From the NCBI GenBank assembly GCA_951804945.1, contig OX638154.1:52514001-52578000 (forward strand): a DNA stretch of 64,000 nt, in the 5' to 3' direction. The notes below the pieces were generated by a model. It ran no database searches. It saw only the letters and a list, made by a program, of their open reading frames with translations, and was not told the origin of the DNA. Numbering within the stretch: the stretch's first letter is position 1; every line of letters starts with the position of its first letter. The DNA is from Podarcis cretensis. Its lineage: Eukaryota. A program made the position numbers and the translations under genes. Positions 1 to 64,000 of the stretch are shown here, in pieces.

Positions 1-1329
1 TAGGAATGAACCTTATGGGCAGGTGCTCTCTTCTTCCCTCACATTGCTTTGATTAATAGAACTTCCTGATTTGTCAAACATTTTGCTGCACACTGTGGTT
101 TGAACAATCTCTCAGGTAATTCTTTATCTTCCAAACTATAGTTTGTAGGACTGTAGAACAAAATATCTGGATGCATTTTATTTCTCTTGGAATCCTGGAG
201 GACCTCTGATTATTACATGGGATTTGGCCCTCTCAAGAGAGGTTTCATAGGGATTGGCCAGAGCTGTTATGAGGAACTGAAGACCAAAGAGCCAACTATG
301 GCTCTTCTGGATGAAAAATAGAGTATGGAGCAACCGTCCTCCACTATCTGAGGCCTCTTAAAGAAGGATTTGTGGTGGGTCCTATATCAAGAAAAGCTGT
401 TAAAAGCACAGGAACTGTGCCAGATTGGGTGCGGGGGGAGTCCTCTTGTAGAAAAGGCTTTGTTTTAAAGCAGCTTAATTAAAATTATGCGTAAGGGTTA
501 CAACAGATAAAGTTATATGTTCAAGAGGTAATATAATTTGGCAGAATAAGGGCAAGATCTCGTATTTTAACAGCACTCAAGTCAGTGGGAGGGTGAAAAG
601 CAGGGAAAGAGATGGAATAACTTGAAAGAGCTTTGTATGCTCTTTGGCAGTTTTGGTCCTATGCTGGGAAATTGGGATGGGATTTAGGAAGCACGGGAAA
701 TTGCAACCGATGGCTGCCATTGCCTCAGGCCAGGGTGGTCTGCCATAGGTCCCCCACCAAATTTAGTACTATCCCATGGAGAATTAAACTTAGAGCTCTT
801 CAAGAGCTTCAGCATCAGCCAGAATGGATTACACAACCGTCTTGTTTCTGAAAACAATTTCTGTATGCCAGCACAATCACTTTGGCTGAGTACAAATATT
901 GTGATGATGTCTGTAATACCCATAAGGAGAAATATTATATTATGCTATGTTCTGTTTAACAAGTTAATAATGTGTCGGACCAAATCCTTAAGTTCCTAAC
1001 TTTGCCAGTGGGACTAATTAACCATCTTGGAGGGAATACTAATATTCACAGTGAACATTTTTATATTCTTGTTGTTTCTTGCAACCATGCCTTTAACTGC
1101 AATGCGTTTGGCTTAGAGACATTACTTTGAAGATATTTATTGCCTATTTTCTCTCCTCAGTTTTTCTGCTGCTTTAATTTCCAACAAGATATTATGAGAA
1201 GTGACATCAGTAATAACTGTCACAGAGTAAAGGTGTTTTCTATGTGTTGATGTTAGAAAGAAGATGCAATCCCACAGATCTGTCCAATACCCCTGAGAAT
1301 GGCTGTAGCATGAAAAATGGAAAAGTCCA

Positions 1330-1420
1330 TATTAGGCCAATACCTTAATTAGACTGATCAAAATATTGCAAAATAATGTGCAAGCCTTTGAGTTCTCCAT
1401 AACGTCATCAGGTTAGATTG
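1330..1420 (-). mobile_element. Penelope-like element terminal fragment with a degenerate hammerhead motif
   Basis: Minus strand reads cCTGATGAcgttatggagaactcAAAGgcttgcac, resembling the CTGATGA-stem-GAAA-gcttgca motif of squamate Penelope repeats. Confidence 0.5.
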
Positions 1421-3240
1421 TAAATGGAGAGAGGGGAGAACTGATTTATTTTATGTTCTTCTTGTTATTATTCTGAAATGGCGGTCAATATGAAATATTC
1501 AGCAAAGTGAAATACACCTTAAATGGGTAACAAAGACAATCAGGATGAGGATGATAGTTTTAGAGTAACTAAGTAGGTTCCACTAAATCCATAGTTCATC
1601 TCATATGAGTTGCTGTAGGTAAACGCGTAAAAAAGGAAAAATGGGTCAGGTTGCTCGGAGCCTGAAGGTTGCGAGTGAGAGCAATGCCATATGTACACCA
1701 CTCCCTGGTTCCATATTCAATCATGAAAAGAGATTATAATATTTTCTACATCCATAATTATGCACTGAAAGATCAACATCTACCATTCTTTAACCACACT
1801 GAATCTGAGTACAAAAGGGTGATGGAAGTGCATTGAGGAGTAACTAATCCAAGTTTTTACTTAGACTTAACAAGGGCAGATATTAGATTTTTCTCTCTAG
1901 AACTCATGCATTTGGTAAAAAGGCTGCTTTGTGACTCTGAGGCTTCAATCCTATGCTCCACTGAACACAGAGGGACTTACTTCCAAGTAAGCGTCCAAAG
2001 GATCAGGCTGCAAAAATATTGTCCTGTCCAAGGAAAATGTCTAAACAGATTTTATAACTGAGAATGTGTTTTTTGTTTCTTTTATTTTCAGATATGCCTG
2101 ACTTTTCCTTTCTCTGCTGAATAAACTTTATTTTATTTTTAATCAGTACTATTTCTATGTAATCTAATGGTTTCAGCCTAGATACCTATAAGCCTCAGCA
2201 CACCTTTTTTTCCTTGTTACCTGAATAATACTGTATGTAGAAGGGCTATTGTGAGACTGGAAATCTTCTTTGAATAATCAAGAAAAGATGCATGGACTTC
2301 ACATCAGTTCAGCTCCTTTTTAAAACTAGATGTAGCAGTCATAACAAACAAAAGTGTATCCCATAAGAGCCACCTTCTCATTTTCCCATCCTGAGTTACA
2401 TTCTCAAAATCACAACAGGGAATAGTTAGATAGATTTAAATATGTGGTAAAAATATGGCATCTATTTTGTGTCAGAATTGAAACTGGCTAGGCTAATTCT
2501 GTACTAAGTCAACCTCAGTCAGGTTATGTTAAGTTTACCAGCTCATCTAAAAGAGCTCTTTAGTCTATGAAGGGATTCCAGAGATATAATAACATCAAGG
2601 TATGCCTAACAATATCATACACAAAATAGCTGTATTGCTTATTTTTGTCATATGTGGATTATGTTGCCTTTACATTTTTACTCCACGGCTAAAGGCTTCT
2701 CAAGAGCACCCTTCTTGTGCAACACAAAGCATAATTGTTGGCCAGCCAGAAGCATGATTATCTCAAATCATAGATATGGGGAGATTTGGTTGGGACCTTC
2801 CCCAGGGCTAATTAATTTATCTTGTAAAGTTTGGTTCAAAACTAGAAGGCCCTCCTCTTGGAGATCTTGGGAAGCAGAAAAAAAGCAAAATACAAAATTG
2901 GACCAAGTTACCTAAGTGACTGCCTCACCCCATATATTTTGTAAACTAGTCTGAGGTTGTTTTTGTTTTCTTTCTAGAATCAAGCAGTATATAAATTTTA
3001 TGAAATAAATAAATCTGTGTAATAAATGTGTCCCTGCTTGGCAACTTATCAGATGAGAAGAGTACAACATGCCCCAGAGATGCACTTAGTTTGTACTTGA
3101 AACTGAGCTTTTTAGTGTTGCAGCTCCACCACCCTGGAATCAATTCTCAGCTAAAATTAGACAGACACCCAGTATCATTATATTTAGGCACCTACTGATT
3201 ATTATTTTTAAATAAGGCTTTCATTGTGGTGTGACAGAGT

Positions 3241-3430
3241 CATAAGAACATAAGGAGAGCTTGCTAGATCTGACCAATGACTCATCTAGTTCAGCATCCT
3301 GTTCTCACAGTGGTCAACCAGATGCCTTTGCAAAGACCAAAAGAGGGATCTGAGAGCCGCAACTCTATCCCCACTTGTGATTCCTAGCAACTGGCATTCA
3401 GATGCATACAGCTTCCGTCAGAGGAGGACA
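3241..3430 (-). mobile_element. CR1-type 3' UTR fragment
   Basis: cataagaacataag...catctagttcagcatcctgttctcacagtgg...ccagatgcc is the reverse of the tail seen at ~13250-13440; a related piece lies at ~23488-23545. Confidence 0.7.
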
Positions 3431-4339
3431 GTCATTTATGAAATATTAATTGTACGTCTGTTTTTATTGTTTGTATAAAGGCCTTAAATTTGCTATTACA
3501 ATTTTGCTCTCAACATTTCAAGAAACAGGGCTTGAAGAAGTCACATGGTTAACACCCTGAGTAGACCAGCCATTGTCCTAACAAGGGAGGTGTCTCCATA
3601 TATGGTTTATTCAATGTTACTGGTTCTGCACGGAGAGGGAAGGATAGGGAGGGAGGTAGCAGGGAATGACAATATGAATAAATTGCTCCATTATTTCAGG
3701 GATGGCCAACCAGGGGATAGTGGATTAGAGGGGTTTTATCTAGCCTTGGTGGACCTCACCATCTTGAATCAATATGTGGCAAATTTTAGCCAAAATATTA
3801 AATCTTAACCAAAGCTGCTCTCAAAAGCAGTGGAAAATGAATAATGTGATTGGAGAGTTACACACTTTAATGTTATATTTATTTTTGTGCCTGAGCACAT
3901 GTGTTCCACAACTGAAAAGTACCAATTGTGGTGCTGATTTTATGGTAGAGCCTGATCAGCCTTGAAGGAATCTGATTCTTCAGCAAAATTACCTTCTAGC
4001 CTCTACACTATGGCCCAGGGCCAGGGACAGTGTGGCCCCTATCAACGCAGATTGGCCATGCATTCATTTGCCAATGTACTTTTCTATACTTCAACTTCTC
4101 ATTTTCTGACTAACCATATCTCCTGCTGTTGAGTTGGTAGGAAGGTGATAGTCCTTGCAATCCTTCTAAAGTGAGATCTGTGATCTGGAGCGGGGGGGGG
4201 GGGGGGGAATGAAAGAGACTACTGTTTCAGTCCCTTGGAAGTTCCTCACAGAAAAAGCAAAACTCTGTCCTTTAGAACTGAGCTGTATCCATTCATCGTA
4301 TCATCTGGAGGTTGCCTTCTGATGTGGCTCAGGTGGAAA

Positions 4340-4815
4340 CTGGCCGGGGCAGGAGGAACACTTTTTGCTAACGATAGCCTGACCACTGTTGTCAGTGTGC
4401 TGATAACCTCTGGGTTGGATTACTGTAATATTATTGAGGTTAGTCTGGAAGCTGTAGTTGTGTGGTGCCTTGACGGCTTGCTGGGACAGAATATCACCAA
4501 CATGTTACCCCGCTGTTGGAAGAATTCCACTGGCTGCTAAATAGCTGTACGGCTTGTTTTGATGCATAAAGTCCTATACAGTTTGGGACTAGGATACCTG
4601 AAAGATCATCTCACCCCTTATATATCCAGCCAATCACTGCACTCTGTAAGTGATGGCCTCCTGCTTATACTGTACCATATTAACAGAAGGTCCATTCTGC
4701 ATAATAAAGGAACTGAGCCTTTAGTATTGTGGCACACACCCTTTGGAATTCCCACCCCTTAAATATTAGGTGCATTCTCTGTTGTATTGTGCCTATGAAA
4801 GACTTATCTCTTTCA
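4340..4815 (+). mobile_element. Degenerate L2 LINE 3' region
   Basis: Encodes LITSGLDYCN and HKVLYSLGLGYLKDHLTPY, typical of the L2 ORF2 C-terminus, with frameshifts. Confidence 0.75.
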
Positions 4816-4816
4816 A

Positions 4817-4819
<3 letters not shown>

Positions 4820-4863
<44 letters not shown>
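4820..4863. repeat. (GT)n microsatellite
   Basis: About 22 GT units. Confidence 0.98.
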
Positions 4864-4867
<4 letters not shown>

Positions 4868-4879
4868 CTGGATGCCATT

Positions 4880-5140
4880 CATTAATTTATTCGTTCATTC
4901 ATTCATTTTCTATACCACCCTTCAACCGAGGATCATAGGACAGTTTACAATATAAAAGCACAAAGATACACAATGTAACAAAAGCAATACCCCCTCCCCC
5001 GCCCTAGTTTAAAAGACCAGATTGTTTAATTAGCTAAAGGCCTGGGAGAAGAGGAATGTTTTTGCCTGGTACCTACAGATATGTAGCAAAGGTGCCAGGT
5101 GAGACTCCCTGGGGAAAGCATTCCACAATCAGAGAGCCAC
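4880..5140 (-). mobile_element. L2 LINE 3' end fragment
   Basis: aaggcctgggagaagaggaatgtttttgcctgg...ggaaagcattccaca is the reverse of an L2 'LWNAFP' tail, with a (TTCA)n terminus. Confidence 0.6.
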
Positions 5141-5803
5141 ATTTGGGACAATCCCAGCAGAGATTTTAAGTCACAAAATATGCAACAAAGTAAAACATGA
5201 GAAATATAGACTTTTAGACCTTTAAAATAGATACTTTATAGTGATTTCTAAAATATCCCTTTTTAAAGTTTCTTTCCAAAGTTTCCTTCTTCCCTCAGCA
5301 TAGGAAAAGACCATGTTTTGTAAGTTAAAAAATGGTTTACTTACAAACTCTACAAAGGTCAGATTCATGTTATTCAGAAATAGTTGCACATGCAGTAAAA
5401 CATAGCTTACTTACAAAGTGTTGAAAGTTTCTAAATTATTGGTATAGAAACTCAAGGGAGAGAGAGCGCTGTGTGAACTGAGCTGGAACAACTGGCTCAA
5501 ACTTCTTCACACACTGAGTTTCGCAGTTAGACTGGGGAGAAAGAAAGGTTTGATTACCTAGTTCCTCCTAAGGTGAGGAGAAGTGGACATAGCCAAGTCT
5601 GGCAGGTCAGCTTACTGTATGATATTAACCGCTTCATGCATTAATTAGACTTCAGCACATTGGTTATATGAGGATGGTTATCCCACACCTTTTAGGTAGA
5701 GAATTTTCCCAGTCTCTACTTCAATTGGAATTGTTTGTAAGATGCATTTATTGTGTTATTACTTGTTTACTACCCTAGGCTCCTTTGGGATGAATATATA
5801 TGT

Positions 5804-5829
5804 AACAACAACAACAACAACAACAACAA
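5804..5829. repeat. (AAC)n microsatellite
   Basis: Direct observation; explains the poly-N and poly-T ORFs in the track. Confidence 0.95.
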
Positions 5830-7006
5830 TAATATCATCACCATTTGTACTGTTGAAAAAGCAGACAGGTCTTCCTTTTGCATTGTGCAGCATTGCTGGA
5901 TGCCTGCCATTCAGGGATGTTCCCTGGATCTCAAACAATCATTACTGTTGTGACCTGCAACTGAACTAAGAGACAGATGTCCCTGACTGAGTAGGCCAGT
6001 GTAGTAATGTGCTACCTTATCCCTCATGCCACCAACTTGGGTCTATTTAATTTTCTCTTTGATTTTAATACAGATTTATTGAAAGTTTCAGTTATCAAAA
6101 CAAACTGCAGTGGCAAATTGGTGTTCGTCTGCAGCCCTACAAGCACCTATAAACCTGCCATGGCATGAAATAAATGGCACTATATTGGAGGTCAGTTATT
6201 GCAATAGTAATCCTCCTGGGATTTCCACTGTGCAGTTTAATATTTTTCTTATTACCCTCTTTCTTCATTGCTATTTATGTCTTTCTCTTTACATTCAGAG
6301 TAACATGCTGCTGTCCACCTCAATAGGCAGAAAGTCACCTCAAATAAACCTGTGAACGATGCACAGCCAGAAATCCCCAGAAAATATGTCTAAGAGAGGC
6401 CTCATGACACCAGGGACAACCTTATTAAAAAACATTCCGGCCAGGCCCACTGCTTGTTTTTCACCGATACCTCCAAAAGCTCTCTTTTCTGTTCTTTCTC
6501 TTACCAGCAGAAGTTGGTCCTTCAGGTAGCGTTGTCTCAAGTTCTGTTAGGACAGCAGGAGGGGTTAAGTAGTGCCCAGGCCGGAGGAGAGGTGCTGCAG
6601 GGGGGGAAGGGTCTGCTAGGTTGAATAGCAACATGATTTTCACAACCAAAAGACGAACAGAACCACACAGCAACAACTGGAACAACAACCACAACAGCAG
6701 CAGCAGCAGCAGGAGCTGTGCTGCAACCGGAGACAAGATTAAGGCCTAGGCAGCCTTCTCCACAGGAGACCCTCAAGGTAACACTGGAGCCGCTCTGGAT
6801 GTGCTTCCTTTCTATCACCATGATGTGAGAGGAGGGGTGGAAAGCAAAGAATTATACTTGGCTGCCATGCCAGCACAAAAAAAGCACACCCTCATGAACC
6901 TCACTCCTGCCCCCCCAACCAACCAACCACACTTGCAGTGGGCACTATTATTTCCATGTAGCTGCCTTTGGGATTTCACAGATTGCTATCCAATAGATGC
7001 TGATTA

Positions 7007-7248
7007 CAGTGGTACATCGGGTTACATACGCTTCAGGTTACATACACTTCAGGTTACATACTCCGCTAACCCAGAAATAGTGCTTCAGGTTAAGAACTTT
7101 GCTTCAGGATAAGAACAGAAAACAGGCTCTGGCGGCGCAGCAACAGCAGGAGGCCCTATTAGCTAAAGTGGTGCTTCAGGTTAAGAACAGTTTCAGGTTA
7201 AGAACAGACCTCCAGAACGAATTAAGTACTTAACCTGAGGTACCACTG
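7007..7248. mobile_element. Tc1/mariner-Tigger-like MITE
   Basis: TA TSDs at 7005-7006 and 7249-7250; TIRs cagtggtacatcgggtta / taacctgaggtaccactg; internal repeats of ttcaggtta. Confidence 0.9.
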
Positions 7249-10004
7249 TATATCAAGGAATCCCTGTGTTGCTGAGAGGCCAAACTCACCCTCTTTCCCC
7301 ATATGGCACCTCAGAAAGTCTCCCCTACCACCGCCTCCCATGAAGGAACCAAGGAACTGTGCACTCTGATTTCCGGAAAGGCCTCCATTAGGACTGTTTT
7401 CTCTGTGTCTAGTGTTTATTCTCAGGGATGCTCAGATAGGGATTGCCTTCTCTGAACACTAGGGGTCGCTCAGCAGGTCTCTTCCTGCATTTCTCACAGG
7501 CTCTGCTTCTGGGCCTAGTCACCCTTGCTGCAGGGACCTTTCCTACAGCGGGGTGGTGGTCAGACAGAAATTGAGAACTTCAAACATTTACACACGTGGA
7601 AGCTACTGCTGCAGGAAACAGGTTTGGCTCAGCCCAGGCAAACTCCTATCACGGACTGGGGAAGGAGCGACAACCCGCTCTGGGTGGCAATGGCCAGCCC
7701 AGCGCATGAACACTCTCAGGGAAGCATTAGCTGTGGGATAAACAAAGGGTTGGGGGGAGACAGGCATCTAGCAGGAGGGAGGTCCAAGGCAACAGGTATC
7801 AGCAGGGCAGAGTGGGATAAGGTGCAGACCTGGACAGATGCCGTGAGCTGAGGGAGGAGAGGAGGGCGGGCAGCAAACAGGAGGGTCATCAGTAGGGGGC
7901 AGGCCATGTGAGTCAGAGGGGCAAAGAGGCCAGGAGGGGGCTTGACAGTATATTGAGGCCCTGCTGCTTTATGTCCCAAAGTATTTCCTGGCATTACATT
8001 CCTATCCTGCAGTACCAAGGCATGCAAAGCCACTTCTCTCTCGTCTCCCCTTCAGGTGCCCTGGTCTGAGAGACTCCTGCCCACCCAGGCTGACATCCAT
8101 GGGCAGCTACCACACCAGCACCTCATTGTATTGTATGGCACATGCCACCTTTGCTGCTGTTTTCGAGAAGTGTGCCGTGTGTCCCCCCCTCCATATGACT
8201 GAGGCAGTGGAGCTGCGTTTTCAACGTTCACAATGCACACTTGATCACTATATGTGCTGAGCAGTGAGCCTGACTGTAGCATGCATTGTGCTCCGGCACA
8301 TCCATCAGATAAGGGCCTCAGCAGGCAGCCATGGACAGTGGGACGGAGAAGACAATGGTCAGTGACATCCCACATGCCTTGTCAGCCAAACCAGGGGCGG
8401 GGCGGGCAAATGCCAGTGGTAGGCAAGGCCAAAGTCAAAAAGCAGGTGGAGGAATGCTGGTGATTCCTACCTTGGAACACTAAGCTACATTCCAGCCATG
8501 CAAAAAGTCAGAGTTTTCCACATACACATCTCTCCATCAAGGCAAGCAAGAGGCATTGTCATAGAACACATGCCAGCCAGGCAAAAATGCTTGGTGTGGG
8601 GCAGGGCCAGTGAGGGGTGTGGCTTGATAAGAGGGGTTATGGCATGGGAAGAGAATGTGGGCTAGGAGAGTCCCAAAGGCCAGATAGAGATGCCTGGGGA
8701 GCTACATTCAGCCCCCAGCCAGATGTCCCCCCCCCAATAATATGTTTTTCTCCAGTTTAAAAGTCAATAACTTTTAAACTGTAACTACACTGGATTGCCC
8801 TAATTCAGGGGCTGTCCTGCATACATCATTCAGAATTACCAGCTCAGCAGTTCCCGCTTCAGACTGGAGCATCTGAGGCTTTGTTATATCATTAGGGGTT
8901 TATTCTATTGCCACAGCAGCATGTGCAGCTGTGCCTATGAGGACAGAGTCTTGGAGGAAATACACTGTTCTATGCAGCCAGATGATTCACCTTTGCACAT
9001 AAAGAAGTTTTGTTTTTACAGCTCTTGTTAAAGACATTTTCTCATCACGGCACCAGACATATTAAAGCCCACAATAAATTACACTCCCGCCCACCTAGAG
9101 CTCAAGCACACTGTTAGTTAAAGTTTCCTACCCAAACTTCATTTGCCTGCTTGTTGACACTGGGATGTTCTAATGGTTTGATGAATACTTCATTTTTCAT
9201 ATCTATATGCTATGGATTGGTTATATCTATACTGAGCACAATTTTGAGGTCAGGGTGAGAGCTAGGGTCAAGTTGGACGTATGATTTTGGCTTTGTTTGG
9301 GTTTTATGTTTGATGCACAACAAAGCAAATGATCCCTGAGATAAACTCATCCTCAGAAAACCCTCCAGAGAAAAGGTCTATGCTACAATTTTTTCAGGTC
9401 ACTTGTCAGTTGTTTATCCACTGTACACCTTCTGTTTGTTTCACAGAATCATTGCTGAAGCTGTGCATCTTTGTGATGGTGCCCTTACAGGAATGCAAGG
9501 CAAGAAGACTACACGGAATGGAAAAGGCAACAGAAGGATGCAGAGGATACTGGAAAAGTAGAGCTGAGCGACCATCATTGTGAGCCAAACTTAATTTCCC
9601 ATAGTCCCACATAAATTAGGGGTGGGAATGTTAGAAATGTCGATCCTATGTGAACCAGGTCAAATTAAATCACATTTCCAGGCTAGGGAAATTACTTTTG
9701 CCTGCAGCAAAAGAGAATGGCACACAGCACAAATTAAGGCAAAGAGCCTAGTGCCCCTGGGCTGGCTGCACTTGTATCCACTTAATGCACAACGGATGGA
9801 ATCTGTAATTAGTGCATTGCAATGGATCCATGTGGGACACTTGCTGACTGTCTGGTAGAAGGTTACTTTGGCAAGGGAACTGGAAATGGGATCTGTCACA
9901 AATCTCTTTCTAGTTAGGAACTAAGCCCACCCTGGATCCATAAAGAGGTGTGCTCTTCTATCTCTCTTGATGTCCCAGGCAGGATTGCGAAGGGTCTGTG
10001 AAAG

Positions 10005-10110
10005 ACTCCTGTTGGGAATTGTGGAGAGATGCTTTCAGCTAGTATGGACCATCCTAAACCAGCTGGATCAATGGTTTGATTCAGTATAAGGCAGCTTCCT
10101 ATATTCTTCT
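10005..10110 (+). mobile_element. Degenerate Squam3-like SINE 3' half
   Basis: tggatcaatggtttgattcagtataaggcagcttcctatattc matches the tail seen at 51758-51967. Confidence 0.65.
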
Positions 10111-10127
10111 TGTTGGGAGGCTATCAG

Positions 10128-10493
10128 CAGGGCTGACCCAATACATTTTAGCACCTGAGGCACACCACAAAATAGTGCTCCCCACCTCTGTCCAGGGAAG
10201 GAGGGGTGTGTGAAGATGTGCATCAGGAACAAGGGGGCAGAATAAAGATCTACATCAGGAACAAGGCTGGTAGGAGACCAGCAGCACCTCCCCAGAGACT
10301 GATATAGAGGCAGCATTGTGGGGGCTGCCGAGGAGGCGGCAGATCCAGCCCCCAAGGAGCATGCTGCAGCTGTCATTGCCACCACCACAGCAAAAGCAGG
10401 TGATGCATTCCTTGGAAGCTGGATCTGCTGCCCCTGTGATTCCTGCCACCTGAGGCATTTGCCTCACCTTGCCTAATGGATGGGCTGACCCTG
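10128..10493. mobile_element. hAT (Tip100-like) non-autonomous DNA transposon
   Basis: Imperfect TIRs cagggctgaccca / tgggctgaccctg; subterminal cacctgaggca repeats; degenerate 8-bp TSD gctatcag / gtagtcag. Confidence 0.7.
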
Positions 10494-11721
10494 GTAGTCA
10501 GGATCAAACCATTAGGCAGGGCTTAAAAACTAATCAGTAAGATAAAAAATCAAAGTGCACAAGAGCATGTTGGTCAGACAGAGTTCCATGGAGAGAGATA
10601 GCCCTCTTAATACTCCTTCCTCCTGAGAAAAAGCCAATGGCCAGCTTTGGCATAGTAATTCAGGAAAATTATTGCCTGAGAAGGTGTAGTGATAGTGCTC
10701 ACCACATTACGACTGTCACTTTACTCAGAAGCCATAGTGTTGCAATTTGCAACATAGGACAATTGTCAGCATTTCCTGACATGCCTACCACCAATAAATG
10801 TTTAGGGTGATCTTCAGTGGCATACCAAGAGTCAATTGTCAGTTTACTATAAATTGACATGGCTGAAAGTCACATGGACAGAATTTCCCCATGGTTAGAT
10901 AAACATAATCTATTGAGAATTAATGTGTTTTGTATAGTTCGGTGCATCCACAAGTTTCTTTCCCCCATGGCTGCCACAGATTATTGTCAGAATCAGCATT
11001 GAGAGTACTTGGAGATTTGTATGAGCTCATTAATGTTAACTTAGTGCTTTTGCATAATCTAGCACAGATCAGATGCTTTAGCCTTCACTGGGTTGTTGTT
11101 CCCATATGTTAAAAAATGACAAGTCATACTCACTCTCCAAAACAAATCACAATAATTCCTTTATTGAAGCATTTCTTTGTTCTCCTTGAAATGTTCCCAT
11201 GATGCCTATATAGAAATGGACAAAGACTGGGTGGCAGGTCAAAAGGGATCACTGATCACTTGTATTGCTCCACTCTTTCCTGAGATTAACTGTAATTTTT
11301 TTTACCATTTGCTTTTCTTCTCCTGTATTTAGGCTTTGAGAAGCGCTATATTTCATACTCTGTAGGTTGTCTGATGCAATCATCCCCAGGTCTGTGGCTG
11401 GGATTCCTGAAGGATTATAGCTTTGCTTAAAAGTAATATTTTTATTTCCTTTGTGCTTTTCAAGCCCATAGAGTTACATCATAGTTGGGTTTCGAACAAT
11501 TCTCTACCATATAGAAGAGTAAACATGAACTTGTTCCTCTTAAGGCTGTGCTTCTCAAATGTTTTGAACTTGGCCCCCTTTCTAAAACTACTGCACATTC
11601 TGCCAGCACCAACCATCTGCTGAGCGCACAGATATCCTTGCATGCATCTGAGTGCATGTATTCTGCTGCAGTGCATGGAGATCTATGTATCAAGAAGGAA
11701 GGATATTAAATATTACTTCTG

Positions 11722-12313
11722 TTACTCAGTTGGTAGAGCATAAGACTCTTAATCTCAGGGTTGTGGGTTCAAGCCCCACGTTGGGCAAAAGATTCCTGCA
11801 TTGCAGGGGTTTGGACTATATGATCCTCATATTGTTGTTGTTTAGTCGTTTAGTCATGTCCGACTCTTCGTGAACCCATGGACCAGAGCACGCCAGGCAC
11901 TCCTGTCTTCCAGTGCCTCCCACAGTTTGGTCAAACTCATGCTGGTAGCTTCCACAACACTGTCCAACCATCTCATCCTCTGTCATCCCCTTCTCCTTGT
12001 GCCCTCAATCTTTCCCAACATCAGGGTCTTTTCCAGGGAGTCTTATCTTCTCATGAGGTGGCCAAAGTATTGGAGCCTCAGCTTCAGGATCTGTCCTTCC
12101 AGTGAGCACTCAGGGCTGATTTCCTTAAGAATAGATAGGTTTGATCTTCTTGCAGTCCATGGGACTCTCAAGAGTCTCCTCCAGCACCATAATTCAAAAG
12201 CATCAATTCTTCGGCGATCAGCCTTCCTTGTGGTCCAGCTCTCACTTCCATACATCACTACTGGGAAAACCATAGCTTTAGGCCTCTTCCAACTCTACAA
12301 TGCTGTGAATCTA
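11722..12313 (+). mobile_element. tRNA-Lys(CTT)-derived SINE with a CR1-like tail (lacertid POM/P.s.1-type), split by a BovB insertion; pieces 11722-11830 and 12281-12313
   Basis: Head tcagttggtagagcataagactcttaatctcagggttgtgggttcaagccccacgttgggc follows tRNA-Lys; tail ttcctgcattgcagggg...|ggcctcttccaactctac matches the CR1 3' end at 24797-24865. Confidence 0.88.
11831..12279 (-). mobile_element. RTE-BovB LINE, 5'-truncated 3' end
   Basis: ORF 12043-12273(-) MVFPVVMYGSESWT...RRIDAFELWCWRRLLRVPWTARRSN...LQYFGHLMRR is the BovB RT C-terminus; (CAA)n tail at ~11832-11842. Confidence 0.95.
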
Positions 12314-12569
12314 TTACCCTTTGCCTGCTCCATCTAGACAGACAGATGACAGAGGTGTAATTTAGGGAGTCCAGGAAATTTAATTTCCCACCTGTATTTC
12401 AGGCTACATATGTTTATTATGTACTCAGAAGTTCTTATATCTCTGGCCCATTTACTCGTTCCACACTTGGACAAGACATGATTGCATCTGATTAAATGGA
12501 TCTAGGTGCTAGATTTGTATGTTTGTATTGCAAAGAGCTCCAAACTGGCTGTGAAGTGCTCCAAAATAA

Positions 12570-13440
12570 CAAATGAGCTTCACTGTGAAAAATTATGCGA
12601 GACACAAAGGAGCAAAAAATCCTTACTTCAAATATATAATGAAGAGGTTCAAGCTGGAAGTAACTGACCAGAAAGGGATTTTGGGGTTAGGATGGACAGT
12701 TCCATTAAAATGTCAACCCAGTGTGCAGCAGCTGTGAAAATCAAATTTATTAGGGATCATTAGGAATGGGTTAAAAATAAAAACTGTATACAAATCTATA
12801 GTGTAACCAAGCTTGGAATATTAGTTGCCATGCTTAAAAATGATATTGTAAAGCTGGAAAAGGTACAGAAAGGGGGGGGGGACCAAAGTGATCAGGGAAT
12901 TGGAACAACTTGCAAAGAAGAAAGGTTACAAAGCTTGGGGCTAACTAGTTTAGGGGGAAAGGTGACTAAGGGAGGGTATGTTATAAATGTATTAAGGCTT
13001 TGCATAATGTGGGGAAAGTGCTCAGAGATGTGTTTTTCTCTTTGTCCATAATACTAGAATCTAGAATAAAGAAATTAATGGAATCAGTTCAATAATCTGG
13101 AATGATGTGAGATTCAGGACAATCAAAACACCATACTTTTTCAGACAGCCCATAGTTAAAACTACGGAATTTGCTTCAACAACATATGGTGAACATAAAA
13201 GGGGAATTAGATAAATTCATGGAGGATAAGGCCATCAATTGCTATTAATCATGATGGCTATGTAACACTTCCAGGATCAGAGGCAGTAGGCCCCTGAGTA
13301 CCAGATGAAGGAAGATGATGGCCTCACAGAGTAGTTGTGTCCTACTTTTCAACTTCCACTGGGGCACCTGGAGGAGAAACAGGATGCTGAATTCAAAGGG
13401 TCTTTTGTCTGATTTAGTAGGGCTCTTTTTTACCATCTTA
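12570..13440 (+). mobile_element. Old degenerate CR1 LINE 3' portion
   Basis: Remnant peptide LKNDIVKLEKVQK...EERLQSLGL and 3' UTR ttagataaattcatggaggataaggccatcaat...; many indels. Confidence 0.85.
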
Positions 13441-16048
13441 GATTCACCAGCATAAAGTTATAATTATATGCTTCTCTGGAAAAAAAATGCAAAAAATAAA
13501 ATAAAATATAAAATAAAATAAAAATAGTGACAATTGTTTTTTAAAGGAACCCCAGAAAAATCTGGGGTTAATTACACCTTTTTGCATTTAATCTTTAATA
13601 TCTACATGAGTGGGCTTTCAAATCTTGATAGTCTTTCTTCACTAACACTTCATCCCTGAATTATGAATTCATCACTGACAGGCAGGCTTTGTGGGGCTGG
13701 CATAGAGGAGAGAGGAGGAGGAGGAAATAACAGGGCTTGCTTGGTTTCACATATTGATCTGAAAGGCTGAAACTGAAAAACTAATTCCTCCTGGATTCCT
13801 ATCCACCCAGAGCAGAAGTTGTTTCATTGAGTTGAAGGCTTGGATTCTTATTGTATTACAAAAGATTAGAGACCGACAGAGTATCATGAACGTTCCTTGC
13901 TTCAGTATGTTAGGTTTAGATACCATCTGTTATTTTTTGGGATTTAGACTAGGCAACCCTAATTCCTAAATTCTGATTCTTTCCAGCAGAGGGCATGGGG
14001 CAAACACACTATTTTAGCGGGTAGTGATCTTTAAAAGCCTGTCCAAAAAACAGGGCTTAATATGAGCTAATGTTCTCTAAAGGTGGGTCCCAGAATTTGT
14101 TTTCCATCTGGAGCTCAGCCCTGGACATGTGCATTTGCATCCTGCTAAAAAAGAAGTAGCAGCTCCTGGCTTCTGCTTGCACTTATATTTCCAACAGTCC
14201 AACACAAATCATGTTTACTTGAAACACCCATCTCATGGATTTAAGTGGAATTGGCTTTGAATTAAATATGCTTAGAATTACTAGTCTTAAAGAGATGCAG
14301 AACAGAAAATCCCTATATTACATATCACTTTCCAAGCAGGTATTTTTATACCGTTAGATAACTTCCTTAGCTAGAAAATAAGTTAATCTACTTCAGTGTC
14401 TACAGTAAAACAGACTAATCAGTGTGAAGTTAATGCCAGATACTGGATCCATATCACAACTAGACTGCTTTCATGTGTAGGTGTGCCAAGACCCAGTTGA
14501 CATAATCACCTTGATGTAGCAGTGCAGCCACTACAAATTACCATCTCCAGCTTATTGGCCAATCTTGTGACTTCTTCAGCATGTGTTGACATGGTGACTC
14601 TGTGCACATCTTAAAGCATTTTATGTAATATACAGTTTGTGGTCTTTTCATGTGTCAGAGCATTCCCTACTTTAGGGAGAAAATTACAGCTCCTGGGGCC
14701 TTCACCACCTTATCAAAATGGTTGTGGGAATAAGCCTGTACCTGAATGCTTTCCAGTTCCTTATTTCTCTCCAGAAACAAACAGCGGAGCCAGGGGTTCA
14801 GGAGAAAGCTCTGCTTTGTTTACAGCTTCAGTCTGAAGTAGTTGCTTGGCTGTAGTAGTTGCTTTGCCTATAAAGGGAAGAAGAACTAGTCATAGTCTGC
14901 TGGTCAGTCCGGGGGGCTATATCAGGGAAATGGGAGTGATTTGGATTCAAAGTCTCCTCTGCTCCACCCCAGCATCAGAGCCAAACCCATGCTTTTTTTC
15001 ATTTGGGTCAAAGCCTGGCAGGCCTCAGCTGTCCCCTTTTCAGCCCCTGCCATCCTCAAACCATGCCACCACGATGAGGTTTCCAACCATTGACCTCCTC
15101 TTGTTTGTAATTACCTTTCGGTTTAAATGTTTAAAATGAAAACATAAAACAAGAATAGCAAAGTTAACAAGATACAATATCAAAGTGCACACAGCAGTGC
15201 CTCAAGATGTCACATTTCAAGTCAATAGGTAAATTACAATAAAATATAGTTATAAGCCAGAGTGGACTGAAATTACAGAGAGTTATCTTTAAGCAGAGTC
15301 TAACCTTTGAATATAACTTATTCACAATGTTATCTGCCCTGATGGATATGATATAAAGAGCTTCTATATTACATCAGATTTATCTCTCTTAGCAATGCTG
15401 CTAATTACTCAGTTTTGATATACCAGTCATTCTGATAATGCCATATCCCCAAATTCTGTCTAGCTGACCTTTCATGGTGAACCCTGTTGTCTTCCAATAT
15501 TAACCTCCTTATCTGACTGTGGAAAGGGGGTTCCATGGTATCCTAAGACCCCTCAGCTGCCCTCACATACAGCAGAGAATTGCTCCCTTCATCTGTAATG
15601 GTACTATTTTACTGTAAGATGCATACCTAATTAAAAAGGAAAAACTCCTGCCTGTAAAAGCAACAACTTTGAACAACTTTGATTCTGGCAAAAAACTTAG
15701 CTCTGCTCTGCAAGTGAAACCAAAGCTCCAGCAAGTTCCAAGAGAGGTCTTCAATAATCAAACTAAATCCACAAATTTAATTGTATGCCTGAAAATAACA
15801 CACCTGTGTTTAAACACATGGAACATACACTCTATATACAAAACCTTTTGATCCTTCCAGCCATAGGTGCTGGCTCCCTGGGGCCCTGGGTGCCCGAGCA
15901 CCTACAAAATTCTCCATGAAAGGGCTGGGCACCCACAAATTTCGGCTCCAGGACCATGCACGCTTCATGGCACCCACAGATCTGAGCACCCATGGTCATG
16001 CGGCCAAGCTGGCACTCCTGCTTCTAGCTGATCACCTGTTGTTTCTTA

Positions 16049-16419
16049 CCGTATTGACCCGAATATAAGCTGCACCCAAATATAAGTTGCACCTTTAAAA
16101 TTGGGGGGGGGGGGGAGAAAAAATACCTGAATTTAAGCCGCTCCATTCCTCTCTGCTCTTGGCTGCATACTGGACAGGGGAGGGGGAAGCCACACTGTGT
16201 TGCCTTCGGCTTTTCCCCTTCCTCGCTCTCTCCCTTCTTGGCCTTGGGGGAGAGGACAGGGAACCAAGTATGGGGCTGGCGCCTCTTTGCCACGCTCCTG
16301 CTGCTGTTTGCTCCGTGCTCCTGGCTGCATACCGTAAGGTTGCGAATATAAGCCGCACTTTCACTTTTCATGATCGGAATTTCGGGGGGAAAGTGAGGCT
16401 TATATTCAGGCCAATATGG
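16049..16419. mobile_element. Tc1/mariner (pogo-like) MITE
   Basis: TA TSDs at 16047-16048 and 16420-16421; 22-bp TIRs ccgtattgacccgaatataagc / gcttatattcaggccaatatgg; internal copies of the aatataag motif. Confidence 0.9.
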
Positions 16420-16647
16420 TATTTAATGTTTTGGTTATTTGGAATAGCATATCAGAAAAGCCAAATTAGGTCAGACCAATGGTCCATCTAGCTGGCAGTC
16501 CTTTCCTTAGCAGGAACCTTCCTAAAGAATCCTAAACAGTGCCCATATCCAGGTGCTTTAGGAAGGTCTAGCTCCTAAACGTAAGGATGCACTAAAAGCA
16601 ACATGATAGATGCCTTTAGAACATGATATAGCAATAAATTTGTTGGG

Positions 16648-16648
<1 letters not shown>

Positions 16649-16685
<37 letters not shown>
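16649..16685. repeat. (TG)n microsatellite
   Basis: Direct observation. Confidence 0.98.
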
Positions 16686-16687
<2 letters not shown>

Positions 16688-17447
16688 CTAGTGGTTCAAA
16701 AGAATGTGTCTGCTAAGCCCATACCATTGCAGTGAGTTATAAAAAGGGAAGGAATGACTAGAGTCATTACATTTCTGAGTACCAAGGCTTCTTCCTTAGG
16801 AATAAGAGAATCCAGGACTGTAATATTTAATTCTTTCCTATGATTTGTCATCACAGTAGTAGGGTATTAAAGTACCTGATCTCAAGAATACTTAAACACA
16901 TGTTCAACTTTTCTCAAAAGGGATTATTAATTTGGATAAAGTTTCACATGTATTTTGAATAGTTGAAGGATTTGAAGCTCTTGTAGTCTCCTTTGGATTT
17001 GGAAAACATGTTCATAAGAAAGACTGCACTTATAATTGTCCCTGACTAATGTGAAGTTGATATATCCAGTTCCCTCCCTCCTCCACTCTTTCTAACAGAC
17101 ACACAAAATCTGCACTTCTGTGCATACACACTTCAAAAATCATTGAATGTAATTTTAAGTGGAATTCCGCCCCCCCAATAAATATCCTTCCTAAGTTGGA
17201 AGTACTACTGACAGCATACTTATGAATTTGGAAATACACAAGACAACTACCAAAAACATATAGGAACCAATATTTATTTTAAAATATTTATATGCTGCTG
17301 TTCTGGGCAAATGTTGCTTTTGTAATATTTTTAAATAAGGTTCTGAAGCTGAAAGCTATATATTACGTTTTGCTGACATGGAATAGTTTGCTGCATCAAT
17401 AGTGCTGTATCAGGTTCTTCCAGATAATTTACTGGACCCAATGTTGA

Positions 17448-17448
<1 letters not shown>

Positions 17449-17481
<33 letters not shown>
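17449..17481. repeat. (ATT)n microsatellite
   Basis: 11 ATT units. Confidence 0.98.
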
Positions 17482-18167
17482 GCAGAAACCAACATGTATT
17501 CTTATTAATTTACATTTTGAAGGTTCCTGCTGAAAATACTAAATGCATCTGACTTCCTATCCTTTAGCATGCACCTATCATACTTAGCCTCGTTGGTGAC
17601 ATTTTTCAGTGGTATGCTTCCCTGAGTAATGTTGCTGGGACTGCCATAATATGGCCATTTGGAATAGTGCAGCTGCTCCTGCTGTTAACAAGGAAGATGT
17701 AAAGTGCCTAGAGAGTTCGCCCCTCAGCCACAGCATCTCACTGATTTCAGAGGCTTGGAATGTTGCATCATTTTTATTTTGGAATATTGTATGTGTAAAA
17801 GGGGAAAGCTTATTGCTTGGCTCATTTTATTCCCATCATCCCAAAGTTTAATCGCATTCAGGGTGGCAGTGGGAAGGGTGATGATAGGCTAAGAGGTCTG
17901 ACTCTGAGGTGACTTAAAGTGTGTGGTTCATAGCAGCCCAGGAGATGTGCAAAAACAGTGGAAAATGTGCTGACCTCAGCTCAATTGCAACAGCACACTA
18001 AAAATTCTGCTTGGTTTCAGGCTTGTGGAACGCACAGTCACTATTGTGGATTTCAGCAGTTTCCAGAAAGAATGTGCTAGTCCAAAGACAACGTATTGGG
18101 ATGACTTTAATGGTGAGTGTCGTTTATTGGAGGGATCCTATGCAGCATGCTTAGAATTGGAGTCTTT

Positions 18168-19976
18168 TTTTTTTATAAAATTTTTATTAGGTTTTCACAT
18201 TTTATAAAACAAAAACAAAAACAAAAACAAAACATATATATTTTTAAACTCTTATTTTCATTACCCCCTTTCCCTGACTTCCCCCCACCCCCTCTTCATA
18301 CATCCCAATTCCAAAAATTAGTTCAGCAAGTTCTTATCTCCCATCTTTAACATATTATTGTTTTTTTTAAACTTAATCCTTTTTACTTATCCAAATTTAA
18401 TTTATCCAATTCTCTTTTAAACATTAAATCTTTTTTTTTCTAAGGTCGACCTAATTACCCTTCCACGAATTTCTCCCTTTGTATTTTTGTTAATTATATG
18501 TCATAATGGCCAGATACAAAAATCATAAAATTTTGAAATTCTGTTCTCCCCTCCCTCCCTACCCCAGTTTCCATCCCTTCCCAAGCAATTATCCTAGCCC
18601 GGATTCCTCACATCAGAGGCCTTCAAGTCTCTCTCTGCCGATTTTGTTGGTAGCCCTTTTTGTTGGTCCTCAGGTCTCGAAGGAATTCTATCTCAGTCAC
18701 ATCATATTTTCTTCCATCCAAGATACTTAATAGCAGTTGCTGCAAAAAGTCAGTTGATCTCCCATACTCAAGGAGGAAGTCCCAATCATATTTCTTTACT
18801 CTTTTGAATTCCAATATTCCAAGTGCTCCCGGGACTTCCTCCTTCATCTTTCTCATCTTTCGCAGATTTGTAATCCAAAGCTCTTCTTCTTTATTTCCTG
18901 ACAATATGGGCTTCTGATTGATATTTTCCTGCACTTTTTCCATTCCTCCTTTTCTCTCCACCGGTTCCAAAAAAGTTTTTTCTGGTTCAGCTGCAGATTC
19001 CTTATCAGGCAAATCCTTTATGCATTCAGCAGAGTCGTTTGTTTTGGAATTCAAGGTCCTATGTTCTTTGTTCATAGCCGTACTCTGCTCTTGCAGGATT
19101 CCCACGAGAAAAAACATTCTTTCTATCTCTACCAGTAATTTTCCCTCTGCAGCCATTGTAATGTCTCTAGTTCCCCCTAGGGGGATTACAGTTGCTTGAT
19201 AGTCCTTTTCCAACAGCCCGTTACTTTGTTGTTTATGACTACGTTGTTTCCAGCCACCTCAGTTCAAAAGCAACACTTTTAGTTCAGAAAGTTATTAAAT
19301 AACAAAGTTCTTAAATTTTAGCCGCCCGTTTGACAGCTCCTTTGACAGCTGTCAAACTCCTTGTTCTTTTTCCTCCGGCTCACACACAGGACGCTCCCGG
19401 GTTCGGGAGGGGGGGGTTTACACAAAAGCTTCCAAAACTCCTCACTTTCTCTCCAGCACAAAGACTTCTTCTGTCAAACTCATGGAAATATTTTTTATCT
19501 AACACCAAAAACAGTACTCTCTACCTTAGTCCACCGATCCTTGCTTTAGATCGTTTGTAGATAGGGGGGTGCGGACTTCCCTTTAGCACATCCCCCGGTT
19601 GTACCGAATTCAAAGATATAGATTTTAAAGTCCAAATTCCATTCTACTCACGGGTTATTTGTTTCCAGTCCGAATTTTGGGAAAAAAGTCAGCGCTGTCC
19701 GGCCATGGCACGCGGCTTCGCTCCACTGAAGTAGCGGTCTACTCTCAGCACCACGCCGCTCCCCGTACCCTCTCCGTAGCCTTTAAAAAGGCTCTTCGTG
19801 GGTCAGGGAGGGCGCTTAAAGGTGCCCACCGAGTCACCAAGTCTGCAGGCTTCCGCGCCTGCGGTTTCTGAGGGTCCCCGCGTCGCCGGCGCGGTAGGAC
19901 CCGTCTTCAGCAGAGCCGATTCCCTCCGGAGCTCGGAGGGAATCCGCCATTAGCCGATCGCGCTAACCCGGAAGTC
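18168..19976 (-). mobile_element. Complete 1.8-kb non-autonomous L1-clade-like retroelement (HAL1-like or internally deleted L1)
   Basis: 16-bp TSD tagaattggagtcttt at 18152-18167 and 19977-19992. Minus-strand 5' end GACTTCCGG...AATGGCGG, CpG-rich 5' UTR, single ORF, G-rich 3' UTR, AATAAA (18183-18188) and poly(A). Confidence 0.9.
18623..19156 (-). CDS. 177-aa K/E-rich ORF of the retroelement (possibly ORF1p-related, function unknown)
   Basis: Open frame from ATG at 19156 (acaATGG, strong Kozak) to the stop at 18623; the track extends it 19 codons from an upstream TTG; no RT or endonuclease motifs visible. Confidence 0.5.
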   Translation of the reverse strand: MAAEGKLLVEIERMFFLVGILQEQSTAMNKEHRTLNSKTNDSAECIKDLPDKESAAEPEKTFLEPVERKGGMEKVQENINQKPILSGNKEEELWITNLRKMRKMKEEVPGALGILEFKRVKKYDWDFLLEYGRSTDFLQQLLLSILDGRKYDVTEIEFLRDLRTNKKGYQQNRQRET

Positions 19977-21196
19977 TAGAATTGGAGTCTTTGCAAGGAG
20001 TGAGTAAGGTGGGTTGTCTCAATAGATCAGGTAAGTATGAAGAGGGGAGTAGGCAGGAAAGTTGGTAGTTCTAAATTAAATTAATTAGGTAAAGGGCTGC
20101 AGGACCAGGAAATGGAGCATGAGCAGATGGGCAGAATATGATGTAGTATCTGTGAGTTGCACATGTGAGGTGCTTTGATGAACAGACAAATTCAGCTAGC
20201 AGGAAGGAAAAGCAATTCAGTATAGGAACAGGAAAGGACAGAAAAGAACCAATCACAGTAGGAGCAAAGCAAAGATACAGTAAAACTACTTGGCTCTGTG
20301 AAGGCCTATAATTTGCCAAAGACATGCAGTAGCTCATGGTTCTCTGAAGTCCACCAGTGGCTGATTAACCGGAAAAAAATGAGACACAAACTTATAATTG
20401 TTGCACTTTTCTGTTCAGGGGACTAACTGCATTTGACTTTAGAATTTGTAAGTTTTGTTAAAATGCAGGCACTTTGAAAAGGTCTAATACAACTTTATTG
20501 TTGAAATAAGAATATAAATTGTAATTGTGAACATTTCACATTTTTTAAAGAAATACATTTTCACTAAGTCAAAAAAGTATTCAGATTAATAAACGATTTG
20601 AGAAAATATCTATAAGATTATGCAGGTAACTAAAAACTATAGCAACAGCAAACAGTTATCAATAGTTGAGAAGTAATTGCCTTGTTTCGCTATTTAATTA
20701 ATGGCTGATTGAATTCAAATATTAAGGGCAACAAAATTGCTGGGTAAAGCAATCTAAAATCAGAAAGTCAACAAAAATATAATTAGATAAAGCAGCACTT
20801 AAAACAATCATTTTAAAACAGATAGAAAACTACCCCTCCCCTCAAAAATCAGCAATAAGGAATTCCAGAAAAATAAAAAGAAATTTTTTTTACAGCAAGC
20901 CATTCTAATTCAAACACATAATCCAGTGACACAATGACATACCTATGTTATACAATTATATTGCAAAACCCAATGACATCCCATTTAAAAAAAGATTTAC
21001 TGGGTTAAGTCACATACATAAAATTAAAGTCATCTGTACAGTGAAAATGGAAGTTATGGGGTTTTTTCTCAGATGGATTTGCAATAAAGATAGGTGCCCA
21101 TCATGAAGTTACAGGACTTGGACACTGAGGACCTGAGTTAGGGAGGTTTGTTGGTCACCAGTTCTCCCTAGTGTTATACAGTGTTATACTGTGGAG

Positions 21197-21420
21197 GGAG
21201 CGGGTGGCACTATGGTCTAAACCACTGAGCCTCTTGGACTTGCTGATCGGAAGGTCGGTGGTTCAAATCCATGTGACAGGGTGAACTCCTGTTGCTCTGT
21301 CCCAGCTTCTGCCAACATGACAGTTCTAATGCACACTAGTGCAAGTAGAGAAATAGGTACCACTGCGGTGGGAGGTAAATGGCATTTCCATGCACTCTGG
21401 CTTCTGTCACGGTGTCCCAT
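21197..21420 (+). mobile_element. Sauria SINE (Squam1), 3'-truncated
   Basis: gggtggcactatggtctaaaccactgagcctcttggacttgctgatcggaaggtcggtggttcaaatcc (A and B boxes) followed by gtgcaagtagagaaataggtaccactgcggtgggaggtaaa. Confidence 0.9.
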
Positions 21421-21979
21421 TGCTTGATGTTTTCCTTGGGAGGGCTATGCCCTAGTAGCCCTAGTGTAAGAAACTGCAGTGATAAGATCATCGCTAGGTG
21501 GACAGACACCAAGCTGCTTCTGAATTTCTTGGATGGAGCTGACTGCTTGGTTGAAAAAAAGAAATATGTCAGTGTTCTCCCTCATCTTTGTCAATGGCTC
21601 AATCATTAGCACTGAATGATCACAACTCTGCTCTGCTTCTTTGCTCTCCATGAGGACATGTTGATTTAGTCAGACTGTGTGGCATCTGTCAGTGTCTTGC
21701 ATGGATTTTCTGTTGCTTAATGAATTTATTTTGTAAAACAAACACCTTCTTACAGTCCACACATCTATGGGTTTCTAACACATTGGGGTTGGGGTTCAGG
21801 CACAAATTATATTTTTGTTTTTACTTCCTTTTTTTGAGAATTGGCCAAATGTTTTCTCACATTTGTTACGTGTAAAAGTTTTGTTTAAAAGTAGCATTGC
21901 TGTGAGGGTTGATTTCTTACTGAGGTTTTCCCCACAAATCAGTCATTTATAAAGTCTTGCCTGTTAATAGATCTTAAGG

Positions 21980-22115
21980 CAGGCATTCCCAACCTGCGGC
22001 CCTCCAGATGTTTTGACCTACAACTCCCATGATCCCTAGCTAACAGGACTAGTGGTCAGGGATGAGGGGAATTGTAGGCCAAAACATCTGGAGGGCTGAA
22101 GGTTGGGGATGCCTA
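21980..22115. mobile_element. Palindromic hAT (Charlie-like) MITE
   Basis: Perfect 8-bp TSD tcttaagg at 21972-21979 and 22116-22123; long arms ccctccagatgtttt / aaaacatctggaggg. Confidence 0.92.
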
Positions 22116-22284
22116 TCTTAAGGTGTTTCACAAGGGTAATTTTCACTTTAAAGTTTTCTCACACCCAGTATACTTGCAGAATTTAATTCTTGCTGGCACT
22201 TTTGGATAGATAATTACAACCTTCCATATTTTGAGTTGTATTGTAGGACAATATTGCTGTCTTTCCTGATATTCAGGTTTTGCA

Positions 22285-22630
22285 GAAGCGTCTCTTCCCC
22301 CATCGTTCAGCCCAGACCCTGAGGTCCTTCTCAGAAGGTCTTCTACTGGTTCCTTCACTACGAGAAGCGAGGTTACAGGGAATCAGACAGAGGGCCTTCT
22401 CGGTTGTGGTGCCCTCTCTGTGGAACACCCTCCCTTCAGATGTCAAGAAAATAAACAACAATCTTTTAGAAGACATCTGAAGGCAGCCCTGGATTGTGAA
22501 GTTTTTAATGTTTGATGTTTTAGTATGTTCTCAAATATACTGTGAGCTGCCCAGAGTGGCTGGAGAAACCCAGCCAGATGGGCAGGGTATAATAGCAATA
22601 ATAATAATAATAATAGCAATAATAGTAATT
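22285..22630 (+). mobile_element. L2 LINE 3' end with (TAA)n tail
   Basis: Peptide ...RQRAFSVVVPSLWNTLPSDVK; tail ccagagtggctggagaaacccagccagatgggcagggtataat(aat)n; a sister copy lies at 43030-43230. Confidence 0.88.
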
Positions 22631-24373
22631 CCAACCAGGATTAAGCAGAGGATGTAATCCATCCCTGAGTTCCCACATTATGTTTCTCTTCAACCATCAC
22701 TCATGTCTACCTTCGCATCACTCATGTTACTTGCAACAGATGTAGGCAGTGTATACCAGAAGTTTAAAGCGGATCAAATGCTTCCCTGGTGTGCATGTTT
22801 GTTGCATCATCCACAATATCTTGTCCTCATCTTCAAAATGCAGCACTGGACTTTTTGGAAGCCCTTTGGAAGCAACTTTGAACCTTGCTTAAAGAGGAGA
22901 AAGTACTTTCCATTTAATGGAAACTGCTTCTCCTGCCCTGCCCTGTTCCTTAAACTTCTGATTTCAGCAGTTTAGAGGATCAACACAAAACAGCTTCCAA
23001 AAGATAATTTCTAAAAAGTGAGAACCCTGGCTTAAAATTTGCCTGGAGAAGTTCTCAAGAATCCTGAAGATTTTGTCAATGACCTGGAAGCACTGACATG
23101 GACCATAATCACCTGTGTGTGAGCAGCTTATCAAACAGCACTAAGCCTGGTTTCCTGTTGTTGGATACCCCAGCTCAGATGAACAGAAAATCCGAATCCT
23201 GTCCAGGGAGCAGCAAGGCAGAGCAGTTGACTGACTGCTGCATCCCATGTCTGCTGACTCAATAGGTGAGTGTGCATTTCTTTCTGGGTTTTTTTTTATT
23301 TTACTTCAGTTTCAGGCTGGTATAGTTGAAGAATTAGGGCTCTTTGGGGCCCCATGTGGCTGCTGGTGCCCCACATCAACCCCTGGGCAAAGCTCTCCGA
23401 ACCAACAATGCTCCTCTCTGGCAACAGAGGCCAGTGGAGCAGTAACAACACTCTGTCCTGCCTGCCTCACCTTCTACATTGTAAGGGCATCTGATCCAGC
23501 ATGCTGTTCTCACAGTGACCAACCAGATGCCTGTGGGAAAATCTTGAGCAGAGATTGGGCTCTGCTACAATTAATACATTTTACAACAAATTCTGAACAC
23601 AGGCAGTGAATGAAGGGTGCAGTTTGCCTCATGATGCAAGTTACAGGTCAGAGAAATCCTGTTGATGATGGAGGTAAGGAGCCCATGGTCCAGACATTAT
23701 GGGACTCTGGTTCCCACCCCCAACCAACATGACCAATGGCCAGGGATGAATGGAGGTGCAACCCAGTAGGTTCACTATCCCTGGTACAGAAAATAGATAT
23801 GGGGTTGAAAGGATTCCTTTGTTCCTTAGCACAATACTTCATGTGAACATGACAGTAAAACACAGTGTTAAAGTCTTGCACCTGCCACTGATTTCTACAT
23901 GCAACAAAGGACATCACCAACCTAGCCAGCTTCTAAATCTGTTTTCCAATACGTCTTACTTTCCAGTGATGGTAAGGAACGCCATGGAATGTCGCCGAGG
24001 CAATTAGATCAGTGCCTGACAAAGTTTGTTGTTCTAAGTAAGGCTGATGGTAGCTAGGTGGTGGTTCTGTGCACAAGGAAATGGTGATGAATTTGGATAT
24101 GCTGTGAATCAGAAGTCCGGAAGAAGGAGAGCTGGTAATGATGCAGTGAAACACAATAACAATTTTTAAGGGTCTGGAATTACTTTCATATGGGGAGAGA
24201 CTAAAATGTATAGGGGGAAAGGGAATATGACACACAACAGTACTAGAACCAGAAGCGCCAGTTAAAATCAATACACATAAAGTAAGTAACAAAACCAGTC
24301 TATGTAAAGAAGCCTCATATGTAGCTCTGTTGGTCTCTAGAACTAACTGGTTAAAAAAAAAACCCCACTAGAG

Positions 24374-25134
24374 CAGAGGTTTTCAACCTTTTTGATTCCA
24401 TGGCTTCCTTAGCCAACTACATTCTTTCTGCAGCATCCCTGTGGGACTCTGGAGCTCACTTATATAACCCCTTGCCTGCAGAGCTGGCAGCCCCTCACCC
24501 CTTTTTGAACACTCCCTTATGGTGTAAGGGATATGATAGCCATGTTCAAATATATAAAAGGATGTCACATAGAGGAGGGAGAAAGGTTGTTTTCTGCTGC
24601 TCCAGAGAAGCGGACACGGAGCAATGGATCCAAACTACAAGAAAGAAGATTCCACCTAAACATTAGGAAGAACTTCCTGACAGTAAGAGCTGTTCGACAG
24701 TGGAATTTGCTGTCAAGGAGTGTGGTGGAGTCTCCTTCTTTGGAGGTCTTTAAGCAGAGGCTTGACAACCATATGTCAGGAGTGCTCTGATGGTGTTTCC
24801 TGCTTGGCAGGGGGTTGGACTTGATGACCCTTGTGGTCTCTTCCAACTCTATGATTCTATGATTCTATGGTGCTCCATCAGTCTCCTCTACTCTCAGCCC
24901 AGGTCGCTGAGCTGCCCAGCCCAAAGAGAGGTGCCTCCCAGAGGCACCATTTGCCTGTGGAGCTTGTAGCCAGGGCTGCTTCAATAAACAGCTGTGCAAG
25001 CCTTTGGGAGGCAGAGACGTGAGAGGGCATCAGTAGGGAAAGAAAGAGGGACAAAGGCCAGCGTTGCTCACAGCACCCCTGACCATCATTCAAGGCACTC
25101 CAGTGTGCCACGGCACACTGGTTGAAAACCACTG
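24374..25134. mobile_element. hAT-Charlie-like non-autonomous transposon carrying a nested CR1
   Basis: Perfect 8-bp TSD cactagag at 24366-24373 and 25135-25142; TIRs cagaggttttcaacc / ggttgaaaaccactg (14/15 match). Confidence 0.92.
24525..24865 (+). mobile_element. Young CR1 LINE 3' end (5'-truncated)
   Basis: Intact ORF2 C-terminus MIAMFKYIKG...RFHLNIRKNFLTVRAVRQWNLL...SLEVFKQRLD; (ATTCTATG)n tail; 7-bp TSD tatggtg at 24518-24524 and 24866-24872. Confidence 0.96.
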
Positions 25135-26285
25135 CACTAGAGTAACAAGGAAGTAAAGGACTATCTCCTAAGGTGGACAGGCCGAGTCCCATAGTCAGGC
25201 CGTATATCAAATGCACCTAATCTCTTATGGTACTCAAGACCAAGTGCTGCCGCCTATATGACTCTCTTACTATTAAAACTCAGACTTGTCATGGTGTTGT
25301 TCACAAGTGACACTTGTGTCCCAAGCACTCATGCTAGAGAGTAAGTTCTGTTGTACTCAGGGTGCTTCCAGGTATGGGGCTTTGTATTGTAATAGGGTAG
25401 TTTAGATATTGCAAATGGGTTGTTGGCAACAGTTTTTTTAACTTTACTCACCCCTCCCACCTGAACAGGTAAATCTGGATTAAATAAGGGTTAAATACAC
25501 ACTGGTGTTTTGAAGCTATGGATGCTGTGAAAACTCTGCATGCATCCCACTATAAACACTGGCAGTACCCTCAGTGTATCTTACTTATAAGGACAACTTT
25601 TAGCCTGTAACACATTTTCACAATAGAGTTTGGGAAGGACCTATGAACTTCACTTGGGATATGTGTGCAGTATGTAGGTGTTGTCAATTCAGCGCTGCAA
25701 CCAGATGAGAAATCAAATGTTGTCCTGACCTGTAGCAGCCAATGTAGGCTTGACTTCAGAGTTACAGACTAAGCAAGAGGTGATTTAAATGTAAAGGGGG
25801 TGGGGAATATCAAGGTACTAAAACAAACAAACGAGATCGTCACCTTTAGTGTTACATGTGAATATGTCTATGAACAGACAGATAAAAGCGGTACCATTAG
25901 CACTGCAGGCCAATTTAAGCCTTTACAAAGGAGAATGTTGAATGCTGTTGATGTGGGAGAAAGCAGAAGAGCTGCTTTTAAATCGAAGAAATCACAGAAA
26001 TTGAAAGGCAGATTTAAGCATTACTGGTGAAAAGAACTCCATCCTAGACGGGATGTGCTCGCTCACCCCCAACCACCCTGAGTTTGAAACGCGAAAACAG
26101 CTCGACCCTAACCTCCCCGACCCCCTTCGCCAGCTCCCAGCCAAAGTTCATGCCTTGCTCGGTGTGGGGCAGGACGGGGGGTGACGGACGGGCTCATCCC
26201 TGAGCAGCTGTGCGTCCCAGCTGTGGACTCCATTTCCCAGGCTTCCTCCCTGCCCTAATGTATTCCGTTCTCAGGCCGGCTCTGT

Positions 26286-26384
26286 GCCTGTGTGTGTGTG
26301 TGAGAGAGAGTGTGTGTTGTGTTTGAGAGCGAGAGCGAGCGTGAGTGTGTGTGTGTGAGTGAGAGAGAGAGAGAGCGAGCGAGC
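26286..26384 (+). repeat. Compound (GT)n/(GA)n/(GAGC)n microsatellite in the proximal promoter
   Basis: Directly visible alternating tgtgtg, gagaga and gagcgagc tracts. Confidence 0.92.
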
Positions 26385-26399
26385 AGCTAGGAGTCCCTG

Positions 26400-26635
26400 G
26401 GAGAGTGGAGGCTCATTCACTGATTAGAGGCAGCTTCGAGAGGCAGCGCTGCGCTCTCCTTGGCTCCCAGCAGCCGTGTCAGGCTCCTGCTCACTCCCAT
26501 GCTGGCCGAAGGCGCTTGCACACACGCGCCGGGCTTAGCACGTCCGGCTCTCCTCCCCGCGCAGTAACAGACCAGGCTCTCGCTCTCCGCAGCCTGACAT
26601 TAAAGGGGGACGCCACCTCTCGAGGAATTTCCACG
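26400..26635 (+). other. RNF220: Probable RNF220 non-coding exon 1 (5' boundary approximate)
   Basis: GC/CpG-rich segment right after a GT/GA microsatellite; Inr-like CTCATTC at 26412-26418; strong donor ACG|GTGAGT at 26635/26636, giving a 6775-nt intron 1. Confidence 0.7.
26499..26567 (+). promoter_or_regulatory. Candidate uORF in exon 1 (22 aa, MLAEGACTHAPGLARPALLPAQ)
   Basis: ATG 26499 to TAA 26565-26567 in weak Kozak context; depends on the exon 1 call. Confidence 0.45.
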
Positions 26636-29600
26636 GTGAGTAGCGGGAGATCCCAGGGGTGCATGCGAAGAAGCCAGGGGTGCATGGTGCATTGTTTGTG
26701 CGCGCGCGTGTTTGTGCCTAAACGTATGTGTCGACCTAACTTTCCAGCAGGGGATCTCCGGGGTTTCGATTCAGTTCTCTGCCCTCGTACTTTCCCCCCT
26801 TTCTTCTTCTTCTTCTTTTTTACTTCTCTTGCAAATGCGGGCGCCGATGTTTCGAAAAGTCAAACTTTCTGAACCAAGTTTGCCTCTCCATTTTTTTCTC
26901 CACGCCCAGCTCCTCGACGCAAAATTCCCACGGAAGAAGATGCTCATCGGGGTCCAGAGGTGGGGATGCTGAAAAAGCGCGCACGCGGGGGGGGGGGGTT
27001 GGAATCTTAATGAGTTTTTTTTAAAAAAACAACAACAAAAATCTGATCAATATGGTGCCCCCTCCCCTTTTAAGGGTAGCTGTGTTCCCGGGACTCTCCT
27101 CCTCCTCCTGCTGTTTATTTTACTGGGGAGGGGGGTGGGAAGCAGGCGACACGGGGAGGGGGCTGGGTGGGATCAGGTGCCGGGGGAAGAAGCCTGCAAA
27201 ACGCAGCCGAAAACCGCGCGGCTCCAATTAGCGCAAACAACATTTAGTTTTAAAAAGGAGAAAGAGAAGAGCGGGGGGGGGGGGGGGAGAGAAGCGATCC
27301 CTGTGTAAGCCCGGGAGATACTTCCCGGCTTTCCTTCGCGTGTCCCACGGTCTTTGGCTGAAATAACGCAGTTTCCCCAAACAATACCCAAGACTCGGGG
27401 TGGGGGGTGGGGTGAAGAGGACCTTCGTCGAAAGGGACAAGCCTGCTAGTCTCCCTCTGACACGACCTAGGTAGATATTATTTTTTGCACAAAACTCAAA
27501 ATGTTTAAAAATCCAGCATTTGCTCTGTGCGTAGAAAGCACCGCATAGAGTCAGGATCGTCTTCGCCCTATCAGCTTTCAGTTTTACTACGGAGCGGGCG
27601 CACATGTGAACTTTGAGTATTAGAAATTACATAACCGCAATTAAGGCGTACTTTCCGCCTTTTTTTCCCCTCCTCCTTTTGTCCCAAGTTCCTTTTCCCT
27701 GCCGCGATGGTTGCGCACGTGAAATGCTTGCAGTTTGGAGGAAAGGTTGAAGTTCGGACAAACAACTCTCCTTCCTTCAAAGAAAGTCCCTCTCCGCCTG
27801 CATTTTTATCTCCGAGATGCAAACCAATTTTTTAAAAATTGGTCTTTAGTCGTATGTTTGCAATTATTCTCCTGCAATGAATAGCATAGCAAAAGCGATG
27901 TTGTGTTGTAGGGTCAACACCGGTGCAAGTGAGCAAATAGAGAACCCGGCTGGGAACCCGGTTGGCGAGAGGAAGTGGAAGGAAATTGGAATATGCATAG
28001 TTTAGCTGGGCTTCCTTAGCAAAACTTTCTTCACATTTTCAGCCCGAAGCCGAGGAACGGCCAGCTTTTGAAATGAAACAACAGCAGCCGCTGCTTGCAG
28101 CGGGGTAGGGAAGTCAGTACAGAGGTTGCAAGGAAGGGGAAATAATTCCTCACCTTGTAGATCGAAATACATAAAAAACATCTGCTTGGGCACAATGAAA
28201 TCATTAGGCAATGTCCAGTTCAGGAGTTGCATTGAATGCTTTCGCCTTCCAGGCAGGAAACGTGCAGGGAAGGAATTGTTGCAATAAATTCAAACAGCAC
28301 GAGGCATCCGCACATTTGATGAGCTTTGTTTAGTATTTTAAAAAGAAAACGAGCCTTGAACAGACTGCAGAGATTGGGGTGAAGGGAGATAGATCTCTGC
28401 TCCCACTCCACCCTCCCCGCACATATTTCCTGGAAGGAATGAAAAATTTGATTCCTTTGCAAAGTTGCGAAACCGATTTTGCACAGTTATTATTCTTATT
28501 ATTATTTTTTCTTTTGTCGATGCAGAGCATTTGGCGGGGGTGTTCAGTGAAAAAAGTGACCAGGCGTGGCCGAGCGGGCGTATTAGCGGGGAATTAGTTT
28601 CCGATTCCTGTATCTCTCCAATGCACTTTCTGAAATCTCTACCCACTTTTTTCTTTTTTTATCCCCGATGTGGAGAGGACAGTGTGTATATAAAACATGG
28701 TTTGAAGTTGTAGTAAGCCGACCGAATTCTTTTTGTGCTCAGTTTAGACACCGGGAAAAGGACAAACACCTGTTTTGATTTGCAACTGCAGAAAGTGGGA
28801 GAAGGGCGGGTTAAAGCTCCTCCTATGAAATTAAAAGCGTGCTTGTTTTCTGCTTTTGCTGGAAATTGGAGATTTCTGGAACAGAACTTTAAGATCCAAA
28901 TCGATCAAGTATTATTTCTCTACCAGAAAACGTAAGAGTTTGAATAGTTTAATTTTACACTCCACCCCCCCCCCGCCGCCGCTTAACTGTGGAAGCGTTG
29001 TGCGTCCATCTCGTGCCCCTTTTTGGGTCGGGGCTGGAGGATGAGATGAAGGCCCCACAATTTGCAGATCAGAACCTCCTTACTTTGTGTTGTTTACCGA
29101 TGATTAACAAACGCCTTTTGGCGGCTTCGACTTCTGCAAGTTATTACTTTGCTTAACAAAAGAAGGATGCATTTTGCAGGGGTAGGGTGGAAATCTGTTA
29201 TCTGTTTTAGTACCTTGGCCCGTCCCCGTACTTGAATTTTATTTTCCTTGTTATTTTGTTGTTGTTGCAAAGCCGGGGGGGGGGGTCGCAAAGCGAATTG
29301 GGGAGAGGCGAGGCGGCCCCTTTGTTGTTGCGCCAAGGGGCCCGATTCACCATTGGTTTCATATAAATGTGAATAGATCTTCGTACTTTCCGAACTGGCA
29401 TTTTGGTCGCCGAAAAGGCAGTGCCCTTATTCCGCCTCGCCCCCTATCCCGGCCACCGTCTCATAATCTAGTTTGGACACCCACAGTTCCAAAACCATCC
29501 TGATGTTTAGTGACAAGGAATACAGACCTATAGATTTTCTTAATTCAACACTGGGATCTCCTGCTTGTTCTTGTCCTCAATCTTGCATTTGTTTTCATTT

Positions 29601-30663
29601 ATTAGGAGGAAATCCAGTTTAGTTTGAATAAATAATCCAGTTGCACACTAAATCCCCCCAACAGCTGGGATAGTTTTGTTTTATATTATCAAGATTTTCT
29701 CAGTAGGAATAAATCTCCAAATTCCTGCTTCTAAAATTATGTGATTACAAAGTAACAAGAGCTCAACCTGTAGTTTCCAACTCTCTGTTCTTTCCTAACA
29801 GCTTGAACTCTTAAAGAAAAAGTTATTTCTTTCTCTCCGCAAACTGCAGGATTTTTTTTTTATTCCGTTTTTTTATTTATTGGAATTGGGAAATAGCAGG
29901 AGGATCACAAAAATGCAACCTGTTTTAGTAGTGCGGGATGTGTGGTTTATATGTTTTAATTAAGAATGGCAAAGTAATTTGTTACACAGAAACTCTGCCT
30001 TGCTTTTCTGGGTTCTGTATATTAATATAAAATTTATATTAATTAGCAAATGAGTTTTCCACCTGCAGCTTGTGACCAACTCTGTTTATCCACTTGCATG
30101 ATGGCTAGAAGGATGCATGGTGAATTCTGCATTATCTTAGCCTCTCTTCATTTTAGTAGTTCTCCTCTGGGGTAATTAAAAATAACATTATAATAATTAA
30201 TAAACAGAGCAACCAAAACCTAAGCTGTGCATAACATGTTAGATTTTGTTCTAAGTTGTGGGTTTGTTTTTGTTATGAATAAAGGCTGAAGCTTTTAATT
30301 GGGATTCTCTTGGTCTTGCCGCTTCACTTTGCATTTAAGTAATCGGTGCAAATGACGGGTGTTCTTGCAAGGAATCATGCTTATCCATAAAGCCAAGTGG
30401 TGATTTTAAAAATATAAGTAAACAATTTTTAAAAATTATTAATATTATTATTATTTGTGTGCTGATCTAACTCGGATACCCAGTGGACAGTTTATGTAGC
30501 TTCATAGATTTATCTCCACCCCCATGGCCTCCTCCACTCCTTGTTTAGTTAATTTAACAAAGACTTTTTGCAATCTGTTTGGAGTTTGTCTGATGCCATG
30601 GAAAAGTATCTGCTGATTTATTTGGTTGCTTTTCGATTTCTGTCGCTAGACCGTCTTTTCTCT

Positions 30664-30803
30664 NNNNNNNNNNNNNNNNNNNNNNNNNNNNNNNNNNNNN
30701 NNNNNNNNNNNNNNNNNNNNNNNNNNNNNNNNNNNNNNNNNNNNNNNNNNNNNNNNNNNNNNNNNNNNNNNNNNNNNNNNNNNNNNNNNNNNNNNNNNNN
30801 NNN
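30664..30803. other. Assembly gap (140 N)
   Basis: Run of N. Confidence 1.
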
Positions 30804-30829
30804 ATTAAAAAAATCAGCATAGAGGCAGA

Positions 30830-31345
30830 AAAGTAACAGTTACTTACTTTGGCTGTGCCCGCTCCCTTCCAGTCACCCAAATGTTTCATCAGGCTGGTTA
30901 TCCTGCAATCCATATTTTTTTAATTAAGCAGGTCAGTTAGTTTTCTTATTTTGGGTTCCATATTTAAAAACCAATGACATTTTGACATTGGGAGTGTATT
31001 ATCTATAGATTTTCATAATGACTGGCCTTGCCGCAGCCTCATCTGTACATGCTCCTAATGATGGCGGTGATAGGGGATAATCGTGTGGGGCAAAGAGATG
31101 GTGGAAAAGAAGGTAAGAGACAAGGAGAAAATGGGGGAGAAAAGGATGCAGGAGGTTTTTTTAAAAAAAAAATAAACTTGGCTTGGTGCAATATCATAAT
31201 ATGTTGATTTATTCTCTATGTAATGAAGTTTGCGAACGAATAGGGCGATTGGAGTGATTCACAGTATTCTACAAGGAGTGTCAAGTGTGGCTTCCAGATT
31301 ACTAATTTATGAAATACATTTAACGTAATGAGGTGACAGTGGAAG
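30830..31345. promoter_or_regulatory. Candidate conserved non-coding element / enhancer in intron 1
   Basis: Non-repetitive and dense in TAAT/TAATTA, TTTATGA, TGACA/TGACAG motifs with retained CpGs; conservation not verified. Confidence 0.5.
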
Positions 31346-33423
31346 TAAAAATAGAAAAGCAGGCACAGAGGCATTAGTAGTGTGCTCTCACCCCCCTCAT
31401 TTATTTAAATCCTAGAAAGGCTATGGTTTTCCCTCAGTCCCATGGGTCAATTCAGATATTAATAGTGTATTTATGTATTTATCTGGGTAGGGTGTTCCCC
31501 TCCCTTTAAAAATAATTGAAAATGAGCATTCAGGTCTCCTATCCCCTGCTTCACCTTCACCTATTATTGCAGTTTTTTGTTTTAAATTTGTTTGCTTGCT
31601 TTTCTGTGACAAATCAGCTATGCAGAAAACAGTGCAGAAGGTAACTCCGAAAGAAGGCCGTCCAGATTCTCCATGGCATCTTTCTGTCCATGGCTAGTAC
31701 TTGACAGAAAGTTATTTAAAATTTGGAAGCAACCAAAACTTTGTTAATGTGAGATCTATAATCTGGTGATTTAGCACTGATGTGTATCAGGAAGGGAGCC
31801 AAATGAGGAAGAGGCAAGATGATGCCCTCTCATCTTCACACTTAATAACAGTCACTGAGCGTCTGGATACAGAATGGGAGAAAAGGAAATGTTACTGCTG
31901 GACAGCATGAAAGGCGCAGTCAGGATTCCACAGAGTTTGTTAACCTAGCCTTGCTCATTCACAGAATACAAAAGCCACTCCATTAGAAAAGAGACTCTTT
32001 CAGTAAGTTTTATTTGCTATGTCTGACCTTCTGGATCTAACAGGCACATTTTGTAACAGCTTTTTTATTATATGATTTTTTTGTGGCCTTTTGAGTGCCG
32101 CAAGGCTAGCACATTGTTTTAAAGTAACAGTTCTCTTACATTCAAGGGCATTGTGGCATTCTGAATGGTTGGCAGTGGAAGCTTAAAAAGTGGAGGGGGG
32201 TTGATTCTAGGTTGAAGAGGAGAGAACGTGATTTTGATTTCAACTCTAAAAAGGGTTAGAGGGAAAGTTAATTTTATTATTTATACATACATGTAAATGT
32301 AAATATCTGTACTGATACTTTGCGAGTGGGGATAATAGGTTACTTAGAATTTGTAAGTAATTTAAAGGAAAAGCAAGCCTAGACGTTTTGTTAACATTTT
32401 TCTCTAAATGCTAATGGCATATCCAGGACAGTTTACAAATCTACTTAAGCATGAGCGCATTAGGAAGTAAAATTACTGATCCGTTTTGTGCTGTCCTCAA
32501 CCTAAAAGGCAGATGCTTGCAAGAGATCATATGGCACTGGCTCCCATTATGATTTTAAATATTGTCAGAGACGCCAAGCACTTTATTGATGAAGTTGCTG
32601 CTGCTTTCGTAAAAGCACACAAACACCACATGGAACAATTCAGAGAAATGTATAAGAGAGGCATGTTTATGCCCACATGCACCATTGAATATAAAGTGAA
32701 ATCTATAACTTGTATGTATATCTGCACAGGTAAATATTCACATGGGCCTCTACAACAGAAAACAGATACGGTTTCTACATTATTTTTTCTTAATGGGCTG
32801 TGCAGATATATGCAGAAATGCTTGTTTGTAAATTGTGAATAACTTACCACATTTTTAAAATAGTAATTACTTTCTTTAAACATAATAACCTAAAATTGCC
32901 ACCACTGATTTCCACAGTCCAATATTTCCCCCCATATTTTTGTCTGTAAGGAGTCAGGTCATTTGCCTTTCATTTGCTCATTAAAGATTGTTTTCATCCC
33001 ATATAGCCCTTATTCAGAGCATTCGGTCCCCACAAACCACTCATTCTGAACATGCACTAGTTTCTTGCCCTTCTTACAGCAGAAGGTGAGGTCAGAGCAA
33101 GTTGCACTACCTGCATGAACCACAGAGTAGTGTTGGTGTGTGGAAAAGTGCCCCGTTTTATTTACTTTTAGTGGGGATCTTCTCTTGACTTCAAAGTTTG
33201 GTGCTAAAGCTGGTAGCAGGAGAAAGACTTGTGCTGACACACCCTTAGTTAGAGACCCTTCTAGTTATTTGTGAACTTTTCTGAAAGAGAACACATGGAG
33301 GTTTGGTTCTTTGCTCATACAATTTTCTTGTTGCATTCATGATAGGTAACTGTCCAGGACTGAATGGCAATTAACTATTTCCTCCCCTTTCCCCTTCTTT
33401 TTCTCCACAGCTTTGGAACAGTG

Positions 33424-33438
33424 ATGAAGCCTCAGTGA
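33424..33438 (+). promoter_or_regulatory. Short uORF MKPQ* in the exon 2 5' UTR
   Basis: ATG AAG CCT CAG TGA, ending 89 nt upstream of the main ATG; G at -3. Confidence 0.6.
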
Positions 33439-33527
33439 GACCCCCCAGCTCTACACCCAGACGTTGCTTTGTTTTCCATCCAGGGAAGACCGTTTTCCTT
33501 GCGGCCCTGTCAAGGAAAGAGACTCCG

Positions 33528-34152
33528 ATGGACTTACACCGGGCAGCCTTCAAGATGGAAAACTCCTCCTACCTTCCCAATCCTCTGGCATCTCCAGCCC
33601 TGATGGTTCTCGCTTCTACCGCTGAAGCAAGCCGCGATGCTTCCATCCCTTGCCAGCAGCCAAGGCCCTTTGGTGTTCCAGTATCGGTGGACAAGGATGT
33701 GCACATCCCATTCACTAATGGCTCCTATACTTTTGCCTCCATGTACCACCGACAAGGTGGTGTGCCAGGAGCATTCACCAACCGTGATTTTCCACCTTCC
33801 TTGCTGCATCTGCACCCCCAGTTTGCTCCCCCCAATCTGGACTGCACCCCAATCAGCATGCTGAACCACAGTGGCGTTGGGGCCTTCCGTCCCTTTGCCT
33901 CCACTGAGGACAGGGAGAGTTACCAGTCAGCTTTTACACCTGCCAAGCGTCTGAAGAACTGCCATGACACTGACTCTCCCCACCTTCGCTTCTCAGACGC
34001 TGATGGCAAGGAGTATGAGTTTGGAGCCCAGCTCCCATCTGGCTCCCCCGGCTCCCTCAAAGTCGATGACACGGGGAAAAAGATATTCGCTGTCTCTGGC
34101 CTCATTTCGGACCGGGAAACCTCATCCAGTCCCGAGGACCGAAATGATAGAT
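33528..34152 (+). CDS. RNF220: E3 ubiquitin ligase RNF220, first coding exon (N-terminal 208 codons, phase-1 donor); later exons lie outside the window
   Basis: Translation MDLHRAAFKMENSSYLPNPLASPALMVLASTAEASRDASIPCQQPRPFG...SSSPEDRNDR is nearly identical to the vertebrate RNF220 N-terminus as recalled. ATG at 33528; donor AT|GTAAGT at 34152/34153. Confidence 0.97.
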
Positions 34153-34529
34153 GTAAGTACCTCAACTTTGCTTAGCTGGGGCAGAAAAATGTTCAACAGC
34201 TATGTTTTGCAATGCTAGGAGGTGTCATAATACTTGTGCTCCTGTTTTTTTCTTTAAACTTATGATAATGGGTTACAGAGGGAGGGGGATTGAAGGGAAT
34301 CTACGCAAGGAAGCTGTTATTCTCATACTAGATTGGGATGCTGAGTCACAGAAAAATGACCAACATTCCAGAAATGGGAGGGAATCTCTATGTTGTGAAT
34401 TCATTGAAGGTTGTGTCCCTGTAGTTACGGAGGAACATTTGTTCCAGACCACTTGCCTATTCCATGATTGTTGCCCTACTGTCTTGTTGAACTCCCTTCC
34501 CTTCCTCCCGCCCCAACCCTTTCCCTCAC

Positions 34530-35360
34530 ATATTTGTCTCCGGTTGTAATCAGTGCACCATTATTTGCTCCCCTGATCAGTGTAAAGGCATTATTATTGG
34601 GTGTTTAGCGTAAGCCAACTTAAGCCCTTTCATCAAAGCAGAGAAAGAAAGAGAGCTGGTGATGCTCTAGGCAAGGAGATCACCCTGCCCCAATAACTCT
34701 TAAATGGGCAGAGATGTTTCTTGCAGTTCCTTCTTCAAATTCAAAAGTGATATTATTTTTTGCAGGCCGGGAGCCAAGCTGAAGCCAGCCTGTATAGTAT
34801 TTGTTTGGGGAGCAATGCCTGTTGCAGCATTCCTCTCCCACAGCTCACCCCCTTGGTCATTAAGTGCCATGAGCTCCCCACCTAAGAAGTGGAAGATAAG
34901 GCAGTATTTGGCTTATGATGGTCCGCTCCAAATTCAAATGCACAGCTTAGATGTTGAGCTGAGATTTCCCCCCCCCCTTTTGTTCGTTCTTGTGGGACCT
35001 TGTCCCCTCCCGCTTATTTTCCTCCCGCTTATTTTCCATGGAAGAACCAGCAATTTATTTATTTTTTAAAAAAACTTCTACGTAGCTTCCCAGTTACCCC
35101 TTGGATACCATTTTTCTTCTGCTCCTTTATGATGCCGAGGAGAGTAATAGAGACGTTGTTGCGCTCTCTCCCCTGTCGGTGCTGCTTCCTCGGGCTGTCT
35201 CCTTGAATTAGGCACTGTGTTAACTTCCCAGTGCTACGAGGCATCTGCCGAAAGCCTGCGTACCTTGTCAATAAAAGTCACCATAAAATCAACCTGCCTT
35301 GTAAATCCATCGCTCTTTGGTTTTGAAATATGCCATGAGTGTGTCTTTTATGTCAACGTT
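34530..35360. promoter_or_regulatory. Candidate enhancer blocks at the start of intron 2
   Basis: CpG-retaining unique sequence with clustered TGTCAATAAAA, CCATAAAATCA and TTTATGTCA motifs. Confidence 0.5.
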
Positions 35361-38300
35361 TGTAAGTGTGGAATGATTCCCTCTTGAAGACAGAAGCTAC
35401 ATGTTGCACTACAGACGTGTGCGCTCTCTTTTGCCCTAGAGCGGCTTAAGCTGTGTAAGAAGAACTACTTGCATGTGCTTTTTGGTCTTTGATACCTGTG
35501 TGCAACAGTTAAATGTGTGTGTGTGAGAGAGTGAGTGAGTGAAGTAGGGAAAACATTAATAAAAGGAGGAAAGAAGAGATGTATCATGTTCCCAATTATA
35601 TGTTTAAACTCCATATGAATATAAAACTCACTCAGATCATGCACACTGGAAGATAAAAATAGTGTAAAAAGCTGGCTTGCCAATTCAATATGTCTAGAGC
35701 ATATTGAAGATTGCATGTTGCTAACTCCTGTCAAAAACTAGTATAAAATACCTTATATTAATAATTTGACAATATTTAGAAAGAGGATATGACGGTGGGC
35801 ACATCTGTGTTTACATGTACTCACACACATTGTCTGTCTTCCTCTGTTCAGAAAGGACGTATCTTCCTTTCACTGACTTTGTTGTTAGGAGTACTGATGA
35901 ATTCCCAGATAGTAAATAGATGAACCTCATTAAAATATGCCATCTAACGGGGGCTGGGTTGGGGAGGGTTTAAGGAGGAAGTTTTAGAAACACACATTGA
36001 AAGTTGGAATAAAATCTGTGCAGATGGTTTGAAAGGTGTCAAGATACAGAACGTTTTTCTTCCTTGATTATCCATTTGTTGCCATAAAAAACATATAAAT
36101 TATTTTGAATTTATAAAGCTCTTGTGGGAACAAAACAAAAAATGACTTTTTACCCAATAGGCTAGGTAAAGTGCATATTAATGGAGACTGACCAGGTTCA
36201 GCTCTAGTCCCGAATATTGCCTCTCATCTAGTTAAAACTTTATTTTAGCAGGCAAGGGTTTTAGAGGCATTTTATTGAAACTTCGTGCATGCGTGTGAGC
36301 GAGAGAGCATTGTTGCAGCTACTTACGACCTTCAGATACCCTTGGCATGTTTAGATATTATTTCATAGGATATATATTTGTGGACATTTCAGTATTTTGG
36401 AGAAGAGTGGGGTGTATGTTCCATGTATGAAAGGTTCTTTGTTGATAGCTGATATAATGTGTCTGAGGGCTGAAATAGCTTTCTAGTGACACCACAGCTC
36501 GGAACAAAATTAGAGATATTTGCATGTATGTAAATGTGTCCTTATGGGCTTTTATAAATACCTGGTCATTGGCCCCTAAAAAGCTGTCTCCGTTTTCTTG
36601 CGCAAACAGTATATACAAACCTTTCCTGCGAAACAAGGATTCTTTTCACCACCACTCTAACATACATTGCAGATAAATGGTGGTATAGACAGGCTGGTCG
36701 GCAAAAGTGTATTGATGGAGGTAGTAAAAGCCATCAGATCAGCAAACCCTTTATGCCTCCAATAGACACCCTACAGAATTGCCGGACTGTACTGTTTATT
36801 TGTATTTTCCCAAATACTGCAATGGAATCATACCACATGACGGGTGAATAACTTTAATTGCAACACATAACATTCCTTGTGCCGCCACCAACAGACTAAA
36901 TTCCATTTTTTGTTTGTGTCTTGTAATTTCAGAGTTGGATTTCTCACTAACTGGTTCATTGATTTTAAGAAGGGGAATGCTACACAGTGGGTTTGTAGGG
37001 TGTGGTTTTTTTGTTTGTTTGATAAAAAAACACCTAAAGACAAAGCTGTCCAAGGTGTTCTACAATATAAATAACAGGGCTTGATGAAGGAAATGTGTGG
37101 CTTTCTAGAGATATAAATGTGGGAATCTCATTGTATTAATTAGATACTAAGTGATACTTCGCGTATTTATATTCCCATGAGGCTACATTCTTATCTCTGT
37201 TAATTAGTGTTGTAAATTTGGATTGATTCTCATACCCTCTTGAAAGTCGTTTAGGATTTACTTTGGTATAATAGAGTTTTGGGTTCTGGCTCCAGAATAT
37301 GTTCTGAGGTTTCACGAAATAGCCTAGTTTACGGGGTCGAACTTCAGATTTCAGTTTGGATTCAGCACTTTACCAGTGCACAATTGTACCCCAAGTCAAT
37401 GGCAGAAGTTAACGAGTGCATCATATGCCTTTAACATATTTTTGCTAATTATTATTTTGCAATCCGCTTCCTGGAGAGAGGTCCGCGGTACCTTAGCAAA
37501 TACACTTCTTTCCTCTGGATCCCTAGGGTTCCAGAAAAGTTGGAGTCTCCAGGAGTTGGGCATGATCTTAGGAGGGTTTGTTAAGGCAAATGTTTTGTCC
37601 AGGTAGCTCTGTTTAGATGTTCATTGAGCATGCTAATGACATTTATGGAACACTGCTTACACTGCATTTGTGTTGCACAGGCATCTACATGGGGTTCTTC
37701 AGACAAACGTGTCCTCATTAGTGTGGAAGTTTCCAGCTGGAGTGGATATAAACGTATCCCTGTGTGACAGATATCTATAACTCTCCTTTTAAAAACCCTC
37801 TTTATTCTTTGGCTTCTAAAATAAATTGTCCTGACTGCTCCCCACAGACTAGTTGCCGCAGTGTTTCCTCTCAGCAGGGGGAACTGGCAGAAAGGTCCGC
37901 AGCAGCACCTGGATCATGCAGAACAATTTTTTTTCCTGCTGAGCAGAACCACTTGGTTGTTGCAGTTCCCTTCCCTCTGTTCATTTTGGGGAACTCCAGA
38001 ATGCATTGTCTCCTGTATCCCTAGAGTTACTTGCAATCTCTGCCCTTAAGTTTGAGTCTACAAATGATGCTTATTTCTGTTTGAGTCACTTTTATTCTTT
38101 ATTACAGCTATTTCAAAGTTTAGCCTGTTGCAGAAGAATATTTCTGGACCTTGCTTTCCACATAATATGGAACATAGTTCTTTGTCTCTCTTTAGTTTGA
38201 AGAATCATATTTCCAGAGCCTCTTCTTGGCTCTTTGGTTCTTTCTAGCAATTTAGTACCAAGTGCCCCTGGAATGAAGCATGTAAACAAATGGCCAATCT

Positions 38301-39169
38301 AGGAGATCAGGACAGGGAATAAGGCACCATTGACTTCTTCATACTTCATTATTTTCTCACAATTTTGCGTCACAGTAGGGAGTGAACTTCTTGTTTGGGC
38401 AGCTTTTGAAAATCACTTCAGTAACTTGTAGCTTTGAAACTAATGAATGGAAACATCTGAGAGCAAATCAAAGCACTGTTCTGTTTAAATGCCAAACAGG
38501 AATTAATAATAATATATCAATTCCTGGTTTTTCTTTTCTTTTAGCATATTATGCAATGAACTCAAATTTTGCTTTAACTGTGGCTCCTTCAGCAGAGCAC
38601 GTGTTGTCCAGCTGTTTGCATACTAGGGCCTATACTAAGGGAGGGATATGCATTCTAATTATTCCATGTGCAATTTGTAGACATGATGTTTGATTGGGTT
38701 TTTTTATTTGTTTTTTTACTGCTGTATACTGCTATATCTTCAAGCCTTTCCTGTGAAATGTTTTAACTACATTAAATTAGGAGCTAGAAGGAAAACCATG
38801 TTGTGAATAGCTATTTGGGATTAGGATTACTTTCAAACATAGTGAAAACAGCTATGTTTCTAAAGAGTTTTGTGTGTGCATGTTTGTATGAGGGAGGATA
38901 CTACAGGTGAGTTTTAAATGAGTGAAAACTGGATTGTGAATACAGAAAAGATCGTCCTGACAGGTCCACTTTTGATGTCAGTTATGCCAATTAAAACTCA
39001 TGGATTTCAGTAGCATCATTCCCAATTTGTACTGGATTTCAGATTTTTCCAGATATGTACTGGTTTGTCATACCTCAGACTTCAGTGGAGCCCACAGCCA
39101 ACCTCTTTCCTACACCTTTATTTCTGCATTTTGGCTTCAGCTTTCCCTTTCTCCCCCTCAGCAAACTGT

Positions 39170-39560
39170 TGCCGTGACTCCTTGTCATTGTCCGTCTCTT
39201 TTAGTTGTATTGTTGGAATAAAGAAATGTTTGGGCCGTTAAAGTGGCGGAGAGCTGCGTGTGAGCTGCTCCAGTTCTGCCGGCTGCAGGACCATCTGGCC
39301 CTGGCTCGCATCCGCTGGTCTCCAGCTTCTCTTTCTCTTTATGTTAGCTAGGGCTATCTTGCACACTTGGAATGCCTAATCACCATGGTGAGAGGATGGG
39401 CCTTGCTGCCTGCCCCTTCCCGTCAATTGTCATGCAGAACCGATCGGGACAAGCGTTTTCTTTGCGGCAGTCGCTTGCCCGTCTTTGCCTGGCTCTTGGC
39501 AGAAGGACGGCTTTTAATTGATCATTTGTGGGGGAGGGCTGGGGTTGTTTGAGCCTCTCA
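39170..39560. promoter_or_regulatory. Candidate intronic conserved element (CpG-retaining)
   Basis: Local CpG/GC enrichment without repeat hallmarks; gtcaattgtca and ttaattgatca motifs. Confidence 0.45.
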
Positions 39561-40616
39561 AATGTTTCCCCACACAGTCTCTACCACCCGGCCAGATTTC
39601 TCATTTGTTGGGAAATGTTAGTGATTTAGCTTTTCCTTCGTCTTCCTTTTGGACTCCTGCTTGTTGCTGTTTTATGGGGAACTCTGAGGGCTTGTAACTG
39701 TGACTCCAAGGAGCACTGAGCAAGATATAAATGTTGTGTTTATCTATCCACAACTGGGAAAGCGGCACATATGGGCACTAAATGTTTATTGTCCTTCTTT
39801 CCACTGTGTGTTCATGTTTGTATTTGCATGAACGCTTATGGATTTATTATCTATGGGCAGGGTGAACTCTTAATCTATTTTGCTTCATGAACAAATCTAA
39901 CCCTTTTCACCAGTCCTAAAAACATGCCCCCAAATCTGGTGGTTGAATCCTGTAGAGATTGATTAAATGCTGAACTTGACAGAGTTTTCTGTTAGAAGAA
40001 GATTTTAAAAATATATATACAGTATATAGAAAGAAAAATTCTTTTTGGATTACGGAGCACTGGAAGTGAGGGATAACCTGTGCTGATTTTTGAGGCTTGT
40101 GCTTTTTTGTGTAATCTTTAATGCCACAGTTTCTTTTAAGTATAGAAGAAGAACTGATGACCTCGAGCGCTGGTCAGCCAAGTCAGCCCTGCAGTTAGGC
40201 AGAGTGGGCGACTTGCCTCAGACAGCAGTTTTTTGAGTACAGTGCAGCAAACTTCTCAATTGATGGTGAGGAGAGGGAACTATTTTGATTTTTTGCCTCA
40301 GGTAGCAAATTGTATTGGGGTGATGGGATGGTTTTATTTATTTTTAAAATATTATTTCAAACTGCAGATTTTGTCATAGGCTATGATTGTGCCATTTGCC
40401 CCTGAAATTTAAGAGCATTCAAACAGGTATTTATACCAATAAACAAATATTTGGCTGCAGTACAGAATATATCTCTTCAGCTATATGTTTGAATCTACAC
40501 TTAGCTACTGCTATTAAAATAAAACGAGCAAGTGAATGACATGGAAGCCGTTCATCTTGGAACCCTTTTCCTGCTTTGTAATGTACTAATATTTTTATTT
40601 AGTAGCATGTACATTT

Positions 40617-40699
40617 TGCAGCACAGTCCTATTCAGAAGTAAGCCCCATTGGCTCCAATGGGCCTTACTCCCAAATTAAGCCAGTATAGGATTGCAGCC
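40617..40699. mobile_element. Short (~80 bp) palindromic squamate interspersed repeat; related copies at ~1940-2011, ~41746-41815 and ~60160-60245
   Basis: Shared caatccta...gtaag.ccca...tggg.cttac...taggattg architecture. Confidence 0.7.
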
Positions 40700-43029
40700 T
40701 CTGTCACCTTAAGCAAACATCCATGGTAATTACAAGGATTTCTCTCGATTCATTTATCCCTAAAGACTATGGGTAAATGTAATACTATAAAATCTGTGTA
40801 AAAGTTAGTTAGAATAAACAAAACAGAGATCCTTTTGAGAAGACCAGTTAACAATGCAGTAAATGCACACTTGTTACTTAATCGTTGCAGGGTGGCTAGG
40901 TACCTTTCCTCAAGGAAGCATTTCTGTTGCTGGGATATCACATTTCGCCAGCATTTAAATGCAGTTTTGTCACAGGGAAAGCATCCTGCTCTCCTCATGT
41001 AGTGTATCTACGGCAATGGTGAATTTTATGTGAAATGGGATTGCGGGATTGCTTGATATTTATTGGACAGAGCTGATGACATTCTTAGTGGTGAGTGTCG
41101 CAGTTTCCAGACCCATTTGAAAACATAAACAAAGAACAGCAGAACTATACTTGCATCATCTCTTAAGTGAACACAAAATATAATGTTACTGGTAGAAATG
41201 TAGTTGCTGTATCATTATGGATTCACAGTATAAAAAATCTGAAAAGACTCGGATAGCTAGCAGAGCACTATTCTATCCATAAATGAGGGGCTGTTTGCAT
41301 ATTATGGTTGCCGCATAGATACCACTTTGAAATGCTCTGCATAGTGAACTATTTGTGTGCAGTGGCTTGTCAGGTGGGTTTGGTGAATTTTAGTACCACG
41401 AGCATCTGAGGTCTGCTCATAGTGAGCCATGGATAGTCCACTCTTTGGTAATAGCTGCCATTCAGTAATAAGAAAACAATAATGATACGGTTTCTTAATA
41501 TAGCAACCCCTTTCTATATTCTATTAACAAAATGGAATGTAAAATGTGAACATTGCCTTGGGTGCCTCATGGCGGGGTATAATTTATAAATATTAGGAAT
41601 AACAAATAAATAACAGATGTATGCAGAAGACTTAAGTTAAATAGTTGTCTCCCGATGGCTGACTATCCCTGCTCTGCACACATAGTGCAAGGAAGTGTGA
41701 GACAATAAAGAGATGAAGCAACATTTTATTTAGGAAGATTGCTAATGCCACAATCCTGTGCACACCTACTTGGGAGTAAGAGCTACATTGGTATATATGT
41801 ACAGGATCATGCTGTAAGGTTTTTTGAGACAAAAGGTGTAAATCTATTATTTTTCTATTAATGTTCCTGTGGAAAGCAGGTGTGTGTTTTTTTAACCTCA
41901 AATTTCGCAATCTTTTGTCTGCTGCCATGTTTGTACGTATCATAGCTAATGAACTTTGCCCTCGCCATATTATTCAGAAGAGAAAAGTCACCTGAAGGTT
42001 TTACAACTGGATTTTTTGTTGTTGAAAACCCTGGTGACATCATTTCTACAGTGTGAAATTACATCATTACAGTTGTGTACTTACTGTGAAAGAAAAGTGT
42101 GTGTCAGATGGATCTGCCCTGGATGTTAAGTTTAACTAATCACTGTAACACATGTAATTCACAGAGATTTCAGTCGATGAACATCTTACTCTGGCGTATT
42201 CCTATAGACTGCAATAGAACTTCATTGAGAATATGCTGGTGTAAGTAGTTTGTGGATTGTTATAATTACATATTTCAAGTTAACAGCAAGTTCGGTTCTC
42301 CTCCTCCTTCTGAATACTGAAGTATTTACCGTGCTAATGCTGTGGGCTAGTGTCGATAGCTGCTGCTTCATGAGCTGAATACTTTACTCAACAAGAGTTT
42401 AATGATGTTAATTTGGCATCTTTATCAGATCTTTTAAAATGAAGAAACAGTTTGCAGCCTCCACGCCTCAAGCCTTGTAGTCACTGAAATGTTTCTGTGG
42501 CAGGAACTGGCTACATTTTGAATTTTGACAAATGCTGATGGCTTGTGTGGAATGCAAACAGTGATTTAGATAACATTTGCTTTTATACTGGACCTGCAAC
42601 AGTGCCTATAACCTGAAGCTGGGGAAAGGCCCAGGGCATTTGGGACATGATGTGACAAGGACTAAGTATGCTTCTGCAAGAGGTGTGCATATATGTGATA
42701 ACGATGTACACATTGACCCATATGAGGCGCATTAAAATATTTAGAATGCTAATGTTTTTAGAAATGCCCTTCTCACCATTTTCTACTGCAGTAGAAGATC
42801 CCACCCTCAGAAGACCTCTGATGTGATGTTTATTCATGGCGAAAAAGCCAAGTGGCAGCTGTTGATGCACTGTGTTAACAAGCATGACAATTTGCAGGAA
42901 AAATGCATGCATACCAGATAATTTGCATTAAATAGTTACATTTCTAGGCACCCAATCTTTTGAATTAAAAATGGGTGGTATTCAAGTAGGTTTTACTCAG
43001 AGTAGACCCACTGAAATTAATGTGGCTAA

Positions 43030-43230
43030 ATGTGGAATGCCCTCCCATCAGATGCCAAGGAAATAAACAACTATCTGACTTTTAGAAGACCTCTGAAGGC
43101 AGCCCTGTTTAGGGAAGTTTTTAATGACTGATGTTTTAATGTATTTTTAATATTTTGTTGGAAGCCACCAAGAGTGGCTGGGGAAACCCAACCAGATAGG
43201 CAGGGTATAAATAAATCATTATTATTAATT
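43030..43230 (+). mobile_element. L2 3' end nested in a short palindromic element (~42973-43290)
   Basis: Clearly similar to 22420-22600; the flanks tattcaagtaggttttactcagagtagacc...gaaattaat and attaatttc...ggtctcctgaataaaagttagttgaata are inverted. Confidence 0.82.
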
Positions 43231-44193
43231 TTATTAAATTAGGTCAATTAATTTCAAAAGGTCTCCTGAATAAAAGTTAGTTGAATAATAGCTGGTGGAT
43301 TTCAACATCACAGGTAATATGAACTATATTTGCAAATCTGTTTTTAAAAGCCAAGACAAAAGCCTGTTCTCCATGCCATTTTGAATGTGTTGTTAAAGGT
43401 TTTCTGCTGGGCATTATGTAATGGTCTTTTATAGTTTAGGCTGCTCCCATTTACTAACCTGCCAGTGGCCTTTTCCTGCTCCTTTTTATAGGAGCTGATA
43501 AGAGTCTAGAACCAAATAAAGCAGGCGTGCTTGTGGCCTCCAATGAGCTTTAATTCCTCAAAGTAAGGAGATGCAGAGGCCATGTTCCTGATGATTGATA
43601 GTTTGCGAGGATGGCAAGGACTGGATAATTTATTTGATATTGTGCTGCATCTTCTCCTTTCTTCTGTCACAGAAGCACACAGCTGGTTACTGAGATGGGA
43701 CACTTCCATCTATGGGGCAGGAAGAAGCATTGGCAGTAGTGATGTTGTATATAGGTGAACTATTTGCCTATCTTTTTACTGCTGTTTCCTCCTGTTACTG
43801 CTGGGCAGGAAGATAGCCTGTAGCTGTGTGCTTGAGATGGAAGCTACACAACCTCTTCTTGTCTCAAGGCTTTGAGGTGCTTCATTTTCCAGTAGGAGAT
43901 GATTGGCAATGCAGCAAATGGCAGGAGCAGAGTAGCCAGCCAGGAACTGTAACATATACTACTCGATATTCTAGAACCACACATTTTTAATGCGTGTTTG
44001 TCTTTTCCCTTATTCTCATTCCATTTGACTATATAGATATAGAAGTACTAGATTTTATTGGTGCCAAAGTCAGGTTGTGCACAACCCAGTATGTCAGATG
44101 ACCAGATGAGGTAACAACCCTTCCATTTGCAAGGGGAAATGACAAGTAACAACTGGTTGGTTAAAACTTATATCTCATCTACATCAGATTTGG

Positions 44194-44294
44194 TCATTGC
44201 CTGTTAGAGAAGATAAACATTTATGAATGATAAATATGATTTCTGTTTTTTATTGCTTCATTCATAAATGTTTATCTTCTCTAACAGGCAATGA
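44194..44294. repeat. Perfect 37-bp inverted repeat with a 27-nt spacer
   Basis: 44194-44230 tcattgcctgttagagaagataaacatttatgaatga is the exact reverse complement of 44258-44294. Confidence 0.97.
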
Positions 44295-45999
44295 TTGTTA
44301 GCACCTTTTCCCTTCATTTAAATACATTCCATTTTCAGTCTGAAATTTGTGAAAATGCTATTTTCTCTTGCCTCACCTGAGCCCCTATGCAGCTCTGTGG
44401 AATGGTCATTTCCTTCTTATTTATGCTTCTAAGTTGCATAGAAGGATCAAGACTAGTATTGTTTTGACCGCTTATGCTCTGTTTGGCTTTGTCCAGGCTT
44501 TCCAGGATAGTGTAGGGTATCCTCTCAAGTTTTCATTTCTGTTTTGAAAGATAAAGCTGAAGGCCCCTTTTTTGTTTACCAGTCACTGTACAAAGTAGAT
44601 GCTGACAGTGATAATAATGTTTACTTGCATTTGTTATAACTAGGACTGGAAATACTTTGCATACATCAGTCTTTTATAAAACTTCCACCCTGCACGGAGC
44701 TGGTTTTATTTTCTATTTTTAAAAATATTTCAATGTGCTGGTATCAAACTTTCTAGGTACCCAGGCAACAGGTTCCTGAGATTTGTCCAGCCCTGCTCAC
44801 AACTCAAAGGAAGCAGCAAAAACAGGCAGACTGTGGTATTTCTTTATACTTTACATGATTTCTGCAGATTTAATGGCTGTTGGATGATTTCATGGCTTAA
44901 CATGAAGTTCCCTGGACATAGCACTGTACTAGATGGTCCACTGATCTGCTCCCACTTATACAGAAGTAAGAAAGCAGTTGTGTTTTGCCTCGTTGCAGAA
45001 ATTGTCTGATTAAGTACAGTACAGAATGTGGAAACTTAAAAGCACTTTGCTTTCTAAGAAAATAGCCAATTAGGCTATAGCTAAAATTGATTCCTGTTTG
45101 GAAAGAGTAGATTAATTTATCAAATGGTAGGGTCATTTCAAGTTTGGGGTTGGAAGTGAAAGACGTTACTATGGTTTTACAAGTTAGATGATCCACAAAG
45201 GCTGTAGTAGTTATGGAGTTTTGAATGCAGGGGGAAAAAACTGAAACAAAGGAAGCAGACGCAAGAGACATTTTTGCTGGGGTAATGCTGGAAGCTGTGA
45301 GGAATCCACTGCATTCCTGGAGGCAAAGCGAAGAATCCAGTTTCCTTCCTATACCATAAAATCTCTTTTTCGTCTTTAAAAGAAAACCTTGAAACAACAA
45401 GACTGGCTGCCTTAGCTTCCTTCCTGACACACCCAACCATGTGATCCTTCTGTATATTCTTGCTTTAATCATGGCTGACTGATTAACAGACCAAATTGAA
45501 CCTGATCAAAAGGTGAAATAGGCAGTTAACCCTTCTGTCTAATTTAAGTGGGTTACTTTCTGCTTTGCTTGCCTTTAGCCCTTCATTCCCTAACATGTAG
45601 CACAACCCATGCCTCTGTTCGGAAGAAATTCCTGTTTATACTTCTGCTATGACCCTCGGCACCTGAGAGTCAGTAAGAAGTGGCTTGTATAGATTTGGTT
45701 TGTGCTCTTTGTTTGGGTTCAGTTTTTCTTTTTCTTCTTAATACTCTAACTAGCAAAGGATTTTAATACTATCTCCTTCTCTTCTTTGTACATGATACAT
45801 TTTAGGTCCCGATAAAAAAGCAACAGCCCCTTGCATAGAAACCTGTTGTCGTGGTGCTCAATTTTCTCTGCAACAGTAACATAAGAATTCTCTCTTCCAG
45901 CTCTTTCAGCCAAACAACATATCTCCTCAAACCAAGGTTTATTACATGGGATGAATGCAGTTGTTCTCAACACGCAAGCATAAACACCTATTTAATAGA

Positions 46000-46115
46000 A
46001 ACAGTCATAGAGTTGGAAAGGATCCTAAGGATCATCTAGTCCAGCCCCCTGCAATGCAGGCATATGCAGCTGTTCCTTAATGGGGAATCAAACCTTTGAT
46101 CTTGGGTTTCTCAAG
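46000..46115 (-). mobile_element. tRNA-derived SINE with CR1 tail, older copy
   Basis: tcatagagttggaaaggatcc...catctagtccagccccctgcaatgcagg...ggggaatcaaacc is the reverse of the 11722-12313 family tail plus a B box. Confidence 0.75.
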
Positions 46116-48759
46116 CTGCATCTTTGTGGTTCCATACAATTGTTTATATGTGGATAGATATGTTTTGCTGGGTGGGATGGTGAGTGGTGAATATGTGTGA
46201 CTGGATAGATGAATTGAAGTGGTGTGTGTATTTGTGTGTGAAAGAGAGGGGAGTGTGTGAGAGTTGACTCTGGCCCTGCCCACCATTGGCATTCTCCCAA
46301 AAGTTTACTCTCAAGGAAATGCAGCCATTGGTGGGGGGGAAATGTTCCCCAGTCCTGATCTAGTGCTTCACTTCAATTCTATCTCCTTTTCTCTCTATCT
46401 GGCCAAAGCAGACATGATGTAGAAGATTCACCATGGGATTGCCATGGGATTTTTGGTGTGAGTTAATTTTAAAGCAGCCATAGTGTTGATCACAGTAGTA
46501 GTGTTTGGTAGGAGGAGATGTTCAGCCTTTTCCCTCCATGCAGTTTTTCTGATCTAAACTCCCTCCACTTGTCCCTTACTACCACCAGTATAGGGAAAAA
46601 ATATAGGTACAGTATACGCACCTTTATAATAGGTTATGTAAATTAGGGAAATGGTATGGAGAAAAAAGGTTTTTTAAAACAACAAAAAACCTTTGCTGCT
46701 ATCACAGCTCCAATAAATATCAGGACACTGACACACACACTTTAAAATAAACAAAAATCTTGGGAGATCTACTTGTAGATCTCCTGTGACACATCTATTC
46801 TGGCCCTAAGCTAGCTTTGCTAGCTGTGATACTTCATCTTTTCTTGGTGAAAAATTATAAAACTTTGATCCTTCATGAAATTTGGGAAATATGCAAGTTT
46901 GGGTATCTTACAATAATTGGCAAGGCCTTTCCCCCAACAGTGTCAATTATGCAAGTATCTCCTCCTGTTAAAAGAAATTATTTCCTCCTTCCTTTTTTTG
47001 TATTGTGCAGGTCATAATTTCATAGATCAGAGTTGGGAATTACTCTTTCATTCTTAAAAATTACCTTTGTGGACCACATGATGGAGCAGGAAACCCTTCT
47101 GGTCATGACCCAAAACAGCACTATACAGGTGCACATTTATTGTTTTTGTGGATTGAAACCTGGTGGTGTTTATCATTACATTTTAGTATTCATCATTACT
47201 GACTACCTTTAACTTTAGCTATCCAAGCAGTAACAAAGTTCCCTTATTTTTTTGAGTGGTGTCCAATGATGCCTCACCTGTATCATGAGAACTTGAATGA
47301 TGACAGCAAGAGTCAGGGCTGAAGAATTTAGGAACAAGGAAGCAGCCTTATACTGTACTAGATAAAATTGTCCATCTACCCCAATAGTCTCTTCTGGCTG
47401 GCAGCATCTTTCAGGCAGGAGTCTTTCACATTCCCTGTTTCCCTGATCTCATAGATGTGGCTGTTGAAACTGTTTCTGCTGTGAATTCTCCAAAGCTCTC
47501 TGGGGGTCTAAAGCCTCTTCTAAGTTCTCAGCAGCTGGCAAAATATTTATTTTTGGGTACGTACAAATATCCTAATTTGAGGCAGTGTAGGATGTTCAGA
47601 GCGAGGTGGAAATGTTTTCACTTAACTGTTTGATGTTGCAAGATATTTCATTCTCCATCATGCCAGCGTGTGGGTGTCTAACATTCTGGGCTTGTACAAT
47701 TTTCTTACTGTGATCAACCCTGTAGTTTGACAATGATTTTTCCAACAGGTAAGTCACAAGAGGCTTAGCAGTTTCTTTCTCTTCAGGAGGGACACTATTG
47801 CTTTGTGATTTTCCTGGAGTCTGTGAAATGTGTCTACAATGTCCAATGGTGAGTGGAGCATTCAGAAGGATGTATGATTAAAAAAAAATCCATGGAAGCA
47901 GGGACTTTGATAAATCTGCAAGCAAGTTTTCGAAGATTCAAACTTCTCTTCTGTCATGATAAATAATCTCAAAGGCACAAAACATGTTTCCAGATAGCAC
48001 TGGTTGTCTGTCTGAAGAGGGGTATATAGATAAGATTTAGCAGAGCACAGATTATTTTACTTAACACCTACTTTCAATAAAATATTGGGTAACTTTCTTT
48101 CTCTTCTAAGTGAATGTCTGTGTGTCTGTTTTTTTCCTGATCTCTATGTGCAAATTATATATAGTTTGCCACTAAATATTGTAAAACATTTTCCTGGTTC
48201 TGAAATGCATATTTTAAAATGATAAAAAGGCAACTGGGAGGTGGTGGGATAGAATCTCAAGCACCTAATAGGCTTATCACTAACACATAGGTGGGCTTTG
48301 CTATACCTAAACCACTGCTTTCTGACCCTTATTCAGCTTACTCTTGCAGCCATCAAAGAAAGGAGACTCTATAATTTCCTTGTGTTACTTTTTTATCCCT
48401 TATCTGTTACAGGAAATGTTTCCTAATATCTTATCTACTTGATCTAAATTCCCCATCACCACCGGTAGAGTTTTGGAATCACCTGTTGGTATTGGCCTGT
48501 ACCTGTTGGTATTGGCCTGCCACACATTTGTAGCTATTTTTCTTTATTTTCTTCTAGGTTTGTATCTTGCCTTATCGCTGAGGTCTCAAGCTGGCAAACA
48601 AAAACGAATATTAAAAACAACCAGGAGAAATAACAATAAAAACAGATGCCATCAAAAGGACAAAAGGACACTTGAGATTGTGCTGGGCACCTAAAAGAGT
48701 ATAATGCCAGCAGTTGATGAACACAATATGAGAAAAAGGTTGAAATTTTGAGTCCCATC

Positions 48760-49480
48760 CCAGAAAAGACCCTGTCTCATTTCTGGTAGCTGTGGACTGA
48801 ACTTCATGTGGCAGAAGCACTTGGACGGACAGGCTTATATAGGAGAAGATAGTCCTTCAGCTACTCAGATTCTAGGCTGATCAAGGCTTTAAATGCCCAA
48901 ACCATCATGTTGAATAGTACTTGGAAGCAGACTAGTAGACACTAGCATAGTACTTTACTTCACTTCACTTCACTTCACTTAGCATAGGTAGTGTCCTTCA
49001 TCTGTTAGGATCACAGTTTGGTATACAAAATTCATTTTAAAATGACAACGAACCTAATCTTAAAAATAAACCAATGACTGCAACCAAATGGTTAAAACAA
49101 CAATCCAGTGACTATATTTCTGCAGCAAACCGAACATTTCAGTTTCAGCTAGTATCATCAAACAGCTCAACTCAATATCCTTCCATGTTCATCCCAGCCT
49201 AGATGCAAAGGTAAGTTTCAAGGCAATGATGAAGCCTCACAAATAAAATATGCCATAAGTGCCTCCAGGGAGTTGCATGTTCATAGTGAATGTTGCCAGT
49301 TAACAATTTGGCCTTCACATTTTGATCCTGGTGTAATTTCTGTACTGTCTTCAAAGTCGGCTCCATGTGCAGTTCATTACAGTAATCTATCTTGGATATA
49401 ACTAGGCCATGGATTACTGTATCTAGATATTTTTTCTTCAGAGAGAGATGTAGGCTGTATGCTATGCTGACACTGGTAAA
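48760..49480 (-). mobile_element. Ancient L2 LINE remnant
   Basis: Minus strand near 49370-49408 translates LVISKIDYCNEL (L2 'SRLDYCN' motif); further decayed L2-like sequence at 48850-48940. Confidence 0.55.
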
Positions 49481-49639
49481 AGACTCAGCAAGCTATCATT
49501 GTGAGCACCTACTAATAAAGTTAGATTAAACAAAACTCCAGACTGGGCCTCAATACATTTCAGTTTTTAAGACTTGCTAATTGCATTTATATCATTTTCT
49601 TCCTTTAAGGTGTTCAGGGTAGTAAAGGAGTGATCCATT

Positions 49640-49740
49640 CTCTCCCCCTTATTGTCCCACAACAAAGCTGTGAGGTTGGTTAGGGTGTAAGAGAATGACT
49701 GTCTCAGGATCACTCAGGGATCTTCATAACTGATCAAGAA
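49640..49740 (-). mobile_element. CORE/MIR-like SINE remnant
   Basis: cccacaacaaagctgtgaggttggttaggg...gagaatgactgtctcaggatcactcag resembles the reverse of MIR-related squamate SINEs. Confidence 0.55.
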
Positions 49741-50782
49741 AAGCCTAGGTCTCTACACCCTCTACCAGGAGTTTCCCGTGGTAGAATTCTCATCAGAATC
49801 AGTGCATTTTGTCTTGTCACTTGGGCATCAATAACTAATTTTAAAATTTGCATTTGTCATTGATGCCCAAGTGACCAGACAAGAATTCTTGGTGTGGCTC
49901 TTGATGGAAGAAGCAATGTGGCAGCAATATATGCTTTCTTGCAAATAAAATCCCATTGTATGTGGTGCTAGTGAGCAGTGGTTCTATATCTTTAGAACTG
50001 AACATTGGAGTGCCTACAAAAGTTTCACATAGAATTAGTTCTGGGTATTTTTTCCTGCAAAAATTTTAACGTTTATCTGATCCTTTTCAGTTTTGCTTTC
50101 TTTATATGTGGCTCTCAGTATTGTATAAACTTAGTCACGTCTTAACCTCTTTTCCCCATCTGCGCGTGTGAACTAGACTCACCTTGCTCCACAACATAAG
50201 CTGTGGTGTGGGAAATAGCCATTATTGGTGACAGCTGCTTGAGAAAGTCTGAGAACAGTGGGGAAGCATGCCATTGGGCCATGGTTCTGAAGGCAGCCAT
50301 GCTCTAGATTACATTTCAGGAGCCACTCCTAGGCATTTTCAGTAGCACTGCCCATTCCTGCCAGCTGCTCCCCCCCCTTCCTCTGAGCATGGTCAGTCAA
50401 GCATGCTAATTTTCCAGCAGAAGTGTTGTCATAATTAGGCAGCTTGTCTGAGGGTTTAGTGGTACTTAACCAGATGTGAAAAGGCTGGTCCCCTGGTCCT
50501 GGCTTGCTCACAGGAGCTTTTGCCAGATGCCTTGTCACTGATGTTCACGCTGCCCATAATAGGCTGCCAAGCTCCCTTTCCCACTGCTTGCCTCTCCTTT
50601 TATGCTAAGCATGCATCTGAAAACTTTGTCTACAACCCTCTTATTTGGTTGCCTTCTTAATAAATTTGAAACAACTAGAAAACGGGGCCTGTGTGAGGAG
50701 GTTGAAAATCCCTTATACAAAGCAGGAGACAAATTTAGGTAGGAAGAATGATAGAAGCACGCTTTTACTAATAGAGAACTAC

Positions 50783-51967
50783 TTTCATAGTGGTAGAGCA
50801 TCTGTTTCATAGTGGTAGAGCATCTGTTTTGTGGCCAGAAGGACCCAGGTTCAATGTCTAGCATCTCCATGTAGGTCTGGGAGTGTTCCCTGTCTGAAAC
50901 CCTGGAGGGCTGCTTTTCAGACAGACCCACATTTCCTTCTGAGCAACAGTGGGACCAGAGGCAAAAGTGGGTAGAGCAACACCCCTCCCCCTGTATCCTC
51001 CACCCAAGCAAACATGAGGCATTATTGTAGTCCAAGGATATTCTGCCCAGCCAGAATTGTTCAAGGAGGCCACAGAGCAGGGCTGGTGAGGGTTGTGGCC
51101 TTGGGACAGAGGGCGTGGCTGAGGAGGAACTATGACCTGAGGAGAAACTCAAGATCCAGATAGAGAGGCATTTGGCCCCTGGGCCTGAACAGAGGAGGAT
51201 TTATGGCAGCCCTACTGGTTCCTCCGCACTGGACACTGAACCTAGGGGGTTCTGAAGGGCATTGCAACTATGACATATTGAATTAAGCAGAATGGAAGGT
51301 GAGAGGTGGGGGGCACTGAATTTTGACCTTGTACCGGGCTCTGCTGAAAGATTGAAAGAGCAAAGTCTGCCCCTGGCCTGACGTTCCCCACCCCTAGTGT
51401 TAAGCAGAGTTTAGTTAGTCAGGGCGACTCATATTTTCATACCAAGTGTGCCGCAAAAGTACTTCGGCACAGAAGCCACGAGCTACACACTGCCTTGTCA
51501 TGCTGGGGTGGGAGAAGTGAGCCCAAAATTTGACACACACTTACACCCTTGCATTGCCTTCCCAAAGCCAGGAAAGTGCTAACTGGGCTTTAGAAAGGAG
51601 GTGGGAGGACTCTAGAACCCTGTCAGAGCAATCATGCCTCCGTCCCAAAGCCCATCTCCTTCATTATCCTGCTTTGGGAAGGTGGCACAAGGGCTGAGGG
51701 GCGTCACACGTTGCTGAGGGATGTGTGTGGTCCTTGGGCCATGCATTGGACCACCCAGAGCTAGATGGACCAAGGGTCTGACTCTCTAGAAGGCTGCATA
51801 CCCATTACTGTTTACTGTGGCTCCAGTGTGCTCCCACCACTGGCCTTTGAAGCCAAGTGCACCTGATGTCAGCCACAATCTATGTGTATCCTCTCTGTAG
51901 GGGACCGGGACCCACAACTTGGCTTTGTTTTAAGCTGCTTAGCCTAAGACAGCTTCCTATGTTCCTA
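50783..51967 (+). mobile_element. Squam3-like SINE broken into three pieces (50783-50925, 51758-51797, 51946-51967) by DNA-transposon-like inserts
   Basis: Head agtggtagagcatctg...cagaaggacccaggttcaat...ctgaaaccctggag; resumes at gagctagatggaccaagggtctgactc; tail cagcttcctatgttccta. Confidence 0.7.
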
Positions 51968-54900
51968 TATATATTTTGGAGAAGTGTGTAAACACCTTTT
52001 GTAGTAGTAGTCTGTCTCCAGAGATAGGACATCTCTGATTTGTATGACGCTCCCCTGTTTAGCCAGTCCTGTCTTTAGGCCCAATTCATATGGTCAGTTG
52101 AGGTCACAGTGGCTGGCTTCCTCTGACAAGCACAGCATTCATTTCATAAAGAACAATAGCTGATTTGTAATGACTTTTCATACAAGTAAGTATCCTATGA
52201 TAATTACAGTTACACATGGTAAACAGGGTGGTGAGCCAATCCTGTCATTCTAATATTAAATTCCTTTCCTGACAGAAGCGTCTCCTGATGCTTCTGAGGG
52301 GTGTGCCGGATCTAGCTGGTGGGAAATAGGGTAATTTGCTATCAGTAATTTTATACCTCTTCTCCTGGTAATGAGAGACTAGCTTTAACTTTGGTATAGA
52401 ATATTATGAAACAGCCCCCATATTTTCCAAGCAATGCATTTAAATCAACTTCAACTAGGTGTAAATTGGGCACATACTCAACATCAGCTAGCATAAAAAC
52501 TTTGAGACACTAATTACTCCTTGCACAATCCAGGGTAGTTAAAGAGTGAGAAAATAACGGATTTCTCCCCACTTCTCAATGCATGCTGATGGATGGATTG
52601 TAAATGGCTGGCTACTACATAGATTGCACCCTAGGTTACATGCACAAGTCTGAGATTTCATTATTTTTTGACAATAAGTGTAGGGTGCGTGCGTGTTTTG
52701 TTTTGAAGCCTTGATCCAGGTTACCTTAGTATCAAGATACTCCTTGGGGGTCCAGTTCTCGCACAAAAAGTCTTTGCTAACTAGAGAATGAGCACTTGTT
52801 TTGCAGGGAATTTCTGCATTTTATGAGTACTAAAGGGGGGTGAAATTTCTGAAATACCTGAATGTTCAACCTAGAGGGAGCTCTGTTACACAGAGAAGAT
52901 TAACTGCTATTCACACAGCAGTTGCTTTTACAGAATCCAATTATTACTGTTGTTATTTAAAAATTTTATGTGGCTTTTCAGCCAACCCCCGCTCCATAGC
53001 CCCCTTTGCAGATGGATAATATACTAGCTACAAAAACTTTCTTGGTTCCTCTCATTCTTCCATTTTGTTATATTATTGGAATGTCAGCATGTCATCCATA
53101 ATGTTACAAAGTAGTGTTTTCTGATAGTTTTCTTGGGTCATGGTTTGTAGCAGCCATGGCTAGTAATAAAGTGTGACCTCTGAAGCTTCGGGCACAGCAA
53201 AGCTGCCGTTATCCCAAGTGCAGCACTTTAGCGTTGCCTTCAGGAGTGAACGGAAGCTGTTCACTTATATGGGAGAGAGGAAAAGAGTGCACTTGGGGTT
53301 TGTCCTGTGCTATACCTGAGCCTCATGCTCCAGTTTCTGGGTCAGAGGTAAGGTGCCCTGCCCTTGAGTTTCTTCCAAAGAACAGCCTATTTGTCTTGTC
53401 CCATAAAACTTAGTGGAAGCCATTATGAACTGAAGCACCATTTCCATAGCCCTAGCCCACAGTCCTGTCCTGAATTCTGTTTCTGTTTAGAGTTACATTC
53501 CAGAGTGAGATTATCCTCTTTTGGTGTAATAATTAGGATCAGGCAAAGTGGGGATGAGGATGCTAGCTTCACTGTTTCCTTCAAATGTGAAGATTTGAAG
53601 TGGGAAGCCTGGTACTCGTAGGAGCTCTGCATGTGAGTTTCAGTGGACAGGGGTGGAAGAACGGAAATTCATGCTGGCGCCTTCTCCCTGCAGGTCCTGG
53701 ACCTGCCTCCAGGTGAGAGAAATAGAATGTTGTTCCACTTTCCCCATTGTTAGTTATTGGGCCACTTCACTGTCAGGTGTGATAGGCAGGTGTCATCCCC
53801 AAGTGTAGCATTTTGCATTTCCCATAGAGACAGAATGACTGCCATTATCTGAGGGTGCGTCCAGAAGAGAGCTCTTATGTGCAGTTGAAACATCACTCTT
53901 AGGACCCACCTTGTTTTTGTGATTGTAATAATTTTAAACTGTTCTTAATATTGCATTTTAAATGGTTGTAACTTATCCTGGGATCTTAAGGTGAAGGGAG
54001 GATAAGTAGGAGTAGGAGTAGCAGCAGCAGCAGCATATTTTAAAAGCCCAGTTAATTTCAGATACAGTTAAGAGTGGGATAAGAGATGGTATTATGATAG
54101 AGCAAGTTGGCATTTTGCAGAAACATAATCAGTTGCCTTTAATTTTCAATATAGTAGCAATTAACTCAGTTTTGTGTTTAGGGTATGTTCTAGCTTTGTA
54201 AGCTCTAGTTGGGTAGGAGGCACAGCCTAGGGTGGGCAATGCTGATTTTGAAAACACTGTCAAAGGGCAACAGAGGCCTTTGAATTCACCAGAGCTATCT
54301 TTGAAAGCTGCGCTTTTCTCTTTCTGCTAACAGGAAGTTAAATATATAAATCATTATTCAGGCATCTCTTCAAAGTTTGTCTGACTTGCTGAATTTCTAA
54401 TCAGACAAAAATCAGAAAATGAAAAAGAAGAAAAAAGGACAACACCAATTTAATTTTTTATTTTTTTCTCTTGCCCGACTAGGAAAGTACTGCTACAGCT
54501 GCAGCTGTATATACCTCTTATACTCCTTGCCTCTCCACATACACCCATTCCCACCCCTCCCACATGGAGCCCTAGGCCTTTCCTAAGCTGCTTGGCGTGG
54601 TCTCACTTTCTTCAGCAACATTCTAACTTCTAAGAGGCTTAATAGCTAGGGAGATTTGAAGGGGAGTGAAAAGGTGGGGGTTTCTCTCTCTTTTTCAGCC
54701 CTGGCTTTGAGGAGTTTATTTTCTTAAGCTTATTGGGAAGAATATCGAGTGGACTAGTAAGGAGGTTGTGACGGGCAGGCTTTTTCCAGGATTTGGGAAT
54801 GTTAAATGCACATGCTGCATTGTGGGCAGTTTTCTTCAAAAATTTCCTGGGGAGTTTCTAACCACTTCTCGCAGCTTATTTGATCACTTAGCTCATTTCT

Positions 54901-55074
54901 GCAACCAGGTTGATTGCCAGTGAAATTAACTCTCTGTCCTCATTGTGTAGGGTGGGGTGGTGACAGAAATTACCTCAAAAAAAAAAAGTATAAACCGTGT
55001 CACATAAAATGAAGGAGAACCAGGATAGTGACAGGACAAAGAATGCCCCTCTAGGGTGAGAGGACTTCTTATTG

Positions 55075-55203
55075 TGAAACTTCCCCAACTTGATGCCTTC
55101 CAGATGTTTTCAACTACAGCTCCCATCAACCCCAGCCAGCATGGTAAGGGATGACTGAAATTGTAGTCCTAAACATCTAGAAGGTTCTGATTGTGAAAGG
55201 CTG
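55075..55203. mobile_element. Older palindromic hAT MITE related to 21980-22115
   Basis: ccttccagatgttttcaactacagctcccatc...ttgtagtcctaaacatctagaagg. Confidence 0.75.
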
Positions 55204-55639
55204 TTGCAGTGGAATGAACCACTATTGTTACTTTTAACTTGCTTTGTGTAAGCCTCTCTGAAAATGTGTTTTCATTAGAGCATGGGATATACATTCATAA
55301 AATGAAATAAGTGATTGCCCATTGGACATTACAATGAGATATTCAGGGAACTCTGGGACTCAGTTTGTTTACCAACCCTGAGTGCATTGTGGCAATGCCA
55401 AGAAGGAACAAAAGTAAGATGGCAAAATTTGGGTCACACTCTGTCACAAGACAGGTCTTCCCTTGATTATCTTGCACGAGCTCTTAAGTCTGTTGGCATC
55501 CTCTGTATCGTATTAAAAGGTAGCTCACTTTATTATATTATTGGGCAGTGTCCAGGTAAGTCATTTGTGTAGCCAGGTAACTAACATATGGATGCTCAGC
55601 TCTGAGGGATGACAAATAATTTGGTCCAAGGCAGCTCTT

Positions 55640-55970
55640 TTATGGGATCTTACAATTAGCAATTAAAGCATAAAAAATAGTTCCAGGCAGCAACTGCTAA
55701 ATAAACACTTGTCACTACTGCTGACTGGGGCTGCTTTATTTCCCTGTGTGTTTCCGCCTCTCTGTATAACTTACGGTGCTGTAAATGCACAGCAGCTGTT
55801 AATATGATTCTGTCGATACATTTACCATGGTGATTTGGCAGTATTTGGCGACTGTGTGAAGAAATCACTCACTGGTTGGAAGGCAAGAAAGACAAGCTGT
55901 CAATATCTCAGAAGAAATGCTAATAACCCTGGTGACAAATTGTCCCAGGAAGTCTCGAAGGGTTAAAAAA
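55640..55970. promoter_or_regulatory. Candidate intronic conserved element
   Basis: Unique sequence with caatta x2, cataaaa, FOX-like taaataaaca, several TGTCA/TGACA sites and retained CpGs. Confidence 0.4.
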
Positions 55971-58067
55971 GAGAGAGCATTTCCAGAAACGAGGATTCTT
56001 GTTTTTGCTCAAGTGAAGAGAACTCATCTCTCCTAACTCTGCTACCAACTGCTCTCTTGCTCTAGTTACTGGTTGTTTTACCGAATAAATATTCATGGGC
56101 TTGTGTGAGTTGACTTAGACATGCTACTATATAGATTAAAGTGTGAGGGAGAGGAGATTCCTTGCAATGTGCTTCTGTCTGATTTGGAGCAATTCCTGAT
56201 TCCCATTGCAGCCCCACACCCTCATACTGCATCCCACACCACTGAAGAAGCTGCCACAACCCACTCACCCAAGGAAAGTCTTGTCGAGGAGTTGTCTGCA
56301 AGGGGGACAAGGGAATCCCCTTTTTCTGATCTTCCATTCATTCTATGGATCTCAGGATTCAGCCCTTGATGTGAAGTGAACATTTCACACAATGAATCAT
56401 TTATTACTGTTTTTCGACCCCAAAAAGAACCCTTTAGACAAGCCTTAGATGAAACAAGGGTTCCTCTCCTCTCATTCCACATTCCACCTGCAGAGGCTAA
56501 TAAGTTGGTTTTTTTTTAAATAGGGTTCCCAGATAACTTCTGTTTAAATATTTCTTGGAACATAACAGTAAATCACATTACCACCCTTCACAATTTAATC
56601 ACATGACTCAGGGTTTTTAAAAGAAGATTGTATCAGCATGAAATCAAAGGAGGACAAAGGCTTTGTTTCTCAAATTTCTGCTCCTTAGGTTTGGTGGAGA
56701 AAAACCTGAAAATGTGACCATAGGGCACAATAAAAATTAATAAACCAAAAGCAAAATGTCATTATTCTTAAACCACTCCAGCCTCTAAAGAAGTAAGGAG
56801 CCCTTAGGAGGGATGAAACATGTATTTTACAAATACCCTGAGCCCTGACAACATACACAGTGCCTAAGTTGCAAATGAAAATATGAAAAATACATGATCA
56901 CTGCTTTAATGTGTGCTGCATGCTTTCGAAATTGGAGATCCATCTGGCTCCCACATCTCTGATTTAGGAGTTTAGGATGTTTAGCAAGGTTTTAAGAAAA
57001 CTTAGGAAGGAAAGAAACCACTTCAGAAGGTGAAGAGCCCTTAGGCTTTCTTAGTACAGGCATTTTCCCACTTATGCATGATTGACTTGTGTGTGTGGTG
57101 CCAGGAAATAAATAAATAAATAGATTCAAACCTGGGAACGATGGGAGAGAGCAGGAAAGTTCTTGTTGCTCATCATGAGACCCTCCCCAGAGGCCAAGGA
57201 GGATGTCAGTGAGAAATAAAGATTTTAAAGGCTTATTTTTTAAAAAAAATTATGGGCTCCAAAATGGCGCATGGGAGCTCTCGCTGATGTTGCGCTATCC
57301 CACTCAACAGCTGTTGGGAGGGAAGCTGTGTTGCAGCGGGCTCGGACACACGGTTCCCTGCATTTTCTCGCACTGTGGAGTCAAAGGTACAGTAGAAAAC
57401 AAAAGGGCATTTCTGATGCCTCTTAAATCACTCTAGTTCCCTGCTTTGACGAGGCTCCCCACTTACATGCATTTTGCTTATATGCACGGGCAGGGATGGT
57501 GGGCATTCTAGAAAGCATCCAGATTGGGAAAGGATGCTGTAGCTCTCCTAGCCTTGCTTGTCTAGAAGTTTCTGTGACCATGCTCGTTCCCTGTGTCTTT
57601 GCATGTCCAAACCTTTGACAGGTCTGATATAACATACAGGTTTTTAATGAATGGTTTATTTCCTCTCATTTCCTCTTCCATGTGCAAATGTTCAATGTTC
57701 CTTTTCATCTGAGGGAATATCTAAGCATGAAAGGGTGCTGGTTCCACTGAGCCTGTCTCAGCCCCTTAACTGTGTTTATTGATGTACTCATTGTTCTATT
57801 AGCATTTTAGTGTTTTTGCAATCATGGCGATAAACAGATCCATAACTGTATCCTGCGGGTGTAGCTGCCCATGTACATTTAGATGCTGATGAGACCTCCA
57901 TACAGAAAGTGTCTCCAGATGTGCCTCCTTGGCAGTGTGATACCAACATGCAGCGTCCCCTGCAACCAGTGGCTAGGGGGAAACTGCAGGGTACTGGGGC
58001 AGGGAATAGGAACAAACTTTATCCAAAAAAAAAAAAAAGTGCTGGAAAGCGCCAGATTTTGCTGATA

Positions 58068-58222
58068 NNNNNNNNNNNNNNNNNNNNNNNNNNNNNNNNN
58101 NNNNNNNNNNNNNNNNNNNNNNNNNNNNNNNNNNNNNNNNNNNNNNNNNNNNNNNNNNNNNNNNNNNNNNNNNNNNNNNNNNNNNNNNNNNNNNNNNNNN
58201 NNNNNNNNNNNNNNNNNNNNNN
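58068..58222. other. Assembly gap (155 N)
   Basis: Run of N. Confidence 1.
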
Positions 58223-61200
58223 NTTTGGTCTCAGCACTGTTTAGTGAATCGGTTGGGGTGGTGCAATGGGGGGCGTCTCTGTAACTGAAGTCAGGTTTCT
58301 TTTCCACCACCCTCCCCCTTATTCCCTGGTAACCCAAGTTCCTTGAGAGGTGCTAAAGGCCGCGCTACAGAAGTTACTATATCTTCATGATATAACATAT
58401 TCAAAACACAGGAGTTTGGGGATTTTAAGGGGGGGATTTTCTTATGTGTTTTTGACTTCACCACCAATTAGAATAGATTTCATTTCTCTCCATAAAGAAA
58501 ACAGCTTTTTTTTGTCTTTGTGGTATTGTCTTAATCACCACTGTCTTTTGTGTGTCTACTCCAGAGCATAGGTTCTCAAAATCAAGAAATCAACTGTAAT
58601 TTTGCACATACACCTCCCACACCACATGTACTAGGACAAAGAAGCATGGTTGGTCTCATATTTTTTCTACCTTTGGCATATTGTTTCTGGTGTGGGAAAA
58701 GCAGATGAAAGGAAAGTGCATAGTGTGTTTCATAGGTCTCTGCCAAGTTTTAATCCCCTTGGGATGGAGGGTTCTCAGGATAGGTCCATTGAGCATCAAC
58801 CCTTGCTATTAATGTGGAAAGAATTTACAATCCACCTTCTTATATTGCACTGATTGGAAGGGGTGTGTGTGATGGACTATTAATTGCCATCCTGATCCAA
58901 TGTAGACCCTTACTGGGAAGGATGGAGGAATTCCCATCTCTTGTAGCATCTCTTCACATCTCCCAGCTTCAGAGTGCAAGTAGATTTAAAAGACTACTGT
59001 AGTACCATTAATATTTCGTGTAGGATATATTTTGAACACACTGTGACTAGCATTTAGCCCACAATAACTATTAATATCAATAAAATGCAGTGTGTGGAGG
59101 TGCATTTATGGGCTTCGTTGTGTCTCAGGTATTGTTGGAAGCAAGGGTGCAAGCTGAAGGTTGTGACTCTGAACCCCCTGCTGTGAGTTTGGTAATTCTG
59201 GATATGTATTGACCTATTTGGAGGTAGCATTCTGGCCCAGAGGTGGACCACAGCATTTCCCCCCCATAATTGCACAAAATAATAGGGTGCATCTGTTGGC
59301 TTGTGCACATGAAAATTCATCAGGTTGCTTACACATAATGAGAGAAAGGTCATATTGGAGTGAAAAATATGATATGGGGCCACTTTTTTGTCCAAAAGCC
59401 ATATTGTGCTGACCTGTCCTATGAAGTATTTGGTGTCATGATATCTTGACTTTTCTTTGGGGCAGGATCTCTTTAGCCACTAGAAATGCAGCTTCTGCAC
59501 CCCCTAAAGAGTTATGCGGTACACTGCTGCACAGGGTATAGGAATGATATCAGCCATATGTATGAACATTTCAGTTGGGTCATCATCATCTGAAATATTA
59601 ATGACTGAATTTCAGGATAGAAGATTAATACATTTAGGTTTCAGGGAAGAAATATCCTTCAAAACCAATGAATAGTTGCTGACAGGGCAGTGGTAGGCAA
59701 TTTAATCTGTGCCTAGGATACTGGACAGACAGGTTCTAAAACAGCCAAAAACTGTTATTTCCAAATGGAAACAGGAACAGGTTGGGTGTGGTGGGCGAAA
59801 TGCTAGAGCCAATATATTTCTAGAGCAGAAATTGGTAGTTAAATTAAATTGCCTGTGAAATTGCCACCTAATCATTTATATCTCGCTCTTCCTTCAAGAA
59901 TCTTGTGATGCAGATTAAGAGTTTTCCCAGTTTGAGGTAGCTTAGACAGTGTCTTGAATGCTCAAGCTTTTGCAGGGAGCTGAATAAGGATTTGAACCCA
60001 GGTATGACTGGACCAAATACAATTGTCTATCCAGTGTGCCAAGCTTGCTGTCATCGATCAGACACAGGTGACAGATGAAGTAGTTAGAGATGAATAATAT
60101 TTTTTTAATTTCAGTACTTACTTTGTCCGTGTTTATCTTGTGTTGAAGAACTGACTTACAGGGCAATCTTAGCCAAACTTACTCAGAAGTAAGTGTTACT
60201 GAATTCTGTGGAATTTATTCCCAGGTAAGTGGGGTAGGACTGCAAACGAAGCTGTACTTGGTTTGCATGTTTGATGGTTTCTGTTTAAGGCTAGGGGTTC
60301 TCAAAGCTTCTATGAGTTAAACCTGGGATTTTGAAGAATAGTTCTTTACGAGTCTGAACAGAGCCTTCCTTACACAATATGGGGATGGGTGCTCTGGGAA
60401 TAGCTTCTGAGCAATTGCTCCCTACAGATTGTAGAGCAACCATAGTGATGGTGCACTAAAATTACATAACTCTCATTGGCTTGAAGTAAAGAGAAGAAAG
60501 TATGAATTTGCCACTTACTTAGGTCTAAGGATGCTCTTTTGCCATTAGTTATTGACTGTTTACATGTCACACACTAAGCTAGGATTGGCTTGCTAGGCTA
60601 TTTTTGGCTTGTGAGGGTGCAGTGAGGCTGGTTCAACTCTATGAGGGCCGCATGCCAGCGGCGGGTATAGCCAAAGCTGCCAGTGCATACTAATGCACAG
60701 ATGTACACACTCTCATTGCACATACAACCCACATTCACACCCACCCACCCACCCACCCACCCACACCCTCACACACACCATGGTTTTCCAGTGATCAGCA
60801 GAGAAGCAGGGGGTTCCTCCACATTACATAACTGGGAACAGATGTTCCATTTCTTCTAGCCCAAGTGCTGCAATGAGATCAGTCTCCAAAGAGGATGAGC
60901 GACAGCACATCTTGGGTTTATGTGCTTTCCAGTTCTTTTTCTCTGGCACAGTTGCAGGGAGAAGGTAAAAAACTTCCACTTCCATTTTACATTGACCATA
61001 ATTTAGTGTTGCATCCAAATCCTAAATTGTGGTTAGTCTTATCTAGGGTTTGATGAAACAAAACAAATTCATAAGGTGGAGCTTAACTTTGATTTGTTTA
61101 AGCAAACCATACTTAAGGTTAACCACAGTTTGTCTGGTCTTGGGTATCATTACTAGTTGCAGGAAAGCAAAAACTTTTGAACTCTTCCCACATCTGCACT

Positions 61201-62724
61201 GTAGGAGGATCACTTGCTTGTCCTTGTAACACTAAACCATGGTTTACCATTTCATGCTAACACAGCCATTATGCCTGTCAGTGCAGCCATCAACCATTTT
61301 ATTGGATTTTTGTGACAGTGCAGCTGAATATCCCTATGTACACATGTTATGGCCCAAATTAGATTATGGTGTGCAGAAACCAGGCACTACTGAACTTCTA
61401 ATGTGTTCTGCAACAGTCACAAAAGTGTCTGACTGGATTTGCAGGACTCAGCAAGGGATGGTATGGTACTGCTTCCTTGGAGGAGCAGATCGATAACAGA
61501 GGCTGGTGATACATGAGGGAAGTTAGGGATGGATAATCCGCTGAATTTACATGACCCTGACTGGCCTGTGAAAGGCTGCAGTTTTGTTGGGCAATTTCCA
61601 ATTTACTTGCTGCCCATTGTATTTTAAAATTGCGACAAGACTAGTTTGGGTGCGTGGCAGGGAAGCTGACTTTTGTGGTTCAAAGGAGGCATATATACAC
61701 CTCAGAAAGGAATAGAGTTCCTAACTGTAAGAGGTTTGTGTGTGGCTGATGTAGCACATTCCCATTCTTGCCAAATTCCTGGAAGGTCCTACTGTTTTTG
61801 TGCTTTTATTGTAATTTCATTGCATTGCTTGTTGTTTCTTGTGGCCCTTTGAACCTTTCCTTTAGGATTACACCACCTGCTCCTCCAGCTTTGTCACTTG
61901 TATGTGTTAATGTGTATACTGGTTTAAAATACACACCAGAAGAGTTAATAAGATATTGAAGACATGCTTCTTTGTTGTCCATCAGTCCTAATGGCAAACT
62001 CAGGTGGTGAACGCTGTGACAGAACTGGAGCCAAAAGGGGGCCACGGAGCAGGAGAAGGATATATGGTGCAGGTGCTAATAGCATGCTTGGGGCACCCAC
62101 AAGGTTGCCATAACTTCAAAAATATTTTAAAAGTCAGACCTAAGAGTTCAACATCGCCTTCTGCAAGATCTTAATGAGCACTGAGCATGCTCAGTAGCCA
62201 TGGAGTTCTGAATGTCAGTTGGAAAAGGAAAAGAGAGAGGGAGAGGGAATGGACTGGAATATCCTGAAGTACGGCATGGCTGACTGGCAATTTGCACAGG
62301 AGTACTGCTGTTAGGAGGTGAGGAAAAGTCCAATAGAAGATATGCTACAATAGAGGATACCCTTCAACATTCAGTGTAGGCCCTGTTTTCTACTTCAAAA
62401 CCTGTAGTTGGTGACACAGTATGGATAACATGATGCTGAAATTATGTGCAGTAAACATTTCCATATACAGTACTGATATAGGACTGCACCAAGCTGTTCT
62501 TACGTTACAAAATCAAATAACCCTCCATTCCACATTTAGGTAAGAGACCATTTGGGAGGGGTTAAATCCCTTCCCCACCTTACCTCTCCCAGCTTAATGT
62601 CTGAAGGAGAAGTTTTGGATTTGACCCTCCCCCTCCTTGGCAGCTGGCCAGTTTATGAAGTAGATAGAAGGAGACAATAGAGTTGGTGTCAAAAAACTTG
62701 AGGTGATTCTGTCTGCATCATTTT

Positions 62725-62725
<1 letters not shown>

Positions 62726-62764
<39 letters not shown>
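62726..62764. repeat. (GAAA)n microsatellite
   Basis: Direct observation. Confidence 0.97.
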
Positions 62765-62765
<1 letters not shown>

Positions 62766-63559
62766 GACTACCTTCAAAATGGGCAAGTCACATTTTGGAC
62801 TGTTCAGTAGCTTTTAGCACAGACATGTATAAATTATTTGTGTGCAGTGTCACTGCAGATCTCTTTCCTATCTGGGGCTTTAATTTTTTTTATATAATGA
62901 CAAAATAATAAAAAAACTAATTAAAAAGGGCCTCGGCCAATAAGGAACTTCACAATGACAAAGCAGCACACGTGCCTGCTTAAAACATTTTTATTTAGGC
63001 AAGCCTATCCAGTCATGTAGATGTTAGTGTGTTTTGGTGTTTTTCACTGTTAATTCTAATTACCTTTAGATGTTTTTAAATGTTTTAAACTGTTTTTATT
63101 GGTAATATTAGTATTTATTGCACACCACTTAGAGGCTTTTCTACAAGCAAGTTGTATATAAATTCTGTTAAATAAATAATACATGAAGGAAGCGCTGCGA
63201 TAATTCTGTGCATGCACACTGGAGAAAGAAAATACAAATGGATGCAAGATGGCATTTTCCACTTTTTGTGAGAGCATGCATACAAGTCCTTTTAAAAAAT
63301 GTACATCATGTTTAAAATAAGATGTAAAATGCGTAAACACTTGTGAGTATATTATTATTGTCCGTATGACCTACATGCCTACATAATTTTGGGCCTACTC
63401 AAGGCCCAAGTTCTTTTCACTGTTTCCTGAGAGAGAGGGAGAGAGTACCTGCTGTTTCCAGCTTTACGTAAAGTATAGAACTCCCTCCATGTTTATCTAC
63501 TTAAGAAATTAGGCTTCTCAACCTTTGCAATAAAACTACCTCACCCCCCCATCCCCCCT

Positions 63560-64000
63560 CAGATTCATTTGTTGTCATCACAGTGGTACCCTCCTTACTG
63601 TGTTTTAATTCCAGTCTCTAATCTCAGCGCTTCTGTGATAAATTAATTGTAATGATAGAGGCCACAGTTACGAGGGTTGCTCCGCTTGCTTGTAATCTGA
63701 GCGACAGGTTTAGGGCCTGCTTTATTTAAGATGCAAGGGTAATTACATGGGAGTTCGCATATGCAGGCAGAGAGATATGATTCATTCTCCCGGCGACGGC
63801 CATGACACAGCTGTTTGTCGGATAAAATAGCGGAGCCGTGTTGTTACAAAATGTTCTCCTTATTATACCTCATTAAAAACAAGGCTGCGATAAGTCAGTC
63901 CTGGCAATGAATAAAACGTATTGCCCCCTGTAAAAGCTGATAGGAAAAATGGGGCTCACCCAAGCAGTATCGGGTCATTTATTTATTTTTGAGACCTCTC
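63560..64000. promoter_or_regulatory. Candidate highly conserved intronic enhancer (may extend past the window end)
   Basis: Unique sequence with many CpGs in an otherwise depleted intron; gataaattaattgtaatgata, taattac, cattaaaa and several GATAA sites. Confidence 0.55.

Follow-up and report, generated by a model that had tools for sequence, protein, structure and literature searches.

A candidate 742-nt circular RNA from the start-codon exon of RNF220 in the lizard Podarcis cretensis

In human, exon 2 of RNF220 is back-spliced onto itself into a single-exon circular RNA, and the lizard counterpart of this exon lies in a 64,000-nt stretch of the Podarcis cretensis genome (contig OX638154.1, positions 52,514,001 to 52,578,000, forward strand; hereafter the window, to which unprefixed coordinates refer). 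This raises the question of whether the lizard exon is circularized as well and whether such a circle would give rise to a protein. We consider it likely, with a joint probability of about 0.62, that exon 2 is back-spliced into a 742-nt circle like its human ortholog and that this circle is left untranslated. Judged for itself, from gene structure and orthology, formation of the 742-nt circle in the lizard appears quite probable.

Exon 2 of RNF220 and its circularized orthologs

RNF220 is a single-copy gene in the P. cretensis genome, and its features described below lie on the forward strand. As stated in an earlier, sequence-only reading of this DNA, exon 2 (33411-34152) measures 742 nt, the size also reported for human (PMC8549339). 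It is composed of 117 nt of 5' UTR and 625 nt of coding sequence (33528-34152, residues 1-208, main ATG at 33528), is preceded by a strong pyrimidine tract and AG (33388-33410, pyrimidine fraction 0.95, CAG before the exon) and is followed by the donor GTAAGT (34153-34158). Its location as a start-codon exon between long introns could likewise be observed directly, with an intron 1 of 6,775 nt (26636-33410) downstream of a proximal exon 1 that lies within a CpG island (26300-26635, 5' end approximate, donor GTGAGT) and an intron 2 that spans 199,927 nt as far as exon 3 and about 118.6 kb as far as a 25-codon cassette exon. The contig carries the remaining RNF220 protein in nine additional matches located 200-326 kb downstream, and it is to these later exons, not to exon 2, that the Pfam RNF220 and RING domains belong. 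The 208 codons opened by the ATG at 33528 match RNF220 of many squamates at 100% identity and that of mammals at 97%. Among 158 proteins with the start motif, out of 165 with 7 skipped and many of them isoforms, the coding part of the exon comprises 208 residues in 157, so that human and lizard exon 2 share the 117-nt UTR part. The exon at 33411-34152 is the lizard ortholog of the human circRNF220 exon.

Within intron 2 we additionally noted a likely alternative first exon matching the Lacerta agilis model P0144 (G000:C6:52614612-52614701), the cassette exon (G000:C6:52666784-52666861) and two hairpin-type inverted repeats (44194-44294, 37 nt at 100%; 49809-49882, 31 nt at 90%), which are possibly small DNA-transposon remnants. 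An RNase_T-family exon (G000:C6:52476359-52476478) resides on the opposite strand, 38 kb upstream of the window, and presumably belongs to ERI3, a neighbour of RNF220.

The human circle (hsa_circ_0012152, hg19 chr1:44877652-44878394, exon 2, 742 bp) has a Sanger-sequenced junction, is RNase R resistant with a half-life of over 48 h and is mainly cytoplasmic (PMC8549339); as a validated circle it appeared already in papers of 2015 and 2019. The lizard exon agrees with it in gene, exon number, length, 625-nt coding part and long downstream intron, whereas the human circle is validated and the lizard circle predicted. Stagsted et al. 2019 label human circRNF220 an AUG circRNA with 519 junction reads (PMC6487579 Table S2), where at least six human RNF220 rows are found, including three other exon 2 circles with 13, 7 and 4 reads. 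AUG circles are described there as conserved, with long flanking introns (cut-off over 6,500 nt) and without need for inverted Alus, and among the top 1,000 circles human-mouse conservation amounts to 39% for AUG and 31% for long-intron circles (PMC6487579). The lizard exon shares with this class the annotated start codon, an acceptor in the 5' UTR, flanking introns above 6,500 nt (6,775 nt upstream, 118.6-199.9 kb downstream), the lack of a nearby inverted repeat pair in transcripts from the proximal promoter, an ORF ending soon after the junction and an orthologous exon that circularizes in other species, namely human and chicken, the chicken gene name being our assignment. The class study covered human, mouse and fly (PMC6487579), whereas the lizard exon is from a squamate; neither a squamate member of the AUG class nor a lizard circRNA study was found in our literature searches. 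The human circle, the AUG class and a coding prediction for human are already known, and the lizard exon stands beside them as an unremarkable ortholog. What is new is the link of a chicken circle to RNF220 and a putative 669-nt variant with an endless ORF that would result from an internal acceptor.

The chicken circle 8:19472297|19473025 of gene ENSGALG00000010109 belongs to the UTR5+CDS class, has a length of 729 nt (PMC5824844 Table S3) and is non-zero in all six RNase R muscle libraries, while the other five circles of the gene start 114 kb or more downstream. The same source lists this gene identifier under positive regulation of canonical Wnt signalling and names RNF220 in its parental-gene network (PMC5824844). 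From this Wnt row, the mention of RNF220 in Table S10 and the 114-kb distance to the next circle we infer that ENSGALG00000010109 is RNF220. Searched by name, the identifier gave no match in the main texts of the papers covered. We take the 729 nt to be an inclusive count, as in the CIRI convention. The chicken start-codon circle is very likely derived from the same RNF220 exon. Like the predicted lizard circle, it is a single UTR5+CDS circle, with the next circle of the gene 114 kb away, but its length is a multiple of three and one frame is therefore kept. Circles in human and chicken lie on both sides of the lizards in the tree, which constitutes the best support for a conserved circle and suggests that circRNF220 reaches sauropsids without a fixed length (729 versus 742 nt). 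The earlier proposal that exon 2 gives an AUG circRNA which is shared by amniotes and does not depend on inverted repeats is well supported with regard to orthology (validated in human, inferred in chicken), while in the lizard itself the circle has the status of a prediction.

Flanking introns and the route to a circle

Comparison of intron 1 with the whole of intron 2 (DUST on, two N stretches of 140 and 156 nt left out) revealed no long antisense match: the 15 matches with E values up to 1 are all weak, and the best antisense one measures 29 nt (E 0.027). Circularization in transcripts from the proximal promoter would therefore not rest on repeat pairing. A different situation is encountered if a distal exon is used as the first exon, where a 15.3-kb distal intron shows 31 matches to intron 2, 18 of them antisense and 13 sense. 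The best antisense match is a 332-nt repeat with 98% identity (24530-24861), its inverted copy lying 140.5-140.9 kb past the exon 2 donor; the repeat is part of the pre-mRNA only upon distal exon usage. The initial statement that no inverted transposable-element pair flanks the exon is thus correct for intron 1 against the whole of intron 2, but does not extend to transcripts starting at the distal exon. About 40 nt past the donor of this exon we also observed a 1.8-kb minus-strand insertion (18152-19992), bounded by a 16-nt target-site duplication without mismatches (18152-18167, 19977-19992). It has a poly-A tail, a 5' end rich in CpG and an ORF of 177 aa without Pfam match, and resembles a young LINE with an internal deletion. 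For a route via RNA-binding proteins, no QKI motif was detected within 1 kb on either side of exon 2 and a single RBFOX motif upstream with none downstream, so this route is unsupported.

We consider a kinetic route via the long introns the most plausible one for circularization. The next acceptor would become available only after the polymerase has transcribed a further 119-200 kb, and during this time the strong exon 2 donor could attack the strong upstream acceptor of its own exon, without any pairing of introns. Each back-splicing event would remove the start-codon exon from one full-length transcript.

Two readings compete with this picture. Exon 2 could be nothing more than a long first coding exon of the usual kind, held at this size by coding constraint and UTR conservation, with back-splicing in the lizard absent or at the level of noise. 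The protein by itself fixes 625 of the 742 nt, and among the top 1,000 the majority of human circles have no conserved counterpart in mouse (PMC6487579); against this, lizards are bracketed by the human circle and, by assignment, the chicken circle, and the intron layout is kept. We regard the ordinary-exon reading as unlikely, although it carries more weight than any other alternative considered here. Far less probable is that the circle arises by pairing of inverted repeats in transcripts starting at the distal exon. While the majority of distal intron matches is antisense and the 332-nt pair is nearly identical, all repeats precede the exon 1 that lies in the CpG island, the best of them has its partner at a distance of 141 kb, the mixture of antisense and sense matches is what is expected of scattered repeats, and the distal exon is supported by models from one genus. 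Back-splicing via the long-intron route hence remains our preferred reading of how a lizard circle would arise.

Acceptor choice and reading frames of the circle

The length and frame of the circle depend on the acceptor that is used. An internal alternative acceptor (33461-33483, pyrimidine fraction 0.75, exon start 33484) is used in 14 NCBI squamate gene models, four from corn snake and six and four from two anoles, which join the end of exon 1 (...H-G) to K-T/N-I...P-M. In P. cretensis the acceptor at 33484 is present and exon 1 reads ...RNFH-G in the frame of the snake and anole models, but no lacertid gene model uses it; its use in snake and anole may reflect a genomic difference in those species. 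As a separate observation, exon 1 contains a 22-codon uORF (26499-26567), the orthologous ATG of which runs in frame into RNF220 in the corn snake and anole models. In the lacertid Lacerta agilis, three models (P0025, P0140, P0141) read MTLM into LWNSDE, and P. cretensis shows a matching candidate 3' end of a distal exon at 18101-18112, with ATG, four codons and the donor GTGAGT, which supports the acceptor at 33411 in lacertids. The exon 2 UTR (33411-33527) is open in the RNF220 frame, so that splicing of the distal exon to 33411 adds 43 residues, as in these three models. We also considered this UTR as a conserved N-terminal extension and discarded this reading for want of proof: only 20 of the 158 models are extended at all, a frame becomes visible as protein only when it is open, and a run of 39 open codons is expected by chance in about 23% of cases. 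Use of a different acceptor had been named beforehand as an outcome that would speak against the 742-nt circle; this applies in part, namely to the snake and anole models, while 33411 is backed by those of Lacerta agilis.

The short exon form (33484-34152) comprises 669 nt or 223 codons with phase 1-1, and circularized it would be free of stops in the RNF220 frame, being a multiple of three in length with zero stop codons and R-W-K as the residues across the putative junction. The fifteen open codons required have a chance probability of about 57%.

For the 742-nt form, translation of the circularized exon confirmed the earlier reading across a back-splice from 34152 to 33411. The ORF from the native ATG is intact over the putative junction and encodes 212 aa, 208 native residues followed by SLEQ and a TGA at 33422-33424. 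With 742 leaving a remainder of 1 on division by three and the stop after SLEQ, an endless ORF is not formed. The stop overlaps with the start of a four-codon uORF (MKPQ) in the motif TGATG (33422-33426), as also proposed. Since UTR composition yields a stop within five codons past the junction with a chance of about 17%, this early stop is not special. Models of Lacerta agilis, bearded dragon and tinamou contain 39 residues through the exon 2 UTR without gaps, suggesting a length of 742 nt there too. Read from the proteins, however, the bearded dragon and tinamou models start with L-L-D/E-G versus L-W-N-S in P. cretensis, which would imply a different post-junction peptide in these two species, and a weak duck model has G-T-V-Y where the lizard +1 frame has G-T-V-M, so that the TGATG overlap looks absent in duck. 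Thus, the SLEQ tail appears not to be conserved and looks incidental. In silico digestion with trypsin would leave only SLEQ of the junction tail, whereas LysC would release a 27-residue C-terminal peptide ending in these four residues. A further ATG at 33964, in the +1 frame of the 742-nt circle, opens a 314-aa ORF, which enters the RNF220 frame on passing the putative junction and extends over more than one round.

Translation and function

A coding role is already in print for human, where the RNF220 exon 2 circle is listed as a prediction with canonical Met and novel C-terminus (PMC10135897 Table 2), the same idea as in the sequence-only reading. The circles of that paper are in silico predictions, no RNF220 peptide evidence was encountered there, and its supplement text gave no match to RNF220. 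Likewise, the supplement texts of PMC8549339, PMC8516420 and PMC10135897 showed no match to the terms searched, while their figures and listed tables could hold more. Literature searches returned no evidence for circRNF220 translation and no RNF220 ribosome footprints or peptide across the junction, and no IRES is reported for human circRNF220. For AUG circles as a class, PMC6487579 describes post-junction ORFs of chance length without ORF conservation and an absence of ribosome phasing over the junction, and reports the class as untranslated. As human circRNF220 is cytoplasmic and m6A-modified (PMC11335200; PMC10657300), low-level translation could still occur.

The proposal that a 212-aa RING-less fragment acts as a dominant negative is not supported. 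Besides the untranslated state of the class, a tail that the models of bearded dragon, tinamou and duck do not seem to share and a chicken circle of 729 nt, published mapping speaks against binding of N-terminal fragments to two partners: TDP43 was bound by full-length, ligase-dead and delta-MD2 RNF220 only (PMC8373269), and Smurf1/2 showed no binding to a fragment of the first 240 residues (PMC10400574). These results weaken the dominant-negative idea, with other partners still conceivable; the available portion of PMC8982406 contains no RNF220 domain map. A fold prediction for full-length RNF220 from 20 near-identical sequences reached a mean pLDDT of 30.6 and left even the RING unresolved, and is uninformative on disorder of the fragment. 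In mouse, the isoform with exon 2 is found mainly in neural tissue, and other tissues contain predominantly an isoform with an N-terminal deletion (PMC12296455).

Three ways in which the circle could nevertheless act were weighed against these data. Cap-independent translation of the 742-nt circle into the 212-aa (23 kDa) fragment, competing with full-length RNF220, would profit from the intact ORF, from an N-terminus that is 97% identical between reptiles and mammals and contributes to TDP43 binding (PMC8373269), and from m6A in human, for which the lizard circle offers a marginally high number of DRACH motifs (17, against a mean of 11.9 in shuffled sequences, of which 62 in 1000 reached this number). 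With the class untranslated, the binding data above, the seemingly variable tail and a human ORF predicted in silico, we judge this improbable. Lower still is the chance that back-splicing also occurs at 33484 and that rolling-circle translation of the 669-nt circle produces a repeated unit of 223 aa from the RNF220 N-terminus. In favor of it are the stop-free 223 codons, the agreement of the models of three squamate species with the P. cretensis exon 1 frame, and the chicken length, likewise a multiple of three; yet its acceptor is weaker (0.75 versus 0.95 pyrimidine) and its use taken from gene models, none of them lacertid, and about 8% of AUG circles carry endless ORFs without sign of selection (PMC6487579). 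Moreover, no exon-internal start and no 669-nt form are present among the human RNF220 rows listed in PMC6487579 Table S2, a difference from the form predicted for the lizard. Equally slim is the prospect of the wider scheme in which squamate exon 2 would yield two circles, a terminating one of 742 nt and an endless one of 669 nt, the short one (perhaps together with the 729-nt circle of chicken) being rolling-circle translated into a multivalent, RING-less N-terminal decoy in brain. Least probable of all is a conserved miR-30 sponge, proposed for human leukaemia on the basis of pull-down and rescue in AML cells (PMC8549339). Unlike the human circle, the lizard circle is devoid of a miR-30 seed site, no 6- to 8-mer match to the seed being found.

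We therefore favor an untranslated 742-nt circle, in which the 212-aa ORF would be a by-product of exon phase, given that a circle has no cap. If the circle has an effect, it is most likely exerted at the RNA level or as a modest drain on full-length mRNA.

As a caveat for RNF220 genetics, exon 2 is the part missing from the knockout mouse in wide use (PMC12296455), so that the circle would be lost too, if mice make it. The series of 742, 729 and 669 nt, with three lengths and different post-junction readings, provides a natural test of selection on the circle ORF. Should the lizard circle prove true, circRNF220 would represent amniote-wide back-splicing that is kept by gene architecture and not by repeats.
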